Positions 1-64,000 of a stretch of 64,000 nt of DNA are shown piece after piece. Positions within the stretch are counted from its first letter, which is position 1; every line of letters starts with the position of its first letter. Source of the DNA: Escherichia phage ECO4. The DNA is taken from the sequence record NC_054911.1; one strand, 5' to 3'. A program made the translations under genes and the position numbers. Below the pieces are notes generated by a model. It saw only the letters and a list, made by a program, of their open reading frames with translations, did not search any database and had not been told where the DNA came from.

Positions 1-1
1 A

Positions 2-616
2 CATGATATTGATACTTCTACCGTAGGTGTTAAAGTTATCATTGAAAGAGGCGAACTTGGCGACTGCGTTGAATTTATTAACTCGAATGGATCAATATCA
101 GTTACTAATCCTTTAACGATTCAAGCTATTGATTCAATTAAAGGCGTTTCAGGTAATTTAGTAGTAACTAGTCCATATAGTAAAGTTACTTTACGTTGTA
201 TTTCATCTGATAATTCTACGTCGGTTTGGAATTATTCTATTGAAAGTATGTTTGGGCAAAAGGAATCACCAGCTGAAGGTACATGGAATATTTCTACATC
301 TGGATCAGTTGACATTCCACTATTTCATCGTACTGAATATAACATGGCTAAATTGTTAGTTACATGCCAATCAGTAGATGGAAGAAAAATTAAAACAGCA
401 GAAATAAATATTCTTGTAGATACTGTTAATTCAACGGTCATTTCTTCTGAATATGCTGTCATGCGGGTTGGGAATGAAACTGAAGAAGACGAAATCGCTA
501 ATATTGCATTTAGTATTAAAGAAAATTATGTAACGGCGACTATAAGTTCTTCAACTGTCGGTATGAGAGCAGCAGTTAAAGTTATCGCTACGCAGAAAAT
601 CGGGGTGGCTCAATAA
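2..616 (+). CDS. 9: baseplate wedge protein gp9, C-terminal part (gene starts upstream of window)
   Basis: Frame open from window edge with no stop; TAA at 614-616 overlaps gp10 ATG (TAATG); sits upstream of gp10 in conserved T4 order. Confidence 0.8.
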   Translation, partial: HDIDTSTVGVKVIIERGELGDCVEFINSNGSISVTNPLTIQAIDSIKGVSGNLVVTSPYSKVTLRCISSDNSTSVWNYSIESMFGQKESPAEGTWNISTSGSVDIPLFHRTEYNMAKLLVTCQSVDGRKIKTAEINILVDTVNSTVISSEYAVMRVGNETEEDEIANIAFSIKENYVTATISSSTVGMRAAVKVIATQKIGVAQ

Positions 617-2421
617 TGAAACAAAATATTAATATCGGTAATGTTGTTGATGATGGTACCGGTGACTACCTGCGTAAAGGTGGTATAAAAATAAATGAAA
701 ACTTTGATGAACTTTATTATGAACTTGGTGATGGAGATGTTCCATATTCAGCCGGTGCCTGGAAAACTTATAATGCTTCATCTGGACAAACACTAACGGC
801 AGAATGGGGAAAATCATATGCCATTAACACTTCATCTGGAAGAGTAACTCTACAACTTCCTAAAGGAACCGTTAATGATTATAATAAAGTAATTAAAGCT
901 AGGGATGTATTTGCAACATGGAATGTTAATCCAGTTACTCTAGTAGCCGCTTCTGGTGATACAATTAAAGGGTCGTCATCGTCAGTTGAAATTAATATTC
1001 AATTTAGTGATTTAGAGCTCGTTTATTGCGCTCCAGGACGCTGGGAGTATGTCAAAAATAAGCAAATTGATAAAATTATCAGTTCAGACATTAGTAATGT
1101 AGCTCGTAAAGAATTTTTAGTCGAAGTTCAAGGGCAAACAGACTTTTTAGATGTTTTTAATGGAACTAGTTATAATGTCAATAACATCAGAGTAAAACAT
1201 CGTGGTAACGAATTGTATTACGGCGATGTATTTAGCGAAAACAGTGACTTTGGCTCTCCGGGCGAAAATGAAGGCGAATTAGTTCCTCTTGATGGATTTA
1301 ATATTCGATTAAGACAGCCTTGTAATATTGGTGACACTGTTCAAATTGAAACATTTATGGATGGTGTATCACAATGGAGAAGTTCATATACAAGACGCCA
1401 AATAAAAGTACTGGATTCAAAACTAACATCAAAGACTTCTTTAGAAGGAAGCATTTATGTTACTGATTTATCGGCGATGAAATCAATTCCATTCTCCGCA
1501 TTTGGATTAATTCCAGGAGAACCTATTAATCCTAATTCTCTTGAAGTTCGTTTTAATGGAATTTTACAACAACAAGCTGGAACAGCCGGATATCCTCTGT
1601 TTTTATGTGAAGGCGCTAATTCAGATACGCAAGAAGGATGTATATCTCTTGGTGGCGAATGGAAAGAATCAAACACCGATTATTCTATAGAATATGAAGA
1701 CGGAAAACCTATCAGTCTTTTATTTGATAGAAAATTTGAATCCGGTGACATTATCGTTATAACATGGTTCAATAATGATTTAGGAACTCTTTTAGAAAAA
1801 GATGACATTATTGAATTAACTGATGACCGTTATGTTAGTAAAGGATCATCTACTGAAGTTACTGGTGATGTAGCCTTAACAGATTTTGATAAAATCGGTT
1901 GGCCAAATGTTGAAAAAGTTGATTCTTATACTAGAACGTATAATTCAATATCATCTATTTTCGACAGCATTTATCCTGTTGGTTCAATTTATGAAAATGC
2001 TATAAACCCAAATAATCCGGTGACTTATATGGGATTTGGTTCATGGAAATTATTTGGTAAAGGACAAGTTTTAGTAGGATGGAATGATGATGTTACAGAT
2101 CCAAACTTTGCATTAAACAATAATGATTTAGATTCTAGCGGAAATCCTTCACATACCGCCGGTGGAACAGTTGGTACAACATCAGTAACGCTTGAAAACG
2201 CAAATCTTCCTGCAACTAAAACCGACGAAAGAGTTTTAATTGAAGACGAAAATGGATCGGTTATTATTGGAGGTTGCCAATATGACCCAGATGAAACTGG
2301 TCCTATATATACAAAATACCGTGAAGATTACGCAACAACAAACTCTTCACATACTCCTCCTGCTAATATTAGTAATATTCAACCGTCTATTACTGTATAC
2401 CGTTGGATAAGGATTGCATAA
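616..2421 (+). CDS. 10: baseplate wedge protein gp10
   Basis: 601-aa ORF, N-terminus [23 protein letters not shown] recognised as T4 gp10 (602 aa); synteny 9-10-11-12. Confidence 0.93.
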
Positions 2422-3080
2422 TGAGTTTACTTAATAATAAAGCGGGAGTTATTTCCCGCTTAGCAGATTTTCTTGGTTTTAGAACTAAGAAAAATGATAT
2501 TTCGGTTATGAATAATCAGCCAGTAGGTGCTGTAACAATTTCACAAATAGCAAAAGGTTTTTATGACCCAAATGTAGAATCTGCTATTAATGATGTTAGA
2601 AATATGGCAGAGCAACAGGTTGGAGCTGTATTAGTTAATATAAGCGGCGTATCTCCTACTGGAGTGCAACAAACAGACTACTGGTCATTTGAAGGAACTG
2701 TCAATGATACTTCAGCCAAACCGGGTGACACAGTTATTGTTAACATGTTTGGTATTCCAGTTAAAGCTACTAATGGAATGACTTCAATCGAATTTACCAG
2801 TGCCGTTAGAACAGCTCTACAGGAAATGGTTGCAAAATTTATTGCAATTGATTCATTTGAAGACCATCCTACCATAGGAAATAAAATACAAGTTAAGTAT
2901 TTAGATAACCAAGAACATATCTTAGAACAATACTCTGATAAAGGAATTACTTTCAAACAAGAAATAATTTCTCCTTCTAAACCTGGATACGGAACTTGGC
3001 AATTATTAGGTGCGCAAACTGTCACGCTAGATAGTCACACACAACCTACGGTATTTTATTATTTTGAGAGAATAGCATGA
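2421..3080 (+). CDS. 11: baseplate wedge / short tail fibre attachment protein gp11
   Basis: 219-aa ORF from ATG 2421 ([10 protein letters not shown]), matching T4 gp11 size; track start 2403 is an upstream extension. Confidence 0.9.
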
Positions 3081-4627
3081 GTAACAATACATATCAGCAC
3101 GTATCAAATGAATCAAAATATGTTAAATTCGATCCTACCGGATCGAATTTTCCTGACACTGTCACGACAGTGCAGTCTGCATTATCAAAAATAAGTAATA
3201 TCGGCGTAAATGGTATTCCTGATGCAACTATGGAAGTTAAAGGAATAGCAATGATTGCGTCAGAGCAAGAGGTTTTAGATGGAACTAATAATTCTAAAAT
3301 CGTTACACCCGCTACATTAGCAACAAGATTATTGTATCCAAATGCTACTGAAACTAAGTATGGTTTAACGCGCTATTCAACAAATGAAGAAACATTAGAA
3401 GGCTCAGATAATAATTCATCAATAACGCCGCAAAAACTGAAATACCATACTGACGATGTGTTCCAAAATAGATATTCGTCTGAGTCATCAAACGGGGTTA
3501 TTAAAATATCATCTACACCTGCAGCTTTAGCTGGAGTTGATGATACTACGGCAATGACTCCATTAAAAACGCAAAAACTTGCAATAAAATTAATTTCACA
3601 AATAGCTCCTTCCGAAGATACTGCATCAGAATCTGTGAGAGGTGTAGTTCAATTATCTACTGTTGCGCAAACTCGTCAAGGAACTCTCCGCGAAGGATAT
3701 GCAATTTCTCCGTATACCTTTATGAATTCTGTTGCAACACAAGAATATAAGGGTGTTATACGTTTAGGAACACAATCGGAAATTAACAGTAATTTGGGAG
3801 ATGTTGCTGTAACAGGTGAAACATTAAATGGTCGAGGAGCTACCGGTTCTATGCGTGGGGTAGTAAAATTAACGACGCAAGCCGGTATTGCCCCTGAAGG
3901 TGATAGCTCTGGAGCATTAGCATGGAACGCAGATGTAATTAATACTCGCGGTGGACAAACTATTAATGGTTCTTTAAATTTAGATCATTTAACAGCAAAT
4001 GGAATTTGGTCACGCGGCGGAATGTGGAAAAATGGCGATCAACCTGTTGCCACTGAAAGATATGCGTCCGAAAGGGTTCCAGTTGGAACTATTATGATGT
4101 TTGCTGGAGATTCAGCTCCTCCTGGTTGGATTATGTGCCATGGTGGAACTGTGTCAGGAGATCAATATCCTGATTATAGAAACACAGTTGGAACGAGATT
4201 TGGTGGCGATTGGAATAATCCTGGCATTCCTGATATGCGAGGTCTTTTCGTCAGAGGAGCTGGTACTGGTGGTCATATTTTAAATCAACGAGGGCAAGAT
4301 GGTTACGGGAAGGATAGACTTGGTGTAGGATGTGACGGAATGCATGTTGGCGGGGTTCAAGCACAACAGATGTCATACCATAAACATGCTGGCGGTTGGG
4401 GAGAATACCAAAGACATGAAGCTCCATTTGGCGCGTCCGTTTATCAAGGATATCTTGGAACTAGAAAATATGCCGACTGGGATAATGCTTCATACTTCAC
4501 TAATGATGGATTTGAATTAGGTGGACCGAGAGATGCCCTTGGTACACTTAATCGTGAAGGATTAATTGGTTATGAAACTAGACCATGGAATATATCATTA
4601 AACTATATTATTAAAATTCATTACTAA
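3077..4627 (+). CDS. 12: short tail fibre protein gp12
   Basis: 516-aa [17 protein letters not shown]-terminus and C-terminal NISLNYIIK motif typical of T4 gp12; synteny. Confidence 0.93.
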
Positions 4628-4636
4628 GGATTACAA

Positions 4637-6094
4637 ATGATTGAATTAAAAGATTTACCTTTTGTTGATAGCGTTCCTGGCGAAGGTCAGGAACGTATTT
4701 CATGGATTAAAAATGGTGAAGAAATACTAGGAGCTAGTACTAAGTATGGAAACGATGGATCAATGAATAGACCAACTGTGTCCGTATTTAAAAATGTTGA
4801 GGTTCTTGATGAAAATATAGGAATTCTTAAAACTGCCGTTGAAACATCACAGGAAGATATTAAAACAATTCAAGGCATTTTGGATGTATCTGGAGATATC
4901 GAAGCACTATCACAGATTAGCGTTAATAAAAATGACATATCAAATTTAAAGACGCTTACGAATGAACACACTGATATATTAAATGGTACAAATACTACGG
5001 TTGATAATATTCTTTCTGATATTGGTCCATTTAATTCGCAAGCAAATTCAGTTTATAGAACGATTAGAAATGATTTGTTATGGATTAAAAGGGAATTAGG
5101 ACAATATGCTGGGCAAGATATTAATGGTCTTCCTGTTGTAGGAAATAGCAGCACGGGGATGAAGCACCGTATCATTAATAATACAGATGCTATAACTTCC
5201 CAAGGAATACGTCTAAGTGATTTGGAAGAAAAATTTATTGAATCTGATGTAGGTTCACTGACAATTGAAGTCGGAAATCTTAGACAAGAACTTGGACAAA
5301 GACCATCTTCATTTAGTGAAAGCATATATTCACGTGTGCATAATTTAGATCAATCACAGATTAATCTTAGTTCCGAAATTAAATCTATCAAAACTTCTAT
5401 TGGATATCCAGGAAATACTTCAATAATCACAGATGTCAATGTCAACAGTCAAGAAATTTCAGCTTTAAATGATGAACTAAATAAAAGTGGCGGCGTTAAA
5501 CAGCGATTAACTGTTATTGAAACATCGATTGGTTCAGATGATATTCCTTCTAGTATTAAAGGTCAAATTAAAGATAATACCACTTCTATTGAATCTTTAA
5601 ATGGAATTGTAGGTGAAAACACCTCGTCCGGTTTAAGAGCTAACGTTTCATGGCTAAATCAGATAGTTGGAACTGATTCTAGCGGAGGTCAACCTTCTCC
5701 TCCGGGGTCTCTTTTAAATAGAGTTTCAACTGTTGAAACCTCTGTTAATAGACTTAACAATGATGTTCAAAACTTACAGGTTGAAATTGGTAATAACAAT
5801 TCCGGAATTAAAGGGCAAGTTGTAACACTAAATAAATTAGTAAATGGAACAAATCCGAATGGTTCAACTGTCGAAGAACGCGGATTGACTAATTCAATAA
5901 AAGCTAATGAGACTAACATTTCTTCAATTAATCAAGAGATTCGTAGTATTAAAGGTAATGTGTCCTCATTGCAGAGGGATGTCCAGACTTTACAAGAAGC
6001 TGGTTATATTCCTGAAGCTCCAAAAGATGGTCAAGCTTACGTTCGTAAAGACGGCGAATGGGTATTGCTTTCTACCTTTTTATCACCAGCATAA
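4637..6094 (+). CDS. wac: fibritin (whisker antigen control) with C-terminal foldon
   Basis: 485-aa ORF; coiled-coil-like repeats; C-terminal [27 protein letters not shown] is the fibritin foldon. Confidence 0.95.
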
Positions 6095-6097
6095 CAT

Positions 6098-6112
6098 GGG
6101 GCCGCAAGGCCC
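6098..6112 (+). other. GGGCC-GCAA-GGCCC stem-loop after wac
   Basis: GC stem with GNRA tetraloop just after the fibritin stop; no strong U-run. Confidence 0.45.
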
Positions 6113-6125
6113 TAAAGGATTTTAA

Positions 6126-7827
<1,702 letters not shown>

Positions 7828-7868
7828 TAAATATTATAAACTAATTAAAGCCCAGATTAGGAGAAATC

Positions 7869-11009
<3,141 letters not shown>

Positions 11010-11037
11010 TATTAAAGCATATTAAAGAGGATTAAAA

Positions 11038-13017
11038 ATGACTTTATTATCTCCGGGCATTGAGCTCAAAGAAACTACGGTTCAAAGCACCGTGGTTAAT
11101 AACTCTACTGGTACAGCAGCTTTGGCCGGTAAATTCCAGTGGGGTCCTGCTTTTCAGATCAAACAGGTTACAAATGAAGTAGATTTAGTTAATACTTTTG
11201 GTCAACCTACAGCTGAAACTGCTGACTATTTTATGTCTGCAATGAATTTCTTGCAGTACGGAAATGACTTACGAGTAGTTCGTGCTGTTGATAGAGATAC
11301 CGCTAAAAACTCATCTCCGATTGCTGGTAATATTGAATACACAATTTCTACCCCAGGTAGTAACTATGCAGTTGGAGATAAAATCACGGTCAAATATGTT
11401 TCAGATGATATTGAAACTGAAGGTAAAATTACTGAAGTAGACGCAGATGGAAAAATTAAGAAAATTAATATTCCTACTGCAAAAATTATCGCTAAAGCAA
11501 AAGAAGTTGGTGAATATCCAACACTAGGTTCTAATTGGACTGCAGAAATTTCTTCATCTTCTTCCGGTTTAGCTGCAGTAATAACTCTTGGAAAAATTAT
11601 TACTGATTCCGGTATTTTATTAGCTGAAATCGAAAGCGCTGAAACTGCTATGACAGCAGTTGATTTTCAGGCAAATCTTGAAAAATATGGAATTCCAGGA
11701 GTAGTAGCTCTCTATCCAGGCGAATTAGGCGATAAAATTGAAATTGAAATCGTATCTAAAGCTGACTATGCGAAAGGCGCTTCTGCATTACTCCCAATTT
11801 ATCCAGGTGGTGGTACTCGTGCATCTACTGCTAAAGCGGTGTTTGGATATGGACCACAAACTGATTCACAGTACGCTATTATAGTTCGTCGAAATGATGC
11901 TATTGTTCAAAGCGTTGTTCTTTCAACTAAGCGTGGTGAAAAAGATATTTACGATAGTAACATCTATATCGATGACTTTTTCGCAAAAGGTGGTTCAGAA
12001 TATATTTTTGCAACTGCACAAAACTGGCCAGAAGGCTTCTCTGGAATTTTAACTCTGTCTGGTGGATTATCATCAAATGCTGAAGTAACAGCAGGAGATT
12101 TGATGGAAGCTTGGGACTTCTTTGCTGACCGTGAATCTGTTGACGTTCAGTTGTTTATTGCGGGTTCTTGTGCCGGTGAATCTTTAGAAACAGCATCTAC
12201 TGTCCAAAAACACGTCGTTTCAATTGGTGATGCTCGCCAGGATTGCTTAGTATTGTGCTCACCACCGCGTGAAACTGTAGTTGGAATTCCTGTAACCCGT
12301 GCTGTTGATAACTTAGTCAATTGGAGAACTGCAGCAGGTTCATATACTGATAATAACTTTAATATTAGTTCAACCTACGCAGCAATTGATGGTAACTACA
12401 AATATCAGTATGACAAATATAATGATGTGAATCGTTGGGTTCCATTAGCAGCTGATATTGCTGGTTTATGCGCGAGAACCGATAACGTTTCTCAGACTTG
12501 GATGTCTCCAGCTGGTTATAATCGTGGCCAGATTCTTAACGTTATTAAACTTGCTATTGAAACTCGCCAGGCTCAGCGCGACCGTTTATACCAAGAAGCT
12601 ATCAACCCGGTAACTGGTACAGGTGGTGATGGTTACGTATTGTATGGTGATAAAACAGCTACTTCTGTTCCTTCTCCATTTGATCGTATTAACGTTCGTC
12701 GTCTGTTTAATATGTTGAAAACGAATATCGGACGTAGTTCAAAATATCGTTTGTTCGAATTAAACAATGCGTTTACTCGTTCTTCATTCCGTACAGAAAC
12801 TGCTCAGTACTTGCAAGGAATTAAAGCTCTTGGCGGAATTTATGAATATCGTGTAGTTTGCGATACAACAAATAACACTCCGTCAGTAATTGATAGAAAT
12901 GAGTTTGTTGCAACATTCTACATCCAACCGGCGCGCAGTATAAATTATATCCAGCTTAACTTCGTTGCGACTGCTACTGGTGCAGATTTCGATGAGTTAA
13001 CTGGTCTTGCTGGTTAA
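11038..13017 (+). CDS. 18: tail sheath protein gp18
   Basis: 659-aa ORF, MTLLSPGIELKETTVQ N-terminus (T4 gp18 is 659 aa). Confidence 0.96.
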   Translation: MTLLSPGIELKETTVQSTVVNNSTGTAALAGKFQWGPAFQIKQVTNEVDLVNTFGQPTAETADYFMSAMNFLQYGNDLRVVRAVDRDTAKNSSPIAGNIEYTISTPGSNYAVGDKITVKYVSDDIETEGKITEVDADGKIKKINIPTAKIIAKAKEVGEYPTLGSNWTAEISSSSSGLAAVITLGKIITDSGILLAEIESAETAMTAVDFQANLEKYGIPGVVALYPGELGDKIEIEIVSKADYAKGASALLPIYPGGGTRASTAKAVFGYGPQTDSQYAIIVRRNDAIVQSVVLSTKRGEKDIYDSNIYIDDFFAKGGSEYIFATAQNWPEGFSGILTLSGGLSSNAEVTAGDLMEAWDFFADRESVDVQLFIAGSCAGESLETASTVQKHVVSIGDARQDCLVLCSPPRETVVGIPVTRAVDNLVNWRTAAGSYTDNNFNISSTYAAIDGNYKYQYDKYNDVNRWVPLAADIAGLCARTDNVSQTWMSPAGYNRGQILNVIKLAIETRQAQRDRLYQEAINPVTGTGGDGYVLYGDKTATSVPSPFDRINVRRLFNMLKTNIGRSSKYRLFELNNAFTRSSFRTETAQYLQGIKALGGIYEYRVVCDTTNNTPSVIDRNEFVATFYIQPARSINYIQLNFVATATGADFDELTGLAG

Positions 13018-13052
13018 TACGGTGCATTCTAAAGGCCTGTTTCGACAGGCCA

Positions 13053-13060
13053 TATAAATA
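13053..13060 (+). promoter_or_regulatory. T4 late promoter TATAAATA (first of two before gene 19)
   Basis: Exact TATAAATA immediately after a GC stem-loop. Confidence 0.55.
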
Positions 13061-13112
13061 CACTATATCCTTAATTCTTTAATTCTATATGCCCTAGGTT
13101 AAACATAGGGAT

Positions 13113-13120
13113 ATAAATAC
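13113..13120 (+). promoter_or_regulatory. T4 late promoter TATAAATA for gene 19
   Basis: Exact TATAAATA 14 nt before the gp19 ATG, with GAGG SD between. Confidence 0.65.
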
Positions 13121-13133
13121 TACAGAGGCTAAT

Positions 13134-13625
13134 ATGTTTGTAGATGATGTAACACGAGCGTTTGAATCTGGTGATTTTGCTCGACCTAACTTATTCCAAG
13201 TAGAAATTTCTTATCTTGGACAAAATTTTACGTTCCAATGTAAAGCCACTGCTTTACCAGCTGGTATTGTAGAAAAAATTCCAGTCGGATTTATGAACCG
13301 TAAAATTAACGTAGCAGGTGATCGTACATTCGATGACTGGACTGTTACAGTAATGAACGATGAAGCTCATGATGCTCGCCAGAAGTTTGTTGATTGGCAA
13401 AGCATTGCTGCTGGTCAAGGAAACGAAATTACTGGTGGAAAACCTGCAGAGTATAAAAAGAGCGCTATTGTTCGTCAATATGCTCGTGATGCTAAAACAG
13501 TAACAAAAGAAATTGAAATTAAAGGTCTGTGGCCTACTAACGTGGGTGAACTTCAATTAGATTGGGATTCAAACAATGAAATCCAAACCTTTGAAGTAAC
13601 TCTTGCTCTCGATTATTGGGAATAA
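13134..13625 (+). CDS. 19: tail tube protein gp19
   Basis: 163-aa ORF, MFVDDVTRAFESGDFARPNLFQVEISYLGQNF (T4 gp19 is 163 aa). Confidence 0.96.
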   Translation: MFVDDVTRAFESGDFARPNLFQVEISYLGQNFTFQCKATALPAGIVEKIPVGFMNRKINVAGDRTFDDWTVTVMNDEAHDARQKFVDWQSIAAGQGNEITGGKPAEYKKSAIVRQYARDAKTVTKEIEIKGLWPTNVGELQLDWDSNNEIQTFEVTLALDYWE

Positions 13626-13657
13626 AATGAATGGGGAGAAATCCCCATCCTGCTTAA

Positions 13658-15282
<1,625 letters not shown>

Positions 15283-15283
<1 letters not shown>

Positions 15284-15531
15284 TGGAAGGTTTAATTGAA
15301 GCTATTAAATCAAACGACCTCGTAGCCGCTCGTAAATTATTTGCTGAAGCCATGGCTGCAAGAACGATTGATTTAATTAAAGAAGAAAAAATCGCTATCG
15401 CTCGTAATTTCTTAATTGAAGGTGAAGAACCTGAAGACGAGGATGAAGATGATGACGAAGATGGTGATGATAAAGACGACAAAAAAGACAAAGACTCTGA
15501 CGAAGATGACGAAGACGAGGATGATGAATAA
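15283..15531 (+). CDS. 67: prohead core protein gp67 with acidic C-terminal tail
   Basis: 82-aa ORF ending in a D/E-rich low-complexity tail; position between 20 and 68. Confidence 0.88.
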
Positions 15532-15956
15532 TGCTTCTGATCCCTGAAACTCATGAATTAGTTCTCGAGAATGTCGAAGCACTTATTCCTGAAGCACAGG
15601 GTCGCTTTGACGAATTGTCTTCTGCTTTAAATAAAGACGATATAAATACAATTGTCGAGAATATGCTTGATGATGAAACTGATTTAGCAGTTGCATTAGC
15701 TTCTATTAATGAAAATATGCCGTTAAATGAATTCATCGTTAAACATGTTTCTGCCCGTGGTGAAATTACTCGCACTAAAGATCGCAAAACCCGCGAACGA
15801 AATGCATTTCAAACCACCGGGCTGTCTAAAGCAAAACGTAGACAAATTGCTCGTAAAGCTACCAAAACGAAGATTGCCAATCCAGCAGGTCAATCTCGTG
15901 CTCAGCGTAAGCGTAAAAAAGCTCTTAAACGCCGTAAAGCATTAGGATTAAGCTAA
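15531..15956 (+). CDS. 68: prohead core protein gp68
   Basis: 141-aa ORF (T4 gp68 is 141 aa), basic C-terminus; synteny. Confidence 0.88.
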
Positions 15957-16594
15957 TGAATGAACCCCAATTACTAATTGAAACTTGGGGTCAACCTGGC
16001 GAAATTATTGATGGTGTGCCAATGCTTGAATCCCACGATGGAAAAGACCTAGGTTTAAAACCGGGTTTATACATCGAAGGAATATTCATGCAAGCGGAAG
16101 TCGTCAATAGAAATAAACGTCTTTATCCAAAACGCATATTAGAAAAAGCGGTAAAAGACTATATCAATGAGCAAGTTTTAACTAAACAAGCTCTCGGAGA
16201 ATTAAATCATCCTCCACGCGCTAATGTTGACCCGATGCAAGCCGCTATCATTATAGAAGATATGTGGTGGAAAGGAAATGACGTATACGGACGAGCTCGT
16301 GTTATTGAAGGTGACCATGGTCCTGGAGATAAATTAGCAGCTAATATTCGTGCCGGATGGATTCCAGGAGTTTCTTCTCGTGGATTAGGTTCATTGACTG
16401 ACACAAATAAAGGTTATCGTATCGTAAACGAAGGATTCAAATTAACTGTAGGTGTTGATGCAGTATGGGGTCCAAGTGCTCCAGATGCATGGGTAACTCC
16501 TAAGGAAATTACCGAATCACAGACGGCGGAAGCCGATACAAGTGCCGATGACGCCTATATGGCTCTCGCAGAGGCCATGAAAAAAGCGTTATAA
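15956..16594 (+). CDS. 21: prohead core scaffold protein and protease gp21
   Basis: 212-aa [23 protein letters not shown]; T4 gp21 size and position. Confidence 0.94.
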   Translation: MNEPQLLIETWGQPGEIIDGVPMLESHDGKDLGLKPGLYIEGIFMQAEVVNRNKRLYPKRILEKAVKDYINEQVLTKQALGELNHPPRANVDPMQAAIIIEDMWWKGNDVYGRARVIEGDHGPGDKLAANIRAGWIPGVSSRGLGSLTDTNKGYRIVNEGFKLTVGVDAVWGPSAPDAWVTPKEITESQTAEADTSADDAYMALAEAMKKAL

Positions 16595-16624
16595 ATATTA
16601 TTATCTAAACAACAGGACTACAAA

Positions 16625-17434
16625 ATGCTTAAAGAACAACTGATTGCCGAAGCGCAGAAAATTGATGCTTCCGTTGCTCTTGATAGTATTTTCGAATCAG
16701 TTAATATTTCTCCGGAAGCAAAAGAAACTTTCGGCACTGTATTCGAAGCTACCGTCAAGCAGCACGCCGTTAAATTAGCTGAATCTCATATCGCTAAAAT
16801 TGCTGAAAAAGCAGAAGAAGAAGTAGAAAAAAATAAAGAAGAAGCAGAAGAAAAAGCTGAGAAGAAAATCGCTGAGCAAGCTTCTAAATTCCTTGACCAT
16901 CTTGCAAAAGAATGGCTCACTGAAAATAAATTAGCAGTAGATAAAGGTATCAAAGCCGAACTGTTTGAATCCATGCTTGGTGGATTGAAAGAGCTCTTCG
17001 TTGAACACAACGTTGTTGTTCCAGAAGAATCAGTTGATGTTGTAGCTGAAATGGAAGAAGAGCTGCAAGAACATAAAGAAGAATCAGCTCGTCTGTTCGA
17101 AGAACTCAATAAGCGTGACGCATATATCAATTATGTGCAGCGTGAAGTGGCATTGAGCGAAAGTACTAAAGATCTGACTGAGTCTCAAAAAGAAAAAGTC
17201 TCTGCTCTGGTCGAAGGTATTGATTATTCAGATGCATTCTCAAGCAAATTGAGTGCCATCGTAGAAATGGTGAAGAAATCTAATAAAGATGAAAGCACTA
17301 TTACTGAGAGTATAAATACTCCTGATACTGAAGCAGCCGGACTGAATTTCGTCACTGAAGCTGTAGAAGATAAATCTGCACAAGGTGCAGAAGATATTGT
17401 AAGTGTATATGCGAAAGTCGCATCTCGTTTCTAA
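16625..17434 (+). CDS. 22: prohead core scaffold protein gp22
   Basis: 269-aa ORF, highly charged coiled-coil-like (E/K-rich); T4 gp22 size and position. Confidence 0.94.
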   Translation: MLKEQLIAEAQKIDASVALDSIFESVNISPEAKETFGTVFEATVKQHAVKLAESHIAKIAEKAEEEVEKNKEEAEEKAEKKIAEQASKFLDHLAKEWLTENKLAVDKGIKAELFESMLGGLKELFVEHNVVVPEESVDVVAEMEEELQEHKEESARLFEELNKRDAYINYVQREVALSESTKDLTESQKEKVSALVEGIDYSDAFSSKLSAIVEMVKKSNKDESTITESINTPDTEAAGLNFVTEAVEDKSAQGAEDIVSVYAKVASRF

Positions 17435-17452
17435 TTTTAAAGGTTAACACAA

Positions 17453-19018
17453 ATGACTATCAAAACTAAAGCTGAACTTTTGAACAAATGGAAGCCATTA
17501 CTGGAAGGTGAAGGTTTACCGGAAATTGCTAATAGCAAACAAGCGATTATCGCTAAAATCTTTGAAAACCAGGAAAAAGATTTCCAGACAGCTCCGGAAT
17601 ATAAAGACGAAAAAATTGCTCAGGCATTCGGTTCTTTCTTAACAGAAGCTGAAATTGGTGGTGACCACGGTTACAATGCTACCAACATCGCTGCAGGTCA
17701 GACTTCTGGCGCAGTAACTCAGATTGGCCCAGCTGTTATGGGTATGGTACGTCGTGCTATTCCTAACCTGATTGCTTTCGATATTTGTGGTGTTCAGCCA
17801 ATGAACAGCCCGACTGGCCAGGTATTCGCGCTGCGCGCAGTATATGGTAAAGATCCAATCGCTTCCGGCGCTAAAGAAGCATTCCACCCAATGTATGGTC
17901 CAGATGCAATGTTCTCTGGTCAGGGTGCTGCTAAGAAATTCCCAGCTCTGGCTGCTAGTACTGAAACTGTTGTAGGTGATATCTATACTCACTTCTTCCA
18001 GGAAACCGGTACTGTATATCTGCAAGCTTCAGCTGTTGTGACAATTGATTCTAGTGCAAATGATGCAGCTAAATTAGATGCTGAAATTAAGAAACAAATG
18101 GAAGCAGGTGTACTGGTAGAAATCGCTGAAGGTATGGCTACTTCTATCGCTGAACTCCAGGAAGGTTTTAACGGTTCTACCGATAACCCATGGAATGAAA
18201 TGGGCTTCCGTATCGATAAGCAAGTTATCGAAGCTAAATCTCGTCAGCTGAAAGCTGCTTACTCTATTGAATTAGCACAAGACCTCCGTGCTGTTCACGG
18301 TATGGATGCTGATGCTGAACTGTCTGGTATTCTGGCTACCGAAATCATGCTGGAAATCAACCGCGAAGTTGTTGATTGGATTAACTACTCAGCTCAGGTT
18401 GGTAAATCTGGTATGACCCTGACTCCAGGTTCTAAAGCTGGTGTATTTGACTTCCAGGATCCGATTGATATTCGTGGTGCTCGCTGGGCGGGTGAATCCT
18501 TTAAAGCTCTGTTGTTCCAGATTGACAAAGAAGCAGTTGAAATTGCTCGTCAGACCGGTCGTGGTGAAGGTAACTTCATTATCGCTTCCCGTAACGTAGT
18601 TAACGTTCTGGCTTCAGTTGATACCGGCATTTCTTATGCTGCACAGGGTCTGGCTACCGGCTTTAACACTGATACTACCAAGTCAGTATTTGCTGGTGTT
18701 CTGGGTGGTAAATACCGCGTATATATCGACCAGTATGCTAAACAAGATTATTTCACTGTAGGTTATAAAGGTCCGAACGAAATGGATGCTGGTATTTACT
18801 ATGCTCCATATGTAGCTCTGACTCCGCTGCGTGGTTCCGATCCGAAGAACTTCCAACCAGTAATGGGATTCAAAACTCGTTACGGTATCGGTATCAACCC
18901 ATTTGCAGAATCCGCTGCTCAGGCTCCGGCTTCTCGCATCCAGAGCGGTATGCCTTCTATCCTGAACAGCCTTGGTAAAAACGCTTACTTCCGCCGTGTA
19001 TATGTTAAAGGTATCTAA
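17453..19018 (+). CDS. 23: major capsid protein gp23
   Basis: 521-aa ORF, MTIKTKAELLNKWKPLLEGEGLPEIANSKQAIIAKIFENQEKDF recognised as T4 gp23. Confidence 0.98.
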   Translation: MTIKTKAELLNKWKPLLEGEGLPEIANSKQAIIAKIFENQEKDFQTAPEYKDEKIAQAFGSFLTEAEIGGDHGYNATNIAAGQTSGAVTQIGPAVMGMVRRAIPNLIAFDICGVQPMNSPTGQVFALRAVYGKDPIASGAKEAFHPMYGPDAMFSGQGAAKKFPALAASTETVVGDIYTHFFQETGTVYLQASAVVTIDSSANDAAKLDAEIKKQMEAGVLVEIAEGMATSIAELQEGFNGSTDNPWNEMGFRIDKQVIEAKSRQLKAAYSIELAQDLRAVHGMDADAELSGILATEIMLEINREVVDWINYSAQVGKSGMTLTPGSKAGVFDFQDPIDIRGARWAGESFKALLFQIDKEAVEIARQTGRGEGNFIIASRNVVNVLASVDTGISYAAQGLATGFNTDTTKSVFAGVLGGKYRVYIDQYAKQDYFTVGYKGPNEMDAGIYYAPYVALTPLRGSDPKNFQPVMGFKTRYGIGINPFAESAAQAPASRIQSGMPSILNSLGKNAYFRRVYVKGI

Positions 19019-19033
19019 TCTTTGACGATTTAA

Positions 19034-19062
19034 GGGACCTTCGGGTCCCTTTAGTTGTTTTT
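19034..19062 (+). terminator. rho-independent terminator after gene 23 (CUUCGG-type hairpin plus U-run)
   Basis: GGGACC-TTCG-GGTCCC followed by TTTAGTTGTTTTTAT. Confidence 0.75.
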
Positions 19063-19066
19063 ATGG

Positions 19067-19074
19067 TATAAATA
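19067..19074 (+). promoter_or_regulatory. T4 late promoter TATAAATA for gene 24
   Basis: Exact TATAAATA just after the gene 23 terminator, 27 nt before gp24 ATG. Confidence 0.7.
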
Positions 19075-19101
19075 AATCATATAAACTGAAAGGAAAGCGC
19101 A

Positions 19102-20385
19102 ATGGCTAAAATCAACGAACTTCTGCGCGAATCAACCACAACGAATAGCAACTCAATCGGTCGCCCAAATCTCGTTGCTTTGACTCGCGCTACCACTAAA
19201 TTAATATATTCTGACATTGTAGCAACGCAAAGAACTAATCAACCTGTTGCTGCTTTTTATGGTATCAAATACCTTAACCCAGACAATGAATTTACATTTA
19301 AAACTGGTGCTACTTATGCTGGCGAAGCTGGATATGTAGACCGAGAACAAATCACAGAATTAACGGAAGAGTCTAAATTAACTCTTAATAAAGGCGATTT
19401 ATTCAAATATAATAATATCGTTTATAAAGTATTAGAAGATACACCATTTGCTGATATTGAAGAAAGTGATTTAGAATTAGCTCTTCAGATTGCAATTGTT
19501 CTTTTAAAGGTTCGTCTATTTTCTGACGCAGCGTCAACAAGCAAATTTGAAAGCTCTGATAGTGAAATTGCGGATGCTAGATTCCAGATTAATAAATGGC
19601 AAACCGCAGTTAAATCTCGTAAACTTAAAACTGGTATCACAGTTGAATTAGCACAAGATTTAGAAGCAAATGGATTCGATGCTCCTAATTTCTTAGAAGA
19701 TTTGCTTGCAACTGAAATGGCAGATGAAATCAATAAAGATATTCTGCAGTCTTTGATTACAGTATCAAAACGTTATAAAGTTACAGGAATTACTGATACT
19801 GGATTCATTGATTTGAGTTATGCATCTGCACCTGAAGCTGGTCGTTCATTATACCGAATGGTATGTGAAATGGTTTCGCATATCCAAAAAGAATCAACTT
19901 ATACAGCAACGTTTTGTGTTGCTTCAGCTCGTGCCGCTGCGATTCTTGCTGCATCTGGTTGGTTAAAACATAAACCAGAAGATGATAAATATCTTTCACA
20001 AAATGCCTACGGGTTCTTAGCTAATGGTTTACCGCTTTATTGCGATACTAACAGCCCATTAGATTATGTAATCGTTGGCGTAGTAGAAAATATCGGTGAA
20101 AAAGAAATTGTTGGATCAATTTTCTATGCTCCGTATACAGAAGGTCTCGACTTAGATGACCCTGAACATGTAGGTGCATTTAAAGTTGTTGTTGATCCAG
20201 AAAGCTTACAACCGTCTATCGGTTTATTAGTTAGATATGCTTTATCTGCAAATCCTTATACCGTAGCAAAAGATGAAAAAGAAGCAAGAGTAATTGATGG
20301 TGGAGACATGGATAAAATGGCGGGTCGTTCAGATTTGTCTGTTTTATTAGGTGTTAAGCTACCAAAAATTATTATCGATGAATAA
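19102..20385 (+). CDS. 24: capsid vertex protein gp24
   Basis: 427-aa ORF, MAKINELLRESTTTNSNSIGRPNL; gp23 paralogue immediately downstream of gp23. Confidence 0.96.
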   Translation: MAKINELLRESTTTNSNSIGRPNLVALTRATTKLIYSDIVATQRTNQPVAAFYGIKYLNPDNEFTFKTGATYAGEAGYVDREQITELTEESKLTLNKGDLFKYNNIVYKVLEDTPFADIEESDLELALQIAIVLLKVRLFSDAASTSKFESSDSEIADARFQINKWQTAVKSRKLKTGITVELAQDLEANGFDAPNFLEDLLATEMADEINKDILQSLITVSKRYKVTGITDTGFIDLSYASAPEAGRSLYRMVCEMVSHIQKESTYTATFCVASARAAAILAASGWLKHKPEDDKYLSQNAYGFLANGLPLYCDTNSPLDYVIVGVVENIGEKEIVGSIFYAPYTEGLDLDDPEHVGAFKVVVDPESLQPSIGLLVRYALSANPYTVAKDEKEARVIDGGDMDKMAGRSDLSVLLGVKLPKIIIDE

Positions 20386-20390
20386 AACAA

Positions 20391-20412
20391 AGGGACCTTT
20401 CGGTCCCTTTTT
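20391..20412. terminator. bidirectional terminator between convergent genes 24 and rnlB
   Basis: GGGACC-TTTC-GGTCCC flanked by A-run upstream and T-run downstream. Confidence 0.7.
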
Positions 20413-20414
20413 AT

Positions 20415-21419
20415 TTAGCTCACCAACTCAATCCAAGCCGGACGAAGTACATCTTGTACCATTTTAACTAATTCCTTTTTAATCAAAGAAGGATTATCTG
20501 CTTGAGTTAGAGTAATACCTTCACGAGAAGTTTCTTCCAAAATATCTTGGACAGTTAGCCCCATCACCTTTCCAAAATCCTTTGGACCAATTTCGCCAAT
20601 TTTAGAAATAACGTTATTTACTCGGTTCAGTGTAACGTAACAAGCTAAAATTCCCACCAATTTGTTATCAGCTTCTGACAATTCAACTTTAGCTTTAATA
20701 GGCTTATCAGACTTTTTCTTTTCACTAAATTTAGAATTCTTGCATTTGATGGCTACACGATTGCGATTAGGCAGCCAAGAAGGCTAACAAGGTTTCAATA
20801 CATATCCTTCAGCGGTAAATACTTCGCCTTTGGCTTCGGCATTCCAAACGCATTTATTTGCATCAACTAATCCAGCATGGTCTACTGTAAAATTATAATC
20901 TTGGACGACAGAATCTAAATCATTTGGCAATTTAATAAGCTCTTCAAATTTACCGCGACCTAAAAGTGGAGCCATTTTAAATTTAAATGTATTGCAGAAT
21001 GATTCCATCATATAATCATCGACATAAGTCACGTCACCACTTTCTGTAGTGACAATAATGTCAAATACATAAAAATCTTTATCACCATAATCAACATTCT
21101 TCTGAATGCCAGGTCCAGCGAATTCGCCAAAAACTTGATAAGTCACAACAGCTGAAGTTTCCATAATATCTTGTACTGCTTTAATGGAATCAGCGTAATT
21201 CTTTAGAATAATTTCATACCCAAAGAAATCTTCAGCAGGAAGAATCGGTCCAGTACGTTTAGCGCAAGTTACTTTATCACGCTCAATAATCAATGAGAAA
21301 TTTGTGCCGTGAATCTTTTCACGAGCTACCCATTCGCCGCCAGTCAATCCCAAGCTATAAAGTTTTTCAATAAATTTAGAGTTGTAATGATTTTCAAGAC
21401 TGCTATACTTTTTAAACAT
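20415..21419 (-). pseudogene. rnlB: RNA ligase 2 (rnlB) interrupted by an in-frame amber (TAG) codon at codon 212 of a 334-codon frame
   Basis: Single frame of exactly 335 codons (334 aa + stop, the T4 Rnl2 length) from ATG 21419 to stop 20415; only interruption is TAG at 20784-20786; I translated the 34 codons between fragments and found no other stop; N-terminal part has the ligase KxHG adenylation motif (EKIHGTN). Confidence 0.7.
20784..21419 (-). CDS. rnlB: RNA ligase 2 N-terminal 211-aa truncated product (nucleotidyltransferase region)
   Basis: ORF with GAGGA SD before ATG 21419; ends at the amber codon; remaining 122 codons continue in frame to 20415. Confidence 0.7.
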
Positions 21420-21428
21420 AATTAATCC

Positions 21429-21707
21429 TCAAAATGTAATTTCTAACCAATCACCATCACGCTGATCACTATTGACTTTAAAATTAAATCCTTCTTTTCT
21501 CAGCCAATCACCAATTTCTTCAGTAATCAATTTATCACGAGCAGTACAATAATAACTAAAATATGTTTTACCTTGTTCAGCTGCTTTATTAGCAAGTTCT
21601 GAAAAATCTTTAATAAAACACTCTAGTTTAAACTGTTTACTTTTTAATGCTTTTTCACGTAATTGATTAGCAAAAGATTCATTTTCATAAAGATCATACT
21701 GTTCCAT
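21429..21707 (-). CDS. 24.2: hypothetical protein (position of T4 24.2)
   Basis: 92-aa ORF between rnlB and hoc in T4 order; symbol assigned by synteny. Confidence 0.75.
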   Translation of the reverse strand: MEQYDLYENESFANQLREKALKSKQFKLECFIKDFSELANKAAEQGKTYFSYYCTARDKLITEEIGDWLRKEGFNFKVNSDQRDGDWLEITF

Positions 21708-21909
21708 TTTTCACCTTTTTATTAATGTGTCTTTTTCTATAGACAACTTTTTCTCGAGTCTCAAATTTATTCTTTGCAGTCATAGCTCGAGCCCATAATA
21801 CAGCCACTTCTTTCGCCTGTAAGTTTAATTCACGAGCAATTTCAATGAATGACTTTCCAGACTCATGAAGTGTAAACACCACAACTTCAGTTCTCATAAT
21901 CAATCTCAT
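21694..21909 (-). CDS. 24.3: hypothetical protein (position of T4 24.3)
   Basis: 71-aa ORF overlapping 24.2 start; symbol assigned by synteny. Confidence 0.7.
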   Translation of the reverse strand: MRLIMRTEVVVFTLHESGKSFIEIARELNLQAKEVAVLWARAMTAKNKFETREKVVYRKRHINKKVKNGTV

Positions 21910-21975
21910 GTTATCGAGTTGGTGCCATTATATACATCATTTTCTGATTGTGTTTTGTGTGCTTTCAAAATGAAG

Positions 21976-21996
21976 AAAGGGGCCGAAGCCCCTTTC
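21976..21996 (-). terminator. rho-independent terminator after hoc
   Basis: Coding-strand AGGGGC-TTCG-GCCCCT followed by TTCTTCATTTTG. Confidence 0.65.
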
Positions 21997-21998
21997 GA

Positions 21999-23417
21999 TT
22001 ATGGATAAGTATAGATGATACCAGTTTCTAAAGCAGTTTTATGGATGATGTATCCATTACGTGATTCTTGAACATCAACTTCTGGATAATCTTTCATCAT
22101 CTTCTGAAGCGTATAACGATGCAAGTAGTACTTACTATCTGGATCTTCAGTTTTCCAATCTTTACCTTCTTCAGTCATTTTTTGGATTTCATCCATAACC
22201 CACCAACCGCACCAGATATAAGCTGAAGTACGATGTGGAAGAGGATGAACATAAGGCAATTCACCTTCTGGTTCCGGAGCAACTTTATCAGTTACCTGAA
22301 CTTGACCTGTTGTTTTAACTGTTTTGCTATCATAGTCAGTTGCTGTAACGACAGCAGTAACTTCAATAGTTTGACTTCCAACAGATGAGGTATCAACAGT
22401 ATATACGTTAGTTGACCCTTCTACAGGAGAAGAATCTTTCTTCCATGAGTAAGTAATTTGTGCTTCTTCTGGAGCATCCGTAACATTAGCAGTAAATGTA
22501 GCCGAAGCATCTTGCTGAACGTTAATAGAAGGAGGAGTCAATGTAACCTGTGGATTCATTGTCTTCTTATTAACTGTCAATGATACTTCATTAGAAGTAA
22601 CTTCCTTTTCATTGTAATTTTCTGCTGTTACTTGGGCTACGCATTTAATTCTTTTTACTCCACTTGTAGTTGGAGTATAGCTAAATGTAGAGCTAGTTTC
22701 TCCACCAACTTGTGAATCATCTACATACCACTGATACGTAGCAGATGCTCCATCAGGTTGAGAAGCTAAGGCAGCAGTAAATTGAACTGGGGTTCCAATT
22801 ACTCCAGCTGAAGGACTAGCAGGAGTTACTGCCAATGTAGTTGTCTGTGTCTTTTTATTAACAGTCAGTGATACTTCATTAGAAGTAACGGTTTTTTCAT
22901 CATAATTTGTCGCGGTTACTTGAGCTACACACTTGATTTTTTTAACTCCGCTTGCGGCAGGAGTGTAATTGAATGTAGCAGAAGTCGCTTCGTCTACAGG
23001 AGAACTGTCAACGTACCATTGATACGTAGCAGATGCACCTGATGGCTGCGAAGCTAAAGCAGCGGTAAATTTAACAGCTGTTCCAATTACTCCTGCTGGA
23101 GGACTATTGGGAGTTACGGCTAAGGTAGTCGTCTGAGTTTTGTTTTTGACTGTGATAGTTGTAGTAGCTTCTGCTGTTTCAGCTTCAGATTCTGGAACTG
23201 TATTTGTTGCAACAACTTTAATAGTCTTTTGACCAGCAGGACCTTTTAATACATAATCAAAAGTTGCTTCAGACCCATCTTGTGGAGCATTATCTACACT
23301 CCAAGCATAAGTAATAGTTCCACCTCCAGTTTCACCACTAGGTGCAGCAGTAAACTGCTTGGTTTCATCAATAACTCCTGACGGTGTTTTAGGAGTTATA
23401 TCAACTGTAAAAGCCAT
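21999..23417 (-). CDS. hoc: highly immunogenic outer capsid protein Hoc, 472 aa with four tandem Ig-like domains plus C-terminal capsid-binding domain
   Basis: N-terminus MAFTVDITPKTP and C-terminal YIWCGWWVMDEIQKMTEEGKDW capsid-binding region typical of Hoc; ~96-aa Ig-like repeats; about 96 aa longer than T4 Hoc (376 aa). Confidence 0.93.
   Translation of the reverse strand: MAFTVDITPKTPSGVIDETKQFTAAPSGETGGGTITYAWSVDNAPQDGSEATFDYVLKGPAGQKTIKVVATNTVPESEAETAEATTTITVKNKTQTTTLAVTPNSPPAGVIGTAVKFTAALASQPSGASATYQWYVDSSPVDEATSATFNYTPAASGVKKIKCVAQVTATNYDEKTVTSNEVSLTVNKKTQTTTLAVTPASPSAGVIGTPVQFTAALASQPDGASATYQWYVDDSQVGGETSSTFSYTPTTSGVKRIKCVAQVTAENYNEKEVTSNEVSLTVNKKTMNPQVTLTPPSINVQQDASATFTANVTDAPEEAQITYSWKKDSSPVEGSTNVYTVDTSSVGSQTIEVTAVVTATDYDSKTVKTTGQVQVTDKVAPEPEGELPYVHPLPHRTSAYIWCGWWVMDEIQKMTEEGKDWKTEDPDSKYYLHRYTLQKMMKDYPEVDVQESRNGYIIHKTALETGIIYTYP
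22566..23141 (-). repeat. tandem direct repeat, two diverged 288-bp units encoding Hoc Ig-like domains 2 and 3
   Basis: Protein residues 93-188 and 189-284 are the same length and highly similar (KTQTTTLAVTP...SNEVSLTVNK); DNA units 22854-23141 and 22566-22853 are clearly related but diverged (identity not computed). Confidence 0.75.
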
Positions 23418-23426
23418 AAGTTATCC

Positions 23427-24107
23427 TTATTTTAATGTTACGAAAGAAGAATTGCGTGTTTCACGAATTAAAACTGATCCGTCGCGATTAATGTAATAAA
23501 TTAAGCTAAACAAAGTTTGGTGTGCTGACGCGTGTTCAAAACTAGTTGGGTGAGATTTCCAATCCGGAGTTTCAGCAATCCACTGGTAAATCCACCAAGG
23601 AACGGTACAGAATCCTGGATTTTTTCCAATCAACTGAAGATTCGGACTAAAGTTTTCCGGAAGAGTAAATACAGACGGCTTTTCAGATTCAATAATCTCA
23701 GCTACAGCCTGTTCGAATTTTTCTTCAACAAAAGGAGTATCTTCAATTAAAACAGTAGTATTTTCAGGAATTTTATCCGTTTCTACTACTTCAATTTTAA
23801 TGTCAGATTTAACCGGAGAATCAATCAGAAGTGCTGCCTCTGGATTGACTTCTTCATCGTCATATTTTAATCCGTCTGCGGCATCAGCAGCATCAATTAA
23901 GTCTTTAATAGATAACCCATCAGTCTCTGGCATAGGTTCACTAGCGAGCTTCTGGAGAGCTTCTTCAATATCATTAACGATATTATCAAAAGATTTATTC
24001 TTTTTGACCTTTATACCAAACTGTTCAGCGTATTCAGCTAATTTAGCTTTAGCTTCTTTATTATCATCAAGAGCCTTCAGCTCTGCAATATAATCTTTAT
24101 CTATCAT
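23427..24107 (-). CDS. inh: inhibitor of prohead protease Inh
   Basis: 226-aa ORF downstream of hoc (T4 Inh is 226 aa); acidic N-terminal half. Confidence 0.85.
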   Translation of the reverse strand: MIDKDYIAELKALDDNKEAKAKLAEYAEQFGIKVKKNKSFDNIVNDIEEALQKLASEPMPETDGLSIKDLIDAADAADGLKYDDEEVNPEAALLIDSPVKSDIKIEVVETDKIPENTTVLIEDTPFVEEKFEQAVAEIIESEKPSVFTLPENFSPNLQLIGKNPGFCTVPWWIYQWIAETPDWKSHPTSFEHASAHQTLFSLIYYINRDGSVLIRETRNSSFVTLK

Positions 24108-24120
24108 AATATTTCCTCAG

Positions 24121-24128
24121 TATAAATA
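24121..24128 (+). promoter_or_regulatory. T4 late promoter TATAAATA upstream of the seg endonuclease gene
   Basis: Exact TATAAATA 28 nt before the seg ATG. Confidence 0.55.
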
Positions 24129-24156
24129 TAGATATATTTATTACTCGGAAAATAGT

Positions 24157-24774
24157 ATGTACCACTTTGTATATGAAACAACAAATCTAATAAATGGTAA
24201 AAAGTATATAGGAAAACACTCTACTGATGACTTGAATGATGGTTACCTTGGTTCCGGTAAGGCAATTCAGCAGGCTATAAAGAAATATGGTGAAAACAAT
24301 TTCTCTAGAACAATACTAAAAGAGTTTAAAACTTCCGAAGAAGCGTACATGTATGAAGAAGAAATTATAACTCCTGAAATAATAAAAAGCAAAAATTATT
24401 ATAATATGAAACCTGGTGGAATTGGTGGAATTGTTATGACTACAGAGGTTATAGCAAAGATGAAAGAATCTTCCGCTAAGAGATTTGAAAACTCACCGGG
24501 CACGGTATTAGGTACAACTTGTTACACTAATGGAACTAAAAATATTTTTATTAAACCTGGAGAACTTGTTCCAGAAGGATTTGTAAAAGGGATGGTTCAT
24601 CCTAATAGAAAGTCCAGAAAAGGATGTAAAGTCAAACCAACTACCACAGGAACTTTTTGGGTCAATAATGGTGCAATAAATAAATTAATACAACCAGACG
24701 GTATTATTCCCGACGGATTTATTAAAGGTCGTCTCATGAAAAGAGATTCTAAAGGCAAATTTAGTAAGGCATAA
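24157..24774 (+). CDS. segE: free-standing GIY-YIG homing endonuclease (Seg family)
   Basis: 205-aa ORF with N-terminal GIY-YIG motif (HFVYETTN...GKKYIGKH) and basic C-terminal DNA-binding half; sits between inh and uvsW with its own TATAAATA; segE versus segD naming is uncertain. Confidence 0.8.
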   Translation: MYHFVYETTNLINGKKYIGKHSTDDLNDGYLGSGKAIQQAIKKYGENNFSRTILKEFKTSEEAYMYEEEIITPEIIKSKNYYNMKPGGIGGIVMTTEVIAKMKESSAKRFENSPGTVLGTTCYTNGTKNIFIKPGELVPEGFVKGMVHPNRKSRKGCKVKPTTTGTFWVNNGAINKLIQPDGIIPDGFIKGRLMKRDSKGKFSKA

Positions 24775-24776
24775 TT

Positions 24777-26285
24777 ATGGATATTAAAGTACATTTTCAC
24801 GACTTCAGCCATGTACGCATCGATTGTGAAGAGAGCACGTTCCACGAATTAAGAGATTTCTTTTCGTTTGAGGCCGATGGATATAGGTTTAATCCTCGCT
24901 TCAGATATGGCAACTGGGATGGACGAATCCGTCTTTTAGATTATAATCGTCTTCTTCCATTCGGCTTAGTCGGGCAAATTAAAAAGTTCTGTGATAACTT
25001 TGGCTATAAAGCCTGGATTGACCCACAAATTAACGAAAAAGAAGAATTATCAAGAAAAGATTTTGATGAATGGCTTTCTAAATTAGAAATCTATTCAGGA
25101 AATAAAAGAATTGAACCACACTGGTATCAAAAAGATGCAGTGTTCGAAGGATTAGTTAATCGTCGTAGAATTCTTAATCTTCCAACATCTGCAGGTAAAT
25201 CTTTAATTCAGGCTCTGCTTGCGCGATATTATTTGGAAAATTATGAAGGTAAAATTCTTATCATTGTTCCAACAACTGCTCTGACAACTCAGATGGCTGA
25301 TGACTTTGTTGATTATCGTTTATTCAGTCACGCAATGATAAAGAAAATTGGTGGCGGAGCATCAAAAGATGATAAATATAAAAATGATGCACCAGTCGTT
25401 GTTGGTACATGGCAAACTGTAGTAAAACAACCAAAAGAATGGTTCTCACAGTTTGGAATGATGATGAATGATGAATGTCATCTTGCTACAGGAAAAAGTA
25501 TTTCATCTATCATATCAGGTTTAAATAACTGCATGTTCAAATTTGGTCTATCTGGTTCATTACGTGACGGCAAAGCCAATATCATGCAGTATGTTGGAAT
25601 GTTTGGCGAAATATTTAAGCCAGTAACGACTTCTAAGTTAATGGAAGATGGGCAAGTAACTGAGCTAAAAATTAATAGTATTTTTCTTCGTTATCCTGAT
25701 GAGTTCACTACTAAATTAAAGGGAAAAACTTACCAAGAAGAAATAAAAATTATTACTGGGCTCAGTAAAAGAAATAAATGGATAGCTAAATTAGCTATTA
25801 AGCTTGCGCAAAAAGATGAAAACGCTTTTGTCATGTTTAAACATGTATCACATGGTAAAGCTATTTTCGATTTAATTAAAAATGAATACGATAAAGTTTA
25901 TTACGTATCAGGGGAAGTTGATACCGAAACCCGCAATATAATGAAAACCTTAGCTGAAAATGGCAAAGGAATAATTATAGTAGCTAGTTATGGTGTATTT
26001 TCTACTGGTATTTCAGTTAAAAATCTGCATCACGTTGTTTTAGCGCACGGTGTTAAATCAAAAATCATTGTATTACAAACAATCGGTCGTGTATTACGTA
26101 AGCATGGTTCTAAGACAATAGCAACAGTCTGGGACCTCATAGATGACTGTGGTGTTAAGCCAAAATCTGCTAATACGAAAAAGAAATATGTTCATTTGAA
26201 CTATCTTTTAAAACACGGCATTGATCGTATTCAGCGCTACGCAGATGAAAAATTCAATTACGTAATGAAAACAGTTAATTTATAA
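24777..26285 (+). CDS. uvsW: UvsW RNA-DNA / DNA helicase
   Basis: 502-aa ORF with SF2 helicase motifs (PTSAGKS Walker A, DECH box); T4 UvsW size. Confidence 0.95.
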   Translation: MDIKVHFHDFSHVRIDCEESTFHELRDFFSFEADGYRFNPRFRYGNWDGRIRLLDYNRLLPFGLVGQIKKFCDNFGYKAWIDPQINEKEELSRKDFDEWLSKLEIYSGNKRIEPHWYQKDAVFEGLVNRRRILNLPTSAGKSLIQALLARYYLENYEGKILIIVPTTALTTQMADDFVDYRLFSHAMIKKIGGGASKDDKYKNDAPVVVGTWQTVVKQPKEWFSQFGMMMNDECHLATGKSISSIISGLNNCMFKFGLSGSLRDGKANIMQYVGMFGEIFKPVTTSKLMEDGQVTELKINSIFLRYPDEFTTKLKGKTYQEEIKIITGLSKRNKWIAKLAIKLAQKDENAFVMFKHVSHGKAIFDLIKNEYDKVYYVSGEVDTETRNIMKTLAENGKGIIIVASYGVFSTGISVKNLHHVVLAHGVKSKIIVLQTIGRVLRKHGSKTIATVWDLIDDCGVKPKSANTKKKYVHLNYLLKHGIDRIQRYADEKFNYVMKTVNL

Positions 26286-26310
26286 GGGCTTCGGCCCTTT
26301 GGAGAAAAAG

Positions 26311-26544
26311 ATGTTACTAGAATTTAAACAATTTCTTTATGAAGCTTCTATTGATGAATTTATGGGTAAAATTGCCTCTTGTCAAACATTAGAAGGTTTA
26401 GAAGAACTTGAAGCTTATTATAAGAAAAGAGTCAAAGAAACTGAATTAAAAGACACTGATGACATCTCTGTGAGAGATGCTTTAGCAGGAAAAAGAGCTG
26501 AATTAGAAGATTCAGACGATGATGAAGTAGAAGAAAGCTTTTAA
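26311..26544 (+). CDS. uvsW.1: UvsW.1 small acidic protein
   Basis: 77-aa ORF from ATG 26311 (MLLEFKQFLYEA) with GGAG SD; track start 26299 is a TTG extension. Confidence 0.8.
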   Translation: MLLEFKQFLYEASIDEFMGKIASCQTLEGLEELEAYYKKRVKETELKDTDDISVRDALAGKRAELEDSDDDEVEESF

Positions 26545-26599
26545 ATTAAAAAAGGCCCAACCGAAAAGGAAGGGCCAAAACTATAGACTAAAGGTCACA

Positions 26600-26767
26600 C
26601 TATAGCAAAAGTTGTGTTTCATTTAATTGTTCTTCCGAACTTTCTGAAACTGGTAGTTCTTTAATGTAATTATAGCAAGGCCCAGGATGTACAGGACCTT
26701 TGTCTGTTTCAACAACCAATGCAGAATCGATTGGAGTTTTACAGACAACACAAATCTTATCTGACAT
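26600..26767 (-). CDS. small Cys-rich protein (55 aa), not in ORF track
   Basis: My own translation: MSDKICVVCKTPIDSALVVETDKGPVHPGPCYNYIKELPVSESSEEQLNETQLLL; ATG 26767 preceded by AGGAGACAA; fills the gap between uvsW.1 and the uvsY-proximal ORF. Confidence 0.55.
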   Translation of the reverse strand: MSDKICVVCKTPIDSALVVETDKGPVHPGPCYNYIKELPVSESSEEQLNETQLLL

Positions 26768-26795
26768 GATTGTCTCCTCTGAATTATATATCTAT

Positions 26796-27020
26796 TTATA
26801 CAACTCTCATATGCATATCAATGCCCATATCTTTAGAATAAAAATATTCATCAAGATATCCGGCAAATTTTCCTTTAACATAAAGGACATCTTCACCGCA
26901 TGGATGGTCGGCCAGGATACGAATATCCTGACGCTTAAGATTATGCTTTTTCATTAAGAATTGAATCTCAGTTTCAAATTCTTCTTCATAATTAAAAGCA
27001 TCATCAATGTTATATCTCAT
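26796..27020 (-). CDS. uvsY.-1: hypothetical protein immediately downstream of uvsY
   Basis: 74-aa ORF, start overlaps uvsY stop; symbol by synteny. Confidence 0.7.
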   Translation of the reverse strand: MRYNIDDAFNYEEEFETEIQFLMKKHNLKRQDIRILADHPCGEDVLYVKGKFAGYLDEYFYSKDMGIDMHMRVV

Positions 27021-27433
27021 TATTTTCCAGCCTCAAATGCCCGCATGTCTTGAATATGCTTAATAGCAAATCCGCGTGATTTGATAGCATCAAGAGCTCC
27101 GCTACAGAAATCTAATAAAATTCCCCAATATTGTAATGAAGTATCAACCTTTAAAACATCCTTATCAGCTGATAGAACTGTTTTCATTTCTGATTTCTCG
27201 TAACGATCCATACTAAATTCATCACCATCTCCTCGTCCCGAGTAGTAGTCTAATTTAGCTTTAAGAGCAACTTTTTTCTGTGCTTCAATTCTAAGCATTT
27301 CCTTTTTAATACTTGAATGCTTATTAAGCCATTTACTATATAACATCACATTATTAGCTGCTTCATACTGTAATTTAGTCGAATCTATAAACACATCTTT
27401 CTTCAATTCTTCTTGAAGATCTTCTAATCTCAT
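27020..27433 (-). CDS. uvsY: recombination mediator protein UvsY
   Basis: 137-aa ORF, MRLEDLQEELKKDVFIDSTKLQYEAANN (T4 UvsY is 137 aa). Confidence 0.96.
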   Translation of the reverse strand: MRLEDLQEELKKDVFIDSTKLQYEAANNVMLYSKWLNKHSSIKKEMLRIEAQKKVALKAKLDYYSGRGDGDEFSMDRYEKSEMKTVLSADKDVLKVDTSLQYWGILLDFCSGALDAIKSRGFAIKHIQDMRAFEAGK

Positions 27434-27473
27434 ATTGTTCTCTATTCAATTGTTATTGGATGGACTTAGATTC

Positions 27474-27499
27474 ATTATACCACGTTTTAACGTGAAGCA
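27474..27499 (-). promoter_or_regulatory. MotA-dependent middle promoter for uvsY
   Basis: On the coding strand: MotA box TGCTTCA, 13-nt spacer, TATAAT, about 40 nt before uvsY ATG. Confidence 0.6.
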
Positions 27500-27898
27500 T
27501 TATACCCTATTACTGGAAGCCAGTTGCAGTTTTATCTGCTCAATATCATCAGGATTATCGATGACTGAAAAGCGTATTTCTACTATCAAAGTATAATCAT
27601 CATAAACCGGTATTACATTAACTGCTAATTTATCAATACGTGGCTCATAGTTTCTTACTGCGCTTTCGATATTACGCTCAACCGTGTCAGCAGTAAGAGG
27701 AGTCATATTCTCAAAAAGTTGGTCAGATAAATCGCATCCAAATTCAGGGTCAAACGGTCTTGAACCTTTTCTTGTTGTAATAATTCCTAAAAGACTATTT
27801 TTAATTGACCTTAATCCAAGTGATCTTGAAACGTCTTTGTTCCAATCCATTTTCATCTCTGGGTCAATATCAGAATAAAGCTTATTAATATTTGCCAT
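27500..27898 (-). CDS. 25: baseplate wedge protein gp25
   Basis: 132-aa [32 protein letters not shown] (T4 gp25 is 132 aa). Confidence 0.95.
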   Translation of the reverse strand: MANINKLYSDIDPEMKMDWNKDVSRSLGLRSIKNSLLGIITTRKGSRPFDPEFGCDLSDQLFENMTPLTADTVERNIESAVRNYEPRIDKLAVNVIPVYDDYTLIVEIRFSVIDNPDDIEQIKLQLASSNRV

Positions 27899-28524
27899 TA
27901 CAATAGCTCAAAGAATTCTTTGAGTCCTCTTATTACATGAGCGTGGGTTTTTCCACACTCTGGACATTTAATTGGAACAGCCAAATAAACAGTAGGCTTT
28001 AAAAGCATATCTTTTATAGCTACAATATCTGACTCTGTGATGATAGAATATAAATCTTCCAATTCTTTTTCATTTAAGTCTTCAACTGGAATGCTTTCAC
28101 CGTTAGCATGAATCGTTTCTATACATGATACTATCATGTGGGCTATATTTTTATCATCAAAAATTTTAGGGTAATGGAATTTAATTTTAATGTCACCCAG
28201 TGTATACCAGAGGTCTTCTGGTGCATCTATTTGTGTATGTAATAGATTTATATGGGTTGGTATTTCAGTTCCACAGGTGCACTTCCAGGAGTTTTCGTGA
28301 TTAACTTCTCCAAGAGAATGCGCCCATAAATGAATCAGTAATAGTTCTGATTCTTGGCGGTTTAAATCTTTTGCATTTGTGCAGTCTTTGATTAGCTTTT
28401 TAACAATTACTTCTACGGAACCATTATTTTTGGCAGTAATAAGTTCTAGATATTCTTTAAGAGTAAATGCACGACAGTTGATTATTTTAGAACCAACTCT
28501 CACGTCAAATTTGTATTCATACAT
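27898..28524 (-). CDS. 26: baseplate hub protein gp26
   Basis: 208-aa ORF divergent from gene 51; T4 gp26 size and position. Confidence 0.9.
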
Positions 28525-28545
28525 ATTTAGCTCCTTTATTTATCA

Positions 28546-28557
28546 TATTTATAAATA
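28546..28557. promoter_or_regulatory. palindromic bidirectional late promoter between divergent genes 26 and 51
   Basis: TATTTATAAATA reads TATAAATA on both strands, each 17-25 nt before a divergent ATG with SD. Confidence 0.6.
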
Positions 28558-28574
28558 GAATAAAAGGAGCATCT

Positions 28575-29324
28575 ATGGCAAACATTATTCGTTGTAAATT
28601 ACCTGATGGTGTTCATCGTTTTAAACCATTTACGGTAGAAGATTATCGAGATTTTTTGTTAGTTCGAAACGATATAGAACATCGGTCATCACAAGAACAA
28701 AAAGAAGTAATTGCTGATTTAATTGCTGATTATTTTGGAGACTATCCAAAGACTTGGCAACCATTTATATTTTTGCAGGTATTTGTAGGTTCAATAGGTA
28801 AAACTAAAGTACCAGTCACATTCATATGTCCAAAATGTAAAAAAGAAAAGACAGTTCCATTTGAAATATATCAAAAAGAATTAAAGGAACCTATTTTTGA
28901 TGTAGCTAATGTTAAAATTAAATTAAATTTTCCTTCTGAGTTTTATGAAAATAAAGCAAAGATGATTACTGAAAATATTCATTCTGTTCAAGTAGATGAA
29001 ATGTGGTATGATTGGAAGGAAATTAGTGAATCAAGTCAAATAGAACTTGTTGACGCCATCGAGATAGAAACATTAGAAAAAATTCTCGATGCAATGAATC
29101 CTATTAATTTAACATTGCACATGTCGTGTTGTGATAAGTACATTAAAAAATACACTGATATAGTAGATGTGTTTAAGCTATTAGTTAATCCAGATGAGAT
29201 ATTTACTTTTTATCAAATTAATCACACGCTTGTAAAAAGTAATTATAGCTTAAATTCAATAATGAAAATGATTCCTGCCGAGCGCGGATTCGTATTAAAA
29301 CTGATTGAGAAGGATAAACAATAA
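28575..29324 (+). CDS. 51: baseplate hub assembly catalyst gp51
   Basis: 249-aa ORF (T4 gp51 is 249 aa); synteny 26-51-27. Confidence 0.9.
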
Positions 29325-30496
29325 TGAGTATGTTGCAACGCCCCGGATATCCAAATCTCAGCGTTAAATTATTTGAGAGTTATGACGCTTGGAGTAATAA
29401 TAGATTTGTTGAATTAGCTGCTACTATTACCACATTAACTATGCGTGACTCTCTTTATGGTCGAAATGAAGGAATGCTACAATTTTATGATTCTAAAAAC
29501 ATTCATACAAAAATGGATGGAAATGAAATAATTCAGATTTCTGTAGCTAATGCAAACGATATTAATAATGTTAAAACACGAATTTATGGATGCAAGCATT
29601 TTTCCGTGTCAGTAGATTCAAAAGGCGATAACATCATTGCTATTGAATTGGGAACTATTCATTCTATAGAAAATCTTAAATTTGGTAGACCATTTTTCCC
29701 TGATGCCGGGGAATCTATAAAGGAAATGCTTGGTGTCATTTATCAAGACCGCACATTATTAACTCCAGCAATAAATGCTATAAATGCTTATGTTCCTGAT
29801 ATTCCATGGACTAGCACATTTGAAAACTATTTGTCATATGTAAGAGAAGTTGCTCTAGCGGTAGGAAGCGATAAGTTCGTATTTGTATGGCAAGACATCA
29901 TGGGAGTTAACATGATGGACTATGATATGATGATAAATCAAGAACCATATCCAATGATTGTGGGTGAGCCAACTTTAATAGGTCAATTCGTCCAAGAATT
30001 GAAATATCCATTAGCATATGATTTTGTTTGGTTGACTAAATCAAACCCGCATAAACGTGATCCAATGAAAAATGCTACTATCTATGCTCATTCATTTTTA
30101 GATTCTTCATTACCAATGATTACTACAGGAAAGGGTGAAAACTCTATTGTAGTGTCAAGGTCAGGTGCTTATTCTGAAATGACTTATAGAAATGGATATG
30201 AAGAAGCTATTCGTCTTCAGACTATGGCGCAGTATGATGGTTACGCTAAATGTTCTACTGTCGGTAATTTTAACTTGACTCCTGGCGTTAAAATTATTTT
30301 TAATGATAGTAAAAACCAATTTAAAACAGAATTTTACGTTGATGAAGTTATTCACGAATTATCAAATAATAATTCCGTAACTCATCTTTATATGTTCACT
30401 AATGCAACGAAACTGGAAACAATTGACCCAGTTAAGGTTAAAAATGAATTTAAAACTGATACTACCACTGAAGAAAGTAGTTCTTCCGATAAGTAA
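29324..30496 (+). CDS. 27: baseplate hub protein gp27
   Basis: 390-aa ORF; T4 gp27 size and position. Confidence 0.92.
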
Positions 30497-30977
30497 TAAA
30501 GAAGTTTCTATTCCTAAGATGGGTCTTAAACATTATAACATTTTAAAAGATGTTAAAGGTCCTGATGAAAATTTAAAGCTTCTTATTGATTCTATTTGTC
30601 CAAATTTATCACCGGCAGAAGTTGATTTCGTTTCTATTCATTTGCTAGAATTTAATGGAAAGATTAAATCTCGTAAAGAAATAGATGGTTATACTTATGA
30701 TATTAATGACGTTTATGTATGTCAAAGATTGGAATTTCAATACCAAGGAAATACATTTTATTTTAGACCTCCTGGAAAATTTGAACAATTTTTAACTGTA
30801 AGCGATATGTTATCCAAATGCTTGCTTAAGGTCAATGATGAAGTTAAAGAAATTAATTTTCTTGAGATGCCAGCATTTGTTTTAAAATGGGCAAATGATA
30901 TTTCTACAACTTTAGCAATTCCTGGCCCTAATGGTCCAATAACCGGAATTGGCAATATTATTGGATTATTTGAATGA
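30444..30977 (+). CDS. 28: baseplate hub distal protein gp28
   Basis: 177-aa ORF from ATG 30444 (T4 gp28 is 177 aa), overlapping gp27 3' end; track start 30402 is an extension. Confidence 0.8.
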
Positions 30978-32746
30978 AAAAGCCACAAGAAATGCAAACG
31001 ATGCGTAGAAAAGTTATTTCAGATAATAAACCAACACAGGACGCGGCTAAATCCGCTTCTAATACTTTATCTGGTCTTAATGACATTTCTACAAAATTAG
31101 ATGATGCTCAAGCTGCTTCTGAATTAATAGCTCAGACTGTTGAAGAAAAATCAAATGAAATAGTTGGAGCAATTGATAACGTTGAAAGCGCAGTAAGTGA
31201 TACTACTGCCGGTTCTGAGTTAATTGCTGAAACTGTTGAAATTGGAAACAATATTAATAAAGAAATCGGTGAATCGCTCGGAAGCAAATTAGATAAATTA
31301 ACAAGTTTACTGGAACAAAAAATTCAGACAGCTGGAATTCAGCAAACTGGAACGAGTTTAGCAGTAGTCGAAAATGCTATTCCTGTTAAAGTCGTCGAGG
31401 ATGATACAGCTGAATCTGTGGGTCCTTTATTACCGGCTCCTGAAGCAGTTAATAATGATCCTGATGCTGATTTTTTCCCTACTCCTCAGCCAATTGAACC
31501 AAAACAAGAGTCTCCAGAAGAGAAGCAAAAAAGAGACGCATTTAACTTAAAATTATCTCAAGCTTTAGATAAATTAACAAAGACAGTTGATTTCGGATTT
31601 AAGAAATCTATTTCAATTACTGATAAAATATCTAGCATGCTATTTAAGTATACCGTCAGTGCTGCTATTGAAGCTGCTAAAATGGTTGCATTGATAATGG
31701 CTGTTGTTATTGGAATAGACCTGCTGATGGTTCATTTTAAATACTGGTCAGATAAATTTTCAAAAGCCTGGGATTTATTTAGCACTGATTTTACTAAATT
31801 CTCTAGCGAAACCGGAACATGGGGTCCTTTATTACAGAGCATCTTTGATTCTATTGATAAAATTAAACAACTTTGGGAAGCTGGAGATTGGGGCGGATTG
31901 ACAGTAGCTATTGTTGAAGGGCTTGGAAGTGTTCTTTATAATTTAGGAGAGCTTATTCAATTAGGTATGGCTAAATTATCTGCAGCAATTCTTCGAGTCA
32001 TTCCTGGCATGAAGGATACTGCTGATGAAGTAGAAGGAAGAGCATTAGAAAATTTCCAAAATTCTACTGGAGCATCTCTTAATAAAGAAGACCAAGAAAA
32101 AGTAGCAAATTATCAAGATAAACGAATGAATGATGATCTTGGCCCAATAGCAAAAGGATTAGACAAAATTGCGAACTGGAAAACTCGTGCATCTAACTGG
32201 ATTCGTGGTGTAGATAATAAAGAAGCATTGACTACTGACGAAGAACGTGCAGCAGAAGAAGAAAAATTAAAACAACTTTCACCGGAAGAAAGAAAAAATG
32301 CTTTAATGAAAGCTAATGAAGCTCGTGCTGCGATGATTCGTTTTGAAAAATACGCTGATTCAGCTGATATGAGCAAAGACTCGACAGTTAAATCAATTGA
32401 AGCTGCTCATGAAGACCTTAAAAAACGAATGAATGATCCGGATTTAAATAATTCACCAGCAGTTAAAAAAGAACTTGCTTCTAGATTTGCTAAAATTGAT
32501 GCCACTTATCAAGAGCTCAAGAAAAATCAACCTGAAGCAAAACCTGAAACTTCTGCTAAATCACCAGAAGCAAAACAGGTCCAGGTGATTGAAAAGAACA
32601 AAGCACAACAAGCTCCTGTTCAACAAGCATCTCCTTCAATCAATAATACTAATAATGTTATTAAGAAAAATACTGTCGTTCATAATATGACACCTGTCAC
32701 AAGCACAACTGCTCCTGGTGTATTTGGTGCGACGGGAGTTAATTAA
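30974..32746 (+). CDS. 29: baseplate hub / tail length tape-measure protein gp29
   Basis: 590-aa ORF (T4 gp29 is 590 aa); synteny. Confidence 0.93.
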   Translation: MKKPQEMQTMRRKVISDNKPTQDAAKSASNTLSGLNDISTKLDDAQAASELIAQTVEEKSNEIVGAIDNVESAVSDTTAGSELIAETVEIGNNINKEIGESLGSKLDKLTSLLEQKIQTAGIQQTGTSLAVVENAIPVKVVEDDTAESVGPLLPAPEAVNNDPDADFFPTPQPIEPKQESPEEKQKRDAFNLKLSQALDKLTKTVDFGFKKSISITDKISSMLFKYTVSAAIEAAKMVALIMAVVIGIDLLMVHFKYWSDKFSKAWDLFSTDFTKFSSETGTWGPLLQSIFDSIDKIKQLWEAGDWGGLTVAIVEGLGSVLYNLGELIQLGMAKLSAAILRVIPGMKDTADEVEGRALENFQNSTGASLNKEDQEKVANYQDKRMNDDLGPIAKGLDKIANWKTRASNWIRGVDNKEALTTDEERAAEEEKLKQLSPEERKNALMKANEARAAMIRFEKYADSADMSKDSTVKSIEAAHEDLKKRMNDPDLNNSPAVKKELASRFAKIDATYQELKKNQPEAKPETSAKSPEAKQVQVIEKNKAQQAPVQQASPSINNTNNVIKKNTVVHNMTPVTSTTAPGVFGATGVN

Positions 32747-32754
32747 GGAATAAT

Positions 32755-33849
32755 ATGGCAATTGTTAAAGAAATAACTGCTGATTTAATTAAAAAGTCCG
32801 GTGAAACAATTTCAGCCGGACAGAGTACTAAATCAGAAGTAGGAACTAAAACATACACAGCCCAGTTTCCAACTGGGCGTGCTAGTGGTAATGACACTAC
32901 AGGGGACTTCCAGGTAACAGATCTATATAAGAATGGATTATTATTTACTGCATACAATATGTCATCTAGGGATTCTGGAAGTCTTAGAACGATGAGATCT
33001 AACTACTCTTCTTCATCTTCGAGTATTTTACGTACAGCCAGAAACACTATCAGTAATACAGTATCAAAACTATCAAATGGACTAATATCAGATAATAATT
33101 CAGGAACAATAAGTAAAGTTCCTGTTGCAAATATTCTTTTACCTAGATCTAAATCTGACGTCGATACGTCATCACATAGATTTAATGATGTTCAAGATAG
33201 TCTTATTACAAAAGGCGGAGGTACTGCTACTGGTGTGCTAAGTAATATGGCTTCAACTGCAGTATTTGGTGCGCTTGAAAGTATAACACAAGGAATAATG
33301 GCTGATAATAATGAACAGATCTATACAACAGCTAGAAGTATGTATGGCGGTGCTGAAAATAGAACAAAAGTGTTCACCTGGGATTTGACTCCGCGCTCAA
33401 CAGAAGATTTAATGGCTATTATTAATATCTATCAGTATTTTAACTATTTTTCTTACGGTGAAACTGGTAAATCTCAATATGCTGCTGAAATAAAAGGATA
33501 TTTAGATGAGTGGTATCGTTCTACATTTATTGAACCATTAACGCCAGAAGACGCGATTAAAAACAAGACGTTATTTGAAAAAATGACATCGAGTTTAACG
33601 AACGTTCTTGTAGTTTCAAACCCGACAATTTGGATGGTGAAAAACTTTGGTGCAACTTCTAAATTTGATGGAAAGACTGAAGTATTCGGTCCATGCCAAA
33701 TACAGAGTATTAGATTTGATAAAACACCAAATGGTAACTTTAATGGATTAGCTATTGCTCCTAACCTTCCAAGTTCTTTTACACTCGAGATTACTATGAG
33801 AGAGATTATTACGTTAAACCGTGCTTCTTTATATACGGGGACTTTCTAA
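32755..33849 (+). CDS. 48: baseplate tail tube cap protein gp48
   Basis: 364-aa ORF (T4 gp48 is 364 aa); synteny. Confidence 0.92.
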   Translation: MAIVKEITADLIKKSGETISAGQSTKSEVGTKTYTAQFPTGRASGNDTTGDFQVTDLYKNGLLFTAYNMSSRDSGSLRTMRSNYSSSSSSILRTARNTISNTVSKLSNGLISDNNSGTISKVPVANILLPRSKSDVDTSSHRFNDVQDSLITKGGGTATGVLSNMASTAVFGALESITQGIMADNNEQIYTTARSMYGGAENRTKVFTWDLTPRSTEDLMAIINIYQYFNYFSYGETGKSQYAAEIKGYLDEWYRSTFIEPLTPEDAIKNKTLFEKMTSSLTNVLVVSNPTIWMVKNFGATSKFDGKTEVFGPCQIQSIRFDKTPNGNFNGLAIAPNLPSSFTLEITMREIITLNRASLYTGTF

Positions 33850-34814
33850 TGTATTCTTTAGAGGAATTTAATAATCAAGCAATAAACGCAGACTTCCAAC
33901 GTAATAATATGTTCAGCTGTGTTTTTGCTACAACTCCATCAACTAAAAGCTCATCGTTAATAAGCTCAATTAGTAACTTTGCTTATAATAACTTGGGTCT
34001 AAATTCAGATTGGTTGGGATTAACTCAAGGTGATATTAATCAGGGAATTACCACGCTAATTACCGCTGGCACACAAAAACTGATAAGAAAATCAGGGGTT
34101 AGTAAATATCTTATTGGTGCCATGAGTCAACGTACAGTTCAAAGTTTATTAGGCTCATTTACAGTTGGTACATATTTAATTGACTTCTTTAACATGGCAT
34201 ATAACTCATCTGGATTGATGATATATTCTGTAAAAATGCCAGAGAATAGATTATCCTATGAAACTGACTGGAACTATAATTCTCCTAATATTCGTATAAC
34301 TGGAAGAGAATTAGACCCTTTGGTTATTTCATTTAGAATGGATTCAGAAGCTTGTAACTATCGTGCAATGCAAGACTGGGTTAACGCTGTTCAAGACCCA
34401 GTAACTGGATTGCGTGCTTTACCGCAAGATGTCGAGGCAGATATTCAGGTCAATCTTCATTCTCGCAATGGATTACCACATACTGCGGTGATGTTCACTG
34501 GCTGTATTCCAATATCTGTGAGTGCTCCTGAGTTATCATATGATGGAGATAACCAAATAACTACATTTGATGTTACTTTCGCGTATAGAGTCATGCAGGC
34601 TGGAGCAGTTGATAGACAAGCTGCCCTTGAATGGCTTGAATCTGCTACTATAAATGGTATTCAAAGCGTTCTCGGAAATAGTGGAGGTGTTACTGGACTA
34701 TCTAATTCGCTTTCACGACTTAGTAGATTAGGGGGAACTGCAGGAAGCATTTCAAATATTAATACTATGACAGGAATTGTCAACTCGCAAAGTAAAATAT
34801 TAGGAGCAATATAA
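33849..34814 (+). CDS. 54: baseplate tail tube initiator gp54
   Basis: 321-aa ORF; T4 gp54 size and position. Confidence 0.92.
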   Translation: MYSLEEFNNQAINADFQRNNMFSCVFATTPSTKSSSLISSISNFAYNNLGLNSDWLGLTQGDINQGITTLITAGTQKLIRKSGVSKYLIGAMSQRTVQSLLGSFTVGTYLIDFFNMAYNSSGLMIYSVKMPENRLSYETDWNYNSPNIRITGRELDPLVISFRMDSEACNYRAMQDWVNAVQDPVTGLRALPQDVEADIQVNLHSRNGLPHTAVMFTGCIPISVSAPELSYDGDNQITTFDVTFAYRVMQAGAVDRQAALEWLESATINGIQSVLGNSGGVTGLSNSLSRLSRLGGTAGSISNINTMTGIVNSQSKILGAI

Positions 34815-34818
34815 CAAT

Positions 34819-34848
34819 GGGGACCGAAAGGTCCCCATGTTTTTATTT
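34819..34848. terminator. bidirectional terminator between convergent gene 54 and the 96-aa ORF
   Basis: GGGGACC-GAAA-GGTCCCC followed by ATGTTTTTATTT on the + strand. Confidence 0.7.
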
Positions 34849-35133
34849 ACGGAATGAAATAAAAGCAGCAACTGAAGCAACAGAGGTTTCTTCAATATAA
34901 ACCTCAATTTTTATCGGAGCTTCTGACTCAAATTTACCTGTTACTACACCCTGAAAAATACTTTCAGTCTGTTCTGGCTTTGAAAAATTTTCAGAAGGAA
35001 AAATTCCGAACTTTTTATCTGTTCCAAAAATTTTGATAAATTCATCGTAAACTGCTTCATTGAAAGCGTTATCAGCGGGAATAACGCCTTCAACGACGAG
35101 TTCTTGACCTAAAAAGCGCAAAGAAGATTTCAT
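34843..35133 (-). CDS. hypothetical protein downstream of alt paralogues
   Basis: 96-aa ORF with GAGGA SD, driven by the duplicated early promoter cassette at 35141-35194. Confidence 0.7.
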   Translation of the reverse strand: MKSSLRFLGQELVVEGVIPADNAFNEAVYDEFIKIFGTDKKFGIFPSENFSKPEQTESIFQGVVTGKFESEAPIKIEVYIEETSVASVAAFISFRK

Positions 35134-35164
35134 TTTGTGTTCCTCATGTTATGTCAGTAAGACT

Positions 35165-35194
35165 ACTATAACACAACACGAGGGACTTGTAAAC
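35165..35194 (-). promoter_or_regulatory. T4 early-type promoter (GTTTAC -35, TATAGT -10), copy A of the 54-bp cassette
   Basis: Coding-strand GTTTAC, 18 nt, TATAGT, then leader and GAGGA SD to ATG 35133. Confidence 0.6.
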
Positions 35195-37251
35195 TACATT
35201 TTGAACTTTTTAGACATTCCGTTGATGTTAACCAAAGAAGCTAAGATTTGAGAAACTTCGTTTTCCTCTTCTTTTGATTCTTCTACAAGGAATTGATTAA
35301 ATCCAGCCATTGGACGAACTTCACCAGTTTCCATTAGATGGTCGCCATCATATACTGATTCTTCTAATTGTTCAGAAGGAGGAACGATTGTACCTTCGAT
35401 TAGATACTTGTTATAAGCAGTTTCTTTCATAAAGTAAGTACTTACTTTATTAATCTTCAGTAAAATTCCACGTGGTAGAATAACTTCAGCTTCTGATGGA
35501 AATCCTGACAAATGACCTGGAACGATAACTTTAACTCGTTCAGCTCCTTTAATTACCATACCCACGCTAGTTTCAGCATCTTCATTAGCATATGTAGAAT
35601 GACTACCCATATGCATCAAATCTTCTGCATCAACGGAACCTTCTCCTTCACCAGAAAATACTGCTCCGGAATCATCTAAGGCCATATAATTTTTACCATA
35701 CTCACCAAAGATATTTGGTTTAAGTGATGTAGATACGAAGTTCTTGAAATAGAACATTTTATTTTCAATGTTATGACGCAAAGTTTTAAAAGTAACTTCT
35801 TGTCCACGGTAAAGTGTAGTTCCTGGAGGAAGAACTGAACCTTTAGCAAACGCAGAATCCATAGTCTCGATGTGCTTAATAGCGCGCTCCATGTATTCTT
35901 CACGTGTAGAATCAGGTTTACCTAAAAGGAATGAGTTCATTTCAACATACGAATCTGCACAATAATCTTCAATTACATCAGATTCAGCCTGAGTCAATCC
36001 TTTTGGAGTTACTTCAGTGCTTGCATATTCATACGCCTGAGCAGCGGATTCATCAATTAATTTATAAATGCCATTCATGACAAATTGAATAATAGCTGTC
36101 TTTTCATCTGGCGTAGCTTTAGAACCTTTAACTAAATCATTGACAATTTTCTTAATAACATCAAAGCTATTAGAAATATTAATGTCAGCAAGATCGCTTA
36201 AAATTTTATCAGTTTTATAATCAAAAAATTCTTTATTCTTTAAATATTCTTGAGAACTTTGATATGTTATATCGCTCTGCAACTTGATAGATGGATCACG
36301 TAAACGTGCATGGGCTAATGCAATATGATTTCGGAAGCTTTCTAGTTCATAATCACTAGATTTAAAACGAGAAGCACTCCTCATACCACCGATAGCTCCT
36401 TTGCCGAAGTTTGAACCAATCTGAATAACGCCAGAGTTCATTGGTCCTTCTGCTTTATATACCGGAACTTTAGATTCAAACTCTTGATATTTCTTAGCAG
36501 CAAAGCTATCACCCTGAAGTGAAGCATCAACAGTAGAATATTGAGCTTGTGCTGCTAATCGACGACTAATTTTAGTTTTCTGAATAACAGCTTGATCCGT
36601 ACGCTTATCATTTTCTAAAGCAATAGAAGCAGCAACTGCGACAGCTTTAGGAACAGCATTACCTGTTTTAACGTCTACATAAACATCACCGACTTTCGAT
36701 TCAACTTTTGTGAATAACTCAGTTGAAATAGGAGGTACACCTGGAATGTCTTCTAAATTGGCATTTTTACGGTAAACCATAATATATGCATATTTCTTAT
36801 CATAGTCCCAGATTTCCTTTAAAAGAACATATCGACCTGCTCCTTTAGTACGTACTAAACGGTCAGCAATAACTTGCATTTGACGAGCAGCGCCATTTGT
36901 TTTACTTTTTAGTACGCGGAATAGGCATGCATCAATTTTATACTGTTTCATTGTTTGAAGAGCAGTATCAAAAACCGCATTAATGACACCAATTGGATTT
37001 CCACCCAAATTTTTAAGCTTAACTAACGATAATTTCTCATTAACACCTATCATTACGATATGCATCATTTTGTCGCCTGGCTTAACGTTTTTATTCGTAT
37101 CACCGCCAGAGGTGTATGTACAAAATCGAAATCCAGGAAGAACGCTTTCTTCACCGGCTTGAATAGCAAAAATTTGAGGTATTTTATGCTTAGGATTTAA
37201 GTTAACAACCGGCGCCGAAGCGCCGTCAAATAATTCTGTAATAAGTTCCAT
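35194..37251 (-). CDS. Alt-family mono-ADP-ribosyltransferase paralogue (685 aa)
   Basis: N-terminus MELITELFDGASAPVVNLNP shared with the upstream paralogue; C-terminal ART signature (Arg in TLYRGQ, STS in FVSTSL, catalytic EAE in EAEVILPRG). Confidence 0.85.
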   Translation of the reverse strand: MELITELFDGASAPVVNLNPKHKIPQIFAIQAGEESVLPGFRFCTYTSGGDTNKNVKPGDKMMHIVMIGVNEKLSLVKLKNLGGNPIGVINAVFDTALQTMKQYKIDACLFRVLKSKTNGAARQMQVIADRLVRTKGAGRYVLLKEIWDYDKKYAYIMVYRKNANLEDIPGVPPISTELFTKVESKVGDVYVDVKTGNAVPKAVAVAASIALENDKRTDQAVIQKTKISRRLAAQAQYSTVDASLQGDSFAAKKYQEFESKVPVYKAEGPMNSGVIQIGSNFGKGAIGGMRSASRFKSSDYELESFRNHIALAHARLRDPSIKLQSDITYQSSQEYLKNKEFFDYKTDKILSDLADINISNSFDVIKKIVNDLVKGSKATPDEKTAIIQFVMNGIYKLIDESAAQAYEYASTEVTPKGLTQAESDVIEDYCADSYVEMNSFLLGKPDSTREEYMERAIKHIETMDSAFAKGSVLPPGTTLYRGQEVTFKTLRHNIENKMFYFKNFVSTSLKPNIFGEYGKNYMALDDSGAVFSGEGEGSVDAEDLMHMGSHSTYANEDAETSVGMVIKGAERVKVIVPGHLSGFPSEAEVILPRGILLKINKVSTYFMKETAYNKYLIEGTIVPPSEQLEESVYDGDHLMETGEVRPMAGFNQFLVEESKEEENEVSQILASLVNINGMSKKFKM

Positions 37252-37254
37252 GAT

Positions 37255-39351
37255 TTATCCTTGAACGAACTTGTAAGGCATGTTTGTAATATCTATGCAA
37301 GACGCAATAATTCCAAGAGATGATTCTACTTTCTGTTTAACATTTGATGAAACAAATGATGCAAAGTCAACTCTATCTTCTATTTCAATATCACCTGTCA
37401 TTGCAACTACTTCACCGGTTTCCATTAAATGGTCTCCGTCATAGATTACCGATTCGGTGAGCTCTTCCGTGGTCATAACTTCAGCTTGAATGAGTTTTGT
37501 ATTATTAGATGTTGTTCCGTCATTATTAGAAGCATCAGTTATTTTATTAACTTTGACCATCAATCCACGCGGTAGAATAACTTCAGCTTCTGTTGCTATT
37601 CCGAGACTTCCTGGATATACAACATTAACTTTATGAGCTCCATCAATTGCCCATCCTATTTGAACTTTAACGTATTCAGGATTTTCTTTATACGCTCTTA
37701 TTTCGTTTGGATTAATAGTTATTCCTTCTTCATTTTTATCAACTGTTAATTCATTGCGAGCTTCTGGTTCTAAAAGACCAATACCAGCATGTGTGATTCC
37801 AAAACGTCCAAAAATGATAGGAGTTAAAGAAGTAGATACAAAATTTCTGAAGTAGAACACTTTATTTTTAACTAACGCTTCATATATAGGAGCAGTCATA
37901 CTTTGAGCACGATAAACTGTAATGCCTTCTGGTATACGGTCACCATTTTCAAAAGCTGAATCTAAGTTATTTATAGCAGATTCAATTTCTTTTTCACTCA
38001 TTACATCATATCGTTCTGGATTGTAACGACCTAAAAGAAGATTATTGATGTCAGTATATCCTGAACCGCAATATTCTCTAATGCCACGCTTTTGTGATGG
38101 AGTATATTTAGAACCATCGCGGGCAATAGTAATATCAATCATTGGACCAGCACCAATTCCAGAAAAACTGTAAATCATTCGTTTGAGGAATTTAGTTTTT
38201 GCTGCGTTCCAGGAATTTTTAGTTATTTCTTCCCAGACTTCATCTGGTTGTCCTTTACGATTTTTATTATGATTAGCAAGCCATTTATCTTTATAATCTT
38301 CAAAGAATTGATTTACAGCTGCTGCGTATTTCTCTAAACATTTTATTGAAGTAGTTGGTTCATTTTTAATTGCATTAAAAATTACTTCTTTAATTTTTTC
38401 TGAAACTTCACCGACTTGACTCATTGGAAAGAATTTATAATCATAGTGAAGTTCATCTGCCGTTCCTTCAGCAATAATTTTTGCTGCCTTTGTTTTAGAA
38501 GCTAATGAATTAATTCCAATTTTCATTTCTTCTGCTTCGGGAATTAAAGGTGCAGTAGCTGGTTTATTAAAATTAGCTGCTGTAGATTCATACTTCTGGA
38601 ATAATTCACTTTCAAATCTAGAAGATTCCAATGACTGACTTTGTGCAATTGCTCTACGGGAAATTTTAACTTTAACGATTACGGCTTGGTCAGAACGTTT
38701 ATCATTTTCTTGTGCAATAGATGCAGCAATTGCCTCATTTTTGGTTACTTGAGCTCCAGTATCTTTATTGATATAAACATCACCGACCTTCGATTCAACT
38801 TTAGTAAAAAGCTCGGTGCTAATTTCTGGAACTCCTGGAATGTCTTCTAGTGATACATTTTTACGATGTATAAGAATATATGCATACTTTTTATCGTAAT
38901 CCCAGAGTTCCTTAAGAAGGACGTATCTGCCACCTGAACGACTGCGGATGAGTCTATCAGCAATAAGTTGAATTTGTCGAGCTTGACCGGCGGTTTTAGA
39001 CTTAAGAATACGAAGCATGCAGGCATCAATTTTATATTGACGCATTGTTTGCATTGCAACAGTAAAAACTGAATTGATATAATTAATCGGGCTTGGACCA
39101 AGACCTTTTAATTTAGCAATTGAACCTTTAGCAGTTAATGTAAAAGGAACAATGTGCATCATTTTATCGCCCATCTTTAAATCACGATTAGTATCACCTC
39201 CAGATGTATAGGTACATAAACGAAAGCCTGGTTGTTCAATTGCATCATCAACATGAACTGAAAAAATTTGTGGTATTTTCTTCTTTGGATTTAAGTTTGT
39301 AATCGGAAGAGTAGTATCTTCGTCAAATAATTCTGTAATGAGTTCCATCAT
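37255..39351 (-). CDS. alt: Alt ADP-ribosyltransferase (698 aa), packaged internal head protein
   Basis: N-terminus MMELITELFDEDTTLPITNLNP; R-S-E ART motifs (TVYRAQ, FVSTSL, EAEVILPRG); late TATAAATA promoter upstream; position next to gene 30. Confidence 0.88.
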   Translation of the reverse strand: MMELITELFDEDTTLPITNLNPKKKIPQIFSVHVDDAIEQPGFRLCTYTSGGDTNRDLKMGDKMMHIVPFTLTAKGSIAKLKGLGPSPINYINSVFTVAMQTMRQYKIDACMLRILKSKTAGQARQIQLIADRLIRSRSGGRYVLLKELWDYDKKYAYILIHRKNVSLEDIPGVPEISTELFTKVESKVGDVYINKDTGAQVTKNEAIAASIAQENDKRSDQAVIVKVKISRRAIAQSQSLESSRFESELFQKYESTAANFNKPATAPLIPEAEEMKIGINSLASKTKAAKIIAEGTADELHYDYKFFPMSQVGEVSEKIKEVIFNAIKNEPTTSIKCLEKYAAAVNQFFEDYKDKWLANHNKNRKGQPDEVWEEITKNSWNAAKTKFLKRMIYSFSGIGAGPMIDITIARDGSKYTPSQKRGIREYCGSGYTDINNLLLGRYNPERYDVMSEKEIESAINNLDSAFENGDRIPEGITVYRAQSMTAPIYEALVKNKVFYFRNFVSTSLTPIIFGRFGITHAGIGLLEPEARNELTVDKNEEGITINPNEIRAYKENPEYVKVQIGWAIDGAHKVNVVYPGSLGIATEAEVILPRGLMVKVNKITDASNNDGTTSNNTKLIQAEVMTTEELTESVIYDGDHLMETGEVVAMTGDIEIEDRVDFASFVSSNVKQKVESSLGIIASCIDITNMPYKFVQG

Positions 39352-39371
39352 ATCCTCTCTAGTGTTTATTC

Positions 39372-39379
39372 TATTTATA
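39372..39379 (-). promoter_or_regulatory. T4 late promoter TATAAATA for alt
   Basis: Exact TATAAATA on the coding strand 20 nt before the alt ATG, just after a UUCG hairpin. Confidence 0.65.
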
Positions 39380-39384
39380 AAATT

Positions 39385-39403
39385 AAAGGCCCGAAGGCCT
39401 TTA
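39385..39403 (-). terminator. UUCG hairpin between the 62-aa ORF and the alt late promoter
   Basis: Coding-strand AAAGGCC-TTCG-GGCCTTT followed by AATTTTATAAATA. Confidence 0.5.
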
Positions 39404-39589
39404 ATAATCTATTGGTAATAGAGTACGATATATTTCAAACTTTGGACCTTTTTCATAAGCATCAAAAGTTTCTGTGAATTTATTATAAGCATATGCATCT
39501 ATAAATTCAATCATGATTTGCGATACAGAAGTAGAAACATCTCCACCTTCTTTTTGAGCCACGACAATTGTTTCTAAGTAAGCTTTCAT
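39401..39589 (-). CDS. hypothetical small protein coupled to the DNA ligase gene
   Basis: 62-aa ORF, start overlaps gp30 stop; followed by a UUCG-type hairpin. Confidence 0.6.
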   Translation of the reverse strand: MKAYLETIVVAQKEGGDVSTSVSQIMIEFIDAYAYNKFTETFDAYEKGPKFEIYRTLLPIDY

Positions 39590-41049
39590 AAACCAGTTAC
39601 CTCATGAAAATCGCCAAATACATCTTCGAACGTATTAGCTTTAGTTTTATCTTCACGTAAACGAATCGCAATTGGAAGAAATAATTTAACGTAATCGGTG
39701 CGGCCATCAGATTTTAACCAACCGTTGCATTCACACTCTAGAATTTTTCCAATATAATAATTTTGGTTTTCCATAATGCGAGTACGGTCAAGTTCATGCG
39801 ATTTTACACCAGCTTTATCTTTTAAGCCTGAACCAGCATTTACTTTAATTTTTCCACACTCTGACTCAAGAATAAATCCACCCGCTTTAGTAGGGTCTTT
39901 ACGGTGAGGATAAATTCCTACAATTTTTAAATCAACATCAATTACTTCTTTAAATTTATAAAGATTTTTTGAACGAGCATTTTCCCATAATCCATCGATA
40001 TTTTTGAGAATAATACCTTCAAGACCTTGGTCAATATACTTTTTATAAATTACCTTAGCTTCATCTAGGTTATTTACTACCTGGTTTTCAATTAAAATTA
40101 CTTTATCATAACCTGATGTCATTTGTTCTAGTTTAGAAAAACGTACATCATATTTCAAACGAAATGCAGGAAGACCGTATATTTCTACCAACGGGACATA
40201 ATCCCAGACCTGAAACTTCATGCATTGTGCTTCTTTTTCAGAAATGGTTCCCTTTAAAGATTTATTAGCGATTCCATTAGAAGTAGTACGTGATTCAGCT
40301 ACTTCGGCGAATTCTTTAGCTTTACTAATTTCAGGATAAGCATCAAAAAGAAAATCTAGGCCTTCTGGTTCCTTTTCAACTTGCTCATGGTATACCAATT
40401 CGCCATCAATTAACACACCTTCTGGATGAATCTGGCGAGCTTCTGCAGTCATTTTGATTAACTCTTCCTTGAGAAGATCTAATCCTAGATATTCATTACC
40501 AGCTCGTGATAAAAGACGAACATCATCTAATTCATCACCTCTGACTTCAGCAAAGCACCGAGCTCCATCAGCTTTTAATTGGGCAAAGGCTGGAAACTTG
40601 ATATTCTTACTAATGCCTTTTTCATCATAAGAACTTGCCAGCATTTGAGGTTGTTCAGGAATTAAACCTGGCCAAACTTTGTTTGCAATAGATACTGAAG
40701 CACCGCATTCAAGGTCTCGCATCATCACCCGACGCAAAACTTCAACATCATCTTTTTTACCGTCAGCAATATATCCAGTTAATTCCTCAATTGCCGCATT
40801 TCCGGTCAATTTCCGAGTAGCTAACGTGAATTCAATGAAGTCAAGCATATCGGTAAGAGTCAACATTCCAAAACTCTGGGTAGCAATACCAGGTTTAGGC
40901 CATTTCTTGATATAATACTGTAACCCACGAGAATAAGTCAGACGATATACTCGTTTAAGCAATTCATTATCTTTATTCTTTTCAAGAATTGCTTGCTTCT
41001 GCTTAGTTGAACCAATAGATGCTATTTCGTTCAGAATTTTAAGAATCAT
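39586..41049 (-). CDS. 30: ATP-dependent DNA ligase gp30
   Basis: 487-aa ORF, MILKILNEIASIGSTKQKQAILEKNKDNELLKRVYRLTY (T4 DNA ligase is 487 aa). Confidence 0.96.
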   Translation of the reverse strand: MILKILNEIASIGSTKQKQAILEKNKDNELLKRVYRLTYSRGLQYYIKKWPKPGIATQSFGMLTLTDMLDFIEFTLATRKLTGNAAIEELTGYIADGKKDDVEVLRRVMMRDLECGASVSIANKVWPGLIPEQPQMLASSYDEKGISKNIKFPAFAQLKADGARCFAEVRGDELDDVRLLSRAGNEYLGLDLLKEELIKMTAEARQIHPEGVLIDGELVYHEQVEKEPEGLDFLFDAYPEISKAKEFAEVAESRTTSNGIANKSLKGTISEKEAQCMKFQVWDYVPLVEIYGLPAFRLKYDVRFSKLEQMTSGYDKVILIENQVVNNLDEAKVIYKKYIDQGLEGIILKNIDGLWENARSKNLYKFKEVIDVDLKIVGIYPHRKDPTKAGGFILESECGKIKVNAGSGLKDKAGVKSHELDRTRIMENQNYYIGKILECECNGWLKSDGRTDYVKLFLPIAIRLREDKTKANTFEDVFGDFHEVTGL

Positions 41050-41315
41050 TGTTCATCCTTTAGAGTTTGGTTTACAGCTCTATTATAAATCAATTCATCA
41101 TTAAGCTCAGGCAAAGACTTATGATATGTAGTTCTAACTTTATTTCCTTGCATCCAGTGCTTAACGTAAATGAAACCTTGCTCTACACATTTTTTAAAAA
41201 TTCGTTCGTCTTTTTGAGCTCGGAATTCTGGATTACATCTAAAAAATTGATTTACGTGACCGTAATCACGTGTAGTATTACCTTCATTTTCATAAATAGT
41301 GTGAATAACAAACAT
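41046..41315 (-). CDS. 30.1: hypothetical protein
   Basis: 89-aa ORF; symbol by synteny (ten ORFs between 30 and rIII match T4 30.1-30.9 plus 30.3'). Confidence 0.7.
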   Translation of the reverse strand: MFVIHTIYENEGNTTRDYGHVNQFFRCNPEFRAQKDERIFKKCVEQGFIYVKHWMQGNKVRTTYHKSLPELNDELIYNRAVNQTLKDEQ

Positions 41316-42151
41316 TAGAATGCTCCTTGGAAAATATTATCACCACTAATAGGTCTATTATACAAATACTCTATGCCACCAGGTTTAATATAGTTCCATG
41401 TCTGAAACGGATGTGTCTGATATGGATGATATAGATTATAAGGATTAAATCCAGGCGTTCTCCAGGTAGTGTTCCAAGGAAAAGAATCGTTTTTAACCAT
41501 CTTCTCAATTAAATCTTTTATAGCTTTTTCACTATCAAAACTTTCTTTATTTTCCTTCGGCGAAAAAAGCTTATTTTCTACATCATTCCATGTATAAACT
41601 CGCTGCGCAGTTTTTGGAATATTGTCACGCTCTCCTCGAGCCATCCAATAAACCGGAACATTTAATATTTCACTCGCGTGGTCGCAGTGGTGAGCAAGAT
41701 CGTCAATATAACAAATTACGTTATATTTCTCTTTTGCCTTTTTGAACAACTCTTCTTTTGAAGAATCATGACCACACATCATTACTTCTGAGAAGGCACC
41801 AGGAAAAAGAGCATTCAAATTAAATTGACGATTCAGCAGAGCGTCAATAGAATCACCCAATGCTGTAACAGCTACAAAATTATAATCTTCTTTTAATTTG
41901 TTAATTACACACAGGGCATCTTTATATGGAGACAAGTAACGAATAAAATCTGATCGATTGTATTTTTCAATTAGCTTGACACCAAGTTCTTCATCACAAT
42001 TAAAGAGTTTACCTGGAGAAATAAATTTCTCATCTTGGATCATTTTTAAAATATGTTCTAACGGAAGATTATATTTCTGAGCAAAATAAGGAAGACCTGA
42101 TTGCCAGCTTAAACATACTCCATCAATATCAGTTAAAATAGTAGGCTTCAT
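41315..42151 (-). CDS. 30.2: HAD-like hydrolase family protein
   Basis: 278-aa ORF; N-terminal ILTDIDGVCLSW resembles HAD motif I (DxDG); symbol by synteny. Confidence 0.7.
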   Translation of the reverse strand: MKPTILTDIDGVCLSWQSGLPYFAQKYNLPLEHILKMIQDEKFISPGKLFNCDEELGVKLIEKYNRSDFIRYLSPYKDALCVINKLKEDYNFVAVTALGDSIDALLNRQFNLNALFPGAFSEVMMCGHDSSKEELFKKAKEKYNVICYIDDLAHHCDHASEILNVPVYWMARGERDNIPKTAQRVYTWNDVENKLFSPKENKESFDSEKAIKDLIEKMVKNDSFPWNTTWRTPGFNPYNLYHPYQTHPFQTWNYIKPGGIEYLYNRPISGDNIFQGAF

Positions 42152-42612
42152 AGAGAGTCTCTTAATAGGTTTAACACATCAATAAATTCAGCTTCGGTTA
42201 GTATTGTATCATCTTTTGTTAGACCACTAGCCATGCTATGCTTCAAAACTTTTCCTTTCGAGGCTAGTAATGCATCACGAAAGCCCTTGTTTTGAATCGC
42301 CGCTTCAAAATATGCATTTGTGTACAACTCTTTCCACGCTGGTGAGTATCTTGAAAACGGAACTCCAAGCCAGAAGAGGGTCCCACGGTCCTGAGCTCTA
42401 GCATAAGACCTTCCAGCTTGTTGGGCGGCAAGCCCGGATAACCCAAATACACGACGTTGCTGTTCAACATTTTTCACCTTACATCCTTGGAGAAATCCTT
42501 CAAGACCTCCAAATTGGATACCATCCATAACAAAAGGCCATTGGGCGAAATTACTTAATGCACACGATGGCCATCTAAAATTACTTCTAATCTCTAACTC
42601 AGGCATTTTCAA
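42148..42612 (-). CDS. 30.3: NADAR / YbiA-like (DUF1768) domain protein
   Basis: 154-aa ORF; LSNFAQWPFVMDGIQFGGLEGFLQGCK resembles the conserved SNFa.WP..vDG....E.f.Q..K core as I recall it from E. coli YbiA. Confidence 0.7.
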   Translation of the reverse strand: MKMPELEIRSNFRWPSCALSNFAQWPFVMDGIQFGGLEGFLQGCKVKNVEQQRRVFGLSGLAAQQAGRSYARAQDRGTLFWLGVPFSRYSPAWKELYTNAYFEAAIQNKGFRDALLASKGKVLKHSMASGLTKDDTILTEAEFIDVLNLLRDSL

Positions 42613-42805
42613 TACTTATAATTTCAACATCAGCCCAATGACCATAGCAAGGAAGACGAAATTCAACTGGCCAGTTAGGGTCCTTTTCTAATATAATAGA
42701 CTTAACTTGTGGTTCTTCATGTTCATCAGTATATGGATTTTTATCTGTTACTTTATATGTGACCTTAATGTACTGAATTCCAAAAATCTTATTAATTATA
42801 TTCAT
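42599..42805 (-). CDS. 30.3': hypothetical protein
   Basis: 68-aa ORF overlapping neighbours; symbol by synteny. Confidence 0.6.
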   Translation of the reverse strand: MNIINKIFGIQYIKVTYKVTDKNPYTDEHEEPQVKSIILEKDPNWPVEFRLPCYGHWADVEIISIENA

Positions 42806-42999
42806 ACTAATTCCTTTAATCCGTAAATAGGAGATAATTCATCACCCATACGAAGGTCTTCATTTCCATCTACCCAGGAAACAATATAAGCCTCTTTTAT
42901 TTGAACACCACTCCATTTAAATGGAGGTAGAACCTTAGAAATTAATCCAGGTATACCAACTCCCTTTAATTCAACAGTTTGACCTAAAAAGAATTTCAT
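42802..42999 (-). CDS. 30.4: hypothetical protein
   Basis: 65-aa ORF; symbol by synteny. Confidence 0.6.
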   Translation of the reverse strand: MKFFLGQTVELKGVGIPGLISKVLPPFKWSGVQIKEAYIVSWVDGNEDLRMGDELSPIYGLKELV

Positions 43000-43286
43000 C
43001 AGAACCTCATCTGAAAGCCGTGTGATTTAACATTACCGCCGCCAATATCAGAAATATTAATTTCACGCGCAATTGAAGGGTCAATGTCAATTTCACGATT
43101 AAGTTTAGCGATAGCTAAAGTATCACGCCCATTTACTGTACGGAATTCTAAAGGACAAACCACATCAACATAATTTTTAATCGATTCACTGGTAGGTTGC
43201 AAATGAGCAGGAAGGTCTTTAGGCGCCTTAGAGAAAACAACTTCACAGAAATTTTTGCGGGTATCAAAATAAGTAGTCATAAACAT
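42999..43286 (-). CDS. 30.5: hypothetical protein
   Basis: 95-aa ORF from ATG 43286 (MFMTTYFD) with GAGGA SD just after the GGGGCUUCGGCCCC hairpin; track start 43337 would read through the hairpin. Confidence 0.6.
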   Translation of the reverse strand: MFMTTYFDTRKNFCEVVFSKAPKDLPAHLQPTSESIKNYVDVVCPLEFRTVNGRDTLAIAKLNREIDIDPSIAREINISDIGGGNVKSHGFQMRF

Positions 43287-43303
43287 AGTATTTTCCTCAG
43301 TAA

Positions 43304-43330
43304 GGGGCCGAAGCCCCTGTTTTATTTTAA
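43304..43330. other. intercistronic GGGGC-CGAA-GCCCC hairpin between 30.6 and 30.5
   Basis: Perfect 5-bp GC stem with tetraloop; T-run on the + side only. Confidence 0.5.
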
Positions 43331-43692
43331 ATATCAAATTCGTTAAGAACTACATCAAAGATTGCTTCAAGATGCTCAGGTTTAGCTCTGTTACTCAAAA
43401 TATGACGAATCCAAGTTTTAACCAGAAGCTTACGATTAGCGCCATTCCAGCAAGGATGGGTCCCTAAATCGCGTTGACGAAAATCATCATCCAGAGCGAT
43501 TTTGAAGTTTGAACCTTCCATTGTGATTGAAACCGTGATGCCATTTTCAAATCGCATATAAACGTAGTTAGGAGTCATATACTGTTCAATTTCGCATACT
43601 GATCCATTTTGATGTTTCCAAAGGCAAATAGTATCAATAGAACCTGCAATACCATTAGAAACATATTTACGTTCAAAGTTGATGTAGTTCAT
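43327..43692 (-). CDS. 30.6: hypothetical protein
   Basis: 121-aa ORF; early promoter and stem-loop upstream; symbol by synteny. Confidence 0.65.
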   Translation of the reverse strand: MNYINFERKYVSNGIAGSIDTICLWKHQNGSVCEIEQYMTPNYVYMRFENGITVSITMEGSNFKIALDDDFRQRDLGTHPCWNGANRKLLVKTWIRHILSNRAKPEHLEAIFDVVLNEFDI

Positions 43693-43729
43693 TTTTATTC
43701 TCCGAGATGTTTAATTGCGGTACAGGTAT

Positions 43730-43758
43730 ATAATATCATATCCTGTACCAAAGTAAAC
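43730..43758 (-). promoter_or_regulatory. T4 early-type promoter with overlapping stem-loop (PeSL-like) upstream of 30.6
   Basis: GTTTAC, 17 nt, TATTAT; inverted repeat GGTACAGG...CCTGTACC spans the -10. Confidence 0.5.
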
Positions 43759-43760
43759 AA

Positions 43761-44093
43761 TTATTTTACTACTTTCCAGTGCTTCATGTCAAGTTTACCA
43801 ACTTTTTTCATCTTCTCAATCAAACGTTCGGCACGTTGGCGAGCTGTAACATAATACCATTCGCCTAATTCATTTTGTTCAATTTTTCCAACGATTACTG
43901 TATTCAATTCATAAATCCAACCAGTAAAGAAATTATGAACTTGAATTGTAAAGGTGAAATCTGTTCCCATACCTTCTGTTGTTTCTACTTCAATAATATC
44001 ACCTTCAACTGCCATTAAGAACCACATAGTTTCATCATATTTACCATTGAAGCATTTAGTTTTAACTGCAGCGTTCAGATTAATCGTTTTCAT
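43761..44093 (-). CDS. 30.7: hypothetical protein
   Basis: 110-aa ORF with AAAGGAG SD and GTTTAC-type early promoter upstream; symbol by synteny. Confidence 0.65.
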   Translation of the reverse strand: MKTINLNAAVKTKCFNGKYDETMWFLMAVEGDIIEVETTEGMGTDFTFTIQVHNFFTGWIYELNTVIVGKIEQNELGEWYYVTARQRAERLIEKMKKVGKLDMKHWKVVK

Positions 44094-44120
44094 TTTATTC
44101 TCCTTTGTTTGTGTAAGATA

Positions 44121-44150
44121 ATACTATCACAAAGGAACCATACTGTAAAC
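44121..44150 (-). promoter_or_regulatory. T4 early-type promoter upstream of 30.7
   Basis: GTTTAC, 18 nt, TAGTAT immediately after the terminator hairpin; AAAGGAG SD follows. Confidence 0.5.
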
Positions 44151-44170
44151 AACTTTGTGCAATCTTTGGA

Positions 44171-44199
44171 AAATAAAAAAAGGACTCCCGAAGGAGTCC
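44171..44199 (-). terminator. rho-independent terminator after the 58-aa basic ORF
   Basis: Coding-strand GGACTCC-TTCG-GGAGTCC followed by TTTTTTTATTTT. Confidence 0.75.
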
Positions 44200-44204
44200 T
44201 CAAC

Positions 44205-44381
44205 TTATGCTTTCTGCTTACCAAAACGAGAAGCATCATCTCGAAGAACCGCACGTGCTCGGCGCATGATCTTCTCAACAGTTTGATTGATACGAGAGTT
44301 CGACCCACGCTTGTAACCAGCGCGTTTAGAATCACCAACTTTCTTTTCAACTGCTTTCTTTGCTTTAACTTGTTTTGCCAT
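44205..44381 (-). CDS. 30.8: small highly basic protein (58 aa), possible nucleic-acid binder
   Basis: MAKQVKAKKAVEKKVGDSKRAGYKRGSNSRINQTVEKIMRRARAVLRDDASRFGKQKA; ATG 44381; followed by terminator hairpin at 44171-44199. Confidence 0.6.
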   Translation of the reverse strand: MAKQVKAKKAVEKKVGDSKRAGYKRGSNSRINQTVEKIMRRARAVLRDDASRFGKQKA

Positions 44382-44413
44382 TATAAATTCTCTTTTAAAT
44401 GAAAATGCAGGAC

Positions 44414-44602
44414 TTATTGGCATTGCCTGCGCAAGCCCTCAAGGGGGAACATAGGTTTTGTATATTTACCGACAGGATAACCATAAACCTCGTCAACATA
44501 CCACCAAGACTTACACAGATAACACTTTTCTGACGCATGATAGTAACATTCAAGAGGTACACCGTAAAACTGCCGGGGTCTTAAAACTATAATGATTCGC
44601 AA
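44414..44602 (-). CDS. 30.9: hypothetical Cys/aromatic-rich small protein; start codon uncertain
   Basis: 62-aa frame in the track begins at TTG with no good SD; retained only because ORF count matches T4 30.9. Confidence 0.35.
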   Translation of the reverse strand: MRIIIVLRPRQFYGVPLECYYHASEKCYLCKSWWYVDEVYGYPVGKYTKPMFPLEGLRRQCQ

Positions 44603-44670
44603 ATCATTAATCAGACAGTTCGACGGCTCCTCGATTTTAGCTCACACTAAGGCAGTGAATCTCCAATAAA

Positions 44671-44919
44671 TTACTTCAGTGTTACCACAAAGTGACGAAC
44701 TGCTTTTCGTGCAGCAGAAGCCAGAGGCTTAGCATACTTAAGTTCATCTTTTTCCTGAAGCTCAGCAGCTAATGCAGTTTGAGCAGGATTTAGATGTTTG
44801 AAATAACGCAGGATTTCAAGAGCTTCGGCTTCAACATCAATAGATGCGCCATAGTTTTCGTGACCATTATTCCATGCGTTTCGTTGCAGTTCAAGAGCGT
44901 GTTGTAATTGTTTAATCAT
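44671..44919 (-). CDS. rIII: lysis inhibition accessory protein rIII
   Basis: 82-aa ORF, MIKQLQHALELQRNAWNNGHENYG (T4 rIII is 82 aa); position upstream of gene 31. Confidence 0.88.
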   Translation of the reverse strand: MIKQLQHALELQRNAWNNGHENYGASIDVEAEALEILRYFKHLNPAQTALAAELQEKDELKYAKPLASAARKAVRHFVVTLK

Positions 44920-45058
44920 TTAAAAATTCTCGTTAGAGATTAAAACTCGGTAGTCACGTTCTTCTGAATTTCATCTTCTTTCGACAGATCTCTCAGTTGT
45001 AGACTACCACATAGAATTGTTCGGTTAACTTATTATTCCGACACCCAATTCATATTAT

Positions 45059-45066
45059 TATTTATA
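45059..45066 (-). promoter_or_regulatory. T4 late promoter TATAAATA downstream of gene 31, upstream of rIII
   Basis: Exact TATAAATA on the coding strand directly after gp31 stop. Confidence 0.45.
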
Positions 45067-45402
45067 TCACTTATAAAGACACGGAATAGCTTTATAGTGA
45101 CAAGTAACGAATTTTTGTTTAATTTCTTTTGGCTGCTTAAGACCCAGAGCTACAAAAGGATGCGGAACATTTCGAATTTGACCAACTGGAAGAGAAGTCA
45201 AATCACCAACTTCGCAGAAACCTTCAGGAACATCAGGACCGACAGAGTGAACTACACACAGTTCAGGAACTTCACCTTGAACACGTTTACCGATAATAAG
45301 TCCTGATTCTGTAACTTCTTCATCACCGGCTTGTGCGGGTTCAGAAACTAAAATAACATATTCACCGACAGCACGAATTGGTAGCTGTTGTACTTCAGAC
45401 AT
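45067..45402 (-). CDS. 31: co-chaperonin gp31 (GroES analogue for capsid folding)
   Basis: 111-aa [42 protein letters not shown] (T4 gp31 is 111 aa). Confidence 0.95.
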
Positions 45403-45432
45403 CGTTTTTCCTTTTTGTTAACAGATGAATTA

Positions 45433-45457
45433 ATAATAACAAATAATTCTTAAAGCA
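45433..45457 (-). promoter_or_regulatory. MotA-dependent middle promoter for gene 31
   Basis: MotA box AATGCTTTA, 12-nt spacer, TATTAT about 30 nt before gp31 ATG. Confidence 0.55.
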
Positions 45458-45458
45458 T

Positions 45459-45767
45459 TTATTTACCAATAAATTGGAGTAAATGCTCAACTTTCATACC
45501 ATTAACAGAAATCAATTTGTCAATAGAAAAACCTCGCCATGCACCAAGTTCAACATCAAATACTGGAATCATGTCAGTAGATTCTTTCCGAGTCGATTCA
45601 GTCAATTTACCAGTTTGCATGGTTGGCATAAAGTCAGCATCGCGAGTACCTTTCATAGTACGAATAGTACCATCAGACTTTTCAAAAACTACGTTTGAAA
45701 TACCCATGGACAATTTAGTTTTCAAAATTTCACGAATTGCTACTTTCTGTTCAGTTGTCAGTTTCAT
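45459..45767 (-). CDS. 31.1: hypothetical protein
   Basis: 102-aa ORF; symbol by synteny. Confidence 0.7.
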   Translation of the reverse strand: MKLTTEQKVAIREILKTKLSMGISNVVFEKSDGTIRTMKGTRDADFMPTMQTGKLTESTRKESTDMIPVFDVELGAWRGFSIDKLISVNGMKVEHLLQFIGK

Positions 45768-46004
45768 TTATTTACCTATTACAGTTTTAATATGAGTTCT
45801 TCCACGTTCTTTAAGGGTGGAAAGTAATTTTTGGCATTTTTCTAAATCAGATTTCCAACTATATGGTCTATCAATACTAGTCCAATCAGTTTTATAATAC
45901 TGTTTCCATTTAGAGAAAAAATATTTCTTATACTCTACAGCAAACGAGATGTTCTCGTTAGAATAAGAACTAATTGCTGTAAGCTTTACCAAACGAAATT
46001 TCAT
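45768..46004 (-). CDS. 31.2: hypothetical protein
   Basis: 78-aa ORF; symbol by synteny. Confidence 0.65.
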   Translation of the reverse strand: MKFRLVKLTAISSYSNENISFAVEYKKYFFSKWKQYYKTDWTSIDRPYSWKSDLEKCQKLLSTLKERGRTHIKTVIGK

Positions 46005-46585
46005 TATTCACCACAGAATTCGTTGATATTTTCCCAGTTTAACTTATTCAAGTTTTTCTTAGGAACATTAAACACTTCAATACCTGCATTTCGCAGAATA
46101 TCATCCCAGCCAGGTTTATTTTTATCGTATGTTTCGCAATAAACCAGTTTTTTAATACCAGATTGAGCTATCGCTTTTGCACAATCTGGACAAGGAGAAA
46201 GTGTTACATACATAGTAGCACCTTCAATAGAAGAACCATTTCGTGCAGCAAACAAAATTGCATTTAGTTCAGCATGAATTTCATTTTTAGACGACCATTC
46301 AGAGTGAGCACTACGATGTTCTTTAGCCAAGACAAAGCGATCAGTTGAACCAAATGATACGCATTCAGGTTTATGGCCTTGAATGATAGTGTGTTTAGGC
46401 TTATTCAACAACCAACCTTGCTCAGCAGCATAATCACAACAGTTCACACCACCAGCAGGTGAACCATTATATCCGGTAGAAATAATACGTCCATTCTTTT
46501 CAATTACTGCTCCTACCTTCCAGGAGCAACATTTTGATTCCTGCGATACTAAATATGCAATTTGAAGTACTGTACTCGCTTTCAT
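46004..46585 (-). CDS. cd: dCMP deaminase
   Basis: 193-aa ORF with cytidine/dCMP deaminase zinc motifs (HAELNA ... PCPDCA); T4 Cd is 193 aa. Confidence 0.95.
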   Translation of the reverse strand: MKASTVLQIAYLVSQESKCCSWKVGAVIEKNGRIISTGYNGSPAGGVNCCDYAAEQGWLLNKPKHTIIQGHKPECVSFGSTDRFVLAKEHRSAHSEWSSKNEIHAELNAILFAARNGSSIEGATMYVTLSPCPDCAKAIAQSGIKKLVYCETYDKNKPGWDDILRNAGIEVFNVPKKNLNKLNWENINEFCGE

Positions 46586-46920
46586 TTCATAATCACCAGA
46601 TAAGCAGATTTAGCAGTTTCAACACGATAAATTTCGTGACGAAGTTTAGTTATACTTTTAATAACAGAACTAATTATATTCTGCCCATCTTTAAAGCGGT
46701 TTTTCTTATCAATAAAAACTGCGCCAGTCATCTTTTTGTGAAGCTCAACTGGATACTTCGTCACAATAATAGCATCATATACAGAAGGATGAATACTATT
46801 TACTAGAGTGTCATTCATTAAAGTTATTCTAATGAACTGTGCTGTTTCAGAGTCAAGCGCTCTATGATCGCCAGTATCATTTTCAAGACAATTATCAATT
46901 ATATCAGTTAAATTCATCAT
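46582..46920 (-). CDS. cd.1: hypothetical protein
   Basis: 112-aa ORF; five ORFs between cd and pseT match T4 cd.1-cd.5. Confidence 0.65.
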   Translation of the reverse strand: MMNLTDIIDNCLENDTGDHRALDSETAQFIRITLMNDTLVNSIHPSVYDAIIVTKYPVELHKKMTGAVFIDKKNRFKDGQNIISSVIKSITKLRHEIYRVETAKSAYLVIMK

Positions 46921-47156
46921 AGTACGCCATACACCCTTTGTGCTTCAACTAATCCATCAAAATCTAATTTAAGATGCGATATTTGATCGCCATCACCTGG
47001 ATTCACAATTACTAATACTGAACGAGGAGTTTCAGTAATAACACGAACCGATGTTTCAGGAAATCGTTCAGAAACCTTATTTACCAATTCCTGCGCAAAT
47101 AGCTTAACTTTTTCTTGGAATTCTTTAACAGTAATCGGTTTTTCACTTAGCAGCAT
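46917..47156 (-). CDS. cd.2: hypothetical protein
   Basis: 79-aa ORF; early promoter plus stem-loop upstream; symbol by synteny. Confidence 0.65.
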   Translation of the reverse strand: MLLSEKPITVKEFQEKVKLFAQELVNKVSERFPETSVRVITETPRSVLVIVNPGDGDQISHLKLDFDGLVEAQRVYGVL

Positions 47157-47185
47157 TTTGTTTTCCTCATTTGTTTGGTAGAGCT

Positions 47186-47215
47186 ATAATATCACAACTC
47201 TACCGTAAAGTAAAC
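47186..47215 (-). promoter_or_regulatory. T4 early-type promoter with overlapping stem-loop (PeSL-like) upstream of cd.2
   Basis: GTTTAC, 18 nt, TATTAT; inverted repeat GGTAGAG...CTCTACC spans the -10. Confidence 0.5.
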
Positions 47216-47217
47216 TA

Positions 47218-47523
47218 TTAAATTGCTTTGAATTCTGATGTCTGTGATTCAAAACGAATGTCGCCTTTGATAACTAGCTCAGCATCAAGACCGAATACAA
47301 CAATGATATGCGCGGAACCTGGATACAACGTGATGGCAACAGAATCCACCTGGTCTGGAAGCAAAGTGTTCAATACATGAGTCACTTGAGCATGAATTCG
47401 AAGCTCGGCTGCGTTATCAAGCTTTTCAAACATATTATTAGCGATAATTTGACTAAACACTACTTCTACAATTTTAGAATAAGTCGGAAACATATTTACC
47501 TCACATAATTTTCTTCGAGCCAA
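47218..47523 (-). CDS. cd.3: hypothetical protein
   Basis: 101-aa ORF; symbol by synteny. Confidence 0.65.
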   Translation of the reverse strand: MARRKLCEVNMFPTYSKIVEVVFSQIIANNMFEKLDNAAELRIHAQVTHVLNTLLPDQVDSVAITLYPGSAHIIVVFGLDAELVIKGDIRFESQTSEFKAI

Positions 47524-47688
47524 TCAATAACATCCAACGCATTATCAAAAGTTGAACCATCTACTTTGTCTTCTGTTTCATAATCAAGAACATCTAAACC
47601 TACTCTTCCATCAACAATAGGCCATAAACAAAATAGATATTTCTTTTCTTTTTCAATTTTATCACAAAGACGATAAATCTTTTCTATG

Positions 47689-47696
<8 letters not shown>
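47496..47696 (-). CDS. cd.4: hypothetical protein
   Basis: 66-aa ORF; symbol by synteny. Confidence 0.6.
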
Positions 47697-49086
<1,390 letters not shown>

Positions 49087-49090
<4 letters not shown>

Positions 49091-49317
49091 TTATTTTTCT
49101 CAACCAATGATTGAATATAATCATGCAGGTCTTTAGATGCTTTACCCCACTTATTTTGATATTCATTTTTGAGATTAGCGCGTGATTGAGCTAATAAAAC
49201 ATCATTAGTTGGAGGTAAAGATTCTAATCGTTGAATCTGTCGTCCATAAATCATTGCAGCCATCTCGGATTCATAAATTAATCCTTTTAGATGTTCAAAT
49301 TGATACCATGAAATCAT
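49087..49317 (-). CDS. hypothetical protein
   Basis: 76-aa ORF in overlapping-stop/start series. Confidence 0.6.
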
Positions 49318-49613
49318 TTACATTTATCCTCTTTTAGCTCTTGACGATAATAACATATCATAGTTTTCTGGTCATGTACATATCGTTTTACATCATTAAG
49401 CCAAATACGAAATTCCTGAGAATCTTCAAATGGCATACCTACCCAAGCTTTACCATCAATAACTTTAACTTGCCAAGATAGTTTAGCTTCGTCATATGAC
49501 TTTATTTGCACAGGCCAATTAGGATGAACTGTTTCTTTCTTTACTTCTAGAGGCTTTGTCGAACAACCAACTAGAAGACCAATAGATAATATTACTGCAG
49601 ATAATTTAATCAT
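49314..49613 (-). CDS. pseT.2: o-spanin, outer-membrane lipoprotein
   Basis: 99-aa ORF with signal peptide and lipobox (MIKLSAVILSIGLLVGCS); immediately downstream of the i-spanin-like gene. Confidence 0.75.
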   Translation of the reverse strand: MIKLSAVILSIGLLVGCSTKPLEVKKETVHPNWPVQIKSYDEAKLSWQVKVIDGKAWVGMPFEDSQEFRIWLNDVKRYVHDQKTMICYYRQELKEDKCK

Positions 49614-49963
49614 TTAGAAAGGTCCTGGATGTCTTCTGCGAACTTGTTGAAGGAGTTGTTGATTTGTTTTTCAACCAATCCTGGCTTACGAGCCACCACA
49701 TCCGCCTTCTTTGCATCTTTGCGCAGTTTTTCATTTTCACGCTCAATAGCAGCAATCGCCTCACGATTTTTATTATTCATCGCATCAATATAATTATACT
49801 GAATTCGCAAATTATTTAATGCTAAGGCGTTTTCATTGGCCGTTTTTGTAATTTCTACAACAGACGTTTCTAATCTTTCTACCTTATTTTTTAAAATAAT
49901 AGATGTTCCGCCAAATGCTATTACAAGTAATAGCAATCCAGCTGTAAAATTACTTACATGCAT
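49610..49963 (-). CDS. pseT.3: i-spanin, inner-membrane anchored coiled-coil protein
   Basis: 117-aa ORF with N-terminal TM helix (FTAGLLLLVIAFGGTSIIL) then charged helical region; paired with the downstream lipoprotein. Confidence 0.75.
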   Translation of the reverse strand: MHVSNFTAGLLLLVIAFGGTSIILKNKVERLETSVVEITKTANENALALNNLRIQYNYIDAMNNKNREAIAAIERENEKLRKDAKKADVVARKPGLVEKQINNSFNKFAEDIQDLSK

Positions 49964-50460
49964 AAAGTTTTAATAACCTCTATAATATCGTCTTGAGAAA
50001 GACCGTTAATTAAAATATGATGTTCAGCCGGAGATTTAGAAATTTTAAAGCACGCCGCAACATCTTCTGCCATATCCGATGCGCTACGATTTGGATTACT
50101 AATTCCAAGACGATGCTTTCCTGTCAAAGGATTAACGATGATATAGCATTTGCAGCTATTGATATGAACATTAGGTTGAGTCTGATTAATAAACACTTCA
50201 CAATCATACTTAGCGAGTTGATTTTCTAAAAAGACTTTCATCTCCTCAACCGCATCAGGAAGCATATCACGGGCTTGCTCAAGACGACGATTTCGATATT
50301 CTTTAATGGTCGTTTTCCGCTTGACTTGCTTAGCTAAATCTTTCTTAAGATCGGTGATATATCCAACTCGACGATTTCCTTTGAATACAGAAATCCCATC
50401 TGTAGTATCACCGTATGCTTCAACGACCATTTCAGTAGTAATAAGCTGCAAATCCATCAT
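49954..50460 (-). CDS. alc: Alc, host transcription terminator / unfoldase protein
   Basis: 168-aa ORF, MMDLQLITTEMVVEAYGD; position between spanins and rnlA; early promoter cassette upstream. Confidence 0.85.
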   Translation of the reverse strand: MMDLQLITTEMVVEAYGDTTDGISVFKGNRRVGYITDLKKDLAKQVKRKTTIKEYRNRRLEQARDMLPDAVEEMKVFLENQLAKYDCEVFINQTQPNVHINSCKCYIIVNPLTGKHRLGISNPNRSASDMAEDVAACFKISKSPAEHHILINGLSQDDIIEVIKTLCM

Positions 50461-50488
50461 AAAGTCCTCATGTTATGTCAGTAAGACT

Positions 50489-50518
50489 ACTATAACACAA
50501 CACGAGGGACTTGTAAAC
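50489..50518 (-). promoter_or_regulatory. T4 early-type promoter, copy B of the 54-bp cassette, upstream of alc
   Basis: Identical to 35165-35194; followed by identical leader and SD to the alc ATG. Confidence 0.6.
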
Positions 50519-50521
50519 AGC

Positions 50522-52109
<1,588 letters not shown>

Positions 52110-52131
52110 AATAAAATGGGCCTTGCGGCCC
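52110..52131 (-). terminator. GNRA-loop hairpin plus U-rich tract after nrdB
   Basis: Coding-strand GGGCC-GCAA-GGCCC then ATTTTATT; same hairpin sequence as after wac at 6098-6112. Confidence 0.5.
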
Positions 52132-52136
52132 ACTCC

Positions 52137-53315
52137 TTAAAAGTATTTTTTAAAACTCATCATAACTTTATCATCAACATCATTATCAATCTGTGCAACA
52201 AGATAAGATGACAGTTCTACTTCTTGCGGCGCGGATTGAACATTATCAGAATTAAGGTATTCACGAATCCAAGGATATGGATGTTTAACCGGAGCATCGG
52301 TAATCGGGCATGGAAGACCACACTGTTTCATACGAGATACAGTTAAGTAATCAATAAAGCTCCACATGCTATTTGTATTTAATCCAGGAACATCGCCATC
52401 TTTAAATAAATGAACTGCCCAATCTTTTTCTTGGCGGTTAACTTCCATGAAAATATCAACTGCTTCTTGTTCACACTCTTTGGCAATTTTAACCCATTCA
52501 TCGCCATCAGTACCAGATTGAAGTTGACGAATAATATATTGTGTACCTTTAAGATGAAGCTGCTCATCACGTGCAATAAATTTCATAATCTTCGCATTAC
52601 CTTCCATGATTTCCATGTTCTTATGGAAGTTGAAAGTACATGCAAAGGATACATAAAAACGAATAGCTTCCAATGCGTTGATTACATGCAGACAAAGGTA
52701 AAGAGAACGCATTAGTTCGTATTTGCATTCTTCTACATGCATAAGGCTATTTGAATATGCGTCCAAATCATATTCATTCTCTGAAAAACACCTAAAAATT
52801 TCTTTTGCGTTTTCCCATTCACGAGTTTTCTCAATAACATCATCATAATAACGACCAATAGATTCAGCACGTTTCATGATAGCTTTATCTAATACAATCT
52901 CATCAAATACCTTTGACGGATCAGTATAAAGATTTCGCATGATATGAGTATATGAACGACTGTGAATAGTTTCACTAAAAGTCCATGTAGCAACCCATGT
53001 ATCAAGGCTTGGATCTGAAATTAATGACATAAGTACAGCAGACGGTGCACGACCCTGAATGCTATCTAAAAGTGATTGATACTTCAGGTTATTAGTAAAA
53101 ATATCTTGCTGATACTGGGGAAGCTTGTTAAATTGTGCAGCATCCATCATCAAGTTTACTTCTTCAGGACGCCAGAAAAAACTGATCTGCCGCTCAATGA
53201 GTTCTTCAAATACTCGATGTCGTTGAATATCATATCGAGCTAAACCTAATCCAGAACCAAAGAACATTGGTTCGTTCAAAACATCGACTTGTTGTGTATT
53301 AAAAACTGTACTCAT
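52137..53315 (-). CDS. nrdB: ribonucleotide reductase small subunit NrdB, intronless
   Basis: Continuous 392-aa ORF with R2 diiron/tyrosyl-radical fold features; no intron interruption (T4 reference has one). Confidence 0.95.
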   Translation of the reverse strand: MSTVFNTQQVDVLNEPMFFGSGLGLARYDIQRHRVFEELIERQISFFWRPEEVNLMMDAAQFNKLPQYQQDIFTNNLKYQSLLDSIQGRAPSAVLMSLISDPSLDTWVATWTFSETIHSRSYTHIMRNLYTDPSKVFDEIVLDKAIMKRAESIGRYYDDVIEKTREWENAKEIFRCFSENEYDLDAYSNSLMHVEECKYELMRSLYLCLHVINALEAIRFYVSFACTFNFHKNMEIMEGNAKIMKFIARDEQLHLKGTQYIIRQLQSGTDGDEWVKIAKECEQEAVDIFMEVNRQEKDWAVHLFKDGDVPGLNTNSMWSFIDYLTVSRMKQCGLPCPITDAPVKHPYPWIREYLNSDNVQSAPQEVELSSYLVAQIDNDVDDKVMMSFKKYF

Positions 53316-54010
53316 TTAGAATCCTTAAATTTACATTTATCATAATGCCATCTTAGAGCATTGCCTTTATTAACTTTCTTGCCACAATGCGGACAAGGTG
53401 GATATTCAGTACTTTGCTTAGTTCTCAAAGAAATCAAATCACGAGTTTCTTTAGTATGAGGAACATCTCTTGTTGGAGATATTGTACCATACATAGGATT
53501 AAGCACGCCGACTTTAGCAGCAGCTATATTCTTTTTAGCTTCTTCAGTTTTAGGCTTTCTCATCTTTTTCTTAGTTTCTTCGCTTTTAGCCCTTCCTTTG
53601 GTTGCCGCCGATATTTTGTGTTTGGTTTCTTCTGTTAAACGCAGACCTGTTTTCGCTTTTGACATTTTCAGTCTCGTTTCTTCAGAAATGACCGTACCTT
53701 TGCGAAATTGTGAATTTAACTTCTTTGCATGGGCATATATTTTAGAATGAACTTTATAATGACGTTTCTTAGTTCCTTTCATATTGCACATCATGAAAAA
53801 TGCGAATATAACAGATTTTACCGGATAAATCTTTGATAAAATAGCATGCGCTATAAAATGTTCTCTAGCTGTTAATTCAACTAAATTTTCTTTATCATCA
53901 GAACCTCCCATGCATCTAGGAACTATATGATGTGTCTCTTTATATTCAGATAAAGGTTCCCGAGCCTGAGCTCGGGAAATTAGGTCGTTATAGATTTTTT
54001 GATAATTCAT
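53312..54010 (-). CDS. mobE: HNH homing endonuclease between nrdA and nrdB (MobE-like)
   Basis: 232-aa ORF; HNH motif ETHHIVPRCMGGSDDKENLVELTAREHFIAH; repeated basic EET+xK+S..KG modules; start and stop overlap nrdA stop and nrdB start. Confidence 0.85.
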   Translation of the reverse strand: MNYQKIYNDLISRAQAREPLSEYKETHHIVPRCMGGSDDKENLVELTAREHFIAHAILSKIYPVKSVIFAFFMMCNMKGTKKRHYKVHSKIYAHAKKLNSQFRKGTVISEETRLKMSKAKTGLRLTEETKHKISAATKGRAKSEETKKKMRKPKTEEAKKNIAAAKVGVLNPMYGTISPTRDVPHTKETRDLISLRTKQSTEYPPCPHCGKKVNKGNALRWHYDKCKFKDSK

Positions 54011-56274
54011 TACAATTTACACGCTGCACAATCTTCAGCTTTAGGTGTTTCTAATTCATAGTCATCTGTACCTGACCCATCACGAGTGTTATGATAGTAG
54101 AGGTTTTTTCCGCCAAAGTACCAGAAGTAAAGTAGATCGTCAAGCATTACTGACATTGGTACTTTACCTTTCTCAAATACCGCAGGGTCATAATATGTAT
54201 TCGCTGAAGCTGATTGACATACCCATTTCAGCATAATAGCTACTTGCGTAAGATAAGGCTTATTACCTTTCTTAGCTAATTTCCACGTATAATCATACAG
54301 GTCTATGTTATGCTCAATATTGGGCACGACTTGATTAAAGGAGCCCTCTTTTGATTCTTTAACAGAGACTGGTCCACGTGGAGGCTCGATACCGTTTGTA
54401 CTGTTAGAAACTTGGGAAGATGACTCACATGGCATAAGTGCTGATAATGTGCTATTACGGATGCCAAAGAGCTTAAGGTCTTCCCGCAGCGACGACCAGT
54501 CACAAACGTATTTTGGAGCTGCGATTTGGTCAATCTTTTTATTGTACCAGTCGATAGGTAATTCGCCTCGAGACCAACGAGTGTCTGAATAATATTCGCA
54601 AGGTCCTTTTTCTTTGGCGAGTTTAATGGATGCTTTAATGAGTCCATACTGTAATCTCTCAAATAGTTCATGTGTTAAATCGTTAGCATCTTCATAAGAA
54701 GCAAAGTTACTTGCCAACCAAGCTGCATAGTTAGTAACACCTACACCGAGGTTACGACGCTTTTTAGCTTTTTCTGCTTCAGGAACTGGGTATCCTTGGT
54801 AATCCAAAAGATTATCAAGAGCACGAACCTGGACTTCTGCCAATTCATTAATTTTATCTTGGTCTTGCCAGTCAAAATTATCTAATACGAATGCAGAGAG
54901 AGTACACAATCCAATTTCAGCATCAGGACTATTCACATCATTTGTTGGAATAGCAATTTCACAGCACAAGTTACTCTGACGAATAGGTGCCTTTTCACGA
55001 ATAAACGGAGTATAGTTATTCGTATTATCAATGAACTGTACATAAATCCTTGCTGTTCCTGAGCGTTCAGTCATGAGCAATTCAAATAGTTCACGAGCTT
55101 TAATACGCTTTTTACGAATATTAGGGTCTTTTTCTGCGGCTTCATACAATTCACGGAAACGGTCTTGGTCTTTAAAATAAGAATAATAAAGCTCTCCGCC
55201 CATTTCATGGGGACTGAACAAAGTAATGTAATCGTTCTTTCCAAAACGTTCCATCATCAAATCATTCAGTTGAACACCATAATCCATATGACGAATGCGG
55301 TTTTCTTCTACGCCTTTGTTATTTTTCAAAACAAGAAGATTTTCAACTTCCAAATGCCAAATAGGATAATAAGCAGTAGCAGCGCCGCCACGAATTCCAC
55401 CCTGTGAGCATGATTTAACAGCAGTCTGAAAATGTTTCCAAAAAGGAATAACACCAGTATGGCGTACTTCACCCATGCCAATCTTAGAACCTTCAGCACG
55501 AATCATACCAACGTTAATACCAATTCCAGCACGTTTAGAGATATATTCAACAATTGAAGCGGAAGCCTTATTGATAGACTTTAATGAATCACCTGCCTCA
55601 ATAACAACGCATGAACTAAACTGCCGAGTTGGAGTACGGCAACCAGCCATAATAGGAGTTGGTAATGAAATCTGTCGAGTAGATACTGCTTCATAAAAAC
55701 GGATAACGTGTTTTAATCTATCAACAGGTTCATCTTGATGCAATGCCATTCCAATAGTCATAAATGCAAACTGTGGAGTTTCATAAATTTGACCAGTGGT
55801 TTTATCTTTAACTAGATATTTTTCTTTTAATTGCATCGCCCCGGAATAAGTAAATTCCATATCCCGCTCGTGCTTAATTTTTGATTCTAAAAATGTAATT
55901 TCTTCTGCAGAATATTTTGACAACAATTCAGGGTCGTATTTACCTTCATTTACACAGTAAGAAATATGGTCAATAAATGAACGTGGTTCATACTGCCCAT
56001 AAACATGCTTACGAAGAGCAAACATTAAACAGCGTGCAGCTACATATTGATAATCAGGTTCTTCAACCGAAATAGAATTCGCAGCGGCCTTAATGACAAT
56101 AGTCTGAATATCATCAGTTGTCATTCCATCACGGAGATAAGATTTAATATTTTCATATAATTCATAAGGATCTACTGATGTTCCTTCAGCTGCCCAAGAT
56201 AAAACTTTAATAATTTTTTGTGGGTCAAAGCTCTGAGAAACACCACTACTTTTGATAACATTAATTAATTGCAT
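54010..56274 (-). CDS. nrdA: ribonucleotide reductase large subunit NrdA
   Basis: 754-aa ORF with class I RNR catalytic motifs (NLCCEIA, C-terminal redox cysteines CAACKL); T4 NrdA is 754 aa. Confidence 0.97.
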   Translation of the reverse strand: MQLINVIKSSGVSQSFDPQKIIKVLSWAAEGTSVDPYELYENIKSYLRDGMTTDDIQTIVIKAAANSISVEEPDYQYVAARCLMFALRKHVYGQYEPRSFIDHISYCVNEGKYDPELLSKYSAEEITFLESKIKHERDMEFTYSGAMQLKEKYLVKDKTTGQIYETPQFAFMTIGMALHQDEPVDRLKHVIRFYEAVSTRQISLPTPIMAGCRTPTRQFSSCVVIEAGDSLKSINKASASIVEYISKRAGIGINVGMIRAEGSKIGMGEVRHTGVIPFWKHFQTAVKSCSQGGIRGGAATAYYPIWHLEVENLLVLKNNKGVEENRIRHMDYGVQLNDLMMERFGKNDYITLFSPHEMGGELYYSYFKDQDRFRELYEAAEKDPNIRKKRIKARELFELLMTERSGTARIYVQFIDNTNNYTPFIREKAPIRQSNLCCEIAIPTNDVNSPDAEIGLCTLSAFVLDNFDWQDQDKINELAEVQVRALDNLLDYQGYPVPEAEKAKKRRNLGVGVTNYAAWLASNFASYEDANDLTHELFERLQYGLIKASIKLAKEKGPCEYYSDTRWSRGELPIDWYNKKIDQIAAPKYVCDWSSLREDLKLFGIRNSTLSALMPCESSSQVSNSTNGIEPPRGPVSVKESKEGSFNQVVPNIEHNIDLYDYTWKLAKKGNKPYLTQVAIMLKWVCQSASANTYYDPAVFEKGKVPMSVMLDDLLYFWYFGGKNLYYHNTRDGSGTDDYELETPKAEDCAACKL

Positions 56275-56591
56275 AAGTCCTCAACTTGAAAATCGTCTTT
56301 AAACAATCGGTTAACTATATGAGCTATTATATCACCATGACACGGCTTTGGTTTACATGTGCATCCTAGCCTCATTCCACGTAAAGGCTCTAAATGTGCT
56401 TTAGTTATTTCTCCGGATTTAATTCGACGTATAAAATCTTTTTTGAATAATTCAATGGCAGCCTCCCGGCTGCCAGCATCTTTACCGACGTAATTTCCCC
56501 AAAATGTACCACGGTGAATATTAACATCAAAGTCGGATTTATATTTATTCACTACTCGGCATATACGGCCTGCGCGGTTGTAAGTGTTCAT
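56265..56591 (-). CDS. nrdA.1: hypothetical protein
   Basis: 108-aa ORF between td and nrdA; symbol by synteny. Confidence 0.7.
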
Positions 56592-56820
56592 ATTGTTCTT
56601 CCGTTAAAACAGTAATATCGTAGTAACAGTCAGAAGAAGTTTTAACTGTGGAAATTTTATTATCAAAATACTCACGAGTCATTTTATGAGTATAATATTT
56701 TTTACCATAAATGATAATAGGCTGATTTGGTCCTGGAACTTCTAGCTCACTTGGATTAGGAAGTGTAAAAAGAACTGCACCAGAAGTATCTTTAAATCGT
56801 AAAATCATATATCCTCGCAA
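56545..56820 (-). CDS. nrdA.2: hypothetical protein
   Basis: 91-aa ORF; symbol by synteny. Confidence 0.65.
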
Positions 56821-56831
56821 TTAAATTGAAA

Positions 56832-57143
56832 TTACACCGCCATCTTTCCTTTAATTGGCGGGTGAGATACATAGTTGTTAAGAACAAAATTATGCGGCTT
56901 TGCGAATTGACTCAACCAAAATACCTGTGATTCTGTACCCCATTCATCGAATTCATCTGGAAATTTTAATTGCAATTCGCATAAATCCATAGGTTCACGA
57001 CGCAAAATTTCTTTACATTGTTCTACGTGATTCATATAGATATGAGTATTACCACCAGAAAATATCAAATCTCCCGGAATAAGATTACACATCTTAGCTA
57101 CAATATGAACTAACGTAGCATATGATGCAATATTAAATGGAAG
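56832..57143 (-). CDS. td: thymidylate synthase, exon 2 (103 codons)
   Basis: Begins LPFNIASYA (conserved TS motif) immediately after the intron 3' end; joins exon 1 in frame to give 286 aa. Confidence 0.93.
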   Translation of the reverse strand, partial: LPFNIASYATLVHIVAKMCNLIPGDLIFSGGNTHIYMNHVEQCKEILRREPMDLCELQLKFPDEFDEWGTESQVFWLSQFAKPHNFVLNNYVSHPPIKGKMAV

Positions 57144-58159
57144 CATTATGTTCAGATAAGGTCGTTAATCTTACCCCGGAATTATATCCAGCTGCATGTC
57201 ACCATGCAGATCAGACTATATCTCCAACTTGTTAAAGCAAGTTGTCTATCGTTTCGAGTCACTTGACCCTACTCCCCAAAGGGATAGTCGTTAGGCATTT
57301 ATGTAGAACCAATTCCATTTATCAGATTTTACACGATAAGTAACTAATCCAGACGAAATTTTAAAATGTCTAGCTGCATCTGCTGCACAATCAAAAATAA
57401 CCCCATCACATGAAATCTTTTTAATATTACTAGGCTTTTTACCTTTCATCTTTTCTGATATTTTAGATTTAGTTATGTCTGAATGCTTATGATTAAAGAA
57501 TGAATTATTTTCACCTGAACGATTTCTGCATTTACTACAAGTATAAGCAGAAGTTTGTATGCGAACACCGCACTTACAAAACTTATGGGTTTCTGGATTC
57601 CAACGCCCGTTTTTACTTCCGGGTTTACTGTAAAGAGCTTTCCGACCATCAGGTCCAAGTTTAAGCATCTTAGCTTTAACAGTTTCAGAACGTTTCTTAA
57701 TAATTTCTTCTTTTAATGGATGCGTAGAACATGTATCACCAAACGTTGCATCAGCAATATTGTATCCATTAATTTTAGAATTAAGCTCTTTAATCCAAAA
57801 ATTTTCTCGTTCAATAATCAAATCTTTCTCATATGGAATTTCTTCCAAAATAGAACATTCAAACACATTACCATGTTTGTTAAAAGACCTCTGAAGCTTT
57901 ATAGAAGAATGGCATCCTTTTTCTAAATCTTTAAAATGCCTCTTCCATCTCTTTTCAAAATCTTTAGCACTTCCTACATATACTTTATTGTTTAAAGTAT
58001 TTTTAATCTGATAAATTCCGCTTTTCATAAATACCTCTTTAAATATAGAAGTATTTATTAAAGGGCAGTCCTACAATTTAGCACGGGATTGTCTACTAGA
58101 GAGGTTCCCCGTTTAGATAGATTACAAGTATAAGTCACCTTATACTCAGGCCTCAATTA
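57144..58159 (-). ncRNA. group I self-splicing intron of td (1016 nt)
   Basis: 5' end TAATTGAGGCCTGAGTATAAGGTGAC directly after exon-1 ...TTGGGT, 3' end ...GAACATAATG before exon 2; matches the T4 td intron I recall; contains the I-TevI ORF. Confidence 0.92.
57291..58028 (-). CDS. I-TevI: intron-encoded GIY-YIG homing endonuclease I-TevI
   Basis: 245-aa ORF, MKSGIYQIKNTLNNKVYVGSAKDFEKRWKRH, recognised as I-TevI; located inside the td intron. Confidence 0.96.
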   Translation of the reverse strand: MKSGIYQIKNTLNNKVYVGSAKDFEKRWKRHFKDLEKGCHSSIKLQRSFNKHGNVFECSILEEIPYEKDLIIERENFWIKELNSKINGYNIADATFGDTCSTHPLKEEIIKKRSETVKAKMLKLGPDGRKALYSKPGSKNGRWNPETHKFCKCGVRIQTSAYTCSKCRNRSGENNSFFNHKHSDITKSKISEKMKGKKPSNIKKISCDGVIFDCAADAARHFKISSGLVTYRVKSDKWNWFYINA

Positions 58160-58708
58160 ACCCAAGAAAACATCTACTGATCGTTGATACCACTGCAAAT
58201 CCAAATAGCCATTACGCACATTAAACTGATAGAACATATGACAGGGCGGTAATGCCATTTGATTGATTTCAGCTGGATTCCATGCAGAAACAATTTGACG
58301 CCTATCATTTGGCAGTTTTTTAATACGATCAATAACTTCTATAATTTGATCTACACCGCCAAAATCACGCCACTGTTTTCCATAAATTGGACCAAGTTCA
58401 CCGCTATGGTATCCTAAATCTTTTGCTTGATTTTCGTAATTTTCATCCCAGACTGTTTTGCCTTGAATTAATGAATCGTGCTGAATTAATCGTAAATCAT
58501 TGACATTTGTGCTTCCTGATAAAAACCAAAGCAGCTCAGCAATGCAAGCTTTCCAGGCGAGCTTCTTAGTTGTTACCGCAGGAAAACCTTTAGTTAAATC
58601 CCAGCGTAATTTAGTACCAAACAAAGCAATTGTTCCTGTGCCTGTTCGGTCATCGGTTTCATAGCCATTTTCAAAAATGTCTTTAATTAAATCTTGGTAT
58701 TGTTTCAT
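58160..58708 (-). CDS. td: thymidylate synthase, exon 1 (183 codons)
   Basis: MKQYQDLIKDIFENGYETDDRTGTGT...PPCHMFYQF (TS active-site region); ends ...VDVFLG at the 5' splice site. Confidence 0.95.
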
Positions 58709-58753
58709 TTAGTACCTTATATAAATTATAATACATTTTATGAAGCTAAATAA

Positions 58754-59101
58754 TCAATACGGTTTAGCATCAAATTTTCTCTCAATTTCAGGCGTGAAAT
58801 ATAATTCTTTACCGCGTTTGGAAAAGCGACCAATAATATGATAATTATTCTCATCAAACGTGATATTACCAATATCCATAGCTTTCAACCAAATATCGAT
58901 ATTTCTATCCAGCTTTATGTCAAAATTCCAATACGGAGAACTATTACCGAAAATACTACAAGCGGATTCAGTGAAACAACTGCTATAAATCTTGTCTTTA
59001 GGAACTACTAATTGATAGACACCTTTAATAAACTGAGGACCCTGCCACTTTGGCTGTTTCTCATCTTTTTCTAATAGAATAGGGTAATAATTAAAATTCA
59101 T
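58754..59101 (-). CDS. ORFan (115 aa) inserted between frd and td
   Basis: ATG 59101 lies 19 nt after the frd stop; no recognisable motif; flanked upstream by GC-rich CGCGCGGCGG and downstream by a promoter-like TATTATAAT and SD before td. Confidence 0.65.
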   Translation of the reverse strand: MNFNYYPILLEKDEKQPKWQGPQFIKGVYQLVVPKDKIYSSCFTESACSIFGNSSPYWNFDIKLDRNIDIWLKAMDIGNITFDENNYHIIGRFSKRGKELYFTPEIERKFDAKPY

Positions 59102-59120
59102 ATTTCCGCCGCGCGTTATT

Positions 59121-59943
<823 letters not shown>

Positions 59944-59947
<4 letters not shown>

Positions 59948-60303
59948 ATTACCTCCCACTGAAAGGGGCCAGAAGCAAATCCGCTATCTTTAATCATTTT
60001 AACTAAAGTTACCATTCCTCTGTTAACTGCTTGCGAGATTTCATCAAAAACTTCATCACTATCACCATAAAGATCGCTAAAAAGTTCTAACACGTTCTTC
60101 TGAACTTTTAATTTACAGCCAACAAATTCGCCTACAGTAAATTCGTTTCCGCCAACTCCAGCGTAAAACGTAATTACACCAGTTAATGGTCTTTCACTAG
60201 AACATAGGTCGTGTGATAAATTAATATAAGCCGTCCCGGGTGCAGTTTTAAGTTGGCAACGAATACTTACTCGAGCAATTCCAGCTACACGAATGTCAGA
60301 CAT
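59944..60303 (-). CDS. hypothetical protein
   Basis: 119-aa ORF; ATGA stop/start overlap with downstream gene; may correspond to T4 frd.2. Confidence 0.7.
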
Positions 60304-60313
60304 ATTATTTTCC

Positions 60314-60556
60314 TCAAATAGACTTTTTCACAATTTTCCAATCAGCTTTAAACTGCTCGACGTCAGAATGGTAAATCCAAAATCCTGCGCTTTCTCCATC
60401 CTCATAAAGAGGGCATCCATCACATTCATCTTCCCATCCCATATCGCGTAAAAGGTGTTCAGCTTTTTCAACAAGTTCAGAATCTTTACCGATGATATTA
60501 AAATACCATTTACCTCTAACTTCTGAATCTTTGATACTCTGACGTTGTAATCTCAT
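60314..60556 (-). CDS. hypothetical protein
   Basis: 80-aa ORF with AAGGAG SD; may correspond to T4 frd.3. Confidence 0.7.
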   Translation of the reverse strand: MRLQRQSIKDSEVRGKWYFNIIGKDSELVEKAEHLLRDMGWEDECDGCPLYEDGESAGFWIYHSDVEQFKADWKIVKKSI

Positions 60557-60566
60557 TTTATTCTCC

Positions 60567-60635
60567 TTAGCAAGCTTTAATCAAAAGATATAAACAGACC
60601 AACATAACTGCTGCCATAATATAAGGTGCGAACAT
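60567..60635 (-). CDS. 22-aa hydrophobic micropeptide (MFAPYIMAAVMLVCLYLLIKAC), not in ORF track
   Basis: My own translation; GGAGAAAAGAAAATG SD-start, stop TAA overlaps the SD of the next gene; early promoter 60666-60695 upstream; single predicted TM helix. Confidence 0.45.
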   Translation of the reverse strand: MFAPYIMAAVMLVCLYLLIKAC

Positions 60636-60665
60636 TTTCTTTTCTCCATTAGTTTTGATAGGGTA

Positions 60666-60695
60666 ATAGTATCACACTACTACCCCGTTGTAAAC
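60666..60695 (-). promoter_or_regulatory. T4 early-type promoter upstream of the micropeptide / small-ORF operon
   Basis: GTTTAC, 18 nt, TACTAT on the coding strand. Confidence 0.45.
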
Positions 60696-60697
60696 AA

Positions 60698-60958
60698 TTA
60701 TTTTTGAATTTTATCGAGCCACTTACCAAGCTTAATCATTTCTTTAGTAGCCTTTTCCATACTTCTGAACTTAACCAATAGAGGATAGGTATCGACACCC
60801 ATAACTAAACTGGTTACAAGACTGTGTTCACCCACAAGCCATAACGAATACGTTTGAATATCGAGTCCGTAATTTCTGTCTTTATGGACCCGTACACCCA
60901 TCACTTCAAATTTCTCACTAGCTTTTTCTACCGCATCCAGGAAATCATCTTTAGTCAT
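60698..60958 (-). CDS. hypothetical protein
   Basis: 86-aa ORF from ATG 60958 (MTKDDFLDAVEK), TAATATG coupling to upstream ORF. Confidence 0.6.
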   Translation of the reverse strand: MTKDDFLDAVEKASEKFEVMGVRVHKDRNYGLDIQTYSLWLVGEHSLVTSLVMGVDTYPLLVKFRSMEKATKEMIKLGKWLDKIQK

Positions 60959-60959
60959 A

Positions 60960-61346
60960 TTAGGCCTTAAAAGTTTTTCGCAAAAGTTCAATGATTTCAT
61001 CTACATTGTTTTCGTCAACAATGCAGTGAATTTTTGTTACGCCAGAAACTATACCTTCATTAGCGGATTGAGGCTTTTCTAAAGTTACCTCAGTAAAGTA
61101 TTTGAATTCTTCAGGGTAAATCTCAAAATACGTCTCAAGTGGGCCACCCGCCATGTATTCAGTGCCGTCTTCCATAGTTACACGTACCACACAGTCACCA
61201 GCACAATCATCACTTTCCATTTCATCTACAACAAAACTAGGTCCGTGCTTCTCTATTAAATTTAGCATCATTACATTGCAACGGCACTCGTTAGCAAAGT
61301 CATTTTTAAATAAAGGGTTAATGATATAAGTTTTTCCAACTTCCAC
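60960..61346 (-). CDS. hypothetical acidic protein; probable GTG start
   Basis: 128-aa ORF; GAGGA SD 7 nt before GTG 61346; first in-frame ATG is 25 codons in. Confidence 0.55.
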   Translation of the reverse strand: MEVGKTYIINPLFKNDFANECRCNVMMLNLIEKHGPSFVVDEMESDDCAGDCVVRVTMEDGTEYMAGGPLETYFEIYPEEFKYFTEVTLEKPQSANEGIVSGVTKIHCIVDENNVDEIIELLRKTFKA

Positions 61347-61392
61347 TTTGATTTCCTCATTTTAACGGGGCTATCAAATAGCCCCTTGATAA

Positions 61393-61623
61393 TTATTGTT
61401 CAATCAGTCCCATGTAAAATTCTGCGTCTTCAGAATCCATGCCATCGCAATATTCATTAGCCATAAAGCGGGTAAGGTCTTCAAGAGGACCTTCAATGAC
61501 AATAGAAAAATTGCAATAATTGGGATCATCATGAATACTTGTGATACTAAGTTCAGGATAACGATTACGAATAATCTCTTCAATATATTCAAAATCAACG
61601 ATGTCAATATCAACTTTAGCCAT
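61393..61623 (-). CDS. hypothetical acidic protein
   Basis: 76-aa ORF from ATG 61623 ([16 protein letters not shown]) with AAAGAGGAAAA SD; track extension to 61749 would span the gene 32 terminator. Confidence 0.6.
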
Positions 61624-61666
61624 ATTATTTTCCTCTTTAATCATCAGCAGTATTGCCGATAGTTGT

Positions 61667-61696
61667 ATAGTACCATAAAGCCTTATGTTTGTAAAC
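61667..61696 (-). promoter_or_regulatory. T4 early-type promoter downstream of the gene 32 terminator
   Basis: GTTTAC, 18 nt, TACTAT; precedes SD and ATG 61623. Confidence 0.45.
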
Positions 61697-61719
61697 CGTT
61701 TTGTGAAAAAATTTTTGAA

Positions 61720-61746
61720 ATAAAAAAAGGGGACCTCTAGGGTCCC
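61720..61746 (-). terminator. rho-independent terminator after gene 32
   Basis: Coding-strand GGGGACC-CTAG-AGGTCCCC followed by TTTTTTTATTTC. Confidence 0.8.
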
Positions 61747-61769
61747 CAATTAATTAGTAATATAATCTA

Positions 61770-62678
61770 TTAAAGGTCATTCAAAAGGTCATCCAGGTCC
61801 GTGTCATCAGCACTAGATGAACTGCCAGAGCTTGAGCTCATAAAATCATCTTCAGTTTTTGTATTGAAGTCATCAACATTGAATGCATCCAAATCATCAG
61901 CAACTTTATCAGCTTTCTTAGCAGCAGTTGCAGCGGCACCGCCAATCACAGCAGTTCCCATAACTTGACCGAATTTAGTATTCAGTTCTTCAAACGATTT
62001 GAATTTATCTTTAGAAGTCATTTCAGAAAGGTCAACCATTTGTTCGAACAGTTCTTTCTGGAAAGATTCATCGTCAATGTTTGGAATCGCAGATTGATTC
62101 AGGAATTTAGATTCGTCGTAGTTACTAAAACCAGAAACTTGTTTAACTTTCAGTACAAAGTTAGCACCTTCCCACGGACAAGTTACATCAACCGGAGTTT
62201 CACCCATTTCAACATCAACTGCAATCATTGCATTGATTTTATCCCAGATTTTCTTACCGAAACGGTATTTAAATACTTTACCTTCATTTTCTGGAGCAGC
62301 TGGGTCTTTTACTACAAGAATGTTAGCCCAGTAAGAAGTTTTACGTTTAACAAGACCGTACTCTTTATTGTCAGTGTTGTATAAATCATTTTTATTGATG
62401 TACTGACATACTGGGCAAGAATCGTAATCACCGTGGGTAGATGAACAGTTTTCAATATACCATTTACCATTTTTCTTGAAACCGTGATTTACAAGAATTG
62501 TGAATGGTGCTTGTTCATCATTTTTAGACGGAAGAAAACGAATTACTGCTTGACCGTTACCTGCATTGTCGAGTTTCAGTTTCCACTCGCCTTTATCTTC
62601 AGAAGAAAAACCACCTTTATTTCCAGCCAGTTTAGCCATTTGTGCAGCGAGTTCAGCAGTAGATTTACGTTTAAACAT
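61770..62678 (-). CDS. 32: single-stranded DNA-binding protein gp32
   Basis: 301-aa [40 protein letters not shown]; acidic C-terminal tail [12 protein letters not shown]. Confidence 0.98.
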
Positions 62679-62738
62679 TTTTATTTCCTTTTTAATTTAA
62701 TTAACAGTTGGTGCTATGACGATGTATGACCTCATAGC
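62679..62738 (-). promoter_or_regulatory. gene 32 5' leader: autoregulatory translational operator with pseudoknot-forming element
   Basis: Leader GUGCUAUGAGGUCAUACAUCGUCAUAGCAC followed by unstructured A/U-rich tract to the SD and ATG; matches the T4 gene 32 operator as I recall it. Confidence 0.7.
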
Positions 62739-62761
62739 TGGTCAGTGAGATAATTATAATC

Positions 62762-62769
62762 TATTTATA
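62762..62769 (-). promoter_or_regulatory. T4 late promoter TATAAATA for gene 32
   Basis: Exact TATAAATA on the coding strand immediately after gp59 stop. Confidence 0.55.
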
Positions 62770-62777
62770 ATAAGCAA

Positions 62778-63431
62778 TTAATACTTACAAGATTTCACAG
62801 TTTCAATAAAAACTTTTTTAGCTTCCTGTGAATCGATATTTAAAATTTTTCTATAAGCCTTTAACTTTATAGAATAATTATTCCAGACTAAATTATCAGT
62901 CTGTTCATCATGTTTATCGATTATATTTAAAAACGAATCAAGCAAGATAAACGTCTCAAACGAAATTATATTCGATTGCAGAAGTTTAAAAATATAACTT
63001 GACTGAACTTTTGGATTATACTCAAAGATTTCTTTAAAAGCAGAAACTTCAACTTTTTTACTAAAATAATAAATGTTGCGAATATCTTCTTCAAACTTAA
63101 ATTTAATTTGCTTTAAGCGTCCGATATATTCACGATAAAACACAAGTGCATCAGCGTCAGAGATGTCGCCAATCCAAGCGTCTTGGTTAGCAACCAAATT
63201 ACTTATAAAGATTAAAGCAAGTTCCTTTAATTTATATTTTTCTGATAACTTCTGGAAAAAATACTTATCCCTTCGCTTTTGATAAGCGGCATCAGACACC
63301 CGCATGCACCAATTATACTTAATAACATCATACTTTCCATTCATATGTTGTTTTATCATTAAGTATAATTTATAAACTGATTTACCATCAATGTATCTTT
63401 CACCACCAGCAGGCATGCGGAGTTTAATCAT
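62778..63431 (-). CDS. 59: helicase loader gp59
   Basis: 217-aa ORF (T4 gp59 is 217 aa), directly upstream of gene 32. Confidence 0.93.
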   Translation of the reverse strand: MIKLRMPAGGERYIDGKSVYKLYLMIKQHMNGKYDVIKYNWCMRVSDAAYQKRRDKYFFQKLSEKYKLKELALIFISNLVANQDAWIGDISDADALVFYREYIGRLKQIKFKFEEDIRNIYYFSKKVEVSAFKEIFEYNPKVQSSYIFKLLQSNIISFETFILLDSFLNIIDKHDEQTDNLVWNNYSIKLKAYRKILNIDSQEAKKVFIETVKSCKY

Positions 63432-63766
63432 AGCAGAAAATCTAATGTATTAGTTTTTTCACAACGAACAACAGAAGGACGTAAAAGATTTTCGTCAATA
63501 GCTTCTGACTGAATTTTTTCAATTATACCCGAAGGAATAAATTTAGCAAATTGAGTTTCAGGAATAGAATTTTCTTCTAAGAATGCTGTTGTAGCTTCAA
63601 GATAACTCATTCCAAACTCTTCTACCATTTTTTCAATGATAAATCCATTTTCTTGTCGATCAAGAAGCTTTGCGATTTCATCTTTTTCCTTTTTAAGGGA
63701 AAGTTCTTTTTCTGAAAGCCCGGCCTCATCGACCGGACGAATATCATTTAGAGAAAACTGTGTCAT
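63428..63766 (-). CDS. 33: late transcription co-activator gp33
   Basis: 112-aa ORF from ATG 63766 (MTQFSLNDIRPVDEAGLSEKEL); track start 63775 is a TTG extension. Confidence 0.9.
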   Translation of the reverse strand: MTQFSLNDIRPVDEAGLSEKELSLKKEKDEIAKLLDRQENGFIIEKMVEEFGMSYLEATTAFLEENSIPETQFAKFIPSGIIEKIQSEAIDENLLRPSVVRCEKTNTLDFLL

Positions 63767-63998
63767 AAAGTTCAACTACCTCTTCAGTTTCAGCTTCAAA
63801 CACATCACGGTTATCTTTATGATATAGAGCCAAAAGACGATTAAACATCTTGCCATCAACACCAAGTTCATCTTTGGCACGAATTCGAATATCTTTAATC
63901 AATTCATTATAACCGGAAATTTTCAGTTTATGATCAGATGCTTCTTTAATAAATTTAGCCAAGTCTTCGCCGTGGATAGCTTCATCAAATTCAACCAT
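63744..63998 (-). CDS. dsbA: dsDNA-binding protein DsbA (late transcription enhancer); start near window edge
   Basis: 84-aa ORF from ATG 63998, overlapping gp33 start; position upstream of gene 33. Confidence 0.75.
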   Translation of the reverse strand: MVEFDEAIHGEDLAKFIKEASDHKLKISGYNELIKDIRIRAKDELGVDGKMFNRLLALYHKDNRDVFEAETEEVVELYDTVFSK

Positions 63999-64000
63999 TT

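Follow-up and report, generated by a model that had tools for sequence, protein, structure and literature searches.

How did a free-standing endonuclease gene come to separate nrdA from nrdB, the ribonucleotide reductase genes, in a phage whose nrdB carries no intron, and what does it do there? We addressed this question in Escherichia phage ECO4 (NC_054911.1), using a stretch of 64,000 nucleotides, referred to here as the window, whose minus strand carries the locus. The window comes from a Tequatrovirus, i.e., a T4-like phage genome. An initial annotation made without database searches had described a MobE-like HNH endonuclease wedged between nrdA and nrdB.

Gene order at the locus

The minus-strand series reads td, nrdA.2, nrdA.1, nrdA, a 232-aa ORF, nrdB, denA and rnlA, and td is split by a group I intron with I-TevI inside. 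A 4.8-kb query (4801 nt) around the locus was 96.1% identical to T4 and 90-95% identical to hundreds of relatives. The elements of the core region are:

54010-56274, minus strand: nrdA, 754 aa, from the ORF list, with Pfam domains ATP-cone, Ribonuc_red_lgN and Ribonuc_red_lgC
53312-54010, minus strand: mobE, 232 aa (699 nt), T4-type allele of a free-standing HNH homing endonuclease gene
52137-53315, minus strand: nrdB, 392 aa, small ribonucleotide reductase subunit, an uninterrupted ORF
54007-54012, minus strand: UAAUGA junction of nrdA and mobE (nrdA TAA at 54012-54010, mobE ATG at 54010-54008)

The gene nrdA is annotated as such in T4, CAM-21 and T6, and Pfam supports NrdA and NrdB as the two ribonucleotide reductase subunits. 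The ORF list and Pfam agreed on a 232-aa HNH endonuclease between them, as initially annotated and with the same coordinates. Of the ATGA-type overlaps described for both ends of this ORF, the one with nrdB is a genuine 4-nt ATGA overlap (53312-53315), whereas the junction with nrdA is a TAATGA sequence with a 1-nt overlap (base 54010), in which a second in-frame stop, TGA, comes next. The 1-nt and 4-nt overlaps are annotated likewise in T6 and in resequenced T4, and the UAAUGA junction has been described for T4, where translational coupling was proposed (2010 review, PMC2988022).

The 232-aa ORF as a mobE allele

By its sequence the ORF is an allele of mobE, a firmer assignment than the earlier "MobE-like", which we make because of its identity to the T4 gene, its position in the nrdA/nrdB slot and the internal terminator that both genes share (see below). 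The alignment with T4 mobE suggested by the initial annotation gave 97.3% nucleotide identity to mobE of resequenced T4 over all 699 nt, with 229 of 232 residues identical (98.7%) and I30V, G200S and A201T as the three changes. The best nucleotide match was phage mogra (97.7%), and the protein matched PHROG 655, "homing endonuclease", with an E value of 9e-66. Three regions were distinguished in the protein:

53846-53941, minus strand: HNH catalytic motif ETHHIVPRCMGGSDDKENLVELTAREHFIAH, K24-H55, with H28, N42 and H51 as candidate catalytic residues
53414-53686, minus strand: about five NUMOD3-like tandem modules, S109-Q199, presumed extended DNA-binding region
53333-53395, minus strand: CxxC...H...C zinc-finger-like motif (C206, C209, H222, C226) at the MobE C-terminus

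Pfam HNH (PF01844) matched residues 21-44 with 23.4 bits against a cut-off of 21.4. Among PDB sequences MobE gave a weak match to the HNH motif only (E 0.11), which served for aligning that motif alone, other matches being low-complexity noise; in this alignment H27/H28, N42 and H51/H55 correspond to the HNH of the group II intron maturase 6me0_C. The loss of HNH catalytic residues, which the initial annotation had named as evidence against its reading, was thus not observed. Deletion of residues 33-62 of T4 MobE abolishes nicking (PMC2790892), and this segment is identical in the window; near-identity to T4 MobE suggests that the protein is an active endonuclease in this phage as well. The tandem basic EET+xK+S..KG modules noted earlier do exist, and the Pfam match to NUMOD3 (PF07460, 45.6 bits against a cut-off of 20.4, E 6.4e-12) identifies them as NUMOD3 repeats; their number, about five, was counted by eye from the translation. 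The C-terminal motif, which probably binds zinc, aligned in a pairwise BLASTP with the C-terminal finger of full-length I-TevIII (CPYCDKK..RWHGDNCK, E 4e-4).

The T4 reference sequence NC_000866 gives mobE as 141 aa followed by nrdB.1. This display of mobE as two ORFs gave rise to the reading of a decayed pseudogene, which was rejected, as the window and resequenced T4 both have an intact ORF. Alignment traced the split to two extra single bases that are missing from resequenced T4 and from the window, and the resequenced T4 record annotates the same 699-nt mobE ORF as found here. Two types of mobE allele were recognized: the T4 type of 699 nt, present in the window, and the T6 type of 642 nt, which has a different central third.

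Internal terminator and predicted nrdB promoter

Two putative regulatory elements lie within the mobE coding region:

53948-53978, minus strand: internal intrinsic terminator, 9-bp stem with 4-nt loop (53957-53978) and U tract CCUUUAUCU, in mobE codons 11-18
53339-53362, minus strand: predicted nrdB promoter, corresponding to the one annotated in T4 and lying within the 3' end of mobE, with AATGCTCTA as MotA-box-like -35 and TATGAT as -10

The hairpin CCCGAGC-CTGA-GCTCGGG was found exactly where the initial annotation had placed it (53959-53976, read on the plus strand), with a stem longer than noted there, 9 bp at 53957-53978. Its RNA was predicted to fold with -16.7 kcal/mol (z = -3.97), none of 200 shuffled sequences being as stable. 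It is base-for-base identical to the hairpin of T4 and of the T6-type mobE allele, and it already bears a stem_loop annotation in J03968, an early entry for T4 nrdA. In T4 this stem-loop, 27 nt past the mobE AUG, is a weak intrinsic terminator of roughly 30-50% efficiency, mapped by 3' RACE and RNase protection (Wilson & Edgell 2009, PMC2790892). The hairpin of the window likewise lies 27 nt after the mobE AUG, with stem, loop and U tract as in T4.

A scan for terminator patterns found 3 against 3 expected from shuffled sequence, and one for sigma-70-type promoters in 51600-56600 found 17 against 19.0. As both counts are at the level of shuffled sequence they prove nothing by themselves, and the meaning of the hairpin comes from its identity to the mapped T4 terminator. 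Among the sites that the sigma-70-type scan of 51600-56600 listed, none directly preceded the start of mobE on its coding strand. T4 mobE lacks a dedicated promoter and is transcribed together with nrdA (PMC2790892); mobE of the window probably has none either, a reading mostly carried over from T4. A middle promoter for nrdB lies inside the 3' region of T4 mobE (PMC2790892). Its counterpart, predicted by position, was mapped onto the window from the annotation of X04140, and its putative -35 element reads AATGCTCTA as compared with AATGCTTTA in T4; this MotA-box-like -35 of the annotated promoter carries, at 53356, a change from T to C that is synonymous.

An uninterrupted nrdB

The description of nrdB as a single continuous ORF of 392 codons (52137-53315) proved right. 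CAM-21 has nrdB as a single CDS, with which the gene is colinear, and between 53180 and 51892 the two sequences do not differ. The position of the T4 intron is empty:

52640/52641, minus strand: empty intron site, corresponding to the position at which T4 nrdB has its group I intron

In pairwise alignments the T4 intron appeared as one clean gap of 598 nt at this point, and the intron of ELT1 and KAW3E185, which holds a full-length I-TevIII, as a gap of 1091 nt. By ORF continuity and these alignments, a group I intron of the T4/RB3 type is absent from the T4 site in nrdB, and the alignments to CAM-21 and T4 revealed no cryptic intron, the other finding that the initial annotation had named as contrary to its reading. 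Absence was judged by colinearity with the single-CDS nrdB of CAM-21, KarlGJung and T6. An Rfam search of 50000-59500 at a permissive E-value returned no group I intron and missed even the td intron, which is clearly present, so that the negative Rfam result is uninformative on ORF-bearing introns. With the HNH residues kept and nrdB intronless, the initial description therefore stands on both points.

Distribution of mobE and the nrdB intron

The arrangement of mobE beside an intronless nrdB is ordinary and already known, since T6 and many other phages share it. In T6, mobE is followed by an intronless nrdB with overlaps of 1 nt and 4 nt as in the window, and the same combination occurs in LZ7, slur02, KarlGJung and mogra and in slur, VEc20, JEP6 and Lutter phages. 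Beyond T6, mogra and KarlGJung, more than 20 further phages among the matches listed have it; they were taken to lack the nrdB intron because their matches span about 4740 nt for the 4801-nt query. The characterization as an endonuclease without intron cargo is thus accurate as to the missing intron and mistaken in so far as it implied something unusual.

Matches to mobE were found in about 145 phage records, and the nrdB intron is held over most of its length by about 117. The intron query covered 487 nt of intron along with 111 nt of exon 2, and the 761 records that it matched were mostly exon matches; intron carriers were counted as the records with at least 80% query coverage (117). Phages with both mobE and the intron, with either one and with neither appear to exist, those with the intron and no mobE presumably among them. 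The noted features all have a published explanation and involve no new mechanism. For the gene, the control of its expression and its target, as for the mobE-positive, intron-negative state, there is either a publication or an example in a classical phage such as T6.

MobE activity in T4

The T4 enzyme provides the terms in which the window can be read. MobE of T4 nicks the non-coding strand of mobE-less nrdB at codon 42, 124-126 nt into the gene, and drives conversion toward mobE-positive genomes (PMC2790892). Codon 42 is AAG in mobE-less phages and AAA, AAG, CGG or CGA in mobE carriers (PMC2790892). As for the nrdB intron of T4, which is defunct and contains a remnant of I-TevIII, it is only co-converted in trans: MobE homes for its own sake and the intron is a hitch-hiker (PMC2790892). 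Crosses of T4 with T2 yielded progeny with mobE and without I-TevIII, in which the crossover lay in the first 189 nt of nrdB (PMC2790892). The nick site was mapped in T2.

A divergent block around mobE

The nearest match to nrdB of the window is that of CAM-21, a phage without mobE that has a 51-nt nrdA-nrdB spacer instead. Comparison of the two genomes by a base-by-base mismatch map and a 50-nt identity profile delimited the following features:

53181-54184, minus strand: divergent block of 1004 bp, the sole stretch unlike CAM-21, putative homing or gene-conversion tract
54011-54184, minus strand: putative upstream co-converted flank, nrdA 3' end of Mosigvirus type
53185-53202, minus strand: counterpart of the nick-site region, nrdB nt 114-131, a polymorphic stretch
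53176-53180, minus strand: nrdB crossover interval, nt 136-140, within the FFW codons

There was one mismatch to CAM-21 from 56703 to 54185 and none from 53180 to 51892. The block between these segments comprises mobE together with at most 174 nt from the 3' end of nrdA and at most 135 nt from the 5' end of nrdB. Its nrdA flank (54011-54184) is 96-98% identical to many Mosigvirus phages, including the mobE-less JS09; per 50-nt segment, identity was 66-94% to T4, 70-82% to CAM-21 and 92-98% to mogra. On the nrdB side, codon 42 (53190-53192) reads CGG, as in T4, against AAG in CAM-21 and G157lw; the CGG codon presumably resists nicking. Nucleotides 71-140 of nrdB are 100% T4-like and those from 141 onward 100% CAM-21-like, the last difference from CAM-21 being at nt 135 and the first from T4 at nt 141. 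By this change of identity the crossover falls within nt 136-140, some 10 nt beyond the nick site.

The donor block was not found in exact form in any record of the phage collection, where mobE identity reached at best the 97.7% given above, and nt 22-48 of nrdB matched none of five phages aligned; the donor is therefore unsampled, or several events are superimposed. T4 was rejected as the donor on its nrdA flank (66-84% identity, against 92-98% for mogra), and mogra as the exact donor on nrdB nt 129-137, which differ. G157lw, a relative of the CAM-21-like backbone, also lacks mobE and has the block type of CAM-21 at 96.7% identity. Two genomes alone cannot fix gain versus loss, and the direction of the event, like the identity of the donor, is inferred; a gain in the lineage of the window is favoured because CAM-21 and G157lw are both without mobE and share the same type of block.

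Comparison with the closest known systems

With the T4 mobE locus the window shares the nrdA/nrdB slot, the UAAUGA junction, the ATGA overlap, the 9-bp terminator, CGG at codon 42 and the embedded nrdB promoter region. It differs in that the adjacent nrdB has neither intron nor I-TevIII remnant, in the Mosigvirus-type 3' flank of nrdA and in the MotA-box-like element, where a T is replaced by C. The loci of T6, LZ7, slur02 and KarlGJung are alike in slot, overlaps, terminator, the N-terminal HNH part, the C-terminal ~90 aa and the intronless nrdB, but their mobE is a 213-aa allele in which residues about 56-145 (the linker and the first NUMOD3 modules) are replaced by unrelated sequence. In the Mosigvirus mogra, the T4-type 232-aa allele, the intronless nrdB and the type of nrdA 3' flank are the same as in the window, whereas the backbone is about 65-85% identical elsewhere in nrdA/nrdB and nrdB diverges at nt 129-137. 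I-TevIII resembles MobE in its HNH N-terminus, in the C-terminal zinc-finger motif CPxCxKK..RWHxDxCK and in having nrdB as target; beyond the C-terminal motif, pairwise BLASTP detected no overall sequence similarity between the two proteins. Unlike MobE, I-TevIII is encoded in the nrdB intron, at full length in RB3, ELT1 and KAW3E185, and is absent from the window; it cuts both strands, at the site of intron insertion (PMC2790892).

Proposed history of the locus

Taken with what is established for T4, these observations make it very probable that the 232-aa ORF is the T-even mobE acting as it does there, and that the window is the product of a homing event. The gene would be transcribed with nrdA, its translation probably coupled at the UAAUGA junction, while the weak intrinsic terminator over codons 11-18 would hold the level of its transcript down; transcription of nrdB would be regained from the middle promoter within the mobE 3' end. 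During a mixed infection MobE would nick the non-coding strand of a mobE-less nrdB at codon 42, and recombinational repair off the mobE-positive genome would copy mobE and its flanks into the recipient. Carriers would protect themselves by polymorphisms at the nick site, here CGG for AAG at codon 42. An nrdB intron would have no part in this mechanism and would travel as a passenger, co-converted only when the tract extends about 550 nt further into nrdB. In the present case a CAM-21-like Tequatrovirus would have received the T4-type mobE with 174 nt of Mosigvirus-type nrdA and ~135 nt of T4-type nrdB. Since this tract ends ~10 nt past the nick site, the intron could not have come along, even from an intron-bearing donor. 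We give about an even chance to the specific version of this history, i.e., a natural and recent MobE homing across genera, from a donor with Mosigvirus-type nrdA into a CAM-21-like Tequatrovirus, with a tract of ~1 kb whose end lies within 10-15 nt of the nick.

Alternative explanations

The same block could have arisen in the reverse direction, mobE being ancestral and CAM-21 having lost it by a recombination that replaced 53181-54184. A single pairwise block of differences has no direction, and the block of CAM-21 differs from that of G157lw at 12 of 360 positions, slightly above the flanks. We nevertheless consider such a loss unlikely. The known activity of MobE drives conversion the other way; ~10 nt separate the edge of the block from the nick site as mapped, which is what repair started there would predict; and it is the flank of the window that is foreign, Mosigvirus-type in a Tequatrovirus, whereas that of CAM-21 is Tequatrovirus-like and shared with G157lw.

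Two further explanations concern the function of the gene rather than its arrival. One would have mobE retained mainly as a domesticated regulatory cassette that sets the NrdA:NrdB ratio, its endonuclease being irrelevant or lost. The terminator has been given a possible role in coordinating NrdA and NrdB synthesis (PMC2988022), and the embedded promoter has been argued to select against deletion of mobE (PMC2790892), but mobE-less phages manage without the terminator (PMC2790892), the ORF is intact with three conservative changes relative to the active T4 MobE and an unchanged HNH, and the conversion footprint argues for recent mobility, all of which makes a mainly regulatory role distinctly improbable. 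The other, raised by the T4 authors, is that MobE acts indirectly, giving specificity to, or regulating, a different endonuclease encoded by the phage, which nicks nrdB; they left it open because cutting by MobE was never obtained in vitro (PMC2790892). Here too the canonical HNH motif speaks for a nuclease, as do the dependence of the T4 nick on that motif, the deletion of which abolishes the nick in vivo (PMC2790892), and the precedent of HNH homing enzymes such as I-HmuI, which are known nickases (PMC2790892); we regard this last explanation as very improbable.

Significance for the spread of mobE

If the cross-genus homing proposed above is true and typical, MobE would usually spread alone in nature, which would help to explain why mobE (~145 records) and the nrdB intron (~117) are largely uncoupled. 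The conversion tract would be a tidy illustration of the published mechanism and a clean natural example of it, in which the ~1-kb block bounds a homing-associated conversion tract in the wild, with the crossover beside the nick site, and in which a homing endonuclease would have brought Mosigvirus sequence into a Tequatrovirus.

The mobE reading frame and its C-terminal motif

Alignment of mobE in the window (53312-54010) with the T4 reference genome (L001, NC_000866.4; 3799-4499) showed two extra single bases in the reference gene, at alignment columns 362 and 449. Because of these bases NC_000866.4 has two ORFs in place of one, a 141-aa 'mobE' and an 83-aa 'nrdB.1', whereas the 232-aa ORF is intact both in the window and in resequenced T4 (MT984581). 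The MobE C-terminus (53333-53395), CPHCGKK..RWHYDKCK, resembled the zinc finger CPYCDKK..RWHGDNCK at the C-terminus of full-length I-TevIII (record L006, 4517-5326; E 4e-4). Since nrdB is the target of both enzymes, MobE and I-TevIII may share a DNA-binding module.

Promoter-like elements and the nrdB coding region

The 3' region of mobE also contains the counterpart of the annotated T4 nrdB promoter. At 53356, a synonymous T to C substitution specific to the window changed AATGCTTTA to AATGCTCTA within the MotA-box-like '-35' of the T4 nrdB promoter, as annotated in X04140; T4 and KarlGJung, a phage with T6-type mobE, have T at the equivalent position. Another element was noted:

53481-53505, second MotA-like site, TGCTTA-13 nt-TACAAT

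Inside the converted block, nucleotides 22-48 of nrdB (53268-53294) carried six substitutions that replace N8-P9 with Q8-Q9. These were found in none of the five aligned phages (T4, mogra, KarlGJung, CAM-21 and G157lw), which indicates either an unsampled donor or a later alteration within the block. Next to the empty intron site, on its 5' side, nucleotides ~485-615 of nrdB (52700-52830) were hypervariable: the segment aligned with 100% identity to CAM-21 and G157lw, the mobE-less relatives, but with only 20-62% identity to T4, KarlGJung and mogra, from which it also differed in length by 12-40 nt. Either a variable surface loop on R2 or sequence diversification close to where I-TevIII homes may account for it.

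The nrdB stop is directly followed by a hairpin:

52118-52131, GGGCC-GCAA-GGCCC, then AUUUUAUU

Folding predicted a strong structure (-18 kcal/mol, z -4.2), which was absent from the output of a promoter/terminator pattern scan of 51600-56600. Because the hairpin falls within a 144-aa denA ORF with a GTG start, denA probably starts instead at the ATG at 52109. The resulting 136 aa agree with the length annotated for denA of T6, KarlGJung and CAM-21.

The td intron

The td gene is split by an intron with a homing endonuclease ORF:

56828-58708, td, interrupted by a group I intron
57291-58028, I-TevI ORF, carried by the td intron

The intron was missed by an Rfam scan of 50000-59500 at a permissive E-value. 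In CAM-21, by contrast, td has no intron. Base-by-base comparison with CAM-21 revealed dense mismatches in td exon 2 (56853-56989), a pattern resembling that of a second conversion tract associated with homing.

Follow-up and report, generated by a model that had tools for sequence, protein, structure and literature searches.

The DNA that we analyzed (the window) is a 64,000-nucleotide stretch of Escherichia phage ECO4 (NC_054911.1), a T4-like coliphage. The interval between frd (59121–59702) and gene 32 (61770–62678), which is 99.8% identical to that of phage CAM-21, belongs to the hyperplastic early-gene regions that are typical of T-even phages, and the features described here lie on the minus strand unless stated otherwise. 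An earlier note on this DNA reported six coupled small ORFs in this interval; all six are present and tightly coupled, and the features that the note located stand at the coordinates it gave. The ORF junctions consist of 1- or 4-nt overlaps or 1–10 nt gaps, and each ORF has a Shine–Dalgarno (SD) site.

The small ORFs of the frd–gene 32 interval

Starting from the gene 32 side, the ORFs are frd.3 (61393–61623; 76 aa, pI 4.05), which matches Pfam Phage_FRD3 (PF05798) with 129.6 bits against a cut-off of 28.1; frd.2 (60960–61346; 128 aa, GTG start, pI 4.4), which matches FRD2 (PF03197) with 115.5 bits against a cut-off of 29; an 86-aa ORF (60698–60958; pI 7.95) of phrog_4423 that resembles AR1_247 and RB51ncORF239c; frd.1 (60314–60556; 80 aa, pI 4.9), which matches DUF5417 with 115.6 bits against a cut-off of 23.9; a 119-aa ORF (59944–60303) of DUF7247 that resembles AR1_245; and an 81-aa ORF (59702–59947) of phrog_3183 that resembles AR1_244. 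Every family call passed the Pfam gathering cut-off or was a PHROG match at an E value of 1e-36 or better. The products had been described as lacking any recognizable motif, which is incorrect given the matches to DUF5417, FRD2, Phage_FRD3, DUF7247, and three PHROG families. They had also been described as small and acidic, and this holds for five of the six (pI 4.0–5.0) but not for the 86-aa product, which is slightly basic. The range flagged in the earlier note was 60567–61623; frd.1 lies outside it, yet it is to frd.1 that the micro-ORF described below is coupled.

The same genes occur in the same order in T4 (frd.1–frd.3), AR1 (AR1_244, AR1_245, and AR1_247), and RB51 (ncORF237c and ncORF239c). 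AR1, RB51, and CAM-21 annotate the same six families, and the frd-proximal ORF of RB51 is a different, longer version. Among the genomes compared, CAM-21 alone has the exact combination of the six ORFs with the micro-ORF cassette in full; AR1 and RB27 share the six annotated ORFs and the micro-ORF with the window but differ in the frd.2 allele. We conclude that the ORFs of the cluster are catalogued T4-family genes of unknown function, and that there is nothing new in the cluster itself.

The frd.1 product is identical to T4 Frd.1 at 79 of 80 residues, and the frd.3 product is identical to its T4 counterpart at 66 of 76. In contrast, frd.2 is a mosaic allele with a GTG start, identical to T4 frd.2 in 58 of 131 aligned columns: the divergence spans the first ~95 residues, and the last 33 aa are those of T4 save for one difference, an A in place of the terminal K of T4. 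The N terminus of T4 Frd.2 is predicted from AlphaFold models to adopt an LSm-like five-stranded β fold, and a T4 frd.2 amber mutant is viable (Kim et al., 2025, PMC12152347). T4 frd.2 was scored as marginally “Fit” in a CRISPRi-ART screen, and the frd.3 mRNA of T4 has been reported to be NAD-capped. Our structure model of the frd.3 product (pLDDT 93) has a generic ferredoxin-like fold with a best Z no higher than 7.2, and so provides no functional lead. The 86-aa, frd.1, and frd.3 products had no match among the sequences of solved structures, searches of the larger ORFs against PADLOC and NCBIfam returned only sub-threshold noise, and we found no paper on the function of DUF5417, DUF7247, or Frd.3. 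A role in host takeover or anti-defense, which had been suggested for these proteins, received no support from family, defense-library, or fold searches.

Promoters, hairpins, and likeness to PeSL cassettes

A predicted intrinsic terminator of gene 32 (61729–61747; GGGGACC-loop-GGTCCCC followed by TTTTTTT), found by a terminator scan and as an inverted repeat, should isolate the cluster from gene 32 transcription. The earlier note had listed two early-type promoters in the cluster, and a promoter scan located them at 61695–61667, upstream of frd.3, and at 60694–60666. Both read TTTACA-N17-TACTAT with a TG before the −10 box, and both fit the PeSL promoter consensus of T4 and PST, TTTACW-N17-TAYWAT (Comeau et al., 2014, PMC4122927). 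Promoter-like matches as a class were not in excess (17, compared with 13.7 ± 3.8 in shuffles), and one weak match lies antisense to the micro-ORF at 60591–60620 on the plus strand.

The −10 box of the 60694–60666 promoter is overlapped by an 11–12 bp hairpin, GGGTAGTAGTG-TGA-TACTATTACCC; the folding energy of −15.7 kcal/mol applies to a 61-nt stretch that includes a short outer helix. Phage SfPhi01 carries compensatory changes in the stem of this hairpin, and a further two of the window's early promoters carry similar hairpins. At the frd.3 promoter the hairpin is weak, with a stem of only 5 bp. The GC hairpin noted previously between frd.3 and frd.2 was recovered in an inverted-repeat search as the core (61367–61385) of a stem-loop at 61359–61393 (GGGGCTAT/ATAGCCCC, GGGGCUAU-UUG-AUAGCCCC), and T4 has a shorter stem of other sequence at this position. 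We rejected this hairpin as a terminator, as it has no U-tract and was not called by the terminator scan.

The second promoter and its surroundings resemble the promoter-early stem-loop (PeSL) cassettes described for T4-type phages (Arbiol et al., 2010, PMC2839356). There, the stem-loop is described as a transcription terminator or attenuator, and recombination between PeSLs as a source of mini-circles. Shared features are the early promoter consensus, the stem-loop over the −10 box, an AT-rich upstream tract, an SD and start codon at the 3′ end, a location in a hyperplastic region, adjoining clean indels of small ORFs, and the presence of the same cargo behind different resident promoters. 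There are also differences. The published ORFan cargoes are far larger than the 22-codon cargo found here, which, judged by sequence, is flanked by one full PeSL and only an SD-ATG microhomology rather than by two PeSLs.

What T4 has and lacks

The earlier note confined T4 to three frd.x genes at this locus, and the T4 annotation indeed lists only frd.1, frd.2, and frd.3. The note also proposed that 60567–61623 is content additional to T4. Alignment with T4 showed that it is mostly T4 content: frd.2, frd.3, and the micro-ORF are all in T4, and the only stretch of the flagged range that T4 lacks is 60709–60966, which corresponds to the 86-aa ORF. A second T4-absent stretch (59719–60245) lies outside the flagged range and comprises most of the 81- and 119-aa ORFs. 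Because a 16-codon stump of the 119-aa ORF and the last codons of the 81-aa ORF remain at the scar, the T4 state at these two genes is a deletion. Relative to the window, T4 has lost three of the six ORFs by two deletions.

A hydrophobic 22-codon ORF within an 87-bp cassette

The micro-ORF (60567–60635) has 22 codons and encodes MFAPYIMAAVMLVCLYLLIKAC. As described in the earlier note, it has its own SD: a GGAG at 60644–60647 is located 8 nt upstream of the ATG. The TAA (60567–60569), which the note had overlapping the SD of the next gene, abuts the GGAG of frd.1 (60563–60566). The encoded peptide is strongly hydrophobic, as had also been noted (GRAVY 2.05), and residues 2–19 form a run of 18 consecutive uncharged residues, which is long enough to span a bilayer. 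Together with its leader and SD, the micro-ORF occupies an 87-bp facultative cassette (60568–60654). It is the second most hydrophobic of the 323 ATG-initiated ORFs of 18–40 aa in the window, and the most hydrophobic of the 12 such ORFs that have an SD. Because there are 323 ORFs of this size, a 22-codon ORF is not significant on its own, and the case against chance comes from comparison with other genomes.

We rejected RNA structure as the cause of the conservation described below: the mRNA of the leader and micro-ORF was less structured than every shuffle (z = +2.7), and no Rfam family matched 59000–63000. We also rejected an alternative 22-codon frame (60581–60649, MEKRKCSH...), which is shifted relative to the rest of the ORF by an indel in the Dhakavirus leader; moreover, in both frames other than that of the micro-ORF, most substitutions are non-synonymous, and one of these frames gains stops. 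The micropeptide had no match in Pfam, PHROGs, NCBIfam, PADLOC, or the sequences of the PDB.

Distribution of the micro-ORF

The micro-ORF is present base for base in T4 (AF158101, 146018–146083), where it is unannotated, as it is in the records of T6, RB27, AR1, and CAM-21. A tblastn search of phage records yielded 199 matches, all of them full length; 160 of the peptides are identical, 35 differ by one substitution, and 4 are more divergent. None of the 60 matches that we examined for annotation was annotated. An exact look-up of six variants among ~15 billion proteins returned one annotated copy, ACG-C40_0237a (YP_006986794.1) of Escherichia phage vB_EcoM_ACG-C40, a 22-aa hypothetical protein. 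This is our micro-ORF with a single change, F2L, and its record carries no functional note.

The carriers belong to Tequatrovirus, Mosigvirus (ESh15), and Dhakavirus (MN04, UP19, and B-01). In the three Dhakavirus genomes the micro-ORF lies between motB and cef, again just past an early promoter, and JS98-type genomes have the same locus cleanly without it. At frd.1 the whole 87-bp cassette is a clean indel and is precisely missing from RB51, ESh32, SfPhi01, and Ac3. It is found in ~30% of relatives; because the other ~70%, including T2, do without it, the cassette is dispensable.

Neither 5,426 E. coli genomes nor the PLSDB plasmids yielded a match to the micropeptide, and for this reason we rejected a host or plasmid origin. 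A degenerate-pattern scan found two identical copies in IMG/VR, and two identical copies plus four chance matches in JGI metagenomes; it uncovered no further micro-ORF diversity in these collections. Apart from the IMG/VR and JGI copies, all carriers are T-even phage genomes with enterobacterial hosts.

Substitution pattern and the possibility of a chance frame

The micro-ORF might be a chance frame in promoter-proximal leader DNA that is spread by PeSL-type recombination, its conservation being due to recent descent and hitchhiking. Twenty-two-codon ORFs are common in this AT-rich window, as the count of 323 illustrates; with 160 of 199 copies encoding the same peptide, most of the conservation is uninformative; the cassette is dispensable and patchily distributed; and the ORF has gone uncalled by nearly every annotator and gene caller.

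The substitutions that do occur argue in the other direction. The 18 variable sites fall 5, 2, and 11 times at codon positions 1, 2, and 3, an enrichment at position 3 (P = 0.014) that is drawn, like all of the comparative signal, from eight haplotypes only, with P values of ~0.01. Read in the frame of the micro-ORF, the distinct codon changes are 8 synonymous and 9 non-synonymous with no stop gain, whereas ~21% of random changes would be synonymous. In the last nine codons (CLYLLIKAC) there are five codon changes, and every one of them is synonymous. The same substitutions break the other two frames, in which they are mostly non-synonymous and, in one, produce stop gains. The apparently conservative replacements overstate selection, because the genetic code is so built that an NTN codon altered at position 1 or 3 still encodes a hydrophobic residue.

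The start, the stop, the 22-codon length, and the SD are all kept. There are no indels or stops in the 69 nt across three genera, whereas the adjacent leader has indels (one of 6–8 nt lies just upstream in Dhakavirus), and the SD is retained in ESh15 and MN04 despite their altered sequence context. The substitution pattern is thus codon-like, and we consider a chance frame unlikely.

A leader peptide that acts in cis?

The micro-ORF could instead act in cis, as an upstream ORF or a leader (arrest) peptide whose translation, or stalling at its stop, tunes the next gene, the released peptide having no function. Tuning of frd.1 or cef translation is suggested because the stop of the micro-ORF sits on the SD of the next gene: at both loci the TAA overlaps a downstream TAAGGAG. 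The micro-ORF is always accompanied by a promoter-proximal leader, and the invariant part of the peptide is the C-terminal CLYLLIKAC, which would occupy the ribosome tunnel at termination. In known arrest peptides such as TnaC and ErmCL, the C-terminal part likewise lies in the tunnel at termination.

Against this, in relatives that lack the cassette the same promoter drives the downstream genes directly, their SD is equivalent, and these genes do not need the cassette; the two downstream genes, frd.1 and cef, are also unrelated to each other. The mRNA is unstructured, and so opening of the SD requires no coupling. The peptide has no known arrest motif, and its 18 uncharged residues and GRAVY of 2.05 are typical of membrane peptides rather than of known arrest peptides. 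A purely cis-acting role is therefore, in our judgment, improbable.

Finally, it is scarcely credible that 60567–61623 as a whole is a T4-absent accessory set of new host-takeover or anti-defense genes: T4 has only three annotated frd.x genes and truly lacks the 86-aa ORF at 60698–60958, but the T4 alignment refutes the proposal, CAM-21 and AR1 annotate the identical six ORFs and RB51 the full set of families, and the PADLOC, NCBIfam, PDB sequence, and fold searches gave no anti-defense signal.

Discussion

The explanation that we consider probable overall combines two early units, the deletions in T4, and a micro-ORF that is a real early membrane-peptide gene on a mobile cassette. The first unit would run from the 61695–61667 promoter through frd.3, the hairpin, and frd.2 to the 86-aa ORF; the second would run from the 60694–60666 promoter through the micro-ORF, frd.1, and the 119- and 81-aa ORFs to frd. 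As judged from sequence comparison, the T4 reference annotation most likely misses a genuine gene here, the micro-ORF, which most probably specifies a facultative membrane micropeptide that is made early and travels by PeSL-type recombination.

Because the micro-ORF is the first cistron behind a PeSL-type promoter, with an optimally spaced GGAG and an unstructured mRNA, we infer that it is translated early, in the first minutes of infection. The peptide, with ~18 uncharged residues followed by K-A-C, would be too short for co-translational targeting, and after its release would enter the inner membrane as one helix. With its sole lysine near the C terminus, an N-out/C-in orientation is weakly predicted. 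Ibs, ShoB, TisB, AcrZ, and other small inner-membrane proteins or type I toxin peptides of bacteria have ~20–50 aa, one hydrophobic helix, and a short charged tail. The micropeptide is similar to them in size and in its predicted single hydrophobic helix, but its sequence is similar to no family in the libraries searched. We found no convincing antisense RNA partner of the type I antitoxin kind at the micro-ORF, and no Rfam match.

Gain or loss of the cassette is clean, with an early promoter's conserved −10/+1 region (TTACCCTATCAA) on one side and the SD-ATG of the gene that follows (GGAGAATAAAATG) on the other. Exchange between these points would account for the position of the micro-ORF before frd.1 in Tequatrovirus and Mosigvirus and before cef in the three Dhakavirus genomes. 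The cassette is like the morons of lambdoid phages (PMC2839356), which are also small accessory units between undisturbed resident genes; it differs from them in bringing no promoter or terminator of its own and slotting in behind a resident early promoter.

Our best guess is that the peptide binds or perturbs a component of the host inner membrane, in an accessory and condition-dependent role. A CRISPRi-ART guide that overlaps the last codons of the micro-ORF in T4 had no fitness effect. More speculatively, T4 and ~200 relatives may encode an overlooked 22-residue inner-membrane peptide that is made immediately after infection, is directed at the host (by modulation of a membrane protein, exclusion, or counter-defense), and has been passed from one early promoter to another, unrelated one in an 87-bp micro-cassette; we advance this full version only tentatively.

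If this recombination route is correct, PeSL-type exchange can carry a unit of only 87 bp from one locus or genus to another, and the micro-ORF would be the smallest known cargo of this modular shuffling. The micro-ORF is easy to test, in that RB51-type and JS98-type genomes are natural, precise, isogenic-like deletions of it. Among the papers searched, we came across neither ribosome profiling nor proteomics of T4, and the micropeptide would be nearly invisible to tryptic proteomics. If real, the micro-ORF is a concrete example of a gene of fewer than 30 codons that standard gene callers overlook, and the reference annotation of T4, the best-studied phage, gains one more gene; in that annotation the shortest ORF has 26 aa and is thus longer than the 22-aa micro-ORF.

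Gene content of the frd-gene 32 interval and comparison with T4

The interval between frd and gene 32 (59700-61770) is 99.8% identical to that of Escherichia virus CAM-21 and matches 660 T-even phage records, mostly Tequatrovirus. We mapped it by merging the window's ORF list with the CAM-21, AR1, RB51, and T4 annotations. Every gene lies on the minus strand, as do the other features, and from frd (59121-59702) to gene 32 (61770-62678) the map comprises an 81-aa AR1_244-like ORF (59702-59947), a 119-aa AR1_245-like ORF (59944-60303), frd.1 (60314-60556; 80 aa), a hydrophobic micro-ORF (60567-60635; 22 aa) that is without annotation in the CAM-21, AR1, RB51, and T4 records, an early promoter (60694-60666), an 86-aa AR1_247-like ORF (60698-60958), frd.2 (60960-61346; 128 aa, GTG start), a hairpin between frd.3 and frd.2 (61367-61385), frd.3 (61393-61623; 76 aa), a second early promoter (61695-61667), and the gene 32 terminator (61747-61729).

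All of the features described in the earlier note are present where it placed them. The ORFs are tightly coupled (overlaps of 1 or 4 nt, or gaps of 1-10 nt), each with a Shine-Dalgarno (SD) sequence. Five of the six larger products are acidic, as the note had it, the exception being the 86-aa product (pI 7.95). The note recognized no motif in them, but all six belong to existing families of unknown function: phrog_3183 (81-aa ORF), DUF7247/phrog_3566 (119-aa ORF), DUF5417/phrog_1254 (frd.1), phrog_4423 (86-aa ORF), FRD2/phrog_622 (frd.2), and Phage_FRD3/phrog_1764 (frd.3). As a cluster they are unremarkable, and relatives already carry annotations for them. T4 Frd.2 has a predicted LSm-like N-terminal fold, and a T4 frd.2 amber mutant plates normally (PMC12152347); a CRISPRi-ART screen scored frd.1 and frd.3 as "Not fit" and frd.2 as marginally "Fit" (0.83, P = 0.027), the sole T4 gene of unknown function in that class (PMC11879866). 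The frd.3 mRNA is one of the abundant NAD-capped T4 RNAs (bioRxiv 2024.04.04.588121). A search of the region against Rfam returned no family.

A BLAST comparison of window 59000-61800 with the T4 locus gave four aligned blocks (59116-59718, 60246-60708, 60967-61049, and 61331-61800). Two stretches are missing from T4: 59719-60245, with the greater part of the 81-aa and 119-aa ORFs, and 60709-60966, with the 86-aa ORF. The earlier note had proposed 60567-61623 as content additional to T4, and this segment does hold one truly extra gene; however, it also contains T4's own frd.2 and frd.3 and a micro-ORF that T4 carries base for base, and two of the three extra genes fall beyond its limits. On this alignment, the note misassigned the extra portion of the cluster.

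The remaining unaligned stretch, 61050-61330, represents a divergent frd.2 allele and not an insertion. The allele is a mosaic, with a GTG start, a strongly diverged body, and a first ~16 nt of CDS that also align with T4; overall, it agrees with T4 Frd.2 at 58 of 131 aligned columns, and within its 33 C-terminal residues only the very last differs. This pattern implies a recombination breakpoint within the gene, near 61050. In the T4 frd.1/frd gap, the 119-aa (DUF7247) gene survives as a stump of 16 codons (MYVIEIIQVSIRFQLK and a stop, versus MSDIRVAGIARVSIRCQLKT...) and the 81-aa gene as its final codons, such that T4 NC_000866 (our record L004) 4692-4762 corresponds to window 59703-59718 joined to 60246-60313. 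Because stumps of both genes persist, the T4 arrangement is a deletion and not the ancestral state, and T4 lost both genes through one deletion.

An apparently portable and essentially unannotated micro-ORF

In T4 the micro-ORF occupies the frd.2/frd.1 "intergenic" gap (AF158101 146018-146083). A tblastn search of 50,697 phage records with the peptide found 199 records, every one with a full-length match: 160 are identical, 35 carry a single substitution, and 4 are more divergent; among the matches listed, 0 of 60 had an annotated CDS beneath them. When six variants of the peptide were looked up as exact matches among ~15 billion proteins, the sole annotated copy was ACG-C40_0237a, a hypothetical protein of 22 aa; scans of IMG/VR and JGI metagenomes contributed just four more copies, none differing from that of T4. 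Annotated T4 ORFs go down to 26 aa (Table 1 of PMC4122927). The peptide has no similarity in Pfam, PHROG, NCBIfam, PADLOC, or PDB, or in E. coli genomes or plasmids.

RB51, ESh32, SfPhi01, and Ac3 lack exactly 60568-60654, an 87 bp unit of leader, SD, and micro-ORF, and in these phages the promoter leads directly into the SD of frd.1 (...ccctatcaact followed by tgaGGAGaataaaATG), where the window has ...ccctatcaaaactaatGGAGaaaagaaaATG, the ORF, and TAAGGAGaataaaATG. About 195 of the ~660 related records carry the cassette, including T4, T6, RB27, RB32, and AR1; T2 matches just the promoter part of the query. In the Dhakavirus phages MN04, UP19, and Esco_phi_B-01, the leader, SD, ORF, and TAAGGAG occur at another locus, between motB and cef, which in JS98, JS10, IME281, and other Dhakavirus phages is cassette-free, with a clean indel directly after ...ccctatcaa. 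These copies retain the resident promoter, the common DNA beginning at the conserved -10/+1 region. The carriers have a -10 box of TAAGAT versus TACTAT (UP19, our record L014, 1440-1500, versus JS98, L017), and in UP19 and MN04 the first cef codons are altered (MTTKIT versus MAKVTV), which suggests that insertion remodelled both junctions.

Both early-type promoters reported in the earlier note (TTTACA-N17-TACTAT, with an upstream TG) fit the T4/PST consensus TTTACW-N17-TAYWAT (PMC4122927). A 12 bp hairpin overlaps the -10 box of the promoter at 60694-60666, and its stem carries compensatory changes in SfPhi01. This is the architecture of promoter-early stem-loop (PeSL) cassettes, in which a promoter with a stem-loop between or overlapping its boxes is followed by an SD and ATG, and through which small ORFs have been shown to be inserted, deleted, and exchanged in the hyperplastic regions of T4-type phages (PMC2839356; PMC4122927). 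Two further early promoters, 47214-47186 (-) and 43757-43730 (-), have 12-13 bp hairpins over their -10 boxes in the same layout with different stem sequences, so the architecture recurs in the genome. Given this architecture, the clean indels, and the switch of locus, the micro-ORF behaves as a very small PeSL cargo.

The frd.3/frd.2 hairpin is real but is not a canonical terminator: it lacks a U-run and was not called by a terminator scan. T4 keeps a hairpin at this position, with a stem that is shorter and differs in sequence. In AR1 (L002, ~3160-3200) a partial tandem duplication (ttatcaagggg) adjoins this stem-loop (window 61359-61393).

The micro-ORF might instead be a cis-acting upstream ORF or arrest peptide, as its invariant C-terminus and its stop would suggest, the TAA abutting the frd.1 GGAG. 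However, the downstream partner differs by locus (frd.1 or cef) and cassette-free phages express these partners directly, which argues that the predicted peptide probably has an accessory function of its own, exerted in trans.

Evidence for a small membrane-protein gene

The window contains 323 ATG-initiated ORFs of 18-40 aa, so the mere existence of the micro-ORF is uninformative. Twelve of them have an SD, and the micro-ORF, with GGAG 8 nt 5' of its ATG, is the most hydrophobic of these. Its ATG, TAA, 22-codon length, and an SD are kept in eight haplotypes from three genera, whereas the leader directly 5' of it carries an indel of 6-8 nt. Of the 18 variable sites, 5, 2, and 11 lie at codon positions 1, 2, and 3, respectively (P = 0.014). 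The distinct in-frame codon changes comprise 8 synonymous, 9 non-synonymous, and 0 stop gains, where 21% synonymous is expected for random changes, and all five changes in the final nine codons (CLYLLIKAC) are synonymous. The other two frames fare worse under the same substitutions, one of them gaining stops. Between the likely start site and frd.1, the mRNA has less structure than 200 of 200 shuffles (z = +2.7), which leaves the SD accessible and indicates that RNA structure does not explain the conservation. Thirteen codons have T at the second position, so the genetic code itself keeps the residue hydrophobic when position 1 or 3 changes, and conservative replacements are weaker evidence than they appear. 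The comparative evidence for a gene, as against a hitch-hiking chance ORF, is consistent and of moderate strength. Judged by these comparisons, the micro-ORF is a real, conserved, and portable ORF that has gone essentially unannotated, even in T4, and it is a plausible candidate for a new small membrane-protein gene.

The micro-ORF is the first cistron after an early promoter and would therefore be translated during the first minutes after infection. RegB nuclease targets GGAG SD sites of T4 early mRNAs, and cleavage at this SD would restrict expression to early infection. A product of 22 residues could not exit the ribosome tunnel before termination and would insert post-translationally as a single helix; its only lysine, near the C-terminus, is a weak predictor of an N-out/C-in orientation.

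A CRISPRi-ART guide designed for frd.1 (gRNA7; T4 146004-146034) overlaps the last codons and stop of the micro-ORF (supplement, PMC11879866). This guide scored 0.11 ("Not fit"), which amounts to a weak, unintended test of the micro-ORF in laboratory conditions. Inside the micro-ORF, a weak antisense promoter-like match (60591-60620 (+); TAAACA-18-CATAAT with TG) is no evidence for an antisense RNA, the regional count of such matches being not above chance.

Flanking regions

The gene 32/gene 59 spacing is ~99 nt (62679-62777), and the homing-endonuclease gene segG, present there in T4, is absent. In T4, td and frd overlap directly; the window has a td/frd gap (58712-59115) with a T4-absent, RB32ORF229c-like ORF of 115 aa (58754-59101), whose RB51 counterpart is annotated as "flanked by 9 bp repeat". 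The td region (56000-58711) is 95.7% identical to T4 td, intron included. Its first ORF runs for 183 codons to a stop, as expected for exon 1; unlike the window td, that of CAM-21 is annotated as a single 861-nt CDS.
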